Shown piece after piece: positions 1 through 64,000 of a DNA stretch of 64,000 nt. The notes under the pieces are model-generated. The model searched no databases, was not told the DNA's origin, and worked only from the letters and a program-made list of their open reading frames with translations. The first letter of the stretch is position 1. Each line of letters begins with the position of its first letter. A program made the translations under genes and the position numbers. The stretch comes from Polyangiales bacterium (GTDB lineage: Bacteria > Myxococcota_A > Polyangia > Polyangiales > Ga0077539), in contig JBGARZ010000009.1 in the NCBI GenBank assembly GCA_044229975.1, positions 64,001-128,000 of the forward strand, in the 5' to 3' direction.

Positions 1-186
1 GCCGTCGCCCGCGCACCGCCGTCACCTGCTCGTGCCGGGGCTGCGTGGATCTCGTTCCCTACTGTGAGTGCGACGACGCGAGCGAAGACATGCTCGCCCA
101 CGAGGGGCTCTGCCCCGGCTGCCGTGAGGCGGGCTGCGTCGATCGCCTCGCCGCCTTCGAGCGCTGCCACCGCCTCGCGCGCTGAC

Positions 187-978
187 TCAGCTCGCCGCGA
201 AGACCTCACCCACCGACGCTGCCGTCACCGCTCGCGTCACCCACGCGACCAGCGTCGCGAGCTCGCGCGTGCCCACGATGCGCGCCGCGTCGTCGTCCGA
301 CAACGACCAACCCCGCGCGGTGATGCTCGCCCGCAGCGCCGCACGCAATGCCTCGACGCCTTCGTCGCGCCCTGCTTCGAAGCCCTCATCGCGCAGCATC
401 TCCGGGCTGCCGTAACCCTTCGCTGCCAGCAGGTTGCGCAGCGTCACGTCGTGGGCCGCCTCCCGATCGTAGAGCGCCCGCACCGGCACCGGCAGCGCCA
501 GTACACCCGGCGCCGAGAGCGTCGCCTCGTCGCCCACCGTTCGCATCGCGGTCCCCGGCTCGTGGATCTCCACCCGACGCGGGCCCACCAGCCGAACCAC
601 CCAAACCCACCGCGTGCCGGCCGCCAGGAGCTCGGCGATCTTCTTCTTCAGTTCAGCCTCGTCCTGGCCGCGCCCCTCGTACTCCACGGCCAGCGGGGTG
701 CTGGTCGCCCAGGTTCCGTCGCCCGACTCGAAGTTCACCGCCACGTCGGGCGCGCGGAGTGTGCCCGGCCCGAGCGCGAGGCCCGTGTCGACGCCCGCGC
801 GGCGCACCGCCGGGTCGCTGTCGAGCACCGCGAAGCCCAGGCCGTTGGGGGACGTCCCGTCGACGCCCGTCGGCGCGCAGTACACCGGGTGTCCGTGCGA
901 CAGCTCGTACGGGTCGCCCGATCGAACTTGCTCGGGACGAAACGGCCCCGGTTGCGTCTTGTGACCGCCGTCGTTCAT
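187..978 (-). CDS. Uma2-family (PD-(D/E)XK-like) putative endonuclease with Rpn/DUF4351-like C-terminal tail
   Basis: YELSHG, RAPDVAV, LAVEY and LLAAGTRWVWVV motifs typical of Uma2 proteins; tail EGFEAGRDEG...TLVAWVTRAVTAASVGEVF. Start taken at ATG 978 (MNDGG) inside the longer ORF. Confidence 0.8.
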   Translation of the reverse strand: MNDGGHKTQPGPFRPEQVRSGDPYELSHGHPVYCAPTGVDGTSPNGLGFAVLDSDPAVRRAGVDTGLALGPGTLRAPDVAVNFESGDGTWATSTPLAVEYEGRGQDEAELKKKIAELLAAGTRWVWVVRLVGPRRVEIHEPGTAMRTVGDEATLSAPGVLALPVPVRALYDREAAHDVTLRNLLAAKGYGSPEMLRDEGFEAGRDEGVEALRAALRASITARGWSLSDDDAARIVGTRELATLVAWVTRAVTAASVGEVFAAS

Positions 979-1088
979 CCATCCCACGCTACCACCTCCG
1001 TCTTCGTCGTCGCATCCCACGGGACGAGGGCCCGCGCGGGCGTGTCGCATCACCCGCGCGGACCCGTTCACTCCGTCGCTCTCCGTCG

Positions 1089-2123
<1,035 letters not shown>

Positions 2124-2180
2124 CGTCTTCACCGTGTCGTTCTTTCCGACCGCCACTCCGTGTGGGGTCGGAGCAGCCCT

Positions 2181-2273
2181 ATCGCGAAGCCCGTGCCATC
2201 CGAAAAGTGCTTGTTTTCAAGCATCGCGTGGGTGGCGGCGGGTGGCGGCGGGGGTGGCGGCGGAGGTGGCGGC
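2181..2273 (-). promoter_or_regulatory. Putative sigma-54 promoter of recA with upstream tandem GGTGGCGGC repeats
   Basis: Minus strand TGGCACG-GGCT-TCGC (2198-2184) vs consensus TGGCACG-N4-TTGC; AT-rich spacer; four GGTGGCGGC copies at 2231, 2241, 2253 and 2265. Confidence 0.6.
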
Positions 2274-2369
2274 GCCCACGACAGACCGACGTCATCACCG
2301 CACCCCGCGGGTCATGGACCTCACTCGTCGCGCTCATGTAGCTTCGCGCCCGACGAGGCCCAATCCCCC

Positions 2370-5300
2370 ATGCGAACACCCTTCCTTCTCCTCCTCTGCG
2401 CGTCCTTCGTGGTCGCCTGCAACGCCAGCGGCGGCGGCACCACCATCACCTACGCCGACTCGTCGCCCCCCATCGACGCCGTCACCGGCATCGACCAGCC
2501 CGTCGCCCCGACCGACGCGGTCACGCCCGGCGACACCTTGGTCGTCCGCGACGGCGCCGTCGACGCGGGCGACGCGGCCACGCCGGGTGATGTGGTCACG
2601 CCGACGGACGTTCCCATCATGCCGACGCCCTGTCGCTCGACCCGCGACTGCGCCGCCGGCGTGTGTGACCGCGTCGTCGGTCGCTGCGTGCAGTGCGTGA
2701 GCGGCGCCGAGTGCTCGGGCGCCACCCCGGTCTGCGCCGCCAACCGCTGCGTCGCGGGCGTCACCTGCGCCTCGTCACGCACCTGCCCCGGCCAGGTCTG
2801 CGACACCACCCAGAGCTTCTGCGCCGACTGCGTCACCGACGCCGACTGCATGGGCGGCAACGTCTGCATCCGCAACAACTGCCGCCCCGCCCCGACGCCG
2901 TGCACCTCGTCGCGGCAGTGCAGCGCCTCCGACCAGGTCTGTGACTCCTCGCGCAACCAGTGCGTGGACTGCGTCGCCGACCCCGACTGCGTCGCCGGGG
3001 AGTTCTGCACGCCGCAGCGGACGTGTGTTCCGCAGGTGTGCACGCCGGGCGCCCGCGAGTGCCTCGACCTGCGCCGCCTGCGCGTCTGCAACGCCAACGG
3101 CAGCGCCTGGGACGAGAGCCCCTGCGGCGTCAGCTCGTCCTGCGTCGACGGCCGCTGCCAGTCCTGGGTGTGCACCCCCGCTTCGCAGAGCTGCTCGTCC
3201 ATGACCGAGCGGCGCGTCTGCAACGCCGACGGCCTCGGGTACTCGCCCTCCGCGTGCGCGCCCATGCAGTCGTGTTCGAGCGGGACGTGCCGCGCCTGGA
3301 GCTGCACCCCGGGCGCCACCACCTGCGGCTCGTCGACGTCGGTCACCGTCTGCAACGCCGATGGCCTGGGCACGCGCGCGATGTCGTGCCCGAGCAGCTC
3401 CACCTGCACCAGCGGTCGCTGCAACGCGTGGGTGTGCGTTCCGGGCACCTACGACTGCGAGTCATCCACCAGCCGGCGCGTGTGCAACGCCGACGGCCTC
3501 GGGTACTCGCCCGCGCCCTGCACGCTGCCCGCCCACGGCGCGGCCTCGACGTGCTCGGGCGGCGCGTGCGGCTTCTCGTGCGAGAGCGGCTGGGGCAACT
3601 GCGACGGCGCATCATCCAACGGCTGCGAGACCGACCTCTCGTCGAGCGGATCGCACTGCGGCGCCTGCGGGCAGCTGTGCAGCTCCACGTCGGGCGCGAG
3701 CAGCGCGTGCGTGGCGGGCGCCTGCCGGGTCACCTGCCTGCCCAACTTCGGCGACTGCGACATGGTCGCGGCCAACGGCTGCGAGGTCTCGACCACGAGC
3801 GACGTGCGCAACTGCGGCGCCTGCGGAGCGATGTGCGCCGCGCGGCCCAACAGCGTGGCGTCGTGCACCGTGGGCCGCTGCGCGTACGTCTGCCAGAGCG
3901 GCTACGGTGATTGCGACGGCGACCCGAGCAACGGGTGCGAGCGCTCGCTCAACACCGACCTCGCGCACTGCGGTCGCTGCGACAACGCGTGCCCCACGGG
4001 GCCCAACGCGCAGGTCGCTTGCAGCTTCGGGAGCTGCTCCTTCGCGTGCACGACGGGCTTCGCGAGCTGCGACGGGACCAACGCCAACGGCTGCGAGGTG
4101 TCGGTGCGCACCGACCTCGCGAACTGCGGCGCCTGCGGCCGAACGTGCGCCCCGGCCAACGCGACGGGCGTGTGCTCGGCGGCGACGTGCTCGGTCGGGG
4201 CGTGCAACACGGGCTACGCGGACTGCGACGCGGCGGCGTCCAACGGGTGCGAGACCAACCTCGGGACGAGCATCACCAACTGCGGGGCGTGCGGGACGGT
4301 GTGCCCGGGGTCGGGCGTTCCGGGGACGACGGTGACCTGCTCGCCGGGCGGCGTGTGCGGGGCGATGTGCACCGCGGGCTTCAGCGACTGCGACCTGATG
4401 GCGAGCAACGGGTGCGAGGCCAACGTCGCCTCCGACGCGCGCAACTGCGGCGCCTGCGGAACGGTCTGCCCCACCGGGCAGAGTTGCGTCGGGCGGGTGT
4501 GCACGGCGGCGTCCCCGGCGCAGCTCTCCATCGCGCGCTACGGGCACGCGGCGGCGGCGACCGCCAGCGGCATCCTCTACGCCTGGGGCGGGTACAGCAC
4601 CGTCAGCAGCACGTACCTCTCGTCCACCGAGATGTACGACCCGGCGACCAACACCTGGACGACCCGCGCGTCGATGCCCGTCGCGACCTGGGGCATCGTG
4701 GGCACGACGCTGGCCGACGGTCGGCTCATCAGCATCAGCGGGTACGCCAACTCGGCGATGACCTCCGCGGTGCACCTCTACAACCCGACGACCAACACCT
4801 GGACGACCACCGGGTCGGTGCTCAACGCGCGGTACATGGCCGCGGCGTCGCGGGGCCTCGACGGCAAGGTGTACCTCTTCGGCGGGCGCAACAGCTCGTC
4901 CAACCTGTTCACCGCCGAGGTCTATGACCCCGCGACGGGGGTGTGGACCAACATCCGAGCCATTCCCACGGCGCGCCAGGGCGGCACCGCGGTGACGGCG
5001 GCCGACGGTCGCATCTATCTCATCGGCGGCTCGACGGACACGTCGGGCTCCGTCGCGGCGCTCACCGTGGACATCTACGACCCGGTCTCCAACACCTACG
5101 CGGTGGGCCCGGCTCTCCCGACCGGCGGAGGCCGCGTCTACCCGGGCGCCGCGTTTGGCACCAACGGCGTGCTCTACATCGCGGGCGGCCTCTCGCCCAC
5201 GACGTCGACCTACCTCGCCACGGCCGTCTCGCTCGCGTCGGGCTCGTCGAGCTACACCACGATCGCCTCCATGGCGACGGCGCGCGGCTATGCGCGGATG

Positions 5301-5402
5301 CTCCCGCTGCTCGACGGCCGACTCTTCACCATCGGCGGCTACACGGGCTCGACCTTCAACCGGGTCGAGGCGTACACGCCGGCCAACAACACCTGGCGCT
5401 GA
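2370..5402 (+). CDS. Cys-rich repeat lipoprotein with C-terminal Kelch beta-propeller
   Basis: Lipobox-like FVVAC after ATG 2370; repeated CD...NGCE...HCG/NCGACG units; Kelch repeats (GG..., YDPATNTW). Confidence 0.85.
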   Translation: MRTPFLLLLCASFVVACNASGGGTTITYADSSPPIDAVTGIDQPVAPTDAVTPGDTLVVRDGAVDAGDAATPGDVVTPTDVPIMPTPCRSTRDCAAGVCDRVVGRCVQCVSGAECSGATPVCAANRCVAGVTCASSRTCPGQVCDTTQSFCADCVTDADCMGGNVCIRNNCRPAPTPCTSSRQCSASDQVCDSSRNQCVDCVADPDCVAGEFCTPQRTCVPQVCTPGARECLDLRRLRVCNANGSAWDESPCGVSSSCVDGRCQSWVCTPASQSCSSMTERRVCNADGLGYSPSACAPMQSCSSGTCRAWSCTPGATTCGSSTSVTVCNADGLGTRAMSCPSSSTCTSGRCNAWVCVPGTYDCESSTSRRVCNADGLGYSPAPCTLPAHGAASTCSGGACGFSCESGWGNCDGASSNGCETDLSSSGSHCGACGQLCSSTSGASSACVAGACRVTCLPNFGDCDMVAANGCEVSTTSDVRNCGACGAMCAARPNSVASCTVGRCAYVCQSGYGDCDGDPSNGCERSLNTDLAHCGRCDNACPTGPNAQVACSFGSCSFACTTGFASCDGTNANGCEVSVRTDLANCGACGRTCAPANATGVCSAATCSVGACNTGYADCDAAASNGCETNLGTSITNCGACGTVCPGSGVPGTTVTCSPGGVCGAMCTAGFSDCDLMASNGCEANVASDARNCGACGTVCPTGQSCVGRVCTAASPAQLSIARYGHAAAATASGILYAWGGYSTVSSTYLSSTEMYDPATNTWTTRASMPVATWGIVGTTLADGRLISISGYANSAMTSAVHLYNPTTNTWTTTGSVLNARYMAAASRGLDGKVYLFGGRNSSSNLFTAEVYDPATGVWTNIRAIPTARQGGTAVTAADGRIYLIGGSTDTSGSVAALTVDIYDPVSNTYAVGPALPTGGGRVYPGAAFGTNGVLYIAGGLSPTTSTYLATAVSLASGSSSYTTIASMATARGYARMLPLLDGRLFTIGGYTGSTFNRVEAYTPANNTWR

Positions 5403-5406
5403 GGGC

Positions 5407-5853
5407 CTAGCGCGGTCCGGGCGCGCCCGCGGCGATCCACGCGCGCACCGTCGCCCGCTGCTCGGTCGTGAGCAGCGGCTCTCCCTGCGGCATCGACACT
5501 CCACACACCATCGGCATCGCGCGGCACTCGGCCACGTCGGCCATCCGGCCTTCCAGCTTGGTCATCAGGAACGAACCCGCCGGGTCACCCGGCGCCACCC
5601 GCGGCAGCCGCGGAACCTCGAAGGACGGTGCCAGCAGGGCCGACCGTGCGTCCGCGGCCGAGCCGGTGAGGGTGAGCGACCCGGCGATGCCGCCGTGACA
5701 CGTGGAGAAGTTGCAGCTCGCCGTGAAGATGGTCGCGACCGCCTCCCAGGTGGCGGACACGCCCGCGTCAGGGGTCACCGCGGGAGACGGATCACCCCCG
5801 CACGCCGCCAATACCGCCGTCATCGCACCGCCCGCCATCCACGCTGATCGCAC
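5407..5853 (-). CDS. Small lipoprotein, cytochrome c-like (CX4CH motif)
   Basis: VLAAC lipobox, CNFSTCH, PGDPAGSFL, SMP and WIAAGA as in myxobacterial/planctomycete cytochrome c-like domains. Exact start uncertain. Confidence 0.65.
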   Translation of the reverse strand: MRSAWMAGGAMTAVLAACGGDPSPAVTPDAGVSATWEAVATIFTASCNFSTCHGGIAGSLTLTGSAADARSALLAPSFEVPRLPRVAPGDPAGSFLMTKLEGRMADVAECRAMPMVCGVSMPQGEPLLTTEQRATVRAWIAAGAPGPR

Positions 5854-5968
5854 GGCCGGGATGGGAGCCGATGGGGCGGTCGGGCGTCAACCACGCGCTG
5901 TCGTTGCGGAGAGCCTACGCAAACTTGAGCGGGTCGCCGTGTTGACGGCGGTCGCGAGGTGCCGTGAC

Positions 5969-7162
5969 ATGCGACCCGTGAGGAGCCCACCGGTGGTGTC
6001 AGGCAAAACGCGAGGGTCGAGAACCAACGCAGCGGCGGTCATCGCGGCGTGGGTGTTGGCGGGCTGTTCGTCGGGCGGAGCGGTGACAGACGCGGCGGTG
6101 GTCGCGGCGACGGACGCGGCGACCGACCAGGGGACGCCGACGGTCGACGCGACGGGTGATGCGGGCGTGGAGGGGGACACGTTCGTCAACACGAGCGCCC
6201 ATACGCTGTCGCACCAGATGGGGCCGTGGATGGTGCCGGCGGGGGGAGAGCGCTCGTCGGACTGCGAGTCGTGGACCCTCAACAACGACGAGCCCCTCTA
6301 CCTCAGCACCGTGCAGATGACGGCGACGGCCGGGATGCACCACTCCAATTGGTTCTTCGTACCGGAGGCGAACTACCCGGGGCCGGATGGGACGTGGTCG
6401 TGCGCGTCGCGCAACTTCGACCAGGGGGTCGCGTCGCTGCTGGGCGGGGTCTTCTTCGCGCAGAGCACGCAGGTTACCAACGAGACCCAGCAGTTTCCGC
6501 CCGGCACCGTGGTGGTCATCCCGCCGCACTCGCGCGTGATCGGCCAGCTCCACATGCTCAACGCGAGCCCCGCAGCGCGCGCCATCTCCCTCGGGTTCAA
6601 CATCCAGACGCTCCCCCGCGCGGAGGTTCGCACCCGCCTGACGCCCTTCTACCTGGAGTACCACCCGCTGGAGATCACCCCCCGCGGGCGCTCGCAGTTC
6701 GACGTCGAGTGCGCCATCGACGAGCGCGCCCGGATGCTCACCGGCGAACCGCTCTCCATGCGCTTCTTCTACGGCCTCGCGCACTACCACGAGCTCGGCT
6801 CGCGGATGCGCGTGACCATCGTCGGCGGCCCCATGGACGGCCGCGCCCTCTACGAGACCGACGCGCGCCAGGGCGAGTCGTGGGCGCGCACCATGAGCCC
6901 GCCGGTGGACATCAGCGGCGCGCGGGCGCTGCGGCTGAGCTGTACCTTCGACAACACCCGCTCGACCACGGTGCGCTACGGCCTCGGATCGGGCGAGATG
7001 TGCATCTGGTTCGGGTTTACCGACAGCGCGTACCAGTGGGCGGGCCGCGCGCCGGAGACCACGCGGCCGATGGTGACCAGCGAGGTGCGCGACGGGGTCA
7101 ACTACAACACCGCGCCCTGCACCGAGCTCTTCACGCTCAACTCGCGCAGCGCGATGGAGTGA
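5969..7162 (+). CDS. Copper type II ascorbate-dependent monooxygenase-like (PHM/DBH-like) lipoprotein
   Basis: VLAGC lipobox; candidate Cu ligands MHHSN, QLHMLN, AHYHELG and GEMC. Confidence 0.75.
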   Translation: MRPVRSPPVVSGKTRGSRTNAAAVIAAWVLAGCSSGGAVTDAAVVAATDAATDQGTPTVDATGDAGVEGDTFVNTSAHTLSHQMGPWMVPAGGERSSDCESWTLNNDEPLYLSTVQMTATAGMHHSNWFFVPEANYPGPDGTWSCASRNFDQGVASLLGGVFFAQSTQVTNETQQFPPGTVVVIPPHSRVIGQLHMLNASPAARAISLGFNIQTLPRAEVRTRLTPFYLEYHPLEITPRGRSQFDVECAIDERARMLTGEPLSMRFFYGLAHYHELGSRMRVTIVGGPMDGRALYETDARQGESWARTMSPPVDISGARALRLSCTFDNTRSTTVRYGLGSGEMCIWFGFTDSAYQWAGRAPETTRPMVTSEVRDGVNYNTAPCTELFTLNSRSAME

Positions 7163-7165
7163 CCG

Positions 7166-8884
7166 ATGACCACGCGGGCCACACGCAAGGGTTGGGTCTG
7201 GCTGCTCGCGGTCGTGGCCCCGGCGTGCGGCGTCAACAGCGTCACCGAGGGGAGGCCGCCCATCCTCGATGGAGGTCCGCCGCTCTTCTACGACGGCGGC
7301 GCGCTCAGCCACGTCAACGGCGACGCGGCCGTCGACGATCACGACCGCTGCGGGCCCTGCGGTCGCGCGTGCGCCGTGAGTGAAGCGTGCGTCGCGGGCG
7401 CGTGTGTTCCGGGCGGTGCGGCGCCGCCGAGGCTCGTGGGGCCCGCGTCGCTGGGCAACGTCACCTCGCGGCAACCCACGCTACGGTGGCTCCTGCCCGC
7501 GGGCGTCACCGAGGCGCGGGTGCAGCTCTGTCTCGACCGCGCGTGCTCGCAGGTGCAGCACACGGCCGACGTGACGGGATCGTCCATGCGACCGCCCGAG
7601 GCGCTGCGGCCGGGCGTGTACTTCTGGCGGGCGTTTGCGAAGCGCGGCGCGGTGGTCTCGACGACGGCGTCGGCGACGTGGCAGTTCAGGGTGCGGGCGA
7701 GCAGCGGGAGCGCGGACACCACCCTCGGCGGCATGGTCGACGTCGATGGTGATGGGTTCGGCGACCTGGTGATGCGCGCCGGGACGCCGCAGCGCTCGGC
7801 CATCTACGCGGGCGGCCCGGAGGGGGCGTCGCGGATGCCCACGACGATGCTCCCGATGCAGGCCGACGGGTCGACGGTTCCGATGTCGACGGTGGGCGAC
7901 GTCAACGGCGACGGGTTCACCGACATGCTCTCGTTCGCGATGGTCGATGGCGAGCGTCGCGCCATGCTGCATCCGGGCGGGCCGCGCGGCGTCGTGGTGC
8001 CGCCGGTCGCGCTGGTGACGATCGATCCGTGGCCCTCGTCGGTGGGCGGGGCGGGCGACCTCGATGGCGACGGCTACGGCGACCTCGTGGGGCGCGACGA
8101 CGGGTCGACGGGGCCCGTGGGGCAGGTGCGGGCGTTCTTCGGCGACGCAGCGGGCGTGCGGCCGCGGTCGGGGGTGATCCTGGCGAGCGACGCGGACGCG
8201 GTGACGGGGGTGGTGATGACCGGGGGCGGCGACCTCAACGGCGACCGCCTGCCCGACCTGCTCTTCGGCATGCCCTCCACCAACGACGGCGCGGGCCGCG
8301 CGCGCGCGTGGATCAACGGCGGCTGTGGGATGGGGCGCCTCGTCGAGCTGCCCGGCGACACCGGGGAGCTGGCGCACTTCGGCGAGTCGCTCTCGCTGAG
8401 CGGTGACTACAACGGCGACGGGTACGCCGACGCGGTCATCGCGGCGCCACACGACACGCAGACCTTCGACCGCAGCGGGGTCTGGATCTACCCGGGCAGC
8501 GCCGACGGGCCGGTGCTGACCAACCCGCTGCGCATCCCCTTCGTGGGGCGGCAGACGGAGAGCGTGCGGGTGTCCGTGGCGGCCGACCTCAACGGCGACG
8601 GCATCGGCGACCTGGGCGTGTGGATGCACACCAACCTCCGACCGCCCGAGGCGCTGCTCTACAACGGCTCGCCGACGGGGCTCGCGACGACGCCCACGCG
8701 GGCGCTCAACAGCGACGACTACGGCCCCGACGAGCGCGGCTTCTCCCTGGGCTCGGCGGGCGACACCGACCGCGATGGCTTCGATGACGTGACGATCTTC
8801 CTGTCGCCGGGGCGGGTGGTGCTCTCGCGCGGATCACCAACCGGACCGACGACCGGCATGCTGCCGGCGTTCGTGCTGCCCTGA
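7166..8884 (+). CDS. FG-GAP repeat lipoprotein
   Basis: Repeated GD(V/L/Y)(N/D)GDG(F/Y)xD motifs, N-terminal signal with Cys, short Cys-rich and Ig-like segment. Confidence 0.85.
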   Translation: MTTRATRKGWVWLLAVVAPACGVNSVTEGRPPILDGGPPLFYDGGALSHVNGDAAVDDHDRCGPCGRACAVSEACVAGACVPGGAAPPRLVGPASLGNVTSRQPTLRWLLPAGVTEARVQLCLDRACSQVQHTADVTGSSMRPPEALRPGVYFWRAFAKRGAVVSTTASATWQFRVRASSGSADTTLGGMVDVDGDGFGDLVMRAGTPQRSAIYAGGPEGASRMPTTMLPMQADGSTVPMSTVGDVNGDGFTDMLSFAMVDGERRAMLHPGGPRGVVVPPVALVTIDPWPSSVGGAGDLDGDGYGDLVGRDDGSTGPVGQVRAFFGDAAGVRPRSGVILASDADAVTGVVMTGGGDLNGDRLPDLLFGMPSTNDGAGRARAWINGGCGMGRLVELPGDTGELAHFGESLSLSGDYNGDGYADAVIAAPHDTQTFDRSGVWIYPGSADGPVLTNPLRIPFVGRQTESVRVSVAADLNGDGIGDLGVWMHTNLRPPEALLYNGSPTGLATTPTRALNSDDYGPDERGFSLGSAGDTDRDGFDDVTIFLSPGRVVLSRGSPTGPTTGMLPAFVLP

Positions 8885-8896
8885 GGCGCCGGACCA

Positions 8897-10282
8897 ATGG
8901 GGCGCGGTGATCGGGCATGCTGGCTGGGTGGTCGTCGCGTCCCCTCTCTCGCGGTCGGGGTCTGGCTCGCGTTGGGGTGCGCCGCCGATCCGCCGGTGGG
9001 AGCGCGAGATGCGGGCGTCGATGCGGTCGACGTCGCGGTGAGCGACGTGGGCGTTGCGGAGGACGTGCCGGTCAGCAGCGTGCGCTTCGCCGACCCGACG
9101 TGCTTCCCGGCCGCGGCGCAGCTCGATCGGGTGGTGACCGGCGACCTCGATCACGACGGGCGGCTCGACGCGGTGCTGGAGTATCGCGAGTCGGGCCCGT
9201 CGGCGCCGAGCGGATATGGTTATGCGCGCAACGCCTCGGCCGCGGGCGAGGTGCGCTTCGACGCGCGGGTCGATCACCTGTCGAGCGAGGCGACGCCGCT
9301 GCTGGCGTCGAGCGCGACGCAGGTGACCGACCTCGACGGCGACGGGTTTGCGGAGCTGATTCGCAACGATCGCTGGTGGCGCAACACGCAGGCCGCGGCG
9401 GGGGCGTTGACGGAGGCGACCTTCGCGGGGACGGGGCAGCTCTTCGGGAGCGGCGTCGGGTTCACGACGCCAGAGCCGGACACGCTGACGGTGCTCGACC
9501 TCGACCTCGATGGGCTGCGCGACGTGATGTCGGCGCAGAGCGCCGGGAGCTGCAACGTGCTGGTGTACCCGCAGCGGAGGGTCGAGCCGGCGCCGATCTT
9601 CGGGACGCAGCTCATCGTGCGGGTGTACGTGCGGGGCCTCACGCGCTGCACGTCCATCGCGCTGGGCGACCTCGACGGCGACGGCCGACCCGACGTGGTG
9701 GCGACGAGCGACAACCCCGACCGCGGCAGCGGCGAGCAGGGCTTCGCGGCGCTGCGCAACGAGTCGACCCCGGGGACGCTCACCGAGCGCACCTTCGGCG
9801 ACGCCCTGCGCTGGAACACCGCGGCCACGGGCGAGCGGCGCGTGACCCGCAACGCCCGCCTGGTGGACGTCAACGGCGACGGGCGCGTCGATCTCTTCTA
9901 CACGTTGAAGTCACCCGACGCGCCGGGCACGCGCGGCGCGCTGCGGCTGCACACGGGCGCGGCTGCGCTGAGCGCGGAGACCTTCGGCCCGGCCATCGAC
10001 CTCCCCGGGTCGCTCGGCGACGGGGCCGTGGTGAGCGTCATCGACCTCGACGGCAACGGCGTCCCGGACGTGGCGAGCGCGCTGGGTGATCGCGTGACCG
10101 TGGTGCAGAACCTCGCGACGCGCGGCGCGGCGATCGGGCCCGCGAGCTTCGCGGTGCGGGCGATCACACTGCCGCTGGGGAGCCGCTCGGCGGCCTTCGC
10201 GGAGGTCGACGGCGACGGGCGGGCCGACGTGATCTTCGTGCGCGACGGCGGCTGGTGCGTGATGCGCAACACCACGCCGTAG
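8897..10282 (+). CDS. VCBS/FG-GAP-like repeat lipoprotein
   Basis: LALGC lipobox; repeated DLDGDGxxD motifs. Confidence 0.85.
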
Positions 10283-10299
10283 GCGAGCGTCGCGAGAGA

Positions 10300-13200
10300 C
10301 TACCGCTGTCGGCGCAGGTCGAGGGTAAACGGCCGCTCGGGGTCGATCACCGGCACGCGCGGGTTCACCGGCCACGGCAGGTGTCCTTCGGTGGTGAAGC
10401 GCTGCGCGCGCCGCGCCGCCGCCTCGAAGGCCGTGAGCGGCGGAGCGTCGTAGGCGCGGCCCTCGGGGTGCCACACGTGGTGCGTGAAGCCGCCGAGCGA
10501 GCGCCGCGCCCAGGTGTCGACGAGGTCGAAGCGCAGCGGGTGATGCACGTCGATGGTCGGGTGCAGACAATGCGCCGGCTTCCACGCGCGAAACCGCACG
10601 CCCGCGACGTACTCGCTCGCCCGCCCGGTGGGGCGCAGCGGCAGTTCGACGCCGTTGACCAGCACCTTGTGGCGGCCCTCGACCAGCCCGTCGACCTTCA
10701 ACTGAACGCGCTCCAGCGACGCGTCGACGTAGCGCGACGTGCCCGACGCGGTGGCCTCTTCGCCGAGCACCGGCCAGGGCTCCAGCGCGGGGCGCAGCTC
10801 CATCGTGACGTCGTCGAGCGTGACCCTCCCCGACACCGGGAAGCGCAGCTCCACGAAGGGCTCGAACCACGCCGGGTCGAGCGCCACGCCGCGGTCGGCG
10901 AGGTGGTCGAGCGCGCACCGCAGGTCGGCCCACAGGTGGTGCGGCAGCATGAAGCGGTCGTGGAGCTGCGTTCCCCACCGAACCAAGGGCGCGACGTAAC
11001 GATCGCGCGCGAACACCGAGGTCATGGCGCGCACGAGCAGCATCTGCGCGGCCGCCATGCGCTCGTTGGGCGGCATCTCGAAGGCGCGAAACTCCACGAT
11101 GCCCTGCCGACCATGAAGGGTCGCGGGGTCGTAGAGCTTGTCGATGGAGAGCTCGGTGCGGTGCGTGCTGCCGGTGACGTCGACGAGCAGGTTGCGGAAG
11201 ATCCGGTCGGTGAGCCACGGGGGCGGTGACTCCGCGCGGTCGGCGAGGTCGAGCGCGATCTCCAGCTCGGAGAGCGACTCGTGGCGGGCCTCGTCGACGC
11301 GCGGCGCCTGCGAGGTCGGACCCACGAAGAGCCCCGTGAACAGGTACGACAGCGACGGGTGGTGCTGGAGAAAACGCAGCGTGCTCGCCAGCAGATCGGG
11401 CCGACGCAAGAACGGGCTCTCCACCGTGGTCGGTCCGCCCAGCGTGAGGTGATGACCACCGCCCGTCCCCGCCGCGCGGCCATCGAGCTGGAAGCGCTCG
11501 GAGGTGAGGCCCGCGTGGAGCGCGGCGCGGCCGACGGACTCCAGCGTGTCGACGTAGGCCGCGTAGGTGCGCGTCACCGGGAGGTTGACCTCGATGACGC
11601 CGGGGTCGGGCGTCACGAGGCAGCTCTGTACGCGCGGATCACCCTTCGGTCCGTAGCCCTCCAGGCGCACGGGCCGCTGGGTCTTTTCGGCCGTCGCTTC
11701 GATGGCGGCGAGCAGACGGACGAAGTCCTCCGCGCGCTCCATCGGCGGGAGGAAGATGCACAGCGCTCCGTCGCGTGACTCGATGCAGAGGGCCGTTCGC
11801 ACCGAGCCGTCGGGCAACGGAGAGTGCTGTACGGGCGGCGCGTCGGTGCCCTGCGGCAGCGGGCGCCACGGGTCGGAGGAGAGCGCGGCGGCGCCGACGG
11901 TGAGGTCGGGGGCGATGAGGTCGCGGGAGGTTCCGGCGATGCGGTCGAGCGGGAGGCGCAGGCCGATGGGGCTGTCGCCGGGGATGAGGTGCAGCGCGCC
12001 GCGACGGAAGGTCCACCCCGCGGTCGCCCACGCGTCGTCCTCGCGGGTGAGCGGCAGCACGAACCCCACCGGAACATCGAGCCCGCGACCGAGCGCGCGG
12101 GCGAGCATGCGACGCGCCTCGGGGTCGCGCAGTCCGGCGGTGAGGGGGTCGACGTCGGGGGGGAGTTCCTGCTCGCGGGCGACGAAGTGCCAGGGGTCTT
12201 CGTAGGCGGGCATCCACGCGTCGGGCAGGCCGAGACGCGCGGCGAGGGCTGTCGCGAAGGCGCGGACGTCGTCGATCGCCACGGGCGGCCGCTCGGCGTC
12301 TTCGTCGAGGTCGAGCCACCGCGGGTCGCGCCACAGCGGAACCCCATCGTCGCGCCACGCGAGCTGCACCACCCAGCGAGGAAGGCTCTCGCCCGGGTAC
12401 TGCTTGCCCATGCGGTGCATCACCACGCCGCCGCGCGCGATGCGGGGCGCGAGCTCACGGGTGAGCCGCATCGCCTGGGCCCACTTGGTGGGGCCGAGCG
12501 CTTCGAGGTTCCACTCGGGCTCGCGCGGGTGCTCGCGCGACGTCCACGTCGGCTCACCGCCCATGGTCAGCGCGAGTCCGTCCGCCGCGAGTCGCGCGTC
12601 GATGAGGTCACCCGCCGCGCGGAGAGCGGTCCACTGCGCGTCGGTGTACGGGCGTCGCGGGCTCGCCTCGTGGCCGAGCCGCGTGACCTGCATCACCACG
12701 TCGAAGCCCTCGGCGACCTCGCTCGATGTTCCGTCGACGGGCGATGCGAGCTCGGGGTTGACCGTGCACGCGAGCGGCAGGTGGCCTTCGCCGCAGAGCA
12801 GGCCGCTGGTGCCGTCGAGGCCGATCCAGCCGGCGCCCGGGACGAAGGCTTCGGCCCACGCGTGCAGGTCGACCACGTCGCGGTCGACGCCCTTCGCCTC
12901 GTCGGGGAGCTCTCCCTCGTCCGCGAGCTGAACGAGGTACCCGCTGACGAAACGCGCCGCGAATCCCTGCGCCCGCAGCGCATCGACGAGGAGCACGGCC
13001 GAGTCGCGGCAGCTCCCGGATCCCTTGATGAGCGTCTCGTCGCTGGTCTGGATGCCGGCCTCGTCGCGCAGGATGTAGCGGACCTCGCGCGCGACGCGGG
13101 CGTTGAGGGCGACGAGGTGATCGGTGACGTAGCCGCCGGGTGGGCTCTCGCGGAGCCACGCGGCGAGGCGCGGCGACGGGGTGTTGCGCGCGAGGAAGGG

Positions 13201-13542
13201 CGCGAGCTCGTCGGCGAGCCCGTCGGGGTAGTCGAAGGGGACGGTCTTGCAGCGATCGTCGACGAAGAAGTCGAAGGGGTTCACCGGGCGGATGTCGACG
13301 GTGCACTCGACGCGGAGGGCGAGCTCGGGGACGAGCGAGTCGGCGGGGAAGGTGAGGCGGGCGACGCGGTTGCCCCAGGGGTCGTGCTGCCAGCGGACCT
13401 CGGGCGCGGGCTCGATCGAGAGGTTGTACGCGAGTACGGCGGCGCGGGCGTGGCCCGACGGGCGGAGGCGGACGACCTGGGGGCCGAGCGCCGAGGGGCG
13501 GGGGTAGCGGTAGCGGGTCTCGTGACGGATGCGGACGCGCAT
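10300..13542 (-). CDS. Transglutaminase-like domain fused to putative amidoligase (DUF2126 family)
   Basis: HETRYRY N-terminus; triad motifs [66 protein letters not shown]; ends TLDLRR. Confidence 0.93.
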
Positions 13543-13613
13543 GGTGTTGGACGAGATGGATACCAGCGCGGGGTGGGAAGCGAGTGTGATGGTTTGGGAA
13601 AGCGGGGCGTGCG

Positions 13614-13859
13614 CTACGTCGCGACTCTCACCGCGACGATGGCGCGGAGCGCGGCGATCGACCGAGCGAAGGCCTCGGCGGCGAACTCATCAGGGAAGGT
13701 CGCGAACGCGCAGGGCGCCGCATCGACGACCGCCTTCGCCGCGGCAAGTGAGATCGAGAGCGCGGTGCGGACCTGGATGATGACCAGCTCGCGCTTCGGG
13801 CCGCACGACCACCGCGCGATGTTACCGGTCAGCGCACCGCCGCGCCTCAAATGGCTCAC
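13614..13859 (-). CDS. Small protein resembling the ribosomal L7/L12 C-terminal domain
   Basis: GPKRELVIIQVRTALSISLAAAKAVVDAAP...AAEAFARSIAALRAIVAV parallels the L7/L12 CTD pattern; start uncertain (GTG 13859). Confidence 0.4.
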   Translation of the reverse strand: MSHLRRGGALTGNIARWSCGPKRELVIIQVRTALSISLAAAKAVVDAAPCAFATFPDEFAAEAFARSIAALRAIVAVRVAT

Positions 13860-13919
13860 TCTGGCGCAGCGCTCCAACCCTCCCAGCACATTGCTCGCAG
13901 GGCACACCCGTTGCTGCGG

Positions 13920-14198
13920 GTGATCCCAGCATGGCGCGCCGCCGCGCAGCGCCGCATCGCCCGCGACGAGACGCGCCACGCGGCGCTCGCGTGGTCGGTA
14001 CGCGACTGGTTCCTGTCGCGCGACGACGTCGATGGTGCCGCGCTGTCGGCGGCGATGCGCGAGGCGGTCGACGCGCTCGCAGCGTCGATCGAGGCTCCCG
14101 CCCCGGCAGCGCTGGTCGACGAGCTCGGGCTGCCGACGCCAGACGACGCCCGGCGGCTCTTCGCGTCGCTGCGCGCGTCGATGTGGGCCGACGCGTAG
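13920..14198 (+). pseudogene. 3' remnant of a myxobacterial ferritin-like domain protein
   Basis: RRIARDETRHAALAW (last DExxH helix) and GLP...MW tail, with no upstream helices or convincing start. Confidence 0.55.
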
Positions 14199-15020
14199 CT
14201 ACGCACCTGCGGCGTCCGCGAGCCGCGGGTACACCGCCTTGAACCCGAGGTCTTCGCGAATCCGTCGACCGTCCATGATCGCGTCGAACGCGCGCGCCCG
14301 CTCGGCGTTCGACCCGTCGGGCGGCGGTTCACCCACCGACGCGAACAGCGTCGCGAGGTCGGGCGCCTCGTCGTCGGTCACGTTGTAGATGCGGTGCGCG
14401 GGCGACGGCGCGTCGAGCAGGCGGGCGACGGCCTGCGCCACGTCGACGTGGTGGCCGATGGACATGCGCATCGTCGCCGGGAAGCCGCGCATCATCGGCA
14501 CCGCCTCCGCGATGTGCGCGTCGCCGTCGCCGTACACGAACGGCAGCCGCAGCACCCGCACGTCGAGCCCACCGAGCCCGAAGAGGAAGCGCTCGGCGGC
14601 GAGCTTGCTCACCGGGTACGCGTCGATGGGCGCGCAGGGGTCGTCCTCGCGGGCGAGGCGACCACCCCTCGGCCCGTAGACCAGGCCGGTGCTCGTGAAG
14701 ATGAAGCGCCGCACCGAGGCGGCGCGGGCGGCGTGCGCGAGGTGCTGCGTGCCGAGGTCGTTGACGGCGTGCGCCTGCTCCGCCGTCGCGCCGCGGAAGA
14801 ACGCCGCGCAATGCACCACCGCATCGACGCCGCGCACCGCGCCCGCGAGCGAGTCCGCGTCGAGGAGATCGCCCTCGACGAGCTCAATGTGCTCTCCGAG
14901 CAGCGTGGCGGCGCGCGTCCGATCGCGGACGAGGGCGCGCACCCGGTCGCCGCGCTGAGACAGCCTTCGAGCGAGACGACTACCGACCTTTCCGGTCGCA
15001 CCAGTGACGAGAATGTTCAT
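14199..15020 (-). CDS. NAD-dependent epimerase/dehydratase family protein
   Basis: MNILVTGATGKVG, VVHCAA, YPVSK (YxxxK), LRLPFVYG. Confidence 0.92.
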   Translation of the reverse strand: MNILVTGATGKVGSRLARRLSQRGDRVRALVRDRTRAATLLGEHIELVEGDLLDADSLAGAVRGVDAVVHCAAFFRGATAEQAHAVNDLGTQHLAHAARAASVRRFIFTSTGLVYGPRGGRLAREDDPCAPIDAYPVSKLAAERFLFGLGGLDVRVLRLPFVYGDGDAHIAEAVPMMRGFPATMRMSIGHHVDVAQAVARLLDAPSPAHRIYNVTDDEAPDLATLFASVGEPPPDGSNAERARAFDAIMDGRRIREDLGFKAVYPRLADAAGA

Positions 15021-15121
15021 GCGCCCAACCGTAGGCGTCGCCCTCCATCGCGGATTGGAAGAAACGGACAAGCGCGCGCCGACGCTTGCGCGGCCGTCTC
15101 ACGCGTCCTCAGAATCGGCTC

Positions 15122-15877
15122 ATGCAGGCGAGCGCGGTCCGTCGGAGTCGCATCACGCCAGGCGCATCGGCCGCGTCCGCCGTGGCAGCGCTCTCCGTCT
15201 ACGAGTACGACCGCGACGCGCCGCTCGTGGCGATCCCGCGCCCGGAAATCCAGATCGTCGTGCGCTTCGGTTCGTCGGCGGAGGGAGGCCTCGACGTGCA
15301 CGCGTTCGGCGCGCGACAGCGGGCGCATCGGAAGTTCATCCGCGCGGGTCAGCGGGTCGTGGCCGCGCGACTTCACCTGGGCGCGACGGAGGCGGTGTTC
15401 GGCGTGCCTGCGTCGGCGATCGCCGGGCGCATCGTCGCGCTCGATGACCTGTGGGGCGACGCCGCGACGCGGAGGCTCTGCGATCGGCTCGCCGCCGCGC
15501 CCGGACCCGTCGAGGCAGCCACGATCGTCGAGCGCGCGATCGCCGAGCGCGTTGCGGTGGCAGGCGTACGACCGCGGCTCGTGACCGAAGCTGCGCAGAG
15601 ACTCGCGACCGCCAACGTCAGCGCCGTCGCCGCGGACCTCGGCGTGAGCGAGCGGCATCTTCGTCGCGTGTTCGGTGAGGCCGTCGGGATGAGCCCGAAG
15701 GCCTTCGCCCGTGTCGTGCGCTTCCGTCGTGCGCTGCGGGCCGCGCGCGAGAGCAGCGCCGTGAACTGGGCGAGCATCGCCGCCGCGAGCGGCTACTACG
15801 ATCAGGCGCACCTCATCGAGGAGTTCCGGGCGATCGCAGGGGTGACGCCGCGCGCGCTCCTCGGCGAGCTCGCGTAG
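15122..15877 (+). CDS. AraC-family transcriptional regulator
   Basis: C-terminal SERHLRRVF...GMSPK...GYYDQAHLIEEFRAIAGVTP; divergent from the epimerase gene. Confidence 0.92.
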   Translation: MQASAVRRSRITPGASAASAVAALSVYEYDRDAPLVAIPRPEIQIVVRFGSSAEGGLDVHAFGARQRAHRKFIRAGQRVVAARLHLGATEAVFGVPASAIAGRIVALDDLWGDAATRRLCDRLAAAPGPVEAATIVERAIAERVAVAGVRPRLVTEAAQRLATANVSAVAADLGVSERHLRRVFGEAVGMSPKAFARVVRFRRALRAARESSAVNWASIAAASGYYDQAHLIEEFRAIAGVTPRALLGELA

Positions 15878-15979
15878 TACTTGTCCACGCGAGACTGATA
15901 GCTTGAAGAGCATTCGCTCACGTCAGCCCGACGCTCCTCCACCGTCCCGAAGCGACGCGCAACGCGTGGTCGGAGAAGA

Positions 15980-16107
15980 GCCGCAAGGGCGCCAGGATCG
16001 CAAGGAAGCAATCGGGTGAGCGGTCTGCGCGCCTGCCATCACCATCCTGCGAACGTGGATGTGTCGGTGCCGACCTTCGCTCCTTGCGGTCCTGGCGCCC
16101 TTGCGGC
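15980..16107. repeat. Palindromic element, CGCAAGG family (27-bp arms)
   Basis: GCCGCAAGGGCGCCAGGATCGCAAGGA (15980-16006) vs 16081-16107, one mismatch (G-U compatible). Confidence 0.85.
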
Positions 16108-16216
16108 CCTCCTTCCGCCGCGCCTCGTCCCGTCGCCTCGCGAGCTGAGAGCGTAGCTACCACCCGACGCGAGGAGGCTTCCACTTCGAGCACCCGTTCT
16201 CCACAATGGGCGCCCG

Positions 16217-18154
<1,938 letters not shown>

Positions 18155-18192
18155 GGTCGCTGGGGTGAGGGCCAGCGCCCGAACCCCTGCGA

Positions 18193-19194
18193 CTACCCCT
18201 GCGACTGCGACTGTGACATCGGCGGCGGCGCCATCGAGGGCGTCACCGGCCGCAGCGCGAAGAAGGTGTCGTGAATCGCGTTGCTCGCGCCGTTGAGCCG
18301 CGTCTGAAACGCGTCGAGGTACTCGTGCAATCCACCCGCGATGATGGGTCGCACCTCGCTCGTCGAGAGCGTCTCGCGCAGGTCACCGAGCGCCCGCTCC
18401 GCCGGGGTGTCCTGCACCTCGAAGGGCGACCCCGTGATGGCGTGCACCGAGCGCTCCGCCTTCACCACGCAGTACCTTATCGCCCGCGGAAACTTCCGCT
18501 CCAGCAGCAGAAACTCCACCACCTTCGTCGGCGCCAGCGTGCCGTGCTTCTTGCGGTACATCTCGAAGGCGCTCGCGCTCTTCAGCAGCGCCGCCCACTG
18601 GATGTCGTCGTAGGCCGTCCCGACGTCGCTCACCGTGGGCAGCAGCAGGAAGTACTTCACGTCGAGGATGCGCGACGTCTTGTCCGCCCGCTCGATGAGC
18701 CGACCCACGCGCCCGAAGTGCCACGCCTCGTTGTGCGTCATCGTCAGGTACGTCACGCCCACGAAGAGCTGCGTCGCGCTCTTCACCGCCGCGAAGAACT
18801 CGTGCGGGCTGTCGAGCGACGCCGCCGCGTTGGCCGACGCGTCGCGCACCGCGAGGTACGCGCGGTTGACCTGCTCCCACATCTCCGAGGAGATGATCTC
18901 GCGCACGGCCCGCGCGTTCTCCCGCGCGGCGCGCAGGCACGACGCGATGGAGTTGGGGTTGGCCTCGTCGAAGCTCAGGAAGCGCAGGACGTTTTCGCGC
19001 GAGGGCAGGTCGTAGCGCTTCGCGAAGTCGGCGTGGTCGCCCGTCGTCGCGATGATGGGCGCCCACTGCTCGTCGACGCCGAAGGCCGCGTCGAGCTGGA
19101 GGTGCAGGTGTACGTCGACGAAGCGCGCGACGTTCTCCGCGCGCTCCATGTAGCGGTTGAGCCAGTAGATGCTGTCGGCGACGCGGCTCAGCAC
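18193..19194 (-). CDS. Alpha-E domain protein (DUF403)
   Basis: [55 protein letters not shown]. Confidence 0.95.
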
Positions 19195-20660
19195 GGGGTC
19201 ACCTCCGTTCGCGGCGCCGGGCCGTCGTCGCGCAGCACCCAGGTGTCCTTGCTGCCGCCGCCCTGCGAGGAGTTCACCACCAGCGAGCCCGGTCGCAAGG
19301 CCACCCGCGTGAGCCCACCCGGCAGCACGTACACGCTCTCGCCATAGAGGATGTACGGCCGCAGGTCGACGTGGCGCCCTTGCAGCGTCTCGTCCTCCAT
19401 CAAGGTCGGAACCCGCGACAGCCCCAGCGTCGGCTGCGCCACGTAGTTGCGCGGATCAGCCTGGATGCGCGCCTTGAACTCCGACCGCTCCGCCGCCGTC
19501 GCCGCGGGACCGACGAGCATCCCGTAGCCGCCCGACTCGTTGGCCGCCTTCACCACCAGCGTGTCGAGGTGGTCGAGCACGTAGGCGAGGTCCTTCTCCT
19601 CGCGACACAGGTACGTCGGAACGTTGGGCAGCACCGCGTCCTCGCCGAGGTAGTAGCGGATGAGCTTCGGCACATACGCGTAGATGACCTTGTCGTCGGC
19701 GATGCCCGTGCCCGGCGCGTTGGCGATGGCGACGCGGCCGCTCGTGTACGCGCGCATCAGCCCCGGAACGCCCAGCATCGAGTCGGCGCGAAACACCTCC
19801 GGGTCGAGGAAGGTGTCGTCGATGCGGCGATAGATCACGTCGACGCGCTGGAAGCCCCGCGTGGTCCGCATCTTCACCTCGCCGCGGTCGACCAGCAGGT
19901 CTCGTCCCTCGACGAGCTCGATGCCCATCTGCTGCGCGAGAAACGAGTGCTCGAAGTACGCCGAGTTGTGCACGCCCGGCGTGAGCAGCACCACCGTCGG
20001 ATCGTCCACACCCACTGGGGCCATCGCGCGCAGCGCTTCGAGCAGGCGGCTCGGGTACTCGTCCACCGGGCGCACCCGCGATGCGCCGAACATCTGCGGG
20101 AAGGTGCGCTTCATCACCGCGCGGTTTTGCAGCACGTACGACACGCCCGACGGGCACCGCAGGTTGTCCTCCAACACATAGAACGCCCCGTCGCGATCGC
20201 GCACGAGGTCGGTCCCGGTGACGTGGCACCACACACGGCGCGGCGGCTTGAGCCCGACGCACGCGCGCAGGTACCCCTTGCTGCTCTCGATGAGGTCGCG
20301 CGGGACCACTCCATCACGCAGCGCGCGCTGGTCGTGGTGCATGTCGTCGATGAAGAGGTTGAGCGCCGTGATGCGCTGGATGAGCCCGCGCTCGATGCCC
20401 GCCCACTCGCTCGCCGACACGATGCGGGGGATCACATCGAAGGGGAAGATCTTCTCCTTGCCGGCCGCATCCCCGTAGACGTTGAAGGTGATGCCCATGT
20501 TGAGCAGCGCGCGCTCGGCGGCCTTCTGTCGCCACGTCACCTCCCCCGGCCCCAGTCCCGCGAGGCGCTCGGTCAGCAGCGCGTACCAGGGACGGGGCCT
20601 CCCCTCGGCGTCGAACATCTCGTCGTGAAAGCCGCCCGAGTCGTAACCGGTCACACGCAT
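19188..20660 (-). CDS. Circularly permuted type 2 ATP-grasp protein (DUF404)
   Basis: [65 protein letters not shown]. Confidence 0.95.
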
Positions 20661-20747
20661 GGAGGATGCGATCGACGCTAACAGAGGGGGTGTGGCCCGT
20701 TTCGTTAGCGCTGTGTCAACACCGGGGGACGCAAGCCGACGCGGGCG

Positions 20748-21467
20748 CTACTTCGCCTTCAGGAACGTGTGCAGCCCGCACTCGGTCTTCCCGGTGCCGG
20801 CCCATCGTCCCTCGCGCTCATCCTCGCCCGGCATCGGCGGACGCGTGCACGGCTCGCACCCCACCGAGACGTAGCCCTGCTCGAACAGGGGGTGCTCCGG
20901 GACCTTGTTCACTTCGAGGTAGCGGTACACCTCGCGGGCGTTCCAGTCGGCGATGGGGTGCACCTTCACCGGGCCGTCGGTCGCCAGCACGATGGGCGTC
21001 TCGGCGCGGGTCTTCGACTGGTCGCGACGGAGCCCCGACACCCACGCGCGCTTGCCCGGCAGCGCCGCCTCCAGGGGCTCGACCTTGTTGATGTGGCAAC
21101 AACGGTCGGGGTCATCCCGGTAGAGCCTCAAGCCATACTTTTCGAGGAAGCGCCCCTTCTCCAGGGCAGGCTTGAGCACTTCGAGCGTCAGCCCGAGCTT
21201 CTTCACCAGCGTATCCCGATACGCCAGCGTCTCTTCAAACAAGAACCCCGTGTCGATGAAGTGCACCGGCAGCCCATCGGCCACCTCCGACCAGAGGTGC
21301 AACAGCACACCGCTCCCCGGCCCGAAGGACGACGTGAAGAGCAGCGAGTCGCCGTAAGTCTCCACCGCCCACGCCAGCCGCTCGCGCGCGTTGCGGGCTT
21401 CGAGGTCGACGTTGAGTGAGGCGAGGTCCATGGCGGTCGTCTCCAACCCCTCCGCTACGCGGCGCAT
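20748..21467 (-). CDS. cysH: APS/PAPS reductase, [4Fe-4S] type
   Basis: TSSFG, FIDTG, RCCHINKVEPL, SGLRRDQS, SVGCEPCT, EGRW, ECGLH. Alternative start 21432. Confidence 0.93.
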   Translation of the reverse strand: MRRVAEGLETTAMDLASLNVDLEARNARERLAWAVETYGDSLLFTSSFGPGSGVLLHLWSEVADGLPVHFIDTGFLFEETLAYRDTLVKKLGLTLEVLKPALEKGRFLEKYGLRLYRDDPDRCCHINKVEPLEAALPGKRAWVSGLRRDQSKTRAETPIVLATDGPVKVHPIADWNAREVYRYLEVNKVPEHPLFEQGYVSVGCEPCTRPPMPGEDEREGRWAGTGKTECGLHTFLKAK

Positions 21468-23197
21468 TCCCCTTCGCCGATGGCGATCTTGAAGCCCGAC
21501 TCCTCGCCGATGTCGAGGAAGTCCTCGTCGGGCGTCGATGCTTCGAGCGCCGCCAGATCATCGAGCACCTCGTGCACCCGCTTCGCGCTCACCCGCGTGT
21601 AGAACACCGTCGGCGTCTCGCCCTCCGCCTTCTCCGCGGCGTACAGGTCCACCAGCCGCGCCACCGCCTCGGCGACGCGACGCGCCGGGATCTTCACGAT
21701 CTGCCGCCCGAAGCGCGCGCCGTTTTCGTCGAAGCCGCCGCCCAGGTGGAGCTGGTACACCGGCGCCGTGCGCTCGCCGACCTTGCGCGCCGCGCCGTGC
21801 CACCCGATGTCCGCGATGTGGTGCTGCCCGCACGAGTTGGGGCACCCGCTGATCTTGATGACCGTGTCGGCCGCGGCCTTCACCGACGTCGCCAGCATCA
21901 CGTCGCTCTCCAGCCGCTCGGTGATGGCCGCGCCCACCTGCCGCGACGCCGTCACCGCGAGGTTGCAGCTCTCGGCGCCGGGGCACGTCGTCAGGTCGGC
22001 GATGGTGCGCGCGCCCGGCGTCGCGAGACCGATCGCATCGAGCCGCGCGTGCAGCGCCGGGAGCCGGTGCGTCGGGATGAAGCGCAGCACGAGGTTTTGA
22101 TCGACGGTGGTGCGCAGCGACCCATCGCCGAACTCGGTGATGAGGGTGGCGAGCGCCCTGAACTGCGCCGTGGTCACCGCCCCCAGCGCGAGTCGGAGAA
22201 TCACCGCGTGGTAGCCGGCCTGGTCTTGCGCGATGGTGTTGCCGCCGCGCCAGAGCAGGTAGCCGGGGCCGCGCGTGGCAGGCGCGTCGTCGGTCGTCGC
22301 GGGCGGCGGAGGCGTCGGAGGCGCCGTGGTCACCGAGAGGTCGAGGGGCGTCCCACCGCGGGCGATCACCGCGGCGTACTCCTCGCGCAGCACCGCCAGG
22401 AACTTCTCCTGCCCCATCTTGCGCAGCACGTACTTGAGCCGCGCGCGGTGCTTGTTGTCGCGGTTGCCGTTGCGGTCGAAGACGCGGTTGACGGCCTCGC
22501 AGGCGTCGAGCAGGTGCTCTTCGGGGAGAAACTCGTCGAACACGATGGCGGCCTGCGGCGAGGTCGAGAGCCCGCCCGCCACGCGCATGAGGAAGCCGCG
22601 CTTGCCGTCGCGCACGCGGGCGATGAGCCCGATGTCGTGGATGCCCGCCATGGCCGTGTCGCCGGGCTCGTAGCCGAGCGCCACCTTGAACTTCCGCGGC
22701 AGCGAGTTGGCCCACGGGCTGCGCAGGAAGAAGCGCGTGATGGCCTCGCCGTACGGCGTCACGTCGAAGGTGCCGTGACAACGAACGCCCGCCAGCGGGT
22801 CGGCCGTCACCGTGCGCACCGTGTTGCCGCAAGCCTCGCGCGTGGTGAGCCCGGCCTCGTCGAGCCGCCGCATCGCCGTCTCCACGTCGCGCATCTGCAC
22901 GAAGTGAAACTGCACGTTCTGCCGCGTGGTGACGCTGCCGTGACCGTGACCGAAGCGCTCGGCGACGTCCGCGAGCGCCTCCAGCGCCGGCGGGGCGAGC
23001 ACGCCCTGCGGGATCTTCACCCGCAGCATCTGCACGTCCATCTGCCGCTGGCCGTACACGCCGCGGGTGAGGCGATAGCGGCGGAAGTCCTCGGGGCTGA
23101 TCTCCCCCTTCTCGAAGCGCTCGAGCGTCGCGACGAACTCCGTGATGTCGGCCGGGTCGCTGAAGCGAGGAAGGTACGTGGAGGGCAGCAAGGTCAT
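21455..23197 (-). CDS. sir: Siroheme sulfite/nitrite reductase hemoprotein (assimilatory sulfite reductase by context)
   Basis: GVYGQRQ, TTRQNVQFH, LPRKFK, CPGAESC and ISGCPNSCGQH cluster/siroheme ligands; lies between cysC and cysH. Confidence 0.9.
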   Translation of the reverse strand: MTLLPSTYLPRFSDPADITEFVATLERFEKGEISPEDFRRYRLTRGVYGQRQMDVQMLRVKIPQGVLAPPALEALADVAERFGHGHGSVTTRQNVQFHFVQMRDVETAMRRLDEAGLTTREACGNTVRTVTADPLAGVRCHGTFDVTPYGEAITRFFLRSPWANSLPRKFKVALGYEPGDTAMAGIHDIGLIARVRDGKRGFLMRVAGGLSTSPQAAIVFDEFLPEEHLLDACEAVNRVFDRNGNRDNKHRARLKYVLRKMGQEKFLAVLREEYAAVIARGGTPLDLSVTTAPPTPPPPATTDDAPATRGPGYLLWRGGNTIAQDQAGYHAVILRLALGAVTTAQFRALATLITEFGDGSLRTTVDQNLVLRFIPTHRLPALHARLDAIGLATPGARTIADLTTCPGAESCNLAVTASRQVGAAITERLESDVMLATSVKAAADTVIKISGCPNSCGQHHIADIGWHGAARKVGERTAPVYQLHLGGGFDENGARFGRQIVKIPARRVAEAVARLVDLYAAEKAEGETPTVFYTRVSAKRVHEVLDDLAALEASTPDEDFLDIGEESGFKIAIGEGECAA

Positions 23198-23217
23198 CGG
23201 GTGGGACTCCAAAGGGT

Positions 23218-23784
23218 TCAGGCGCCGTCGGCGACGGCGGGCGGTAGGTAGCCTCGCGCGCGAAGCATCGCAAGCACGCGCTCGACGCCCTCCTCGACGG
23301 TCATCGCGCGGGTGTCGAGCTCCAGCGCCGGGTCCGTCGGTGGTTCATACGGGTCGTTCACTCCAGTGAAGTGGGGGATCTCGCCGGCCAGGGCCTTCGC
23401 GTAGAGCCCCTTCACGTCGCGCGCCGCGCACTCTTCCAGGGGTGTGCTCACGTACACCTCGGCGAAGTCCTTGATGGTCTCCCGGCACCACTGCCGCGCG
23501 TCGCGGTAGGGCGAGATGGCGGCCGTGATGACGAAGACCCCGTTGCGCGTGAGGAGCTGCGCCACCCACCCGATGCGCCGCACGTTGGTGTCGCGGTCTT
23601 CGCGCGAGAACCCGAGGCCCTTCGAGAGATGCGTGCGCACCGCGTCGCCGTCGAGCAGCTCCACCCGCTTGCCCAGCGCGACCAGCCTCGGGGCCAGCGC
23701 CTCGGCCAATGTGCTCTTGCCCGCCCCCGACAGACCCGTGAACCACACCGTCACGCCGCGCTCCCGCGGGGCTTCGACCATCAT
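23218..23784 (-). CDS. cysC: Adenylyl-sulfate kinase
   Basis: [48 protein letters not shown]. Confidence 0.97.
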
Positions 23785-23857
23785 CGTCCGCCCCGCAGCA
23801 GACCGTGGCCACGGCCGTCGCGGGCGGTGTACCTTCGGCGCTGGATCATTCCTTCAA

Positions 23858-23893
23858 CGTTCTCCATACTGGACGGCGATTCACTATGTCGAA
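23858..23893. promoter_or_regulatory. Candidate tandem operator of the XRE-cupin regulator
   Basis: CGTTC-N8-GGACG (23858-23875) and TTC-N8-GAA (23880-23893) imperfect palindromes in the divergent cysC/regulator gap. Confidence 0.4.
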
Positions 23894-24554
23894 GAGTCCT
23901 GCAAAGTCAATCGCTCGGCCGCGTGGGTCCCGCGGCGCGTCTGCCGCTCCCGATGGTGACGTCGCGACGGAGGTGGAGGGCGACGACATCGGCGCCGCCG
24001 AGCTCACGCGCCGCGTGGCCGACAACCTGCGCGTGCTCCGCAAGCAGCGCGACCTCTCGCTCGACGAGCTCGCGTCGCGGTCGGGCGTGTCGCGCGCCAC
24101 GCTCTCGCAGGTGGAGACCTGCAAGACCAACCCGACCATCGCCATCTTGTGGAAGATCGCGGCGGGCCTCGGGGTGCCCTTCGCGTCGCTGCTGGGTGAA
24201 GAGCGGGTGGAGAAGGTTCGGGTGCTGCGGCGCGGTGACGCCCAGGTGCTGCGCTCGGCCGACGGTCGGCTGGAGTCGCGGCCGCTCACGCCGGCGGGCG
24301 CGTCGCCGTCGGTGGAGTGTTACGAGCTGCGCCTCGCGGCCCGCGGCATCTCGCGGAGCGACGCCCACGCCAAGGGCACCAGCGAGAGCCTGACGGTGCT
24401 CACCGGGGTGCTCAAACTCCAGGTGGGCGAAGAGTCGGTGGAGCTGTCGGCGGGCGACTCGGTGTTCTTCGAGGCCGACGTGCCGCACGCGTACGAGAAC
24501 CCAGGGCGGGTCGAGGCGCGCTACCACAACGCGATCATCTACCCGCGGGGGTAG
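23886..24554 (+). CDS. XRE-family HTH plus cupin transcriptional regulator (SutR-like)
   Basis: LSLDELASRSGVSRATLSQVE...NPTIAILWKIA; cupin AGDSVFFEADVPHAYEN. Confidence 0.92.
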   Translation: MSKSPAKSIARPRGSRGASAAPDGDVATEVEGDDIGAAELTRRVADNLRVLRKQRDLSLDELASRSGVSRATLSQVETCKTNPTIAILWKIAAGLGVPFASLLGEERVEKVRVLRRGDAQVLRSADGRLESRPLTPAGASPSVECYELRLAARGISRSDAHAKGTSESLTVLTGVLKLQVGEESVELSAGDSVFFEADVPHAYENPGRVEARYHNAIIYPRG

Positions 24555-24606
24555 GCGGTGGGCCGCTCATGCTGCAGGTTTCAACCTGCGGCCTGAGCGC
24601 TCCTAC
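24551..24606. repeat. GTAG-type REP-like palindrome
   Basis: GTAGG...CGCTCA-TGCTGCAGGTT-TC-AACCTGCGGCC-TGAGCG...CCTAC nested arms. Confidence 0.6.
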
Positions 24607-24650
24607 GGTTGTCCGTCCCCTGTCACCATGATAGACGCCCTTCCACTTCG

Positions 24651-25490
24651 ATGGAACCGCTGATCGCCCTTCGGGGGGTTTCCAAGGCCTGGGGGAGCGA
24701 GCGCGCGGCGGCCCTGTCGGGCGTCGACCTGGAGATCGGGGCGGGGCAGTTCGTGTGCCTGTGCGGGCCGTCGGGCTGCGGCAAGACGACGGTGCTCAAC
24801 CTCATCGCGGGGCTCGAACAACCCACCGCGGGCGAGGTCACGGTGCGCGGCGCGCGGGTCGACGGACCGGGCCCCGAGCGCACGGTGATGTTCCAGGAGA
24901 GCGCGCTGTTTCCGTGGCTGAGCGTGCAGCGCAACGTGGAGTTTCCGCTGGAGATGGCGGGCGTCCCGAAGGCCGAGCGGGCGCCGCGGGTCGAGCGCTA
25001 CCTGCGGATGGTTCACCTGTGGCGCTCGCGGGACAGCCACCCCCACGAGCTGTCGGGCGGCATGCGGCAGCGGGCGGCGATGGCGCGGGCGCTCGTCGGT
25101 GAGCCGTCCATTCTGTTGATGGACGAGCCCTTCGCGGCGCTCGACGCGCAGACCCGCGACGTGCTGCACGCCGAGCTCGAACGCATCTGGCTGGAGACCA
25201 AGAAGACGGTGGTGTTCGTCACGCACAACGTCCGCGAGGCGGCCCGCCTCGGCGACCGCGTGGTGATGATGGGAACGCGCCCCGGCAGGGTGACGCGCGA
25301 CCTCGCGGTGAAGCTCGCCCGACCGCGCGAGGCCAACGACCGGGACGTCACGACGCTCGCCGCGGTGATCGAGCGCGAGCTGAAGATCGAGATCGAGAAG
25401 GTCATCCGTGAAGAACTCGACGACGCGTGGACGCCTTCGGGCGGCCGTCTTTCTGACGCTCCTGGTCGCGACGTGGGCGGTGGCATCTAG
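24651..25490 (+). CDS. ABC transporter ATP-binding subunit, SsuB/TauB-like
   Basis: GPSGCGKTT, LSGGMRQR, LLMDEPFAALD, VFVTH. Confidence 0.93.
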   Translation: MEPLIALRGVSKAWGSERAAALSGVDLEIGAGQFVCLCGPSGCGKTTVLNLIAGLEQPTAGEVTVRGARVDGPGPERTVMFQESALFPWLSVQRNVEFPLEMAGVPKAERAPRVERYLRMVHLWRSRDSHPHELSGGMRQRAAMARALVGEPSILLMDEPFAALDAQTRDVLHAELERIWLETKKTVVFVTHNVREAARLGDRVVMMGTRPGRVTRDLAVKLARPREANDRDVTTLAAVIERELKIEIEKVIREELDDAWTPSGGRLSDAPGRDVGGGI

Positions 25491-26175
25491 GTTCGGCGAC
25501 CGCTTCCTCTTCCCTGGTCCCGACGACGTGGCGCTCGCGCTGCGCGACAACGTGCGCTCGGGACTGCTACCGCGGGCCATCGCCAAGAGCCTCGCGCGTC
25601 TATGCCTCGGGTACTCGGTGTCCCTCGTCGCGGGCGTCGGGCTCGGCATCGCGCTCGCGCGGGTGCGCTGGGTGAAGGACACGCTCGGCCCGGTGGTGCT
25701 GGGGCTGCAGGCGGTTCCGTCGGTGTGCTGGCTGCCGCTGGCGCTGTTGTGGTTCGGCCTCGGCGAGATGGCCATCCAGGTGGTGGTGGTGCTCGGCTCG
25801 CTCCTGTCCATCACGCTCGCGACGGAGAGCGCGGTCAACACCATCCCTCCATTGCTGGTGCGGGCCGCGCGCACCATGGGCGCGACGGGCGGACGGCTGT
25901 GGCTGCGGGTGATCCTCCCCGCGGCGCTGCCGGGCATCGTGAGCGGCGCGCGCCTCGGGTGGACCTTCGCGTGGCGCTCGCTCCTCGCGGGCGAGCTGCT
26001 GTTCATCTCCGGGGGCCTCGGGCAGGTGCTGGAGCTCGGCCGCGAGCTGCACGACATGGCGCTGGTGCTCGGCGTGATGGTGGTGATCGTGGTGCTCGGG
26101 CTCGTGAGCGACCGGCTGCTCTTCGGACAATTGGAAGCGCGGGTTCGTCGCTCGTGGGGGCTCGACCGTGCCTGA
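25408..26175 (+). CDS. ABC transporter permease, SsuC/TauC-like
   Basis: Multiple TM segments, RAARTMGA loop, ILPAALP, FAWRSLLAGE. Start uncertain. Confidence 0.9.
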   Translation: MKNSTTRGRLRAAVFLTLLVATWAVASRFGDRFLFPGPDDVALALRDNVRSGLLPRAIAKSLARLCLGYSVSLVAGVGLGIALARVRWVKDTLGPVVLGLQAVPSVCWLPLALLWFGLGEMAIQVVVVLGSLLSITLATESAVNTIPPLLVRAARTMGATGGRLWLRVILPAALPGIVSGARLGWTFAWRSLLAGELLFISGGLGQVLELGRELHDMALVLGVMVVIVVLGLVSDRLLFGQLEARVRRSWGLDRA

Positions 26176-27148
26176 GTCGCTCTCGCGGCGCGCGCTGCTC
26201 GCCGGCGTCGCGGGTGCGGCGCTCGCGGGGTGTCGCCGCCCATCAGACCCGCGCGTGCTGCGCGTCGGGTGCATGGGAACGCTCGCCCACTCGCCCTCGC
26301 TCGTGGGCATGCACAGCGGACGCTTCGAGCGAAGCCTCGCCGAGCGTGGCGTGCGGGTCGAGCGCGCGGTGTTCGGCGCGGGCCCGGAGGTGATGGCGTC
26401 GCTGCTGGCGGGGGCCGTCGACGTGGCGTGCCTGGGGCCCGTTCCGGCGGTGACGGCGTTTGTACGGACGCGCGGGCGCTCGGTGAGCGTCGTGTCGGGT
26501 GCGGCGTCGGGCGGCGCGGTGTTCGTGGTGCGCCGCGGGGCCAACGTGCGCTGCGCGTCGGACCTCCACGGCAAGGTGGTGGCGAGCCCGCAGCTCGGAA
26601 ACACCAACGACCTGTCGCTGCGAAAGTGGCTGCGCTCGCAGGGCATGGACGCCACGGAGTACGGCGGCACCGTCAGCGTCATCCCGATGAAGGGCAGCTC
26701 GATGCTGACGCAGATGCGCCGCGGCGAGCTCGACGGGGCGTGGGTGGCGGAGCCGTGGGGCGCGCGCCTGGTGGCCGACGCGGGAGCCCAGGTGCTCATC
26801 GACGAGCGCGACCTGTGGCCGGGCGGGCGCTTCTCGACGGCGGTGCTGGTGATGCACCGGGCGTACTACCAGCTCGCGCGGGACAACGTCCGGGCGTGGG
26901 TCGCGGCGCACGGCGCGGAGGTGGCGCGCCTGCAGGCGGACCCGGCGCGCGGGATGCGCGAGGCCAACGCGGCGCTGCGGGCGATCACGGGGCGGGGCGT
27001 GCCGCCGCGGGTGCTGGCCGAGGCGTGGGGGCGGATGGAGTTCACGACCGACCCGTTGGAGGGCACCATCGCCGCGATGGGACGAACGGGAATGGCCTTG
27101 GGGATGGTTCCGCGGGGAGAGCTCACGGGGCTGGTCGGGGTGGCGTAG
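26168..27148 (+). CDS. ABC transporter substrate-binding lipoprotein, SsuA-like
   Basis: SRRALL twin-arginine signal, LAGC, GPVPAV, ASPQLGNTND, AWVAEPWG. Confidence 0.88.
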   Translation: MPESLSRRALLAGVAGAALAGCRRPSDPRVLRVGCMGTLAHSPSLVGMHSGRFERSLAERGVRVERAVFGAGPEVMASLLAGAVDVACLGPVPAVTAFVRTRGRSVSVVSGAASGGAVFVVRRGANVRCASDLHGKVVASPQLGNTNDLSLRKWLRSQGMDATEYGGTVSVIPMKGSSMLTQMRRGELDGAWVAEPWGARLVADAGAQVLIDERDLWPGGRFSTAVLVMHRAYYQLARDNVRAWVAAHGAEVARLQADPARGMREANAALRAITGRGVPPRVLAEAWGRMEFTTDPLEGTIAAMGRTGMALGMVPRGELTGLVGVA

Positions 27149-27152
27149 GAAG

Positions 27153-28136
27153 ATGCGCCCCGCGCTCGCCCTGCTCGTGCTCATGGGCTGTGCGACGCGG
27201 GTGCCCCCGACACGCCCTCGCCCTCCCCCGCCGACGCCCGACTGGGCCCGCGTGGTGCCCGCCGAGACGCTGCGCGACCTGCGACGCTCGGAGTGGATCC
27301 CCGTGGTGCAGGGCCCCTTCCAGCGGGTCTATCGCCCGGCCGGGACCCGCTACCTCAATGACCACACCCTGGTGCGCGGCGACGACGGGCGCTGGCACCT
27401 CTACGGCATCACCCACGAGTCCGAGGGCGATGCCGCGCTCGAACGCAGCTTCCTCCACGCCTCGTCGGGCTCGCTCTTCGGGCCGTGGCGCGACGAGGTC
27501 GATGCGCTGCGCTCGGAGGCGCCCGAAGAGGCACTGTGGGCTCCCTTCGTGCTGCCGTTGTCCATTGGACACTGGGCGATGTTCTATTATGGCAACACGC
27601 CCGACCATCGGGTGCTGCGGGCCGACAGCGACGACCTCCACGCGTGGCGGCGAACCACGGCGAGCGCGCCCGGCGGCCGCGACCCCTTCGTGCTGCGCGT
27701 GGGGAGCGCGTGGCACCTCTACTCGGTGGGCGCCGACGAGCAGCGACAGGTGGGGCAGATCATCGTGTCGACGAGCGACGACCTGCGCACCTGGACGACC
27801 CCGGTGGTGGCCCTCGAAGACCCGGTGGCGACCTTCGGATGGGGCAACCTGGAGAGCCCCGTGGTGGTCGCGCGGGGCGGTGAGTTCTACCTGTTTGTCA
27901 CGCGCACTAGCGAGTCGAGGCACGACTATGCGCGGACGATGGTGTTCTGCTCGCGTGATCCGCGGCGCTTCGCGTGGTCACCCGTGACCGAGCTGCTCGC
28001 GCACGCGGCGGAGGTGATCGAAGACCGCGGCGAGTGGTTCGTGACGTCCGCGGGGTGGACGTATCAGGTGGGCGAGCGCTGGCGGGGATTGTCCGTCGCG
28101 CCGCTCGGGTGGGTGCCGCGGGCGGCGGTGCGTTAG
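27153..28136 (+). CDS. Five-bladed beta-propeller glycoside hydrolase-like lipoprotein (GH32/GH43-like)
   Basis: LMGC lipobox; YLNDH, LWAP, GRDPFV and ESPVVV motifs. Confidence 0.75.
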   Translation: MRPALALLVLMGCATRVPPTRPRPPPPTPDWARVVPAETLRDLRRSEWIPVVQGPFQRVYRPAGTRYLNDHTLVRGDDGRWHLYGITHESEGDAALERSFLHASSGSLFGPWRDEVDALRSEAPEEALWAPFVLPLSIGHWAMFYYGNTPDHRVLRADSDDLHAWRRTTASAPGGRDPFVLRVGSAWHLYSVGADEQRQVGQIIVSTSDDLRTWTTPVVALEDPVATFGWGNLESPVVVARGGEFYLFVTRTSESRHDYARTMVFCSRDPRRFAWSPVTELLAHAAEVIEDRGEWFVTSAGWTYQVGERWRGLSVAPLGWVPRAAVR

Positions 28137-28948
28137 GACACCGGGGCGACGACGGTGCGCATGGCGACCGGGCGAGCGGGGCCGGGGAAGCCCGCGAGCG
28201 TCGTGGCGATGAGCTTGTTGGTGTCGAAATAGACCTGCCAGTAGTGGTCGTTGTGGCAATAGGGGCGCACGCAGAGCACGGGGCCAAACTCATTGAACTC
28301 GATGATCTCCACGTCGGGCCCGGAGGTGAGCTGGACGTTGGGGATCTTCTTGATGCCTTCCTTCAGGAGGGTGATGGCCTTCTCGAAGTCGGCGCCGCTC
28401 GCGAGCTGGGCCTTGAGGTCGACGCGGCGGTTCTGGTTGGTGTTGAAGTTGAGGATGTCCCCGCCGAAGACCTTGTTGTTGCCGACGAAGGTGCGGACGT
28501 TGTCGGGGGTGTCGATGGCCGTCACGAAGAGGCCGATCTCTCGCACGGTGCCCGTGAGGCCCGCGATGGTGACGAAGTCGCCCACCTTGAAGGGCCGCAA
28601 GATCACCATGAACGCCCCGGCGGCGAAGTTGGCGAGCATGCCGGCCCAGGCGGTTCCGATGGCGAGGCCGGCGCCGGCGAGGAGGGCTGCGAAGGAGGTG
28701 GTCTCGACGCCGAAGCGGCCGAGGATGGCCATCGCGAGGAAGATGTTGAGGGCCACCACCAGGGTGTTGATGACGTAGGTGGTGATGGTGTGGTCGATGT
28801 GCCGGGCGTTGAGGGCGCGCCGCAGCAGCGAGCTCACCGCGGTGATGAGCCACCGGCCGATGACCCAGATGGCGATGGCGCTCAGCGCCTTCAATCCGAG
28901 CGATAGGAAGGCGATCTTTATGGTGTTGAGGAGGTTGGTGACGTCCAC
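28133..28948 (-). CDS. mscS: Small-conductance mechanosensitive channel
   Basis: TSFAALLAGAGLAIG, NFAAG, RPFKVGD, GTVREIGLF, RRVDL. Confidence 0.92.
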   Translation of the reverse strand: MDVTNLLNTIKIAFLSLGLKALSAIAIWVIGRWLITAVSSLLRRALNARHIDHTITTYVINTLVVALNIFLAMAILGRFGVETTSFAALLAGAGLAIGTAWAGMLANFAAGAFMVILRPFKVGDFVTIAGLTGTVREIGLFVTAIDTPDNVRTFVGNNKVFGGDILNFNTNQNRRVDLKAQLASGADFEKAITLLKEGIKKIPNVQLTSGPDVEIIEFNEFGPVLCVRPYCHNDHYWQVYFDTNKLIATTLAGFPGPARPVAMRTVVAPVS

Positions 28949-29027
28949 GGCGCGTTCCCTTTCAAAAGGTGTGTGACCCCGAAACGTCGCGACGCTACGC
29001 CTCCGTGCGGCTGAGGTGATAGCGGAT

Positions 29028-29891
29028 TCAGGCTCGCGCGATGTCGCCCGCCTCGCGACGGTTCTTCCAGGCTTGCGCGGCGTCGATGCCGAGCGCCTCG
29101 AAGCGCGGGACGATCACCTCGGTCACCGTCTTGTAGAAGAGCGAGCGGGCGTCTTCGCCTTCGCACATCCCGACGGCCTCGCGCTGCGCCCGCAGCTCCG
29201 ACGGGATGGCGGGCGGCGTGAGCGGGAGCAGGTCGACCTCGCGGCGTTCGAGGTAGGCGAAGGCCACGCGGAGGTAGCGCTCCATGCGCGCGACGGCGCC
29301 CGCTTCGAGGCGCGGGAGGTTGTGCGTGAGGTAGAGCCAGCCGAGGCGGGCGTGGGCGACCTCGTCGGGGAGAATGCGGTCGAGCGTGGCGCGCACGAAG
29401 GGCTCGTCGGCGAGCTCGCGCTCCTCGGCGATGAGGGCGACGGCGACGGTCTCCGAGAGGCAGCCGACGAAGGTGACGTTGCGCACGGCGCGCTCCAGCG
29501 CAGAGAGACCCTCGTGTTCGGGCATGCGCACGAGCGTGGGTTCGGCAGTCGCAGAGGCGTCGCCGCCGAAGGCGCGCACCACGTCGCCGCAGAGGGTCGC
29601 GTGGTAGATCTCGTCCGTCGCGGCGCGGAGGGCCACGGTCTGCACGTCGATGGTGGAGCTCGCCTCGATGAGCTGCGGAACCAACGACGCAAACACCGCC
29701 GCCGACCGGTGCTCGTTGACCATGCGGTCGCGCCAGGTGTGCACCGCGGCCTCGCGCACGGTGTCGTCGTAGCGCTCGCGGAGCACGTCACCCGCTGGGA
29801 GCTCGACGGGGCCCTTCTCCAGACCGCGGACGATGCGCGCGTGGTCGGCGCGGAAGGGCGAGGCGGAGACGTCCATGGTGAGCGTTCGCAT
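29028..29891 (-). CDS. Ferritin-like di-iron domain protein
   Basis: NEHRSA, DEIYH, SETVA and DEVAH give an E..DExxH..E..DExxH ligand set; no signal peptide. Confidence 0.85.
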   Translation of the reverse strand: MRTLTMDVSASPFRADHARIVRGLEKGPVELPAGDVLRERYDDTVREAAVHTWRDRMVNEHRSAAVFASLVPQLIEASSTIDVQTVALRAATDEIYHATLCGDVVRAFGGDASATAEPTLVRMPEHEGLSALERAVRNVTFVGCLSETVAVALIAEERELADEPFVRATLDRILPDEVAHARLGWLYLTHNLPRLEAGAVARMERYLRVAFAYLERREVDLLPLTPPAIPSELRAQREAVGMCEGEDARSLFYKTVTEVIVPRFEALGIDAAQAWKNRREAGDIARA

Positions 29892-29894
29892 GGC

Positions 29895-30314
29895 TCAGGC
29901 GGCCTCGCCGTGCATCGACGGCGGCATGAACGGCCCCCACGCCTGACACCCACGCCGCCAGTCCCAGTTGATGCGCTCGCAGCACTCCGACCACGACAGC
30001 GCGGCGTCGCCCTCGTTGCTGCACACCTCGCCGAGGTCCCCGGCCACCTCGCTCGCGTCGACCATATCGACCGCGTCGACGGGGGCGCCGGCGTCGACGG
30101 CGAGGGCGACGTCCACGGCGGCGGGCGTATCGGCGGTGGCGACGGGGGTGTCGACGGCGGGTGCGACGTCGGCGGCGACGACACTGCCGTCGACGGTGGA
30201 GGCGCAGCCGGCGAGGACGGCGGTCATGGTGAGGGTGACGGCGCGGGCGGCGCGGAGGGCGCGCTCCTGGGCGCGACGGACTCGCTCAACGGACTCGGGG
30301 GCGGTGCTGCGCAT
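29895..30314 (-). CDS. Small lipoprotein with low-complexity linker and Cys/Trp-rich C-terminal tail
   Basis: ATG 30314; VLAGC lipobox; D/A/V-rich linker; tail CCERINWDWRRGCQAWGPFMPPSM; ends 3 nt before the ferritin-like start. Confidence 0.7.
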   Translation of the reverse strand: MRSTAPESVERVRRAQERALRAARAVTLTMTAVLAGCASTVDGSVVAADVAPAVDTPVATADTPAAVDVALAVDAGAPVDAVDMVDASEVAGDLGEVCSNEGDAALSWSECCERINWDWRRGCQAWGPFMPPSMHGEAA

Positions 30315-30457
30315 GGCGGTGGGTCTCCGGCGGACGAGAGGGAAGATCGGTCGGCTCGAAGACCATGATGAGCGTGTGGCGGAGCGTTGAGAATCGGTAT
30401 GTCGTGTATGCGATTGTATCGAATCGGTTGATGGTGAGGCGACTGCGACAGGAGACG

Positions 30458-30631
30458 GGCCGCAAGGGCGCAAGGGTCGCAAGGTCTGAAATGAAAGAGG
30501 GAATGGGCTTGGACACGCTTCGCCGAAGCCCAACCAATCATCATTCACTTCTGACCCCTGCGCCCCTTGCGCCCTTGCGGCCGTCGTCTCTCCGCGGCCG
30601 TCGTCTCTCCGCGGCCGTCGTCTCTCCGCGG
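30458..30631. repeat. Second CGCAAGG-family palindrome followed by 3 x 17-bp tandem repeat
   Basis: Imperfect arms 30458-30490 and 30549-30582; CCGTCGTCTCTCCGCGG x3 at 30581-30631. Confidence 0.8.
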
Positions 30632-30641
30632 CTGGCGGGTG

Positions 30642-31430
30642 TCAGCGGATGGCGCGGCGGATGACGGCGGGGTCCCAGCGGTCGGCGGCGATGTCGTCGA
30701 GGGCCTCGCGCAGCGGGAGGTCGGCGCTCGCGGCGGCGGCGACGCGCACGCGGGTGCGGCCGTCGTCACCGCCCGCGGCGAGGGCGATGGCGGCGGCGAC
30801 GCGCAGCTCGGGGGTGGCGTCGCGGGCGGTGACGGCGCGTTCGAGGTCGGTGAGGTCGACGGCGGCGTCGCGGTAGGCGGACGACCCGACGGCCAGCGCG
30901 CGGAGGGCGTCGCGCCACTCGGTGACGTCGCGGTTGCGGCGCTGGAGGGCGGCCAGCGCGGTGCTCGGCGCGTCGGGCGGATGGGCGATCTCGGCGCGCA
31001 GGTCGGCGACGAGGCGGCGGTCGCGCGCGGGCTCGGGGCTGCTCACGCGGAGGGTGACCTGCTCGCCGGAGTGGAGCGTGAGGGCGATGTCGAAGCGCAC
31101 CTGCTTCACCGCGCGAACGAATCGCCACGGGATGAAGCGCGGCCGACGACCCGAGAGGATGGTGAGCCCGTCGTGGCCGAGCAGCAGCTCCACGGGAGCA
31201 AACGCGCGCATCGACTGGAGCAGGATGAGCGCCGACGCGAGCATGATGACGAGCACGACGACCCACGGGGTCTCGCGGAAGAGCAGCAGCGTGAGCGCGA
31301 CGATGGGGGTGAGCTGGAGGCCGAAGAAGGCCAGCGCGAGGAGGCCGCGGAGGGGTCCGTGCCAGGGGGTTCCGAGGAGCACGCGGCGGAGGGTCAAGGC
31401 GTCGGAGCTGGGCGGGTCGGAGGGCGGCAC
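30642..31430 (-). CDS. Hypothetical membrane protein (two TM helices plus cytoplasmic domain)
   Basis: GTG 31430 just after the upstream stop; hydrophobic pair followed by SAYR...LRVAAAIAL segment. Confidence 0.6.
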   Translation of the reverse strand: MPPSDPPSSDALTLRRVLLGTPWHGPLRGLLALAFFGLQLTPIVALTLLLFRETPWVVVLVIMLASALILLQSMRAFAPVELLLGHDGLTILSGRRPRFIPWRFVRAVKQVRFDIALTLHSGEQVTLRVSSPEPARDRRLVADLRAEIAHPPDAPSTALAALQRRNRDVTEWRDALRALAVGSSAYRDAAVDLTDLERAVTARDATPELRVAAAIALAAGGDDGRTRVRVAAAASADLPLREALDDIAADRWDPAVIRRAIR

Positions 31431-31435
31431 CGGGT

Positions 31436-32428
31436 CTATCGGGTCGCGGGGCGGAGGGCGGTGGGGACGCCGTAGCGGTGGTCGAGCGCATCGAGCGCGC
31501 GGGCCCAGCGGGAGCCGGAGAGCCCGCGGGCGCGGTCGATGCGGAGCTGCGCCTGGTGCCACGCGACGACGTGACGGAAGGGCGGGCGGGCGACGTGGCG
31601 CGCGAGCAGCGAGGCGTGGTGGAGGGCGTCGAAGGCGCGCTGGTCGGCGCGTGTCCAGGGGAGCTCGAAGGCGTCGCGCCAGCGCGGTGGGAGCAAGCCC
31701 GCGGTGACCACGCGCTCGAAGGGCGTGTGGGAGAGCGGCGTGTCGAGGAGGGCGCGAGCGACGGTGCGCGCGTGGCGGCCGACGTAGAGATCGGGGTCGT
31801 CGAGGGCAGCATCGAACCACGCGTCGAAGGCGGCGCGGTCGACGGGCCAGCGATCGGGACGAACGCCCGACAGCGCGGAGCTGAGGACGAAGTCGTCGTA
31901 GTCGCGCTTGGACTCGGCGGAGGTGAGCGGTCGGACGAAGATCTCGAAGGCGGCGGTGGAGCCGACGCGCACGGTGGCGGCGACCCAACGCAGGAGGTGC
32001 TGGTCGTTGGCGCGGTAGGGGCGACCGTGGAGGGGGCTCTCGGGGGCGTCGATGGTTCCGCGCACGCGGCAGTGGATGTGGTGCAGGCGGCGGGCGGCGG
32101 CGAGGGCCTGGGAGGTGGTTCCGAAGATGAACTCGTAGAGGGTGGCGGAGGTACGGCGCGCGCGGCCGGCGAGGTCTTCGATGAAGTTGCTGTGCTCAGC
32201 GACACCCGTCGCGATGGCGGGATGCGCCATCTGGAGGAGCACCGCCGCGAAGCCACCCGCGAGGAGCGCGGGCTCGCGGACCTTCACCCACGCGAGGCTG
32301 CCGGGCCCGAAGACCCCTTCGACCTCGCTGGCACCGTGGGCGCGCACGTAGTCCATGCAGTACGCGAAGTCCTCGGCGTCGAGCGCGTCTTCGGCGGAGC
32401 GTGGGTCCACGGCAGCGCGAGCGTACAT
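31436..32428 (-). CDS. Oxygenase MpaB / DUF2236 family protein
   Basis: FGPGSLAW, AVLLQMAHP, GVAEHS, IHCRVRG, YRANDQHLLRWVAAT, TAGLLPPRWR. Confidence 0.85.
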   Translation of the reverse strand: MYARAAVDPRSAEDALDAEDFAYCMDYVRAHGASEVEGVFGPGSLAWVKVREPALLAGGFAAVLLQMAHPAIATGVAEHSNFIEDLAGRARRTSATLYEFIFGTTSQALAAARRLHHIHCRVRGTIDAPESPLHGRPYRANDQHLLRWVAATVRVGSTAAFEIFVRPLTSAESKRDYDDFVLSSALSGVRPDRWPVDRAAFDAWFDAALDDPDLYVGRHARTVARALLDTPLSHTPFERVVTAGLLPPRWRDAFELPWTRADQRAFDALHHASLLARHVARPPFRHVVAWHQAQLRIDRARGLSGSRWARALDALDHRYGVPTALRPATR

Positions 32429-32530
32429 CGCCCGGCGCGGGAGCGTCCTCCCGGACGATGACCGCAGCGCGCAGGCCACCGTCCCGCTCGCGCCCGGCGC
32501 CGCGACGCGGTAGAGCCCTCTGCGCAACCG

Positions 32531-33415
32531 ATGACCGACACCGACCCCGCCGAGCGCCTCGCCCGATGGAGCCTCGCCACGGGCGTCGCGGTGCTGCTCC
32601 TCAAGGGCTTCGCGTGGCGCCTCACCGGCTCGGTGGCGCTGCTCTCCGACGCGCTGGAGTCCATCGTCAACGTGGTGGCCTCGCTCGCGATGTTCGTCGC
32701 GCTGCGCGTGGCCCGCCTCCCGGCCGATCGCAACCACCCCTACGGCCACGGCAAGGCGGAGTACCTCTCGGCCGTGCTCGAAGGCGTGCTCATCGCCGTC
32801 GCCGCCGTGATGAGCCTCCTCGTCGCGTCGGGACGGCTGCTGCACCCGCGAGCGCTCGTGGACGTCGGCGCGGGCCTCGGCGTGTCCGTCGCCGCCAGCG
32901 CGCTCAATGGTCTGCTCGCGTGGCGGCTCATCGTCGCCGGCAAGAAGCACCGCTCGCCTGCCCTCGCGGCCGACGGGCAGCACATCCTCTCCGACGTGGT
33001 CACCACGGCGGGCGTGCTCGTGGGCGTCGGGCTCGCGCGGCTCACCGGCTGGTGGCGGCTCGACCCGATCCTCGCGTGCGTGGTCGCGGTGAACATTCTC
33101 TGGATGGGGTGGAAGCTCGTTCGCCGCTCGGTGGGTGCGCTGATGGACGAGGTGCTCGACGAGGACGAGGTCGCCCACGTGCGCGCCGTCGCCGAGCGCG
33201 TCGCCCGCGAGGGCGGGGCCGTCGGCGTGAAGGGCTTCCGACTCCGGCGCACGGGGGCGTCGGGCCAGTGCGACATGACCCTGGTGGTGCCCGGCGAGAT
33301 GACCGTGCGGGCAGCCCACACGATCTGCGACCGCATCGAGGACGCGCTGCACACCGATGAGCCTGCGCTCGGGGTGGTGGTGCACGTCGAGCCTGAGCCC
33401 GGCAGCGGGGCATAG
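32531..33415 (+). CDS. Cation diffusion facilitator (FieF-like) transporter
   Basis: SVALLSDALES, PADRNHPYGHGKAE, ADGQHILSD, AHTICDRIE, VHVEP. Confidence 0.93.
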   Translation: MTDTDPAERLARWSLATGVAVLLLKGFAWRLTGSVALLSDALESIVNVVASLAMFVALRVARLPADRNHPYGHGKAEYLSAVLEGVLIAVAAVMSLLVASGRLLHPRALVDVGAGLGVSVAASALNGLLAWRLIVAGKKHRSPALAADGQHILSDVVTTAGVLVGVGLARLTGWWRLDPILACVVAVNILWMGWKLVRRSVGALMDEVLDEDEVAHVRAVAERVAREGGAVGVKGFRLRRTGASGQCDMTLVVPGEMTVRAAHTICDRIEDALHTDEPALGVVVHVEPEPGSGA

Positions 33416-33437
33416 TCGCTCGCGGCGGCACGCCTCT

Positions 33438-33980
33438 TCAGGACCGCAGCGCGAGTCTCATGTGCACGCGCGTCGACCAGTCGAGGCCCTCGGCCGTCTG
33501 GTCGCGCTCGATGGCCCGCAGTCCCTCGCCGCACTGATCGCGCGGAACCACCACGAAGCCGTGACGCGCGTACCACGGGGCGTTCCACGGGACGTCGACC
33601 TGCGTGTTGAGCACGATGGACGCCTCACCGTCGCCGCGCGCCCGCTCGATGACGGCGCGTAGCAACGCGTCGCCCACGCCGCGTCGCCCATGCGCGATGG
33701 CCACGCTGATCTGCCCGAGGCACGGCTCTCCGTCGACGCGGCCGACGTAGGCCCAGCCCGCGAGCTCGCCGCCCACCTCGGCGACGGTGACGCAGCCCTT
33801 CGCGATGAGCCGGCGCGCCACGTCGAGCGGGATGCCATCGCCGTCCGCGAGCTCGGGGTGCCCCACCGCGGCGAAGCGGGTGTCGGCGTCGAGCGCCACG
33901 CGAACGATCTCCGCGATGTCTTCGTCGCGCGCGAGGCGCAGCGTGAGGGAGAGACGCTGTGGGTCGGGGCGTTGGTCCAT
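33438..33980 (-). CDS. GNAT-family N-acetyltransferase
   Basis: QISV...HGRRGVGDALL, VPWNAPWYARHGF. Confidence 0.88.
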   Translation of the reverse strand: MDQRPDPQRLSLTLRLARDEDIAEIVRVALDADTRFAAVGHPELADGDGIPLDVARRLIAKGCVTVAEVGGELAGWAYVGRVDGEPCLGQISVAIAHGRRGVGDALLRAVIERARGDGEASIVLNTQVDVPWNAPWYARHGFVVVPRDQCGEGLRAIERDQTAEGLDWSTRVHMRLALRS

Positions 33981-33996
33981 GGTCGGGTGCTGTGTC

Positions 33997-34323
33997 CTAC
34001 GCCTCGGCGATGCCCCGCTCGCGGCGCGCCTTGAGGCAGTCGTCGGACCCTGCCTCCACCCGTCGGCACGGCGCCGGGCGCAGCGCGTAGATCTCGCAGC
34101 GCACCTTGCGCCCGAGCTTGCCCGAGAGCGCGGTGCACCGCTGGCCCGCGTCGAGCTTGAGGTGCGCCTTCCCCTCGGCGTCGCGCGTGACGTACCGCTG
34201 AACGAGCTTCTGGTGTCGCCAGAGGCCCTCGCGCTCGGACACGTCGACATAGGCGACGTAGCCTTCGGCGCGGTTCTCGTCGGGGTTGGTGCAGCATGCG
34301 CCGCAGCGGGTGCAATCGAGCAT
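33997..34323 (-). CDS. YkgJ-family cysteine cluster protein
   Basis: CTRCGACC...RCTAL...CEIYALRPAPCR. Confidence 0.88.
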   Translation of the reverse strand: MLDCTRCGACCTNPDENRAEGYVAYVDVSEREGLWRHQKLVQRYVTRDAEGKAHLKLDAGQRCTALSGKLGRKVRCEIYALRPAPCRRVEAGSDDCLKARRERGIAEA

Positions 34324-34440
34324 CGATCGCGAACCATAATCCCAAACGCAGCGCTTCTCGCGGGGTCGTACGTCCCACCGGTTGGGACTTCGCGACGACC
34401 GATGACGATTTCCGGTCACGAAACACACCCCCACCCGAAC

Positions 34441-35013
34441 ATGCGAGACGACCCGATGGGAGCCGAAGCAGCAGTGGTCTGGGACACCGATCCGATTGGT
34501 CAGGCGCTCGCGGCCGGCGACCCTCGCACCGCCATCGCCCTCTGCGCGCGCCGACACGGCGCGTCCATCGGGCGCCTGTGCATGGGCTGGCTGGGCTCTC
34601 AGACCGAAGCCGAAGAGGCCGTGCAGGAGACCCTCCTCGCGGCCTTCGACGGCGCGGCCAACTATCGTGCGGAGGGCAGCATCACCGCGTGGCTGTACGG
34701 CATCGCGCGGCGGGTGTGCGCCCGTCGCGTCGAGGTGCGCGGCCGACGAGAGCGCCAGCTCCGGCTGGTGGGCCCGGAGGTCGACCACGCCGACGGGGCC
34801 GACGTGCTGCTCGCCGCCCGACGCCGCGGGGAGCGGGTGCGCGTGGCGCTGGAGCAGCTCAAGCCGTCGGAGCGCGATGCGGTGGTGCTGCGCTACGAGG
34901 GGGAGCTGTCGTTTCGTGAGGTAGGGGAGAGCTGTGGCATCGACGAGGCCACCGCGCGCAAGCGGGTGAGCCGCGCCCTGGAGAAGCTGCGGTCGACGCT
35001 CGTCGACGAGTGA
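34441..35013 (+). CDS. ECF-type RNA polymerase sigma factor
   Basis: AEEAVQETLL, AWLYGIARR, LKPSERDAVVLRY, SFREVGE...ATARKRVSRA. Confidence 0.92.
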   Translation: MRDDPMGAEAAVVWDTDPIGQALAAGDPRTAIALCARRHGASIGRLCMGWLGSQTEAEEAVQETLLAAFDGAANYRAEGSITAWLYGIARRVCARRVEVRGRRERQLRLVGPEVDHADGADVLLAARRRGERVRVALEQLKPSERDAVVLRYEGELSFREVGESCGIDEATARKRVSRALEKLRSTLVDE

Positions 35014-35022
35014 GGACATCCA

Positions 35023-38000
35023 ATGATCAACCGATATGACTGCGCGCGGGTTCAAGAAGAGCTCGCGGCGCTGGCCGATGACGCCATCCCGGAAGAGGCC
35101 GCCGCGCACCTGGCCGGGTGCGACGACTGCCGCGACCTGCTCCACGACGCGCGCATCGCCGCCCAGACGCTGCGAGGCGGAGCGGGCGCGGACTTCGTCG
35201 CGATGGACGGCGACGCGCTCGCCGCGAAGGTGCTCAGTGCCATCGACGGGCGGATGTCGAAGGCGACGCCCGTGCACGGGACGCCGATGGCGGTGACCGT
35301 CGCGCAGACCTCACCCCCCAGCCCTCTCTCCCTGGCAGGAGAGGGGGAGCCGAAGGGAGAGGCACCTCTTCCCGTCGCTGTTCCTACGGCCGTTGCCTCT
35401 GCCTCTGGCTCCCCCTCTCCTGCCAGGGAGAGGGGGTTGGGGGGTGAGGTCTCGCCCCCAAAGGCGAGAGGTGAGGTCGCCCGTCGACGCATCGGCGCGT
35501 CCATCTGGGGCGCGGGGTTGTTCGCGGCGGCGGCGTCCGTGGCGGTCGTGGTGGTCGCGATGCGCGGCCCGTCGACGACACCCGCCAACGCGCCCGATGG
35601 CTCCTCGCCCGAGACGCCGCGCGGCCCCGTCGGGCCGTGGCACGCGACGCTCGGCCGGGCGCTCGGCGCGGGCGTCGAGGTGAAGGCCGCGGGCGCGTCG
35701 GACTTCGCCGCGCTGCGTGAGCGCGGGGTCATCGGGCAGGGAGCGACGGTACGCACCGACGCCCGCACCCGCGCCCGCATCGACCTCGACGACGGCACCG
35801 TGCTCGTCCTCGATCGCGCGACCACGCTGGTGCTCGACCCGAGCGCGCCACGCCACGCCCGCATCGTCGAGGGAACCCTCGTCGCCGACGTCGCCCACCG
35901 CGACGACGCCCCGCCCGCGGTGCTCACCACGGCGCAGGGAGACGTGCGGGTGCTCGGGACGAAGTTCGCCGTGAGCGCGTCCAACGATCACACCACCGTG
36001 CAGGTCACCCGCGGCGTGGTGCGGCTCGGCCAGGCGTCGAGCGACGGCGTCGAGGTGAAGACCGGCCAGGAGGCCGTGCTCGCCCGCGGTCAGGTGAGCG
36101 TGTCGCCGGCCGTCAACCTGGGCGGTCGCGTGGCGTGGTCGGAGCTCAACGCCCCCGACGACACCACCACCAGCTCCGGCCTCGGTGAGCTGCGCGCGCG
36201 CCGCCCCGGCAGCACCGCCGAACGCGATCAGGCCGTGCACCTCGCCGAGCATCAGGTGCGCGTTCGCATCGTCGGCAACGTGGCGCGCACCGAGATCGAG
36301 GAGGTGTTTCGCAACGACACGGGCAGCGAACTCGAAGGGCTCTACCGCTTTCCGCTGCCGCCCGAGGCGCAGGTGGAAGAGCTCGCCCTCGACGTCGACG
36401 GTCGCATGGAACCCGGCGCCTTCGTCGACCGCGACCGCGCGGCGGCCATCTGGCGCGGGGTCATCCACCACGCGGCGCCCAACACGCCGCCGCCGAGGGA
36501 GGAGTACGTCTGGGTGCCTGGTCCGTGGCGTGATCCGGCGCTGCTGGAGTGGCAGCGGGGTGGGCGCTTCGAGCTGCGGGTGTTTCCCATCCCGGCACGC
36601 GGCGCGCGGCGCGTGCGCATCGCGTACACGCAGACCATCGCGCCATCGGGCGGCGGACTGCGGCGCTACGTCTACCCGCTGCCCCACGACCCGGGGGGGA
36701 GCACCCGCGTCGATCACATGAGCATGGACGTGCAGGTGCTCGGCCACAGCGGGACGCAGCCCGCCCGCGTGCTGGGCTACCCCTTCGCGGCCGCCGACAC
36801 CTCCGCCGCGGCCTCGCGGTGGACCTTCGCGCGCGACAACTTCACCCCGTCGGGCGACGTGGTGATGGAGTACGCGCTCGGCGACGCGACCGTGCCGGTG
36901 ACGGCCTGGGGCTACGCCGAGCCGACCAACACCGAAGGGGCGTACGTGGCCCTCGCGCTGCGACCGCAGCTCCCGCGCTGGGGCGAGGCGAGGCCGCGGG
37001 ACTACGTCTTCGTGGTCGACGCGAGCCGCTCCATGGTGGGCGAGCGCTACGCCCGCGCGACCCGTCTGCTCAGCTCCATCGTCTCGGAGATGGACCGCCG
37101 CGATCGGCTCACGGTGCTCGCCTGCGACGTTCGGTGCGTGGCGATGCGGGAGGGGATGGTCCCGGCGAGCGCGGAGGTGTCGCGGCAGGTGAGCGGGTGG
37201 TTGCAGGCGCGCGAGCCCGCCGGCGGGAGCGACCTCGGCGCGGCGGTGCGGGCGGCGGCGAGCGCGACGCGTTCGACCCCGGACGACCGCGACGTGCGCG
37301 TGGTGTACCTGGGCGACGGCGCGTCGACGGTGGGCCACCGGCGCCCGACGACGCTGGCGCTGGAGGTGACGACGGCGCTGCCCGCGCGCAAGGCGACGTT
37401 CACCGCGGTGGCGGTAGGAGCAGAAGCGGACACCACGACGCTCGCGGCGATGGCGCGGGCGGGTGGTGGGGTGGTGGTTCCGTACCTGCCGGGCGAGGCG
37501 AGGACGGGGGCGGCGCTCTCGGTGCTCGAAGCGACGTATGGGGCGGTGCTGCGCGACCCGGAGGTGACGCTGCCGTCGGGGCTGGTGTCCATGGCGCCAG
37601 CGCGACCCGACAACCTGCGCGCGGGCTCCGAGGCCGTCATCACGGCGCGGATGCTCCCCGGCGTGCGCGAGGTCGAGGGCGAGGTGGTGCTCCGCGGAAC
37701 GGTCGCCGGCGAAGCCTTCGAGGCGCGCTACCCGATCACGGTGCGGGCGACGGAGGACGCGGGGAATGCGTTTGTTCCGCGGCTGTTTGGCGCGGCGCGC
37801 ATCGCTGATCTCGAAGCGGGCGGCGAGCCCGGCGCGCGGGCCGAGATGGTGGCGCTGTCGCAGCGGTTTCACCTGGCGAGCCGGTACACGTCGCTGCTGG
37901 TGCTGGAGAGCCCGGCGATGTTTCGCGCCTTCGGGGTGGAGCGCACGGCGGGCGGCGTGACGTGGACGGGCGAGACCGAGGCGCTCGCGACGGGCGCCAC

Positions 38001-39396
38001 GGCGACCACGGCCGATGCGAGCGGCGAGGAGGAGCAGCGCACGGCCGCGGAGGACAACGCATCGACCGAGGCGCTCGGCGGCCTGGCGGCGGCGCACGGC
38101 CGCGGAGGCGCGGCGAGCGAACGAGCGTCGACGGAGCCGGAGCCCGACATGGTCGAAGCGCCCCGTCGGGAGAACAGCGCGGGGTACGGCCATGTCCAGC
38201 AGGTGCCGGCGACGACGACGACGATGCCGCGGCCCGCGCCGGTGGTCGCGGCGGCGCCGGCCGCGCCTGCGGCGATCTCACAGGCCAACAGCGGGATGCT
38301 CGACAACGACGACCTCCAGCGGAGAGGTCCGGCGGCGGCGGCGACCCGGATGCGTCGCGACGTGGCGGTCGATCGACCGTGGGCGGGAGGCGGTCGCTGG
38401 ATGCGACGGACGTGGGTGCGTCACGCGGCGGTGAGCGCGCCGGTCGTGTCGGCGGAGTCGCTGCGGACGCGCATCGAGGCGGCGCGGCGCGCGCTCGGGG
38501 AGAACCCCAACAGCCGCGATCGTCACCGGGAGTTGTTCCGGTGGCTGTCGCTGGCGGGCGAGCTCGACGAGGCGGCGCGGGTGGCCGAGGCGTGGATCGC
38601 GCGCGACCCGCTGGACGCCGACGCGCTGATGCGGCTGTCGGACGTGGCGGCGCGGCGGGGCGATCGTCTGCGGGCGATGCGCTGGCTGGGCGGCGTGGCG
38701 GACGTTCGGCAGGACGACGCGCTGCTGCTCGACCGGCTGGCGATGATGCACGCGCGGGCCGGGGACGCCGAGACGGCGTGCGCGTACCGGGTGGCGTCGG
38801 CGGAGTCGCGGAGCAGCGACGCGACGAAGGTGGCCGAGGCGGTGCGGTGCGAGCGGGCGCTGGGGCGCGAGATGTTCGCGGGGCGGATGCTCGATCTGTT
38901 GACGGACGCGGCGCAGCGATCGCGGGCGGAGTCGCTGGCGATGGGCAGCGGGGCGGACGTGTTCGCGAGCGTGCGCGGCGAGCTGCTGGCGCAGGCGACG
39001 TGGGACGTGGGGGTCGACCTCGACGTGGTGTTCATTGATCCGAACGGGGTGCGCGTGTCGTGGCAGGGCGGCCGCGCGGGGACGACGGTCAACGAGCCGA
39101 TGGGCAACGGGCGCGAGTCGCTGGCGCTGGGTCGGCTGGCGACGGGCGACTGGCGGGTGGAGGTGGTGCGCACCGACCGCGAGGTGACGGGCGCGCAGGA
39201 CGAGGACGACGCGACGCCGCGGACGGTGGTGCGCGGGAGCGTGACGCTGACGGCGCTGGGCGAGCGGCGGGTGCTGCCGTTTACGCTGACGGGGACGCGC
39301 GCACCGGTGGGCCGCGTGGTGGTGACGCGGGAGGAGCAGCTGGTGCCAGCGGGTCCGCCGCCGCCGGGCGCGCAGTTGGAGATGAGGCGCTGGTAG
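35023..39396 (+). CDS. Putative anti-sigma factor: ZAS zinc finger, TM, FecR, VIT, vWA and TPR-like domains
   Basis: HLAGCDDC (HxxxCxxC); TM IWGAGLFAAAASVAVVVVAM; FecR VRT..DDGT..VLGTKFAV; VIT ARTEIEEVFRN..EGLYRFPLP; vWA VVDASRSM. Confidence 0.85.
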   Translation: MINRYDCARVQEELAALADDAIPEEAAAHLAGCDDCRDLLHDARIAAQTLRGGAGADFVAMDGDALAAKVLSAIDGRMSKATPVHGTPMAVTVAQTSPPSPLSLAGEGEPKGEAPLPVAVPTAVASASGSPSPARERGLGGEVSPPKARGEVARRRIGASIWGAGLFAAAASVAVVVVAMRGPSTTPANAPDGSSPETPRGPVGPWHATLGRALGAGVEVKAAGASDFAALRERGVIGQGATVRTDARTRARIDLDDGTVLVLDRATTLVLDPSAPRHARIVEGTLVADVAHRDDAPPAVLTTAQGDVRVLGTKFAVSASNDHTTVQVTRGVVRLGQASSDGVEVKTGQEAVLARGQVSVSPAVNLGGRVAWSELNAPDDTTTSSGLGELRARRPGSTAERDQAVHLAEHQVRVRIVGNVARTEIEEVFRNDTGSELEGLYRFPLPPEAQVEELALDVDGRMEPGAFVDRDRAAAIWRGVIHHAAPNTPPPREEYVWVPGPWRDPALLEWQRGGRFELRVFPIPARGARRVRIAYTQTIAPSGGGLRRYVYPLPHDPGGSTRVDHMSMDVQVLGHSGTQPARVLGYPFAAADTSAAASRWTFARDNFTPSGDVVMEYALGDATVPVTAWGYAEPTNTEGAYVALALRPQLPRWGEARPRDYVFVVDASRSMVGERYARATRLLSSIVSEMDRRDRLTVLACDVRCVAMREGMVPASAEVSRQVSGWLQAREPAGGSDLGAAVRAAASATRSTPDDRDVRVVYLGDGASTVGHRRPTTLALEVTTALPARKATFTAVAVGAEADTTTLAAMARAGGGVVVPYLPGEARTGAALSVLEATYGAVLRDPEVTLPSGLVSMAPARPDNLRAGSEAVITARMLPGVREVEGEVVLRGTVAGEAFEARYPITVRATEDAGNAFVPRLFGAARIADLEAGGEPGARAEMVALSQRFHLASRYTSLLVLESPAMFRAFGVERTAGGVTWTGETEALATGATATTADASGEEEQRTAAEDNASTEALGGLAAAHGRGGAASERASTEPEPDMVEAPRRENSAGYGHVQQVPATTTTMPRPAPVVAAAPAAPAAISQANSGMLDNDDLQRRGPAAAATRMRRDVAVDRPWAGGGRWMRRTWVRHAAVSAPVVSAESLRTRIEAARRALGENPNSRDRHRELFRWLSLAGELDEAARVAEAWIARDPLDADALMRLSDVAARRGDRLRAMRWLGGVADVRQDDALLLDRLAMMHARAGDAETACAYRVASAESRSSDATKVAEAVRCERALGREMFAGRMLDLLTDAAQRSRAESLAMGSGADVFASVRGELLAQATWDVGVDLDVVFIDPNGVRVSWQGGRAGTTVNEPMGNGRESLALGRLATGDWRVEVVRTDREVTGAQDEDDATPRTVVRGSVTLTALGERRVLPFTLTGTRAPVGRVVVTREEQLVPAGPPPPGAQLEMRRW
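35306..35452. repeat. REP-like palindromic doublet inserted in frame in the anti-sigma gene
   Basis: 46-bp arms 35306-35351 and 35407-35452 with 2 mismatches; total 147 bp = 49 codons, no stop. Confidence 0.88.
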
Positions 39397-39441
39397 ACGG
39401 GCGGGTGGGGACGGGGACGGTTTCAGCTTTTCAACTTGTTA

Positions 39442-40776
39442 GGGCGCCGCAGCAAAGTGCTCGGGCTGAACGGGCGTAGGGTGTCCAGCGCTCGCCAGAG
39501 CTCCCAGGCAGTCGGGCATGCAACTCGCGACCAACGTGACGAAGGTGTTGAAGGAGACGGCCGCCGCCTTGAAGGGCAGCGAACGTCGGCGGTTCATGGC
39601 GCGGACGGTGCGCGACCTGTTCGACGGCGTGATGAACCGAGCCGTTCGCGCGCTCGACTGGGACGAGCGGACGTTGCGCAAAGGCAAGAACGAGCTGCGC
39701 TCCGGGATCGAGTGCCTCGACGGTCGCTCCGGCGGCGGACGTCCGACGGCGCAATCGCGACTGCCGAACCTGATGCGGGATCTGCGCGACCTCGTCGATG
39801 GTCAGAGTCAGACCGATCCGCGCTTTCAAACGCAGCGGCTCTACACACGCATCACGTCGGCCGAAGTCCGTCGGCAACTCATCGCGCAGAAGGGGTACAC
39901 GGACGAGGAGTTGCCGTGTGAGGAGACGATCCGCGTCAAGCTCAACGACCTGGGATATGGGCTGCGCGCCGTGGCCAAGACCAAGCCGAAAAAAAGGTCG
40001 CCGCGACGGACGCCATCTTCGAACAGATGAGTCGTGAGCGGGCGACGGCCGCGCGTTCGCCCAACGTGCTGGAACTGTCGATGGACGCCAAGGCCGTCAT
40101 CAAGGTGGGGGAGTTCTCTCGGTACGGCGTCAGTCGCGTGCTGGTGTTTGCGCTCGATCACGACCACGGGGCCGAGGCGAAGGTGACGCCGTACGGCATC
40201 CTGCTCACAGCCCACAACGAGCTGACGGTGTCTCTGGCGACGGGGCCCGTCACGGCGGACTTCATCGTCGATCGGATCGAGGCGTGGTGGTGCGCTCACC
40301 GGGCGCGCTTTCCGGAGGTCGATACGCTCCTTTTGCTTCAGGACAACGGGCCCGAAAACCAGAGCCGTCGCACACAGTTTCTGTCGCGGATCGTGGCCTT
40401 TGCGCAGGCCCATCGGATCAACGTACGCCTCGCCTACTACCCGCCGTACCACAGCAAGTACAACCCCGTGGAGCGCTGCTGGGGCGTCCTCGAACAGCAC
40501 TGGAATGGGAGCATCTTGGACACCGTGGAGACGGTCGTGAACTTCGCTCAGACCATGACCTGGAAAGGGGTCGCGCCCGTCGTGCAACTGGTCACCACGA
40601 CGTACGCCAAGGGGATCTCGCTCACGCGTGCGGCGATGGCGAAAGTCGAGGCGCAGGTCCAGCGTCTCGCGGGCTTGGAAGCGTGGTTCGTGGAGATCCT
40701 CTGCGCGCCGAAGGCCGTGCGGGGCGACGGAGCGCACTGAACGCACCAGCACCCCGACGAGAAAACTGCGACGCCC
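39442..40776 (+). mobile_element. ISAzo13-family insertion sequence
   Basis: Ends GGGCGCCGCAG / CTGCGACGCCC (1 mismatch); TTA duplicated at 39439-39441 and 40777-40779; transposase inside. Confidence 0.88.
39518..40740 (+). CDS. ISAzo13-family DDE transposase in two frames joined by a -1 shift at an A7 run
   Basis: ORF1 QTDPRFQT..LYTRIT..KTKPKK; ORF2 SMDAKA..ALDHD..DNGPEN..YYPPYHSKYNPVERCW; A7 at 39989-39995. Confidence 0.88.
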
Positions 40777-41077
40777 TTACTGGGAGCACCGGGTCTCGCC
40801 CGCGGATGGACTCCAGGTCGCCGATGAGGTCGCTGCCTCCGTAGAGGCCGATGCCGTAGAGGTTCTCGCCGCCGCGGTTGCGGAAGAGCGTCCCGCGCGC
40901 GGCGTTGACCAGCAGCCCGAAGCGCTCGCTCGCGGAGACCTCGTTTTCCACGAACTGCGTGTCGCCGCGGGTGCCGTTGAGGTGCATCCCGTCAGCCATG
41001 GTGACGCTCCCGCTCGACGTCACCAGGCGTGCCCATGAGGGTCCGCGAAATCGCTGTCGACAGTGACCATGGCGCAT
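40777..41077 (-). pseudogene. Fragment of a parallel beta-helix-like protein, 3' end cut by the IS
   Basis: DGMHL..ENEVSASERFGLLV..RNRGGENLYGIGL repeats; with the IS removed the frame ends VLPVTS-stop. Confidence 0.45.
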
Positions 41078-41173
41078 GCGCCCACCATCAAGGCGTCACC
41101 CACCGGACCGCTGGTGACCGTAGCGAGAAGCGTTCTGGCGAGCGAGGCGGGGCGCGGCTCGATCAGGTGAGCG

Positions 41174-42487
41174 TTACCGAACCCGGATGATCCAATTCAC
41201 GCTGGCGTTCAGGGGACGACTCTCGCCGCCACCCGCAGCCTGGACTGACACCGTAACGGGAAGGGGATGACGCGAAACACCCGCGTTACCGTTGTCGTGA
41301 AAGTTTCCGCCGGTCGAAAATCCATTTCGCATCTCGCTATTTCCAATCGCTGTGCTCGAAAACGGATTTCCTCCCATCACCGCTGACGCCCCATGGTTGT
41401 GTGACCCGACCGCGCCAGACTGAACCGTGCCGACCGCGTCACCGCTCCGTCCTCCCGCTGCCATCGACGTGCGCCCGCCGCGATCTGGGTCACGTCCTGC
41501 GTTTAGATCTGCGCCGCGCAGGAAGTAGCCTCGGTAGTCAGGAAGGTTGAAGGTCAGAGCGTCTGGGGTGCCATGCGCGGTACCGATGGCCGTAAAAAGC
41601 CCAGGATAGCCGGTTCGAGAGAGGGGTCGGCCGTCGCAAAGCAACCAGCCCGAGGGAGGCGTGTCGCCCGCAAACGCAACAACTCCCCCGATCGGTGTCG
41701 TGACAGGTGGAGGCGCATCAACCTCCGCCGCCTCTGGGATGATAGTCACTAGAGCCCCACCCCCGGTCGAAACGACCAACTGCGCAGGGGGGGCAAAGAT
41801 CCGCCGTCCTGGCGCAGCGCTCGGCGAACTTGCTACGCGTCGGCGACACGACATTGACAGAAAGGAGTTGCCGATCATGGTCAGCTGACTCCTGGGTCCG
41901 GTAGGTTGATTCCGGCGCGCGTCCCAAAGTTCGCCAGCACACTGGAATGCGTCATCGGGAATCACGCGAACGTCCTGAAGGCCGATGCCCGAAGTACCCG
42001 GGCCGTTATATGACAGAGCAAGCGTGACCAGATCCGATTCGCTCCCTGAAATGGTGCGCCTGAAGTGTAGTCCTTGTCGCTCCGCCTCGACGCAAGCTCG
42101 ATAAGCTTGCATCGCATCAGGCGAGATGGTTTGGGTGAGCAGATCCTGCTCTTGCGCGGACATACTACGAGTGTCCGAGTTGGTGCACAGCGATCGCGCC
42201 AATGTCTCCAACTGAGCATACGACATACGAGCATCGACTCCGAAAAACGGAGCGTCGACCATCACGCTTGCAGCGACGTTGGTTTGCGATAGTGACTGGT
42301 ACGTCGAGCACATCGACTGCACCGCGGAGGAAGCTTGCTGCGCCGTACTGCGGGTTCGGACGGAGTTGTACACCCCGAGCCGGAGTTGATCGACGCACGA
42401 TGTATTGAGATTGTTTTGCGCACAGACCTCCACTGAGGAGATGAATAGTGCCAGAGCTGTTACTATGGCGATTCCGAACTTGTTCAT
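41174..42487 (-). CDS. Secreted protein with C-terminal phage tail-collar domain
   Basis: Signal peptide MNKFGIAIVTALALFISSVEVCA; PIGGVVAFAG..GWLLCDG..YPGLFTAIG..FNLPDYRGYFLRG; ESRPLN; visibly lower GC. Confidence 0.85.
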   Translation of the reverse strand: MNKFGIAIVTALALFISSVEVCAQNNLNTSCVDQLRLGVYNSVRTRSTAQQASSAVQSMCSTYQSLSQTNVAASVMVDAPFFGVDARMSYAQLETLARSLCTNSDTRSMSAQEQDLLTQTISPDAMQAYRACVEAERQGLHFRRTISGSESDLVTLALSYNGPGTSGIGLQDVRVIPDDAFQCAGELWDARRNQPTGPRSQLTMIGNSFLSMSCRRRVASSPSAAPGRRIFAPPAQLVVSTGGGALVTIIPEAAEVDAPPPVTTPIGGVVAFAGDTPPSGWLLCDGRPLSRTGYPGLFTAIGTAHGTPDALTFNLPDYRGYFLRGADLNAGRDPDRGGRTSMAAGGRSGDAVGTVQSGAVGSHNHGASAVMGGNPFSSTAIGNSEMRNGFSTGGNFHDNGNAGVSRHPLPVTVSVQAAGGGESRPLNASVNWIIRVR

Positions 42488-42984
42488 TCGCTACTCCGAA
42501 GATTGAGTGTTGCACTGGGAGCTTTGATCAGAGACCGACGCTAGTTGGTCGTCGCACAGGAGTCTTCAGCCGAGCGCACGGAATGTGATGTTGTGTGCAC
42601 CGAAGTCGAGCACCATGCCTTTGGTATGGACTCAGCAGCCACCCGTAGCTCGGTGGTAGTCCGCTACGGGCTTCGCCGTCAAGTCCTCAAGTGAGCACGC
42701 GACCATCGCTCCTGACAAGCGAAAGTACCAAGTGCGTCTGAGCTTCTGGCGATACGTCGCAGCCGCAATGCTTCGCCCCCGCCACGCGCCACCTTCCCCC
42801 TACCTACGCGACAGCGACGATCGGCTCTTCGCCAACGTAACCCTACCCATGTGCCCGCTTGGCGACGGCCGCTCCACGACACAATGATCGCTCTACCATT
42901 GGGTCTGGCGAGGCCGCGAAAACAGGTTCAGCTTTTCGCCTCTGCCCCAGCACAACGTGAAAAGCTGAAACCGTCCCCTCCCCC

Positions 42985-44154
42985 TCACCCGTACATCCAC
43001 CGCCCGCGTTCGCCCGCCCGCCACTCGGCCATCCGCTCGCTCCCGACCCTCATCAGCTCCTCCACGCTGGCCCCTGCGTCGATCCCCTCGCGCACCCGTT
43101 CGTCGCCGGTCAGCAGGTCCACCGCGGGCACGTCGTCGACGAACTCATACCGCTCCGTCCGCCACCCGAAGCCCTCCATCCGTCGGCACGCCCGCAGCGC
43201 CGCCAAGTACGCCCGATACGGCGCAAACGCCCGCTCGTCCGTCACGTGCACCTGCACCCCCTGGCACGTCGCCCCCGCGTGCTTCTGGAACATCGGCCGG
43301 AAGCTCATCGCCCGCGCCGTCATCCCGCCACCGCCCTCGCTCATCAACGCCGCCGCCAGCACCGCACCGTCCACCCACGGCGCGCCAAACACCTCGAACG
43401 GCCGCGTCGTCCCCCTGCCCTCCGACAGATTCGTCCCCTCCAACAAGCACCCGCCCGGATACACCACTGCCGTGTCCGGCGTCGGCATGTTGGGCGACGG
43501 CAGCACCCACAGCAGCCCCGTGTCCGCCCAGCGCATCGACCGCGCCCACCCCTCCATCGGCACCACCGTCACGTTCGCGAGCGACTCCTCCCGCGCGCGC
43601 CACGCCACCACCTCACCCAGCGTCAGCCCGTGCCGCACCGGAACCGCCTCCAACCCCACGAACGACCGCAACTCCGCCCGTTGCGGAGAGCCCTCCACCA
43701 CGTCGCCACCCAGCGGGTTGGGCCGATCGCACACCAGCACCTCCACTCCCTTCGCCGCGCACGCCCGCGCCATCAGCACGGCCGTCCACACGAAGGTGTA
43801 GTACCGCGAGCCCACGTCCTGGAGGTCGATGACCACGGCGTCCAACCCGTCCAGCCACTCGCTCCGCGGCGTCAGCGACGAATACTCCGCCCCGTAAAGC
43901 GAGTACGCCCGCACACCGACTCCACCGCCGCCGTCCGCGACGCCCTCCATGTCCTGCGCCTCGCCGCCCACGCCGTGCTCCGGCCCGAAGAGCGCCGTCA
44001 CCCGCGCGCCCGCCGCCGTCAGCACCTCCCGCGCGTGCCGCAGCTCCGACGTCACGCTCGCCGGGTGCGCCAGCAGCCCCACCGCGCGACCCCTCACCCG
44101 CCCGGTCTGCGCGGTCGCCAGCACCTCCAGGCCCGTTTGTACGCGCGCGCCCAT
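42985..44154 (-). CDS. namZ: Exo-beta-N-acetylmuramidase NamZ-like (DUF1343)
   Basis: ALFGPEHG, YSLYG, DLQDVGSRYYT, DRPNPLGG, RHGLTLGE, SPNMPT, SEGRGTTRPFE. Confidence 0.9.
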   Translation of the reverse strand: MGARVQTGLEVLATAQTGRVRGRAVGLLAHPASVTSELRHAREVLTAAGARVTALFGPEHGVGGEAQDMEGVADGGGGVGVRAYSLYGAEYSSLTPRSEWLDGLDAVVIDLQDVGSRYYTFVWTAVLMARACAAKGVEVLVCDRPNPLGGDVVEGSPQRAELRSFVGLEAVPVRHGLTLGEVVAWRAREESLANVTVVPMEGWARSMRWADTGLLWVLPSPNMPTPDTAVVYPGGCLLEGTNLSEGRGTTRPFEVFGAPWVDGAVLAAALMSEGGGGMTARAMSFRPMFQKHAGATCQGVQVHVTDERAFAPYRAYLAALRACRRMEGFGWRTERYEFVDDVPAVDLLTGDERVREGIDAGASVEELMRVGSERMAEWRAGERGRWMYG

Positions 44155-44354
44155 CACAGCAACCCGTCGAGGATGCGCGTCAGCCGCTCGTCGCCGCCCG
44201 CGGGCGGTTCCCACGCCACTACCATCACGGCCACGCCCTCCGAGCGCGGCCCCTCCGCCAACGCCTCCAAGCCCAACTGAACCACTCCCGCTCTTACACC
44301 GAAGGTCCCGTACGCGTCCTGCTCGTGCTCGTCGTCTCTGCTCACGTCGCTCAC
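44154..44354 (-). CDS. Small FdrA/DUF1116-associated protein
   Basis: VVQLGLEALAE..VAWEPPAGGDERLTRILD resembles the short WxPPAGG proteins of fdrA clusters; GTGA and TGATG overlaps with both neighbours. Confidence 0.65.
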   Translation of the reverse strand: MSDVSRDDEHEQDAYGTFGVRAGVVQLGLEALAEGPRSEGVAVMVVAWEPPAGGDERLTRILDGLL

Positions 44355-45892
44355 CCTTCCTCCGGCAGCAGCGCCAGCGCCGCCGTCACCGCGGACGTGT
44401 GGTCGGGCATCACGTTCACCCCCAGCGCCGTGAGCGCCGCCACCACCGTCGACCGCCGCTGCACGTCGTCGTCCGTCCCCACCACCACGGCCACCACCGA
44501 GATCTCGCCGCCTCGCGAACGCGATCGCTCCTTCACCGCCGTCAGCGCGTCGCGCATCGCGCCCACCGGGTCGGGCTGCGCGCCGTAGCCCAGCACCACG
44601 TCGAGCAGCAGCACCGCCACCGCCTCGTCGTTGGCCGCGTTGTAGATCGCATCGACGCGCAGCGACGGATCCATCGCCGCCGGCGCGCGACCGCGCGTGT
44701 ACTCCGCGTCGCCGAGGTCGAGCAGGTGGTGGCCCGCCATGCGGAAGCGCGAGCTGCGGGCGACGCCCTCTACGGACAGGTTCGTCGTCAGCGGCGCGAG
44801 GTGACGGCAGCGCTCGACGGCCTCCGCGCAGAGCGTTCCGCCCACGTACAACGCCCGCAGCCACCGTTGCGACGGCGCGTACGCCGGGCGCACCACCGAC
44901 GGCATCACCCACGGTTCGACCCGCACGCCCGACGCCTCGGCCGCCCGCCACGCCGCGTCCGCGATGGACGTCGCCCAGGTCACACCCGCCACCGCTGGGA
45001 GCTTCGTCTCGCCCAACAGACACGCGACCACCGGCCGCCCCGTCGCCCCGGCCCGCTCCACCGCCCGCAGCGCCACCTCGCGCGAACACCGCCGCGCCAG
45101 CAGCACCAGCACCTTCGTCGATGCGTCGCTCGCGAGGCGATCGAGCGCCGTCAGCGTCGTGCGTCCGCCCACCGCCTCCGTGAGGTCGCGATCGCCCGTC
45201 CCGACCGCGTGCGACACGCCGGCGCCCAATCGGTGCAGCAGCGTGGTGAGCTCCTGCATGCCCGTCCCCGAGGCCGCGACCACGCCGACGTCCCCGCGCC
45301 TCAACGCGTTGGCGAAGCCCAGCGGAACCCCATCCAACAACGCCCCACCACACTCCGGTCCCATCACCATCAACCCGCGCGCGTCGGCCAGGGTCTTGAG
45401 CGAGACCTCCTCCTCCACCGTCACGCCGTCGCTGGTCAGCAGCACCGAGAGGCCGTGCTCCAGCGCGCGCTTCGCCTCTCGCGCCGCGAAGGGACCCGGC
45501 ACCGACACCACCGCCAGCCGACTCTCGGGCTGCCGCGCCAACGCCTGCGACAGCGTCCGCGGCGCGTCGTCCGACGGGACACCGTGACCCGCCAGCGCCC
45601 CTGCCACGGGGCGCGCCGAGAGCCACGCGTCGCAACGCTCGATGGCCGCCGTCGCCGCGGCGTCGTCGCGGGCCGTCAACAACACCAGCAGGTCGCCCGG
45701 CTTCGGCGTCGTGGGCCAATGGTCGGGCGCCATGCCCATCTTCCGCAGCACGTCCTGGTTGCCCGCCGTCCCCATCATCGCGACCACCCGCTGAACGCCG
45801 TCCAGCGTCTCGATGTGTCGGGTGAGCGCCAGCAGCGTTCCCGCGTCGCGGTACTCGCTCGCGCGAATCATCGCCCGCCGCGTCGCGCTCAT
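44351..45892 (-). CDS. fdrA: FdrA-like acyl-CoA synthetase-fold protein
   Basis: MMGT..N, SVPGPFAAREA, MGPECG, FANALRRG, ASGTGMQE, GGTLC, LLLDVVLGYGA..DP. Confidence 0.85.
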   Translation of the reverse strand: MSATRRAMIRASEYRDAGTLLALTRHIETLDGVQRVVAMMGTAGNQDVLRKMGMAPDHWPTTPKPGDLLVLLTARDDAAATAAIERCDAWLSARPVAGALAGHGVPSDDAPRTLSQALARQPESRLAVVSVPGPFAAREAKRALEHGLSVLLTSDGVTVEEEVSLKTLADARGLMVMGPECGGALLDGVPLGFANALRRGDVGVVAASGTGMQELTTLLHRLGAGVSHAVGTGDRDLTEAVGGRTTLTALDRLASDASTKVLVLLARRCSREVALRAVERAGATGRPVVACLLGETKLPAVAGVTWATSIADAAWRAAEASGVRVEPWVMPSVVRPAYAPSQRWLRALYVGGTLCAEAVERCRHLAPLTTNLSVEGVARSSRFRMAGHHLLDLGDAEYTRGRAPAAMDPSLRVDAIYNAANDEAVAVLLLDVVLGYGAQPDPVGAMRDALTAVKERSRSRGGEISVVAVVVGTDDDVQRRSTVVAALTALGVNVMPDHTSAVTAALALLPEEG

Positions 45893-47124
45893 CGCAGGCC
45901 CCGCTCGGACGCGAAATGCTCGATGGCCTTGGTGAAGCACTCCAGCGGAACCCTCGTGAGCCCCGCCCCCACGCCCGCCCGCCCCGCCTCGCGGTGCGCG
46001 ATGGCCGCCCCGATCACCGGAAGTATCCCCGTGTCGAGCACCCGCCGCGCGTCGACGCCCACCGGCGCTCCCGCGGAGTCCAACGCCGCCACCGTGTACC
46101 GCGGGTGCCTCGCGACCGTGATCTCTCCCATGTCGAGCGTGACGCGCATCCCGTCCGCGTGCCGGGTGCCAAAGCGGGCATGCAACGCCGGCGCGCCCGC
46201 CAGCACGAAGGCCCCGAGCCCCGCCGTCTCGCCGATGGCCGAGTCACCCACGTCGCCTCCCGCGTCGTCCCCCTCGACCCCGTCGGCGAGTCGTCCCCGC
46301 ACCGTCGGCGCCAGGGCCGTAAACCAACGCTCGCCCGTCCCCGACAGCCGCACCCCGCAGCGCGCCCCGTTGCGGCTCATCGCCGTCACCACCGTGCTGT
46401 CCTCTACGCCGTGCGCCGCGTCGCACGCCAGTTTCGCCGCCGCCAGCGAGAGCGCCTGCGAGAGACCGCTCGCCGGGCCCTCGGCCCGCGCAAGGGCCGC
46501 CAGCGTCCCCGCGTGCGACAGCGCCGCGAGCAACCGCCCGTCCGCCGCCTGCGTGCGGTGCACCAGGTCGTCCCCCTCGTGCAGCGCCTCGGTCACCACG
46601 TCGTCGAAAAACACCCCGCCTCCCCGTCGCAGCGCGTCGTCCACGGCCGGCGCGAGGTCGTCTCGCCACGCGCGCCTCCGCCCCACGGCCTCGTCGTCGA
46701 AGGCCCCGAGGTCGGTGCGCGGCGACTCGATCAGCGCCCACGCCGTCGCCCCCTGACGCGTACCCGGCTCCCACTCCTCCACCACGCACACCGGGGTGTT
46801 GGGAGACCCGACGCCCGCGAGCGCGCCAACACCACCCGCGTGGTGGTTGGGACGCAGCGTGACCTCGGCCCGATCGAGCATCGCGCGCGCCTCGGCAGGC
46901 GTCGCGGCCCACCCCTCGAAGAGCACCGCGGCGAGGACCGCGCCCTGCTGCGCGCCGCCCATCTCCCGCCAGAGAATCGGCGGCCCGCTGTGGGTCAGCT
47001 CGTACGCTCCGAGGTCGAGCACCACGTCGCGCAGCGCACGTACACCGACCCAGCGGGCGCGGCTCGCCGTGAGCCGCCGGACGGCCTCGGCGTTGGCGTG
47101 GTCGATGCGATCGGCGAGCCTCAT
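45889..47124 (-). CDS. DUF1116 / YlbE-like protein (divergent)
   Basis: ANAEAV, HSGPP, FEGWA, STVVTAMSRNG, GDSAIGETAG, IAHREAG..GAG. Confidence 0.85.
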   Translation of the reverse strand: MRLADRIDHANAEAVRRLTASRARWVGVRALRDVVLDLGAYELTHSGPPILWREMGGAQQGAVLAAVLFEGWAATPAEARAMLDRAEVTLRPNHHAGGVGALAGVGSPNTPVCVVEEWEPGTRQGATAWALIESPRTDLGAFDDEAVGRRRAWRDDLAPAVDDALRRGGGVFFDDVVTEALHEGDDLVHRTQAADGRLLAALSHAGTLAALARAEGPASGLSQALSLAAAKLACDAAHGVEDSTVVTAMSRNGARCGVRLSGTGERWFTALAPTVRGRLADGVEGDDAGGDVGDSAIGETAGLGAFVLAGAPALHARFGTRHADGMRVTLDMGEITVARHPRYTVAALDSAGAPVGVDARRVLDTGILPVIGAAIAHREAGRAGVGAGLTRVPLECFTKAIEHFASERGLR

Positions 47125-47239
47125 GGTGGGGCTCCGGGGGCTCTGACTCATACGGATCCTTGTAAGCAATGGGCGGGCGGCGGGGCGGCGCCGCGATGGT
47201 ACCCGAAACTCACGCTCCACCTGTGGTACCGGTTGAGCC

Positions 47240-48385
47240 ATGGGCTACCTGTTCGAGACCGACGAGCACCGGGAGCTGCGCGCCCAGATGGAGCGCTTCG
47301 CCTCAGCGGAGATCGCGCCACACGCCGACGCGTGGGAAGAGGCCGAGGAGTTTCCGCGCGAGCTCTACACGAAGGCCGGATCGCTGGGGCTGTTGGGTCT
47401 CGGCTACCCCGAGGCGTACGGCGGCGGCGGGGGCGACCTCTCTCACGTCGTCGCCGCGAGCGAGTCGATGGTGCTCGCGGGTCGCTCGGTGGGCGTCACC
47501 GTCGGCCTCGGGAGCCACGGCATCGCGCTGCCTCCCATCCTCCGATCGGGGACGGAGGCGCAGAAGCAGCGGTGGGTTCCGCCGGTGGTGCGCGGGGAGA
47601 AGATCGCGGCGCTCGCCATCACGGAGCCCGGCGGCGGCAGCGACGTGGCCAACCTGAAGACGCGCGCCGAGCGGGTCGGCGATGAGCTGGTGATCAATGG
47701 GAGCAAGACGTTCATCACGTCGGGGGTGCGGGCCGACCTGGTGACGGTGGCGGTGCGAACGGGCGGCAGCGGGCACGGCGGCGTGTCGCTGGTGGTGGTC
47801 GAGCGCGGCACCCCGGGGTTTACCGTGGGTCGTAAGCTGAAGAAGATGGGCTGGTGGGCGTCGGACACGGCGGAGCTGCACTTCGAGGACTGCCGCGTGC
47901 CGATGGAAGACGTCGTCGGCGAGGTCGACCAGGGCTTCGTGACGATCATGCAGAACTTCGCGACGGAGCGGGTGTTTCTCGCGGCGCAGTGCGTGGCCAT
48001 CGCGACGCTCGCGTACCAGGAGTCGGTCGCGTACGCGCGGGAGCGGGTGGCGTTTGGGAAGCCGCTGAGCGGCTTTCAGGTGACGCGGCACAAGCTGGCG
48101 GAGATGGCGACGCGCATCGCGGCGGCGCGGGCGCTGACGGGCGAGGTGGTGACGCGGGTGATGGCCGGCGACGTCGCGGCGACGGGCATGGCGGCGATGG
48201 CGAAAAACGTCGCGACGGACATGTGCAGCGCGGTCTGCGACGAGGCGGTGCAGATACACGGCGGGTACGGCTACATGCGCGGCTACCTGGTCGAGCGGCT
48301 CTACCGCGACGCGCGGCTGTACCCGATTGGGGGTGGCACGCGCGAGATCATGAATGAGATCATCGGCAAGCTCGAAGGGTATTGA
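47240..48385 (+). CDS. Acyl-CoA dehydrogenase
   Basis: AITEPGGGSDV, INGSKTFIT, SDTAELHF, QIHGGYGY, YRDARLYPIGGGT. Confidence 0.96.
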   Translation: MGYLFETDEHRELRAQMERFASAEIAPHADAWEEAEEFPRELYTKAGSLGLLGLGYPEAYGGGGGDLSHVVAASESMVLAGRSVGVTVGLGSHGIALPPILRSGTEAQKQRWVPPVVRGEKIAALAITEPGGGSDVANLKTRAERVGDELVINGSKTFITSGVRADLVTVAVRTGGSGHGGVSLVVVERGTPGFTVGRKLKKMGWWASDTAELHFEDCRVPMEDVVGEVDQGFVTIMQNFATERVFLAAQCVAIATLAYQESVAYARERVAFGKPLSGFQVTRHKLAEMATRIAAARALTGEVVTRVMAGDVAATGMAAMAKNVATDMCSAVCDEAVQIHGGYGYMRGYLVERLYRDARLYPIGGGTREIMNEIIGKLEGY

Positions 48386-48414
48386 GCACAACGGCTGAGG
48401 GAGACAGTGACGAC

Positions 48415-49362
48415 ATGAGCAAGAAGATCATCGCGGTGACCGGCGCCACGGGCGCGCAGGGCGGCGGCCTCGCCCGCGCCATTCTCGACGACGCCTCCGG
48501 GGAGTTCACGCTGCGCGCCATCACGCGCAAGCCCGACAGCGACAAGGCTCGCGCGCTCGCCGACCGCGGCGCCGAGGTGGTGGCCGCCGACCTCGACGAC
48601 CAGGCCAGCCTGGAGAGGGCCTTCGCGGGCGCGTATGGGGCGTTCTGCGTGACCAACTTCTGGGAGCACTTCTCGGGCGAGAAGGAGACCGCGCAGGCCC
48701 GCTCGCTCGCGGCGGCGGCGAAGGCCGCGAAGGTCTCGCACGTGATCTGGTCGACCTTCGAGGACACGCGCGACCTGGTGCCCCTCTCCGACGACCGGAT
48801 GCCGACGCTCCACGGGAAGTACAAGGTCCCGCACTTCGACTCGAAGGGAGAGGCGAACAGCGCCTTCACCGGGTCGGGCGTGCCCACGACGCTGCTGCTC
48901 ACGTCGTTCTATTGGGACAACCTGATCCACTTCGGGATGGGGCCGAAGAAGGGCGCCGACGGAAAGCTGTCGTTCGTGCTGCCGATGGCCGACAAGAAGC
49001 TCCCGGGCATCGCCGCGGGCGACATCGGCGGCTGCGCCTACGGCGTCTTCAAGCGGGGCACCGAGTTCCAGGGGAAGACCGTCGGCGTGGCGGGCGAGCA
49101 CCTCACCGGCGACCAGATGGCGGCGGCGCTCTCGCAGGCGCTGGAGCAGCCCGTCTCCTACGCGTACGTCCCGCCGGAGGTGTACCGCACGTTCGGGTTC
49201 CCGGGCGCCGACGACCTGGGCAACATGTTCCAGTACAAGCGTGACTTCGAGACGCAGTACTGCGGCGCCCGCGACGTCGCCCTCTGCCGCTCGCTCAACC
49301 CGGGCCTCCAGACCTTCGCGCAGTGGCTCTCGCGCCACAAGGCGCAGATCACGGTCGGCTGA
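48415..49362 (+). CDS. NmrA/HSCARG family NAD(P)-binding protein
   Basis: VTGATGAQGG, AYGAFCVTNFWE, VPHFDSK, FPGADDLGNMF. Confidence 0.92.
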   Translation: MSKKIIAVTGATGAQGGGLARAILDDASGEFTLRAITRKPDSDKARALADRGAEVVAADLDDQASLERAFAGAYGAFCVTNFWEHFSGEKETAQARSLAAAAKAAKVSHVIWSTFEDTRDLVPLSDDRMPTLHGKYKVPHFDSKGEANSAFTGSGVPTTLLLTSFYWDNLIHFGMGPKKGADGKLSFVLPMADKKLPGIAAGDIGGCAYGVFKRGTEFQGKTVGVAGEHLTGDQMAAALSQALEQPVSYAYVPPEVYRTFGFPGADDLGNMFQYKRDFETQYCGARDVALCRSLNPGLQTFAQWLSRHKAQITVG

Positions 49363-49405
49363 CAGAGAGCCCTCTCATTCAAGCGGGCGGTGATGTTGTC
49401 CGCCC

Positions 49406-49654
49406 GGACGCCGGAGTTCGCGTGCCCCCATGAGGCGGGGTGCAGTCGCTCACTCCGGGCTATTTCAGGTCGTCACCCCGCGACGCGGGGTTGCAGAGAA
49501 TCCGCTCGTCTTCACGCCTGTGATGGGTTTGTTGAGTGAGTGGCCGCGGACACGACCCTGACCCTGCAACCCCGCGTCGCGGGGTGACGACCTGAAATAG
49601 CCCGGAGTGAGCGACTGCACCCCGCCTCATGGGGGCACGCGAACTCCGGCGTCC
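49406..49654. repeat. Perfect 91-bp inverted repeat (MITE/REPIN-like) between convergent genes
   Basis: 49406-49496 is the exact reverse complement of 49564-49654; 67-nt spacer; internal palindromes in each arm. Confidence 0.95.
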
Positions 49655-49681
49655 ACCGGACGAGATCACCAACCACTCAAA

Positions 49682-50329
49682 TCAGGGCACCACCGACACC
49701 GTCCGCCGGGCCACCACGTGGCCGTCCCACTCCAGCACCAGCCGATACTCTCCGGGCGCGGGCATCAGCGCTTCGATGATGGTTCGCGCGTCGCGCACGA
49801 CGTGCCCAGCCGGGAGATCGAACCACTCGTTGACCCGCGGCCCGTTGCCAAAGGCCAGGTCGAACACCTGCGACGGAACCCCGTTGACCAGCAGCCGCAG
49901 ACGATCGCGCTCGGGCTGCACCACACCGGATGAATTGTTGGTCGCGGAGATCTCCAGGCGGGTCGTCGCTCGCGCGCTCATGCGGATGCCGTCGGAGAGC
50001 GTGAGGTGCCACGTAAGCAGCGCCACCGCGGGCGGCAACGGAGTGGGGCGCGGCCGCGGCGGAGCGCCGTACGGAGCGACGATGGCGGGGTGCGCTTCGA
50101 CGTACGCATCGGCGCGCGGCGGCGGGTTGGCGAGGGCCGCGCCGCGCTCGCATCCGGTGAGGGTGAGCGACGCCCCGAGGGCGACGAGCGCCGCACGCGA
50201 CGCCCCGCGGGGAAGCTCCAACGACGGTGCGTCGTGAGTCACCACAAGCGCCGCGCAGAAGGGGCACCGCGCGTCCGTGGAGCGCACGTGCCGCGAGCAT
50301 CCGACACACACCACCAGCATCGTCGACAT
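49682..50329 (-). CDS. Myxobacterial-type protein with N-terminal CxxC..CPFC motif, lipobox and PYGxPP motif
   Basis: CVGCSRHV..CPFC; LTLTGC; VAPYGAPP; C-terminal beta-rich domain. Confidence 0.7.
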   Translation of the reverse strand: MSTMLVVCVGCSRHVRSTDARCPFCAALVVTHDAPSLELPRGASRAALVALGASLTLTGCERGAALANPPPRADAYVEAHPAIVAPYGAPPRPRPTPLPPAVALLTWHLTLSDGIRMSARATTRLEISATNNSSGVVQPERDRLRLLVNGVPSQVFDLAFGNGPRVNEWFDLPAGHVVRDARTIIEALMPAPGEYRLVLEWDGHVVARRTVSVVP

Positions 50330-50395
50330 GGCGGGCGATGATACGCGAGGGCCCGGTGGCACCACCCGATTCAGCGTGATAGTCGGACACCGGTC

Positions 50396-51100
50396 ATGGG
50401 GATTCCGTCGCTCGACAGCCCGGAGGTGCAGCGGCTCTCCATCCGGGAGGCGATCCAGCCGCAGCTCGCGCGGCTGCTGCTTCTCGTGGGTGGAGTCACC
50501 GACGCGAAGATGAAGCTCGCCATCGGTGGAGCGGTCGCCGCGCGTGACGCCGGGTGGAGGCGCTACACCGACGACCTCGACGTCTTCGCCCGCCCCGTGA
50601 GCGCGAAGCGGCTCGTGCGCGCGCTGGCCGCCGAGGGGATGAAGACCTTCTGGATCACCGACTCCCACGGCGTCGCGTGGCTCGAAGAGGACAACGCCGC
50701 GACCACCGCCAAGGGCGAGGCGCCCGCCGTCCGCATCGACGTGGTCAGCACCATCACCGAGCTCGAAGCCAGGGCGATCCGCACGGCCGTTGAAGCGCGC
50801 ACCCTCGGCGTGCCGGTGAAGGTCTTTCGCCCCGACCATCTTGCGGCGATCAAGTTCCTCGCCGGGCGGCCGCTCGATCTCATCGACTTCGATGAGCTCA
50901 TCCGACTCGGCGTCGACCTCGAACGGGTGCGCTTCATCGTCGCCACCGCCGACGAGACCCGGGTGGCCGCGGTGATGTCCCGCGGGCGCCGTGCGCTCAA
51001 GCCGCCAGGAGTGCGAGAGAAGCAGGTCCCCTATCTCGGTCGCGCGGCCCTCGATGAAGCGTGGAAGGCGACCGCCGCCACCCGTCAGCGCTCTTCGTAG
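50396..51100 (+). CDS. Nucleotidyltransferase-fold protein (DUF6036/AbiEii-like)
   Basis: IGGAVA..RYTDDLDV; LAAIKFLAGRPLDLID. Confidence 0.7.
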   Translation: MGIPSLDSPEVQRLSIREAIQPQLARLLLLVGGVTDAKMKLAIGGAVAARDAGWRRYTDDLDVFARPVSAKRLVRALAAEGMKTFWITDSHGVAWLEEDNAATTAKGEAPAVRIDVVSTITELEARAIRTAVEARTLGVPVKVFRPDHLAAIKFLAGRPLDLIDFDELIRLGVDLERVRFIVATADETRVAAVMSRGRRALKPPGVREKQVPYLGRAALDEAWKATAATRQRSS

Positions 51101-51634
51101 TCAGGCCGACCCGCGCCCTTCCAGCACCGCGCAGTCGTCCATCGCGTCGACCATGATCGCGACCTCCTGCATCAGGTAGCGCCCCGGCCCCTGCGTCCCG
51201 CACGAGCCACACCCCGCCATCGCCGCCTGCGACGCCGCGTACATCTCCCTTGCGCGCCGCGGGTCGCCCGCGCACGCCTCGGCCAGCACCGCCAGCGCCG
51301 CCGTCTCGCCGCACCCGCCGTCGAGCGTGCGGGCCGCCTCGGCCAGCGCCGGAAGCGCGTCGTAGCGCTCCACCCGCGCGGCCATCACGGCGAGTGAGAC
51401 CACGGCGTTTTTCCGTCGCAGCGTCGCCGGGTCGACGTCGTCGAGCAGCGCGTCGAGCGACGAGCGCGCCGCGGCCGGATCTTCGCCGAAGCCGAAGCCC
51501 TCCCACGCGGCCTCCACCCGCTCGTCGGCGGTGGGTCCATCGGTCGCCTTCTTGTGGTCGTGGCGCTTGTTGATCCACGACACGACCGCGGTCAGCAGCA
51601 CCAACCCCATCACCAGCGCGACTGCGTTTTCCAT
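51101..51634 (-). CDS. Hypothetical membrane-anchored protein
   Basis: N-terminal TM after ATG 51634; GGCGE and CGSC motifs; fills the gap between neighbours. Confidence 0.55.
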   Translation of the reverse strand: MENAVALVMGLVLLTAVVSWINKRHDHKKATDGPTADERVEAAWEGFGFGEDPAAARSSLDALLDDVDPATLRRKNAVVSLAVMAARVERYDALPALAEAARTLDGGCGETAALAVLAEACAGDPRRAREMYAASQAAMAGCGSCGTQGPGRYLMQEVAIMVDAMDDCAVLEGRGSA

Positions 51635-51710
51635 GATGTCTGGCGGCGTTGGTACCACGAGCGATGGCGCTGTTGGCGGCCGCCACCTCCGGTACTCTCG
51701 CGGGCTCGTG

Positions 51711-52397
51711 ATGCGATCCACCCTGGTCCGTTGGCTCACCCCAGAGCGCCGCCGCGTACTGTGGGTGCTGCTCGCCTCGGTGGTGTTTCGCTACCTGTGC
51801 GTGAAGCTGATGATCGCCCTGTCGCTCTGGGCCGAGCGGCAGCCCGCGCCCACGTTGGCCGACGCCCTCGTCGACCGCATCCCGCTCGTCCCGTGGATGG
51901 ACAACGTCAACTACCTCGTGTGGGGTCTCGGGTTTGTTCCGGTGTCGCTGGTGATGCTCTTCACCGACCCGTCGCGCTACGCCCGCTACTCGGTGACCGA
52001 CGGCATCCTCTCCGCCGTGCGCGGGTGCTGCGTGGCCGTCACCAGCCTCGGCCCCGTGCGCGGGATGAACCACGCCGCGGCGGTCGCAGCCAACACCAAC
52101 GGCCTCACCATGGCGGCGGCGCCGGTCAACGGTGCGCTCGCGGAGTCCAGGCAGCTCTTCCTCACGCACGACATGTTCTTCTCGGGTCACACGGCGACGA
52201 CGTTCTTGCTGCTGCTGTACGTGATGCGCGCGCCACGGCTGCGGGCGGCGATGGTCGTCACGCACGTCGCGGTGGTGGTGACGCTGCTCTTCGGTCACAT
52301 GCACTACACCATCGACATCATCGGGGCGTGGGCGGTGACCTTCACCGTGTTCTGGCTGCGCGAGGGCGACGTGCGGGCATTCCTACGCGGCGGGTGA
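51711..52397 (+). CDS. Sphingomyelin-synthase-like PAP2-superfamily membrane enzyme
   Basis: Multi-TM; DMFFSGHT and HYTIDI motifs. Confidence 0.8.
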   Translation: MRSTLVRWLTPERRRVLWVLLASVVFRYLCVKLMIALSLWAERQPAPTLADALVDRIPLVPWMDNVNYLVWGLGFVPVSLVMLFTDPSRYARYSVTDGILSAVRGCCVAVTSLGPVRGMNHAAAVAANTNGLTMAAAPVNGALAESRQLFLTHDMFFSGHTATTFLLLLYVMRAPRLRAAMVVTHVAVVVTLLFGHMHYTIDIIGAWAVTFTVFWLREGDVRAFLRGG

Positions 52398-54341
52398 CCG
52401 GCGGGCGCGCAGCCAGCCGAAGTACATCCCCAGGAGGATCATCCCGTTGGTCCCGACGCCGTACCAGAGGAGCGCGCGGGCGGGCACCAGCACGGTGGCG
52501 ACGGAGCACAGGCCCGTCCACACCGCGAGCCAGCCGAGCCACGGGCGGATGGTCACGGCGCCGATGGTGTTGAGGGCCGCGAGCACCACGAGGTCGCCCC
52601 CGATCACGGTCGGGATCGACGTCTGCCCCGTACGCCACGCCACCAGGCGGTGCGCGAGGGTCGTCACGACGCACACCGCCGCGAAGGCCGCGAACTGCCG
52701 GCTGATGCGGTTGACCATCAGTCCGCGCCTTCCGACGAAGAGCCCCAGCAACACCAGCGACGCCATCCCGGCGTTGACGAACACGAGGTGCCCGATGCCC
52801 GCCCGGTCGGCGCTCGGCGCCCAGAGGCGCACGAGCACGGTCACCACCGACCCGGCCATGACCACGCCCAACAGCGGCGCCCGCGCGCCGAGTCCCTGGG
52901 AGATGTCCGTCTCCCTCGCCTCTTCGACGGCGGCGGCCTCGCGTTCGCGGCGCAGTCGTAGCGCCTCGGCCAGCGCGGCGAGGCGCTGCTCGGTCGACGC
53001 GTCGCGGTCGCCGAGCTCGTCGGCGAGGGCGCGGGCGGCGTCGAGGTTCTCGCGCGCGAGCTCGTGCTCCAGGAGGAGCCGCAGGGTGTGCCCGAGGCCG
53101 TCGCGCGCGCGGATGTTGCCGGGCCAGACTTCGAGCGCCTGCGCGAAGCCGAAGCGGCACTCGATGGCGAGGCGGTGGATGCGCGCCGGGTCCGGCCCCG
53201 ACGCGCGAGCGGTGAGGTCGCGGAGCACCGCGAGGCGCACCGTGGCGGAGGCGGCCAGCGTGAGGCTGGCGCGGTGGCGGACGTACTCGGTGAGGCGACG
53301 ACGAAACTCCAGGGCGCTCTGCGGGCGGCGCTCGGGGTCGGGGTGCGTCGCCTGGTTGCAGAGCTCGGCGAGCTCGACCGGGACGTCCGCGCCGTACTCC
53401 ACCGGCTGCGAGAGGTGCGCCGCGAAGAGCACGGCGTAGATGGTCGCCCCGAGGTGGCGATTGGTACCGGTGAGAACGGCGTGGAGCGTCGCGCCCAGGA
53501 GGTACACGTCGGTGCGCGCGTCGACCTTCGACACATCCCCCGCGACCATCTCCGGAGCCATGAACGCCGGGGTCCCGCGGATGGACGGAGCCTTCCCCTC
53601 TGGGCGCTCCGCGGGGCGATCGCGGTCGAGCCGCGCGGCGATGCCCCAGTCGACGAGGTAGACCTCGCCGAAGGCGCCGACCATGACGTTTTCGGGTTTG
53701 ATGTCGCGGTGCACGACGCGGCGCGAGTGGGCGTAGTGGACCGCGTCCGCGACCCGGATGAGCACCTCGATGTTGGCCGTGGCGCGATCACCGTGGGCGT
53801 CGAGGAGGGGCGTCCACGCCGGGTGGTCGGGGCTCTCCAGCAGGGTGCACCAGCTCGTCCCCTCGACGCGCTTCATCACGAGCACGGGCCGGCCCTGGTC
53901 GTCGCGCCCGAGGGCGTGCACCGGGACGATGTTGGGGTGCTCGACGCCGCCCATCACCACCGCCTCGCGGAGCAGCGCGAGCGCCCCGTCGTGGTCGGCC
54001 GTCTCGGGCCGGAGCACCTTCACCGCGACGTCGCGGGCGAGCGAACGCTGGCGCGCGAGCAGCACCTTGCCCATGCCGCCTTCGCCGAGGGTTCCGACGA
54101 CGCGGAGGTCGTGCGTGCCGGGGTCGCCGTCGACCGCATCGCCGACAGCGTCACCGCTCGTCGAGAGGTCGAGGGAGATGGAGGGCAGCGGCGGCGGCGT
54201 GAACGAGGCCGCCGGAACAACGGGCGGCGCGGCGGTGGCGGCGAAGGTGCGCGCGGTGACCGTCTGCCCGAAGGCCACCACGTCCTTGATCTGGTCGAGG
54301 TGGTGCTCCTGCCAGAGGGTCTCGAAGTCGTCGGTGGACAT
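52383..54341 (-). CDS. Hanks-type Ser/Thr protein kinase with C-terminal TM helices
   Basis: LGEGGMGKV, VAVK, HRDIKPEN, DWG, GTPAFMAPE, DVYLLG. Confidence 0.95.
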   Translation of the reverse strand: MSTDDFETLWQEHHLDQIKDVVAFGQTVTARTFAATAAPPVVPAASFTPPPLPSISLDLSTSGDAVGDAVDGDPGTHDLRVVGTLGEGGMGKVLLARQRSLARDVAVKVLRPETADHDGALALLREAVVMGGVEHPNIVPVHALGRDDQGRPVLVMKRVEGTSWCTLLESPDHPAWTPLLDAHGDRATANIEVLIRVADAVHYAHSRRVVHRDIKPENVMVGAFGEVYLVDWGIAARLDRDRPAERPEGKAPSIRGTPAFMAPEMVAGDVSKVDARTDVYLLGATLHAVLTGTNRHLGATIYAVLFAAHLSQPVEYGADVPVELAELCNQATHPDPERRPQSALEFRRRLTEYVRHRASLTLAASATVRLAVLRDLTARASGPDPARIHRLAIECRFGFAQALEVWPGNIRARDGLGHTLRLLLEHELARENLDAARALADELGDRDASTEQRLAALAEALRLRREREAAAVEEARETDISQGLGARAPLLGVVMAGSVVTVLVRLWAPSADRAGIGHLVFVNAGMASLVLLGLFVGRRGLMVNRISRQFAAFAAVCVVTTLAHRLVAWRTGQTSIPTVIGGDLVVLAALNTIGAVTIRPWLGWLAVWTGLCSVATVLVPARALLWYGVGTNGMILLGMYFGWLRARRSPAA

Positions 54342-54508
54342 CGTCGGCGCGCGAGTGTGCACGAAGCCCGCGGGCCACCGCCACCTGCCGCTGCCACACC
54401 ATTGGCGCCCACCTCCTCACCTCGTAGCGTCGGGCAGCGGAAGTTCCCCCTCCCCTCCTTCGACGGCTCTGCCTCGGACCTCTCTCGCTCAACAGCCGCC
54501 ATCGGTAG

Positions 54509-55058
54509 CTCGCCGTCGCCGCCGTACTCGCGCTCACCATCACCACGCAGGTCGGCTTGATTCTCTGGCCGGTGTTCGGGGCGTTTCGCGGACACCATCG
54601 CTGCCGGCAGCCCGGGCACACACGTCTCGTATCTCGACGGTGCCTTCCCCTTCGGCGGTCTGCCGCTGCTCCCGCACCTCTCCCACGGCGACGGGCGCAA
54701 GCTCGACCTCGCCCTCTTCTACGTCGATCGCGAGGGTCACCCATTGGAGGTCGGCGGATCGCCGCTCGGCTACTTCGGCTACGTCCAACCGCCCCGCCCG
54801 CGAGACGCCGCGTGTCCGTCGCGCTGGTTCGATCTCCGCTGGGACCTCTCCGCGCTCCAGTCGTGGCTCATGCCCGACGCCCTCGATCGTGGGCGAACCC
54901 GTCGCCTGCTCACGGCCGCGCTGCGCCACCCCGCGATCGATCGCGGCCTCATCGAGCCGCACCTCCAACGAACGCTCGGTGTCCGCTCTCCGCGGCTGCG
55001 CTTCCAGGGCTGTCGCGCGGCCCGTCACGACGACCACGTGCACCTCCAGCTCCGTTAG
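54509..55058 (+). pseudogene. Frameshifted remnant of a putative Zn-peptidase-like protein
   Basis: Hydrophobic LALTITTQVGLILW in one frame, then SYLDGAFPF..PHLSHGDGRKLDL..AARHDDHVHLQL in another; upstream stops and no proper start. Confidence 0.55.
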
Positions 55059-55092
55059 AACCCTCAATCGACATCATTTTCGATATCTTTCA

Positions 55093-55121
55093 TTGACGGC
55101 CATTTCGACATGGCGTACAAG
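55093..55121 (+). promoter_or_regulatory. Putative sigma-70 promoter of the leader-tRNA unit
   Basis: TTGACG-N17-TACAAG in an AT-richer patch. Confidence 0.5.
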
Positions 55122-55133
55122 CAGACCGTCGCC

Positions 55134-55229
55134 ATGTCGCTCTCGTCATTCACCTTCGCTGCCCTCACCACCCGTCGCCTGCTGGGCGCACGGGGAGGGC
55201 GCGGTCGCGGTACCGGCCTCGGGCGTTAG
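55134..55229 (+). CDS. Putative 31-aa Gly/Arg-rich leader peptide
   Basis: MSLSSFTFAALTTRRLLGARGGRGRGTGLGR-stop; 7 Gly in the last 14 codons; stop codon buried in hairpin 55217-55255. Confidence 0.5.
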   Translation: MSLSSFTFAALTTRRLLGARGGRGRGTGLGR

Positions 55230-55330
55230 AACCCTCCAGGGGTTCACGTCCGAGGACGACCGGAAGGTTCGACGCTGACATTGCGGGAGTGAATCGCTGG
55301 AAACGGCGGTTTTTCCCGATGTCCGCGCGC

Positions 55331-55405
55331 GCGGGAGTAGCTCAATGGTAGAGCGCCTGAGTGCCCCTCAGGCTGTTGCGGGTTCAAGTCCCGTCTCCCG
55401 CTCCA
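55331..55405 (+). tRNA. tRNA-Gly(GCC) with atypical anticodon loop
   Basis: Acceptor GCGGGAG/CTCCCGC, U73, encoded CCA; D stem GCTC/GAGC; anticodon stem CCTGA/TCAGG with loop GTGCCCC; T loop TTCAAGT. Confidence 0.85.
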
Positions 55406-55427
55406 CGGCAGCGATGCCGTGTCCGTT

Positions 55428-55498
55428 GCGGCGCTGGTCTAGTGGCTGGGCCTCAGGCTTCCAACCTGATGAGGTCGGTTCGATCCCGACGCGCCACA
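55428..55498 (+). tRNA. tRNA-Gly(TCC)-like, degenerate acceptor end
   Basis: Anticodon stem TCAGG/CCTGA with loop CTTCCAA; T arm GTCGG-TTCGATC-CCGAC; acceptor GCGGCGC/GCGCCAC has a C2-A71 mismatch, A73 and no CCA. Confidence 0.75.
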
Positions 55499-55566
55499 CT
55501 TCGTTCATCGATGACGGTCTTCATCCATGTACCGTTGGTGCCAATGGTCACATTGGTGTGCTTTAT

Positions 55567-57539
55567 CAGGGTTGAGTGGCTGAGCTGAGCGCCGCTTCGC
55601 CCGCAGCGTATCAACCGCCAGCGTGCCGTCGCCCCTCTGGACGGGAGCTCCGGGATTCTGTAGTCGCAGCCTATGAGCGACGCCGCCACCGACGTGCCGA
55701 GTCCCGACGGCCTGACGATCAAGCAGGCCCGAATCCTGGAGAGCTACTACTCGCTCCGACAGCGCCTTCCCGGTCCGAGCATCGGGAGCCACGAGGTCTT
55801 GCAGGAGCTTCGGCGCAAGGGCCCGCTCGTCGACCTTCCGAGCGAGGCGTTGATCCGAGACGTGCTGGCCTCTCACGACCTACCGCGTCGACGGGGCGGG
55901 CGACCGCGCCTGTCGTCCAAGGAGGTCGCGCCGCCGGACGACCCTTTGGTCGCGTCGGCGAGCGGGGCGCCGACGAGCCCCGCATCGAGCAGTCGGTCGG
56001 GACGCTCCTCCTCCCGGCGCTGATCGCAGGACCGTTGCAGGCGATCGCGGCGCAGGTCGCGTCGTCGCCGCGCGAGGTCGCACGAACGACGACGATCCTG
56101 AGCGCGTTGGCGGGTCGCTTGCTGACACGAGGAGGGCTCGCCGCCGCGTCGCGTGACGCGGGCGCAGAGACCCTGTTCACGGGGCGAGCGCGCCCGTACA
56201 GCGAGGCGTGGCTGCGGCAGGAGGCCGAGCGAATCGAGCAGGCGGGCGGCGCGATCGCGTGTGCGCAACAGGTGTTCGCGCAGGTGACTACCGCGGCTCG
56301 GGGCCACGTGGTCACGGCGTTCACCGACATGTTCGATCAGGTGTGGTGGACCAAGCGGCCCGCGCACGCCGGTCCCATCGGCCGTCTGGCCAACCGGTGC
56401 CTGGGGGCGGTGTACTTCGGCGTGACGACGGTGCACATCGCGCTCGATACGTCGCCCGGCCTCACGCTCGGACTGCACCTCTCGGCGCACAAGCCCGCGA
56501 CGCCGCTGTACGACGCCATCGAAGACCTGTCTGCCGACGAGGAGCGTCGGCGCTGGCTCCAGTCGGTGCATCACTTCGTCGTCGATCGCGGCGGCAACGG
56601 GAAGCGAACGCTGCGCTTCATGCACGACGCGCGCTTGCCGTACCTGACGATGGCCCAGCGATCGACCGAGCTCCCCGCCGTCGCCGAGGCCACCGACTTC
56701 ACCGAGTCGGGGTTGCCGTTGCGGGTCACCCCCGACCTCGACCTCGCGGGCGACGTGGCCCCGAACGCCGACGAGCCAGGCCCGCGTCGGATCGCCTTTC
56801 CCGCGAACCCTGATCGCGGCGCCGCGTGTGAGACGGCGATCGTGTACCTCGTGGACGCCACGCTCACGCCCGACGAGCTGCGCAACCTCGACGCGGTTTA
56901 CAAGGGTCGCTGGGGCGGCGGGGAGAACGTGCTCAAGGCGTGGCAGGCGGTGGGCTTCGGCGTCAATCGCAGCCGCCGCATCGAGCTCGCGTGCAGCCGC
57001 GGCGACGACGGCAAGTTGGAGCGCAGCGCGGCGCGGTACGAGGCACTGGCCGAGACCCTTCAGTCGATCAACCACCGTGGGAGCCCGAAGGAGGCCCGGC
57101 ACTTCGATCGAACGTTGATGAAGATCGGCGCCGAGACGCTCAAGGCGCAGCAGATTCGTGACAAGCCCACGACGAAGCACGTCCGCGTGGTCGATGGCAC
57201 CGGCGAGATGCTGGCCAAGTGGCTGATGCTGCTGCTCACCAACGCGCTCGCGATCACGCTGGGTTGCAGTCGCATCCCGGCGGTCCGCACGATGACGCCC
57301 GCGCGCCTGAACGAGTTGCTGCTCGGACGAAGCACCATCGCGGCGATCGGCGCGGCGGAGATCGCTCTCTACCTGGAGCCCATCCACGAATACCGAGATC
57401 GCGAACATCAGCGAGAGTTGGTGAGGGTCTTCGACGAGGCCGCCCTCACGCTGAGGGGGCGAACGTTACGCCTGCGCCTGCGCAAAACCCGAGGGATCGG
57501 CTGATGCTGGCGGTTTTCGAGGCCCACCACTCAACCCTG
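55567..57539 (+). mobile_element. Complete insertion sequence (1973 bp), DDE transposase, family unassigned
   Basis: Perfect 13-bp TIR CAGGGTTGAGTGG / CCACTCAACCCTG; 5-bp duplication TTTAT at 55562-55566 and 57540-57544. Confidence 0.92.
55673..57504 (+). CDS. Transposase, probably OrfA (55673-56023) fused to the -1 frame OrfB
   Basis: OrfB has FTDMFDQ, VVDRGG and YKGRWGGGENVLK (IS4-superfamily-like Y-x2-R...E...K); the overlap holds C_CCT_TTG plus a hairpin. Confidence 0.75.
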
Positions 57540-57720
57540 TTTATCTGACGAGCATCCGTCTTCGCCACGACCGTTGAGGTGAAGCGCGCGCTGGTGCGAG
57601 TCGATCGCGACGGCGGCACGGGATCATCCTCGGACCGATGAATGCTGGTCGGATTCGCGGCACCTGCTGGCGTTGCGCGCGGGGAGCGGGTGTAGCCTCG
57701 CGCGGAAGGGTAGCGGGGCC

Positions 57721-60336
57721 ATGACATTCAACCGACGAGCAGTGGGATGGGCGACGCACGGACTCGCAGCGCTCGCGCTGGTGGGGTGCAGCGCACCTGC
57801 GACCGGTCCGATCGATGCGGCGCGGACATCGGACACGCCGACGACGGACCTCTCGGGCGACGACGCGACGGCGCGCGAAGTGCTGACAGGAACCATCGGC
57901 CCCGCAGGAGGTGAGCTGCGGGGCGCGGGGGTGGTGTTGCGCGTCCCGGAGGGGGCGCTCGACCGAACGGTGACCCTGCGCGCCGAGGACACGGGGCTCT
58001 CCCCGCCGCCTCCCTACGACGGCTACAGCAACGTCTGGCGATTCACCCCCGAAGGGCTGACGTTCGCGCGCCCGGTGACCGTCTCGCTGCGCTTCCGTCG
58101 CGGCCCCGACCCGGCCGTCGCGTGGTCACGCGCGGGAGCCGAAGGTTACGAGTGGCGGTCCAGCGAGGTCGCGGGCGACGTCATCAGCGCCTCGGTCGAC
58201 CACTTCAGCACCGGCTTCGTCGCGGCGCGCACGCCCGTCGACGCCGCGGTCCCGGACGCCGCGGCCGATGACCGCGCGGCGCTCCCCGACGTGCCCGACA
58301 TGACCGATGCGCCCGATGTGCTCGATGTGCCTGCTCGCCCTGACGCGAGCTCCAGCGACGCCGCCCCGAGCGTTGATGCCTCCACCGATGCCGACGTGAC
58401 GACCGATGTGCCCGCTCGTGAGGACGTTCCGATCGACAGTCCCCCACCGACCTTCGACGCACCCATCGTCGACGTCGGTGCGACCCCTGACGCTGGCGTC
58501 GCCGAGGACGTCATCGCCTGCCGCTCCGGCGACGTCGGACCCGACGGCGGCGGCGACCCCGACCTCTTCCCGGGCGCGGAGATCATCCCTGACGCCCCCG
58601 CCTTGACCGTCGACTTCGATCGCGTGCGCACCGGCCTCAACGCGGGCCTGACGTGCCTCTCGGACACTACGGAGTCGCGAGACGCCGTGCTGCACTTCCG
58701 GCTGACCGAGTCCCGCGACGTGACCTTCAGCGTCACCGCCGAGATGAGCACCCAGTACACCTACGTGCAGCTCCAGCGCTCGTGCGTCCCCGGCGCGCCG
58801 ACCCTCGGTGCGTGTCGCGTCGGGCGGGCGCAGACCAACTTCCGCCGAGCGCTCCCGGCCGGTGACTACTACCTGGTGCTGGGAGCGTTCGGGCCCCGCC
58901 AGAGGCACGCGGTGCAGGTCCGAACCGCTCCGCCGACCACGCCGCCGCCGGGGGACACCTGCGGCAACCCGATGGAGGTCACACCCAACGGCCCTCCCTC
59001 GGCTCTCCCTCCCACCAACCTCGGCCTCGACGCCGACGTCGGTCTGGCTTGCGCGACGCCCGCCGACCACTACGAAAACACCGACGGCGTCTGGCACTTC
59101 CGCCTCGACACCACCAGCAACCTCACCGTCACCACCACCGCCGGGCCCTCCCAGGTGTGGTGGCGACTCCAGCGCTGGGGTTGCGCCGTGGACAGCACCG
59201 CCGTCGGCTTCTGCACCGCCACCGGCGCGACCTCGATTCGCACCTTCGCGGGGCAGACGCCCGGCGACTACTACCTCATCGGCGAGTGGCGATCGGGCTA
59301 CACGGGCAGCGTCGCGGTCTCCGTGGCGACCTCTCCCGTGACGGGGCGCCAGCGGGGCGACCTCTGCTCCGATCCGCTCGTGGTGACACCTGACGGGCCG
59401 CCTGTGAGCATCCGCCGCGACCAGCTCGCGGCGGGCGACGACCACGGGCTGCGCGGCAACTACACCGAGAGCAACGCCTCCACTCGTCGCGACGCCGACT
59501 TCGTCTACACACTCTCGGAACCACGCGACGTCGTGGTGACCGTCGAGGACACCGAGGGCACCGGGTCGACCTACTTCGAGGTGCACCGCCGCTGTGGCGA
59601 GTGGCCGCCCGACCTCGGCTTGAGCCGCCTCGACACGCGGGACTCCACGCGCGAGCTGGTCATCCCGCGACAGGCAGCGGGGACGTGGTTCATCGCCGCG
59701 TCACTGGCCAATGGGTCCGTCGTCGCGACGGCTCGCGTGCGCACCTTCCCGGCTGGGACCTTCAACACGTACAGCCTGTCGCAGCCGACCTCGGTCGTGT
59801 GGACGCCTGCGTGCGGCGTCCCGGGCTCGACGGTGCTCATCGCCCCGGCGAGCGGGTCGACCGCGCAGATGCCGCTGCCCTTCGCGCTCCGGTATTGGGG
59901 CGTCGACATCCCGGCGGGCTTCTCGGTGAACGTCTCGCGCTACGGCCACCTGAACCTCGACGGCATCGTCACCTCGGGGGGCGGGACGCTGCCCTCCCCG
60001 ACTGCCCCCAATGGCATCGTCGCGCCGGCGCCGCGCAGCGACTGGCGGGTGCGCGCGCCCGGCCTCTGCACGGTGGTGCTCGGCACAGCGCCCAACCGTC
60101 GCTGGGTCATCCAATGGAACAGCTCCACGGCGCCGCTGGTCGGGACCGGCATTCCCGCCGACTACGAGGTGATCGTGAGCGAGGGGACCAACACCCTCGA
60201 CTTCGTGTACGGCGTCAGTGCTGGAGTCGGTGCAGCGGGTCGCCCTGGCATCGAAGACCTGTCGGGTACCAACGCGGTGACCTGGGACTATGGCATCGAC
60301 GAAGGCACGCGCATCCGCTTCACGCCGACGCGTTGA
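57721..60336 (+). CDS. Large surface lipoprotein with ZU5-like N-terminal domain and repeated beta-sandwich modules
   Basis: ALVGC lipobox; IGPAGGEL..VPEGAL..FTPEGLTFARPVTV..VDHFS; Asp/Pro-rich linker; repeated GDxC..P..V..D.V..F.L..GDYYL units. Confidence 0.8.
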   Translation: MTFNRRAVGWATHGLAALALVGCSAPATGPIDAARTSDTPTTDLSGDDATAREVLTGTIGPAGGELRGAGVVLRVPEGALDRTVTLRAEDTGLSPPPPYDGYSNVWRFTPEGLTFARPVTVSLRFRRGPDPAVAWSRAGAEGYEWRSSEVAGDVISASVDHFSTGFVAARTPVDAAVPDAAADDRAALPDVPDMTDAPDVLDVPARPDASSSDAAPSVDASTDADVTTDVPAREDVPIDSPPPTFDAPIVDVGATPDAGVAEDVIACRSGDVGPDGGGDPDLFPGAEIIPDAPALTVDFDRVRTGLNAGLTCLSDTTESRDAVLHFRLTESRDVTFSVTAEMSTQYTYVQLQRSCVPGAPTLGACRVGRAQTNFRRALPAGDYYLVLGAFGPRQRHAVQVRTAPPTTPPPGDTCGNPMEVTPNGPPSALPPTNLGLDADVGLACATPADHYENTDGVWHFRLDTTSNLTVTTTAGPSQVWWRLQRWGCAVDSTAVGFCTATGATSIRTFAGQTPGDYYLIGEWRSGYTGSVAVSVATSPVTGRQRGDLCSDPLVVTPDGPPVSIRRDQLAAGDDHGLRGNYTESNASTRRDADFVYTLSEPRDVVVTVEDTEGTGSTYFEVHRRCGEWPPDLGLSRLDTRDSTRELVIPRQAAGTWFIAASLANGSVVATARVRTFPAGTFNTYSLSQPTSVVWTPACGVPGSTVLIAPASGSTAQMPLPFALRYWGVDIPAGFSVNVSRYGHLNLDGIVTSGGGTLPSPTAPNGIVAPAPRSDWRVRAPGLCTVVLGTAPNRRWVIQWNSSTAPLVGTGIPADYEVIVSEGTNTLDFVYGVSAGVGAAGRPGIEDLSGTNAVTWDYGIDEGTRIRFTPTR

Positions 60337-60388
60337 CCCGAACGTCGAAGGCGGCCGCGCACCACGGGCGCAACGTCGCTCGCATCGG

Positions 60389-61276
60389 TCAAAGACCGAG
60401 CGCGCGCAGGTCGAGGCGCCCGCCCGTCACCGGCGGGCACCAGTAGTACGAGCCCGTCACGGGTCGCGAAAACGTGAACAACCCATCGGCGGTTCCGTCT
60501 TCGAGGCCCAGCATGCGGGACATCACGCGCTCGAAGCGGTCGAGCGACTCGCCGAACGCGATGAACTCCAACCCCTGCTCACGCGCGCCCGCCCACGGCA
60601 TCGACCGCCGCAGCATGAACGCCGCCGGCTCGAAGCTCTCCTGCGCGCTGCGCTTCACGTGCGCCGACACGGGCGCCTCGTCGTACTCCTCGTTGGTCTC
60701 CAGCCGCCGACCGAACACATCGTCGCGCTCGCCGTGCGCGAACCCGCGGAGGCGCGTGAGGTCGTGCACCCAGCGCTGCACCGCGACGAAGCTCGACCCC
60801 GCGAGCCCGTCGCCCTCCGCCACGATCGCCGCCTCGACGGCTTCGTCGCCGTCGGGGTTTTCGGTTCCGTCTTCGTAGCCGGAGAGGTCGTGGCCGGTGC
60901 GGTAGCGAAAGGTGTCGATCGCGTCGTCGAGGATGAAGCCATCGCCCAGCAGGTCGTGGACGGTGTTGCCCAGGTCGAAGAGGTCGCCGCGGGTGTCGTG
61001 ACGGAGCTGCACCCAGAGCGCCTGCTGCGTGCTCGGCACCGCGCACCCGACGCCCGCGAGGCCCGGAAACGCCCGCAGCCCCGCGAGGCGCACGCCGAGC
61101 GCGAGGGTGAGCGGCGCGCCGAGGCCCACGATCGCCCGCTCGGGCGAGAGGGCGTCGCGCAGACGACGGAGCGGCTCCGCGGGACGGCACCCCGGCGCGA
61201 GGCGAAACGTGAGCGCGCGAGCGATGGAAGGAACCGACTGGAGGATGGCGGGCTGCGCCCGGTCAGCGATGGACAT
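60389..61276 (-). CDS. Dyp-type peroxidase
   Basis: GYEDGTENP (GxxDG), VQRWVHDL, AHVKR, MLRRSMPW, FTFSRPVTGSYYWCPP. Confidence 0.93.
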   Translation of the reverse strand: MSIADRAQPAILQSVPSIARALTFRLAPGCRPAEPLRRLRDALSPERAIVGLGAPLTLALGVRLAGLRAFPGLAGVGCAVPSTQQALWVQLRHDTRGDLFDLGNTVHDLLGDGFILDDAIDTFRYRTGHDLSGYEDGTENPDGDEAVEAAIVAEGDGLAGSSFVAVQRWVHDLTRLRGFAHGERDDVFGRRLETNEEYDEAPVSAHVKRSAQESFEPAAFMLRRSMPWAGAREQGLEFIAFGESLDRFERVMSRMLGLEDGTADGLFTFSRPVTGSYYWCPPVTGGRLDLRALGL

Positions 61277-62222
61277 GGGCCGCGGACGCTACCATCGGCC
61301 GAGCGCGGCGAAGGGAGCTGAAGACGAAGGCCGCCGCGGCGAGGCAGAGGCCCGCGCAGACGTCGATGAGGTAGTGCCAGCGGAGGTACATCGTCGCGAC
61401 GATGATCTGCGACGCGACGAAGGCCACGACCGGCCACGTGTAGCGGAAGGGCCGCTCGCGGCGATGGTGAAACGAGAAGAGCGCGAGGAAGGTCGGCGCC
61501 GCCGTGTGCAGGCTGGGGAACACGTCCGCGCGCGCCCCGCCCGAGGCCACGATGCGGCGCATGAGGGGGTACCAGAAGGGGCCGTCGAGGTCGTGGGAGA
61601 AGGTGTTGGCGAGGTGCACGTAGGGCCCGTAGGCGGGGACGATGACGTAGAGCATCTGGCCCGCGCAGTAGAGTGTGGCGATGCCGAGGGTGAACTCCGC
61701 GACGATGTGTCGCCGCCGCTCGACGAACACGATCGGGACGAGGTGCACCGCCAGCAGCGCGAAGTAGCTGAGGTAGAAGAACGACAGCCACTCCGTCGCG
61801 GCCGTGGTCACGTGGGCGTCCCAGGCGACGGATGGTTCGTAGCGTAGCCAGCGCTCATCGAAGCCCAGGAGCCGGTCATCGAGACGCCGCCACCGCGTCG
61901 CGGCCGGCAAGATGAGGTGGAGCTGCGTGAAGGTCGAGAGCACCGGCATGCACGCGGCGATGCGGTACGCGCGCGGCGAGGCCCGCGTGGGGGCGTCGCC
62001 ACGAGACACCGCGACGGCACAGCAGAAGAGCACGAGGTCGAACGAGAGCCACGCGAGGGCCGCGCCGCGGGTGGACCCGGCGCCCTGGGCGACCGCGAGC
62101 AGGAGGAAGAGCAGGTAGGCGATCTGGATGCGCTCGATGAGAGGCGTCGCACGGAGCGCGTCGAGCGTGGGGATGCCGACGAAGCGGCCATTCGGGCCGT
62201 CGATGGTGCCAGGGGTGTTCAT
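61263..62222 (-). CDS. Inositol-phosphorylceramide-synthase (AUR1)-like PAP2 membrane protein
   Basis: FFYLSYF, VPAYGP, FPSLHTA, YLRWHYLIDV; multi-TM. Confidence 0.82.
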   Translation of the reverse strand: MNTPGTIDGPNGRFVGIPTLDALRATPLIERIQIAYLLFLLLAVAQGAGSTRGAALAWLSFDLVLFCCAVAVSRGDAPTRASPRAYRIAACMPVLSTFTQLHLILPAATRWRRLDDRLLGFDERWLRYEPSVAWDAHVTTAATEWLSFFYLSYFALLAVHLVPIVFVERRRHIVAEFTLGIATLYCAGQMLYVIVPAYGPYVHLANTFSHDLDGPFWYPLMRRIVASGGARADVFPSLHTAAPTFLALFSFHHRRERPFRYTWPVVAFVASQIIVATMYLRWHYLIDVCAGLCLAAAAFVFSSLRRARPMVASAAHVHR

Positions 62223-62460
62223 GCGGTCGCTTCCTCGCCGACGGTGGAGCGCGTCGGATGGCGGGTCGCGAAGTCCTTGAGCAAGGCACGCGCCGCAAGG
62301 CGAAGACCCGCGGCTGCCACGCATCGGATGGCGCAAACGCGGTCGACGAAGAGGACGTGCGTGTGGGGCGCGCGGCGAGCGCCGTGGTCACCTCACGCGC
62401 CGGTGGCGTGCGCGCTGGCCACCTGCGGAGGTGCGTCGTTGGGGTGGCGGTGTGAAGAGC

Positions 62461-63369
62461 TCAGTCGTCGGCGAAGACGGCGTCGAGGGAGACGGCGTCG
62501 AGGGCACGGTCGGCCCAGCGCTCGATGCGCGCGACGTCGGTCGTCGCGAGCAGACGCGCCTCGACGTCGGCAGTCACCGCGAAGCCCCTACGTCGGAGGA
62601 TGCGCATGAGCAGTCGGGCTTCACCGCGGGCTTCACCGCGGGCTTCACCGCGAGCCTCGCCCTCGGCGCGGAGGTCAGCCTTCCACTGCTCCAGCGCCGG
62701 GTTCTTGGGGAGTTGATTGATGTCGATCATCGCGGCTCTCCTCACCTGCTCCAACACCGACGGGTGCAGCACAGACATGATGCCTTCCTGCGTCGCCCGT
62801 CGCAATCGTTCGTCCTCTACCGCGTCGCTGCGATCGAGCGCACGTCGCGCCAGGTCGAGCGCGCGGCGACCCTTGCGCCCCTGCGTCACCCACGCGGCGA
62901 ACACCGCCATCTCGGGCGGTCCCTTCGCGAGGATCACCTCCGCTTCGGCGAGCCCCAGGAGCAGCACGGTGGGCACGACGCCCCAACGGGTCGTTCCCTT
63001 CTTGTGCATCGCCACGCGCTGAGCCCAGCGCGCGACCGCCGCTGCAGCCGTGATGACGATGAGCTCTCCGTGGGGCCCGAAGCGATCGCCCATGATCGCC
63101 ATCGCGAGCGGCCATCGCCGCGCCTTCTCCGCGTCGCGCTGCCGCTGCACCTCGATGATGACCCAGCGGCGCACCTTGCGAGCGTCCGGGCTTCGCAGCA
63201 CCAGGTCGGGCGCCACATCGACGGTCAGCGCCGTGCGCAGCACCGAGTCCTCCACCTCCAACTGCGAGGGGCACGGCGCGTGACCCGTGAGGTCGAGCAG
63301 CGTGCGGAGCTGCGACGGATCGTCCCGCAGCCACAGGAGCACCGATTCGTGGATCGTCGTAGGTGGCAT
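62461..63369 (-). CDS. Rpn-like PD-(D/E)XK nuclease-fold protein with GEAR repeats
   Basis: APDLVL..IIEVQRQRD..K..RWP; (GEAR)x4 from 12-bp tandem repeats; tail RIERWADRALDAVSLDAVF. Confidence 0.75.
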   Translation of the reverse strand: MPPTTIHESVLLWLRDDPSQLRTLLDLTGHAPCPSQLEVEDSVLRTALTVDVAPDLVLRSPDARKVRRWVIIEVQRQRDAEKARRWPLAMAIMGDRFGPHGELIVITAAAAVARWAQRVAMHKKGTTRWGVVPTVLLLGLAEAEVILAKGPPEMAVFAAWVTQGRKGRRALDLARRALDRSDAVEDERLRRATQEGIMSVLHPSVLEQVRRAAMIDINQLPKNPALEQWKADLRAEGEARGEARGEARGEARLLMRILRRRGFAVTADVEARLLATTDVARIERWADRALDAVSLDAVFADD

Positions 63370-63380
63370 GCGACGCAGAC

Positions 63381-63463
63381 ATCGCAGCGTGCATGCCACG
63401 CGTATTCATCGAAAAACAAAGCATCGCCGGGGTGGCGGCGGGGTGGCGGCGAGGGGTGGCGGT
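63381..63463 (-). promoter_or_regulatory. Putative sigma-54 promoter cassette matching the recA one
   Basis: Minus strand TGGCATG-CACG-CTGC (63398-63384); AAGCATCGC at 63419; GGTGGCGGC/T at 63431, 63442 and 63455. Confidence 0.55.
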
Positions 63464-63477
63464 GACGTGCCGCGAGC

Positions 63478-63978
63478 CTACACCGTCCCGATGAGGCGCT
63501 CGCGCTCCCGATCGATAGCTTGCTTGATCTCGTGCGCGGCCCAGGCCGGTCCGAGCTGCACGTCGACGTGCGGTGTCTTGTCTCCTGGAGCGGGATTGAA
63601 GATCAGGGCGCAGTTCTCCGGCGCGGGCCACCAGGCATCGTCGCCGAAGTCGTCGGGATGGACGTCGATATGGGCCTGCGCCGCGGGCATCTTCCGCCGC
63701 CACCACGGAACACCCAGGAAGCGACGCGACAGGACGAAGAGTCCGTCCTCCCAACGCAGGTCGAAGGTCAGCGTCAGGCGGAAGAACGCCCACCCCACTG
63801 GCACCCATGCCGCCATCTTGAGTGCCGACCGTGGCGCCTCGAAGAGAAGCGGGAGGCACAAGTAACCGGACAGGAGAAAGAGCGCGAGACCCAGGCTGAT
63901 GAGCGCCCATTGGTCGTAGCCGCCGACCGCGAAGCCCGATGGCATCGACCGCATCCACACCTGTCGCGCGAGACGCAC
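63478..63978 (-). CDS. Hypothetical membrane protein (may start beyond the window)
   Basis: Two hydrophobic segments followed by a soluble tail; true start not determinable. Confidence 0.5.
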   Translation of the reverse strand: MRLARQVWMRSMPSGFAVGGYDQWALISLGLALFLLSGYLCLPLLFEAPRSALKMAAWVPVGWAFFRLTLTFDLRWEDGLFVLSRRFLGVPWWRRKMPAAQAHIDVHPDDFGDDAWWPAPENCALIFNPAPGDKTPHVDVQLGPAWAAHEIKQAIDRERERLIGTV

Positions 63979-64000
63979 CCGACGGCCCGTCGGCGGTGGG

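Follow-up and report, generated by a model that had tools for sequence, protein, structure and literature searches.

A leader open reading frame (ORF) and a predicted attenuator likely restrict the transcription of two spare tRNA-Gly genes of a Polyangiales bacterium to times at which a ribosome is stalled on one of the final Gly codons of this ORF; we put the probability of this reading at roughly two in three. The genes lie in a 64,000-nucleotide stretch of contig JBGARZ010000009.1, here referred to as the window. A translation-sensing switch for auxiliary tRNA-Gly had been proposed in a preliminary description, and this proposal is now supported by the ribosome-dependent folding of the leader, by codon-matched leaders throughout the genome, and by the conservation of sibling leaders in two genomes of the same genus. 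Because of these same three lines of evidence, the alternative raised there, that the Gly/Arg enrichment of the ORF simply reflects high GC, is disfavored. Since the tRNA genes decode the codons that are sensed, their product would directly relieve the stall. The purpose of the switch may be the replacement of tRNA-Gly after its loss or cleavage, because an extra tRNA cures tRNA loss and not amino acid starvation.

The unit starts with a promoter candidate, TTGACG-N17-TACAAG, on the forward strand at 55093..55121 (TTGACG starting at 55093 and TACAAG at 55116, with a spacing of 17 nt), which is preceded on its 5' side by an AT-rich stretch. It was found where the preliminary description had placed it and, although not passed by an E. 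coli-type promoter scan, it is of a type that also precedes the housekeeping tRNAs and the other leaders of this genome. A permissive pattern of our own choosing, TTG-N16-18-(T/G)A, fits 27 of 34 housekeeping tRNA unit starts, the other 7 being without a match; among these 27 promoters, the hexamer ends in T in only 5, and the sites are separated from the tRNA by 7 to 49 nt, an interval that contains an ATG in just 2 cases. The first ATG past the -10 box of the Gly unit opens a predicted leader ORF of 31 codons (55134..55229, forward strand), while a second in-frame ATG at 55110 is located inside the promoter spacer. The coordinates and composition reported for this ORF were confirmed: seven Gly codons (GGC, GGA, GGG, GGT, GGT, GGC, and GGG), comprising all four kinds, fall within its last 14 codons and span codons 18 to 30 (55185-55223). 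Seven Gly residues in 30 codons are weak evidence when taken alone (binomial P = 0.021 against a six-frame background), and the leader scores equally high for Leu (z = 2.7) and Gly (z = 2.6). The clustering of the Gly codons toward the 3' end is rarer than the bare Gly count: among 8,689 ATG ORFs of 25 to 40 amino acids in the genome, 7 have at least seven Gly in their last 14 codons, and 4 show this clustering with all four Gly codons. A hairpin, termed A, is predicted inside the ORF at 55161..55200 (forward strand), covering codons 10 to 22.

Folding models of the leader yielded three mutually overlapping helices, which are selected by the position of the ribosome. The first is a hairpin at 55217..55255 on the forward strand (segments 1:2; -27.1 kcal/mol, z = -6.0, matched by 0 of 200 shuffles). 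Its 5' arm holds codons 28 to 31 and the stop codon, in agreement with the earlier claim that the stop lies inside a long hairpin, and its loop and 3' arm hold the antiterminator strand. This hairpin had been called attenuator-like; it is real and belongs to a predicted attenuator layout, but as the protector. We rejected it as a terminator because a T-run is missing 3' of it. The antiterminator strand (55235..55247, forward strand) is complementary to 55289-55301, with 12 of 13 positions paired at -18.0 kcal/mol, and 2 of 2,000 shuffles of the upstream region paired equally well with this target. This target region corresponds to the 5' arm and loop of the third element, a predicted weak intrinsic terminator at 55293..55314 (forward strand), which consists of a 7-bp stem of -8.6 kcal/mol with a GAAA loop and a run of five T (55310-55314) and which was missed by a terminator scan. 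Upon read-through, it is predicted to grow into a longer hairpin (55277-55323), within which an 8-nt copy of the 5' end of the first tRNA (55283-55290) is paired. Two other pairings, capture of the tRNA 5' strand by 55313-55318 and pairing of codons 5 to 7 with 55289-55294, were rejected at a model probability of 0.00 each.

The switch was modeled by blocking a ribosome footprint at each codon, with equilibrium folding and an assumed start site. When the RNA was exposed to 55310, the antiterminator formed at codons 30-31, 29-30, and 28-29 for footprints reaching 9, 12, and 15 nt past the A site, respectively. Its probability was 0.65 to 0.95 at codons 28 to 31, depending on the footprint, and 0.00 to 0.02 at all earlier codons, at the stop codon, and without a ribosome; in all other states, including these last two, the terminator had a probability of 0.74 to 1.0. 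With the RNA exposed only to 55308, the terminator had a probability of only 0.2 to 0.3 in most states. In a queue model, in which ribosomes cover the whole 5' part, the antiterminator window widened to about codons 26 to 30. A comparable switch was obtained in 1 of 150 spacer shuffles. Stalls at Gly18 to Gly24 did not flip the structure in most model settings, and only Gly26, Gly28, and Gly30 are predicted to control it. According to these models, the protector would hide the antiterminator strand when no ribosome is present, and the terminator would form; a ribosome at the stop codon would cover the antiterminator strand, with the same outcome. A ribosome awaiting Gly-tRNA at codons 28 to 30 (26 to 30 with a queue) would cover just the 5' arm of the protector, and the freed antiterminator strand could pair with 55289-55301, so that the polymerase would read through into the tRNA genes.

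The host genome (G000; 10 Mb, 71% GC) carries the Gly unit on contig C36 and contains 44 housekeeping and 27 auxiliary tRNA genes, a count that excludes 14 ARAGORN calls (12 judged false, a tRNA-Sec, and a degenerate Arg-gcg on contig C2). None of the auxiliary anticodons is missing from the housekeeping set. The auxiliary genes are arranged in ten blocks of one to five genes on eight contigs, namely, Gly, Glu/Arg/Asp (twice), Tyr/His (twice), Asn followed by Lys/Arg, Leu, Cys/Ser, Thr, and Trp/Phe/Gln, and at the head of every block, an ORF follows a promoter candidate. The Gly unit is one member of this dispersed set, which may serve as a tRNA backup and may have come from a long tRNA array of the stress type. 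As the leader of a block, we took the ORF that opens with the first ATG downstream of the -10 box, and we added an internal leader that precedes Lys/Arg; this choice was not blind. Cognate codons make up 20 of 41 codons in the Cys/Ser leader (P = 7e-9), 4 of 10 in the His/Tyr leader (P = 3e-4), 9 of 15 in the Asn/Lys/Arg leader (P = 0.001), 15 of 33 in the Glu/Arg/Asp leader (P = 0.012), and 7 of 30 in the Gly leader, whose P value is given above. The Thr leader (6 of 49; P = 0.056), the Trp/Phe/Gln leader (8 in the first 99 codons; P = 0.1), the Leu leader (3 of 22; P = 0.12), and the Lys/Arg leader (7 of 30; P = 0.39) are not individually significant. With two paralogues excluded, the true pairing of nine leaders, chosen by hand and not blind, with their tRNA sets ranked first among 362,880 permutations; it also ranked first among 40,320 when Gly was omitted. 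In the Leu leader, the codons CTG, CTT, and TTG are arranged in the same order as the anticodons of the three tRNA-Leu genes.

Several of the auxiliary tRNAs are unusual. A pyrimidine at position 37 is present in 2 of 27 auxiliary versus 0 of 44 housekeeping tRNAs, and U33 is missing in 3 of 27 versus 0 of 44. The three auxiliary tRNA-Leu (L034, G000:C19 132218-132612) are 73 to 76 nt long, without a long variable arm, and the auxiliary tRNA-Cys (L031) has an atypical T-loop and was missed by ARAGORN in the host genome. In the Trp/Phe/Gln block (L032, G000:C16 from 42026), the leader frame of >100 codons runs through the tRNA-Trp gene and reaches a Gln-rich stretch directly before tRNA-Phe and two tRNA-Gln genes. 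A housekeeping-type tRNA-Ile with a TAT anticodon is located at G000:C20 281741; a tRNA-Ile with GAT was not found in the assembly.

Such leaders also precede other genes. A short release factor-like gene (PCRF and RF-1 domains, GGQ) lies behind the Tyr/His tRNAs at both loci (L037, 432-1110, on contig C34, and L036 on contig C4). It scores below all NCBIfam cutoffs and is split at CTT-TGA-C or CTT-TAG-C, a site that we take to resemble the prfB frameshift site. The Thr block (L033, on contig C21 of the host, and L080, in the same-genus genome G005) consists of a leader, a terminator, an HNH gene, tRNA-Thr, a YrlA-like RNA (40.5 bits, below the cutoff of 69), and tRNA-like remnants. At L264 (842-3563; contig C2), the same promoter type, a 52-codon leader, and a terminator precede a TROVE/Ro60 gene along with palindromic repeats, a degenerate tRNA, and repeated small RNA-like motifs. 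We infer that the RF-1-domain gene, the HNH gene, the YrlA-like RNA, and the TROVE/Ro60 gene fit a context of RNA damage and ribosome rescue.

Conservation could be followed for the sibling leaders. Matches to the Ser/Cys block are present in 12 of 30 genomes of the same family. In other genera, they belong to long arrays of 12 to 30 tRNAs, whose genes share 81 to 90% identity with the block. The 400 nt upstream of five such arrays, viewed by eye, contain A-rich promoter repeats and no recognizable leader; the tandem A-rich repeats over the promoters of long arrays L069 to L073 are possibly a repressor site. In two of eight same-genus genomes (G004 and G005), the matching tRNAs form small blocks, each with a terminator and a leader rich in Ser/Cys; this arrangement is found in 3 of 3 copies, including that of the host. 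These leaders share a segment whose predicted pairing with the terminator arm lasts up to the point at which the ribosome has moved past the Ser/Cys codons; in the host copy, the pairing is also predicted without a ribosome. G005 additionally keeps the Glu/Arg/Asp leader. For the Thr leader, no switch was seen in the folding models.

The His/Tyr unit is likewise found in G004 and G005, and in none of the other 398 of 400 genomes of the order that were searched; all 4 copies agree in the last six codons of the leader, apart from synonymous changes in His codons. This unit bears on the possibility that the leader controls the folding or processing of the tRNA rather than, or in addition to, transcription, by pairing with the acceptor 5' strand until ribosomes free the tRNA for RNase P. 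Several sibling units (the short His/Tyr, Asn, Leu, and Glu units) have no T-run, and in all four His/Tyr copies, a long hairpin arising from the His codons is predicted to capture the 5' strand of tRNA-Tyr (probability, 0.74 to 1.00), which in the folding model is mostly released by a ribosome at His6 or His7. One compensatory change was detected, a synonymous His substitution that is matched by a change at tRNA position 5. This suggests for His/Tyr a second output at the level of tRNA folding. In the nascent Gly transcript, too, codons 1 to 4 pair with the tRNA 5' strand. The complete tRNA-Gly(GCC), however, folds correctly in every ribosome state modeled (acceptor probability, 0.72 to 0.99), the cloverleaf predictions for the siblings are noisy and lack a housekeeping tRNA control, and the only metagenome match to the His/Tyr unit keeps the hairpin and tRNA-Tyr, with the position of the His leader occupied by a tRNA-Ser gene; a search of viral contigs with the His/Tyr pattern gave 0 matches. 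For the Gly unit, we therefore regard control of folding or processing as unlikely, albeit the best of the competing explanations.

It is also conceivable that the attenuator is real but senses stalling in general, such as that caused by antibiotics or by arrest on an Arg/Gly-rich peptide, and not a lack of Gly-tRNA. Stalls at Thr27, Leu29, and Arg31 flip the modeled switch as well, the leader contains six Arg residues, and the Anabaena array is induced by chloramphenicol (PMC8421152, partial text). Leaders of distant arrays are relevant here. A scan of species genomes with the auxiliary tRNA-Ser pattern gave at least 121 loci; among the matches listed, a tRNA unit was located at the match in 59 that had long flanks, and upstream sequence of 400 nt was available for 57. 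Among these listed matches, a hairpin with a T-run was present in 30 and a short ORF in addition in 26, numbers that have no shuffle control and surely include some chance cases, as well as internal array gaps taken for unit starts. Twenty loci selected by hand, 19 of them from Planctomycetota, have a leader of 29 to 39 codons ending in TGA. Between the stop region of these leaders and the terminator arm, 195 of 240 cells are paired, compared with a mean of 180 upon swapping of partners (1 of 5,000), although core pairs were fixed by the anchor and kin are not independent. The conserved Planctomycetota leader family (loci among L100 to L177) ends in an RL-stop motif. In small units, the leaders match the tRNAs (Ser/Leu in L159 and L165; Pro/Asn/Ser in L106 and L161), and the long arrays of this phylum have leaders of mixed composition, as a general sensor might. 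Three Bacteroidota loci (L136, L160, and L217) also have a leader and a terminator before long tRNA arrays; neither feature was seen at the Chloroflexi arrays L099 and L167. General stalling is nevertheless quite unlikely as the signal, because a nonspecific sensor gives no reason for the codon match observed across the genome.

The switch is followed by two tRNA-Gly genes, both on the forward strand and both detected by ARAGORN and Rfam, so that the pair announced in the preliminary description, with anticodons GCC and TCC, is borne out. A tRNA-Trp called over the hairpin by ARAGORN at a relaxed threshold was rejected, as it is absent in Rfam. Both genes are spares, as the genome encodes housekeeping tRNA-Gly elsewhere (GCC on contig C34, TCC on C32, and CCC on C10), and both match housekeeping-type tRNA-Gly best, the body of the GCC gene resembling the housekeeping TCC gene. 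The first gene, tRNA-Gly(GCC) (55331..55405), has an encoded CCA and an odd anticodon loop with G32, C37, and C38 and predicted extra stem pairs. Its Gly identity set, G1-C72, C2-G71, C35, C36, and U73 (as listed in PMC10464925, partial text), is intact. Its T-stem contains G49-U65, C50-G64, and G51-C63, which are high-affinity pairs for EF-Tu, and lacks the weak A49-U65 and A51-U63 pairs of the staphylococcal nonproteogenic tRNA-Gly (PMC7826273, partial text). The second, tRNA-Gly(TCC) (55428..55499), has a C2-A71 mismatch, A73, and no encoded CCA. It is possibly poorly charged or decaying, because two GlyRS identity elements, G71 and U73, are missing and the genome encodes an α2β2 GlyRS, with no dimeric GlyRS above the cutoff. 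The suggestion that the pair reads all four Gly codons is thus uncertain. The anticodon stems of the two tRNAs (55356-55372 and 55453-55469) are mirror images (CCTGA/TCAGG versus TCAGG/CCTGA), and cross-pairing between them is therefore possible.

Downstream of the leader, there are only the tRNA genes and then an IS-like element, and no biosynthesis, synthetase, or resistance gene. This element (55567-57539) starts 68 nt downstream of the unit and is bounded by terminal inverted repeats of 13 bp; contig C37 carries another full copy, and ends of the element recur at several contig breaks. Neither Pfam nor NCBIfam has a match to its long ORF, which possibly represents an undescribed transposase family. 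The two ORFs flanking the unit have no family matches either. Behind the G005 orthologue of the upstream gene, the DNA is unrelated over the 120 nt left on that contig. A search of 40 relatives for the Gly unit gave no homologue, all 29 loci retrieved being housekeeping-type tRNAs, and the leader alone had none in eight same-genus genomes, its best match lying inside a coding region. Searches of 400 genomes of the order and 400 of the phylum, in which two candidates per genome were scored and 11 of 18 retrieved loci were checked, gave matches to the tRNA body only, as did a plasmid search. The Gly unit pattern had 0 metagenome matches and one viral match, without a tRNA. As no homologue was found in the genomes searched, covariation is not available for the Gly switch. 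By eye, no leader stands before glyQ. Among four sequencing runs compared (16 were listed), no contig covered 55151-55314, and near-identical pieces fell in multicopy IS; for these reasons, we make no claim about habitat or expression.

The damaged acceptor stem of the TCC gene, the nearby IS-like element, and the absence of the unit from the orthologous site in G005 and from the relatives searched would be expected of a formerly functional cassette that is now decaying or silent. The promoter, the ORF, the three helices, and tRNA-Gly(GCC), however, show no damage, and we consider decay improbable. The extra anticodon-stem pairs and C37 of the GCC gene would speak for nonribosomal glycine donors of the staphylococcal cell wall type, whose nonproteogenic tRNA-Gly have a 5-base loop (PMC7826273, partial text), and the GC-rich genome would speak for an ORF that is a chance frame. 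We consider these readings more improbable still, given the EF-Tu pairs of the GCC T-stem, the lack of an identified transferase gene next to the unit, and the outcome of the shuffle and permutation controls.

Beyond the stall-dependent attenuator of the Gly unit, we tentatively raise a wider possibility, which we regard as doubtful: this lineage may have split a long stress tRNA array into amino acid cassettes, each with a codon-sensing leader, and so gained a genome-wide, codon-resolved network that replaces destroyed tRNA families. Its outputs could be termination (Gly and Ser/Cys) and tRNA folding via control codons on the acceptor strand (His/Tyr). Since an extra tRNA helps after cleavage and not during starvation, each cassette would therefore report which tRNA family is attacked, and at about 400 nt, the cassettes are clonable. 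So far, attenuation is known from genes of amino acid synthesis, from synthetase genes, and from resistance genes, and the only backup tRNA operon tested is run by a repressor. If correct, leader attenuation would be a principal means by which the long tRNA arrays of bacteria, including those of Planctomycetota and Bacteroidota, are regulated; this would explain the control and retention of many cryptic tRNA arrays, and a tRNA gene induced by stalling at its own codons would form the shortest possible translation feedback loop.

The glycine T-box riboswitch binds uncharged tRNA directly, without translation, and controls termination. The Gly unit is similar in that the status of tRNA-Gly is predicted to be sensed and termination to be controlled, but it is predicted to act via translation, and Rfam at the gathering threshold identified only the two tRNAs, and no T-box, in the whole window. 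Phage tRNAs serve as replacements for cleaved host tRNAs (PMC10264068, partial text); they are comparable as spare tRNAs with altered anticodon loops, whereas the auxiliary tRNAs described here are chromosomal. The Anabaena trn array, considered here together with the TrcR regulon, is a single operon under promoter repeats and a repressor, and cyanobacterial L-arrays are flanked by HNH and RNA-processing genes (PMC8421152, partial text). Shared features are supernumerary, redundant tRNAs that add no new anticodons to the housekeeping set, linked HNH, RNA repair, or translation genes, and the presence of long arrays in relatives of the same family. By homology, this likeness extends to the Ser/Cys block and the HNH gene at the Thr block, while the Gly genes are closest to housekeeping-type genes. 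Unlike the Anabaena operon, the tRNAs are divided here into amino acid blocks, each with its own leader, the Gly unit having just two genes and, by eye, no obvious repressor repeats over its -10 box. In the main texts of PMC8421152 and PMC10272220, "leader" and "attenuat" do not occur, and the leader control covered in the available parts of PMC4833913 and PMC8632094 concerns protein-coding genes. The literature searched, with most subscription journals outside its scope, gave no description of leader or attenuator control of tRNA genes, in line with the statement in the preliminary description that no system of this exact form was known. The closest parallels in design are the trpL and hisL leaders, with their I:II protector, II:III antiterminator, and III:IV terminator (PMC1183508, partial text), and uORFC-8-2, a leader attenuator before the aminoacyl-tRNA synthetase gene cysS (PMC8632094, partial text). 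The Gly unit shares with them a short ORF with cognate codons, three mutually exclusive helices, a T-run, and predicted read-through upon stalling. It differs in that its terminator is weak, and absent from some sibling units, in that about ten blocks of the genome share the design, and in that the cargo consists of tRNA genes for the very codons that are sensed.
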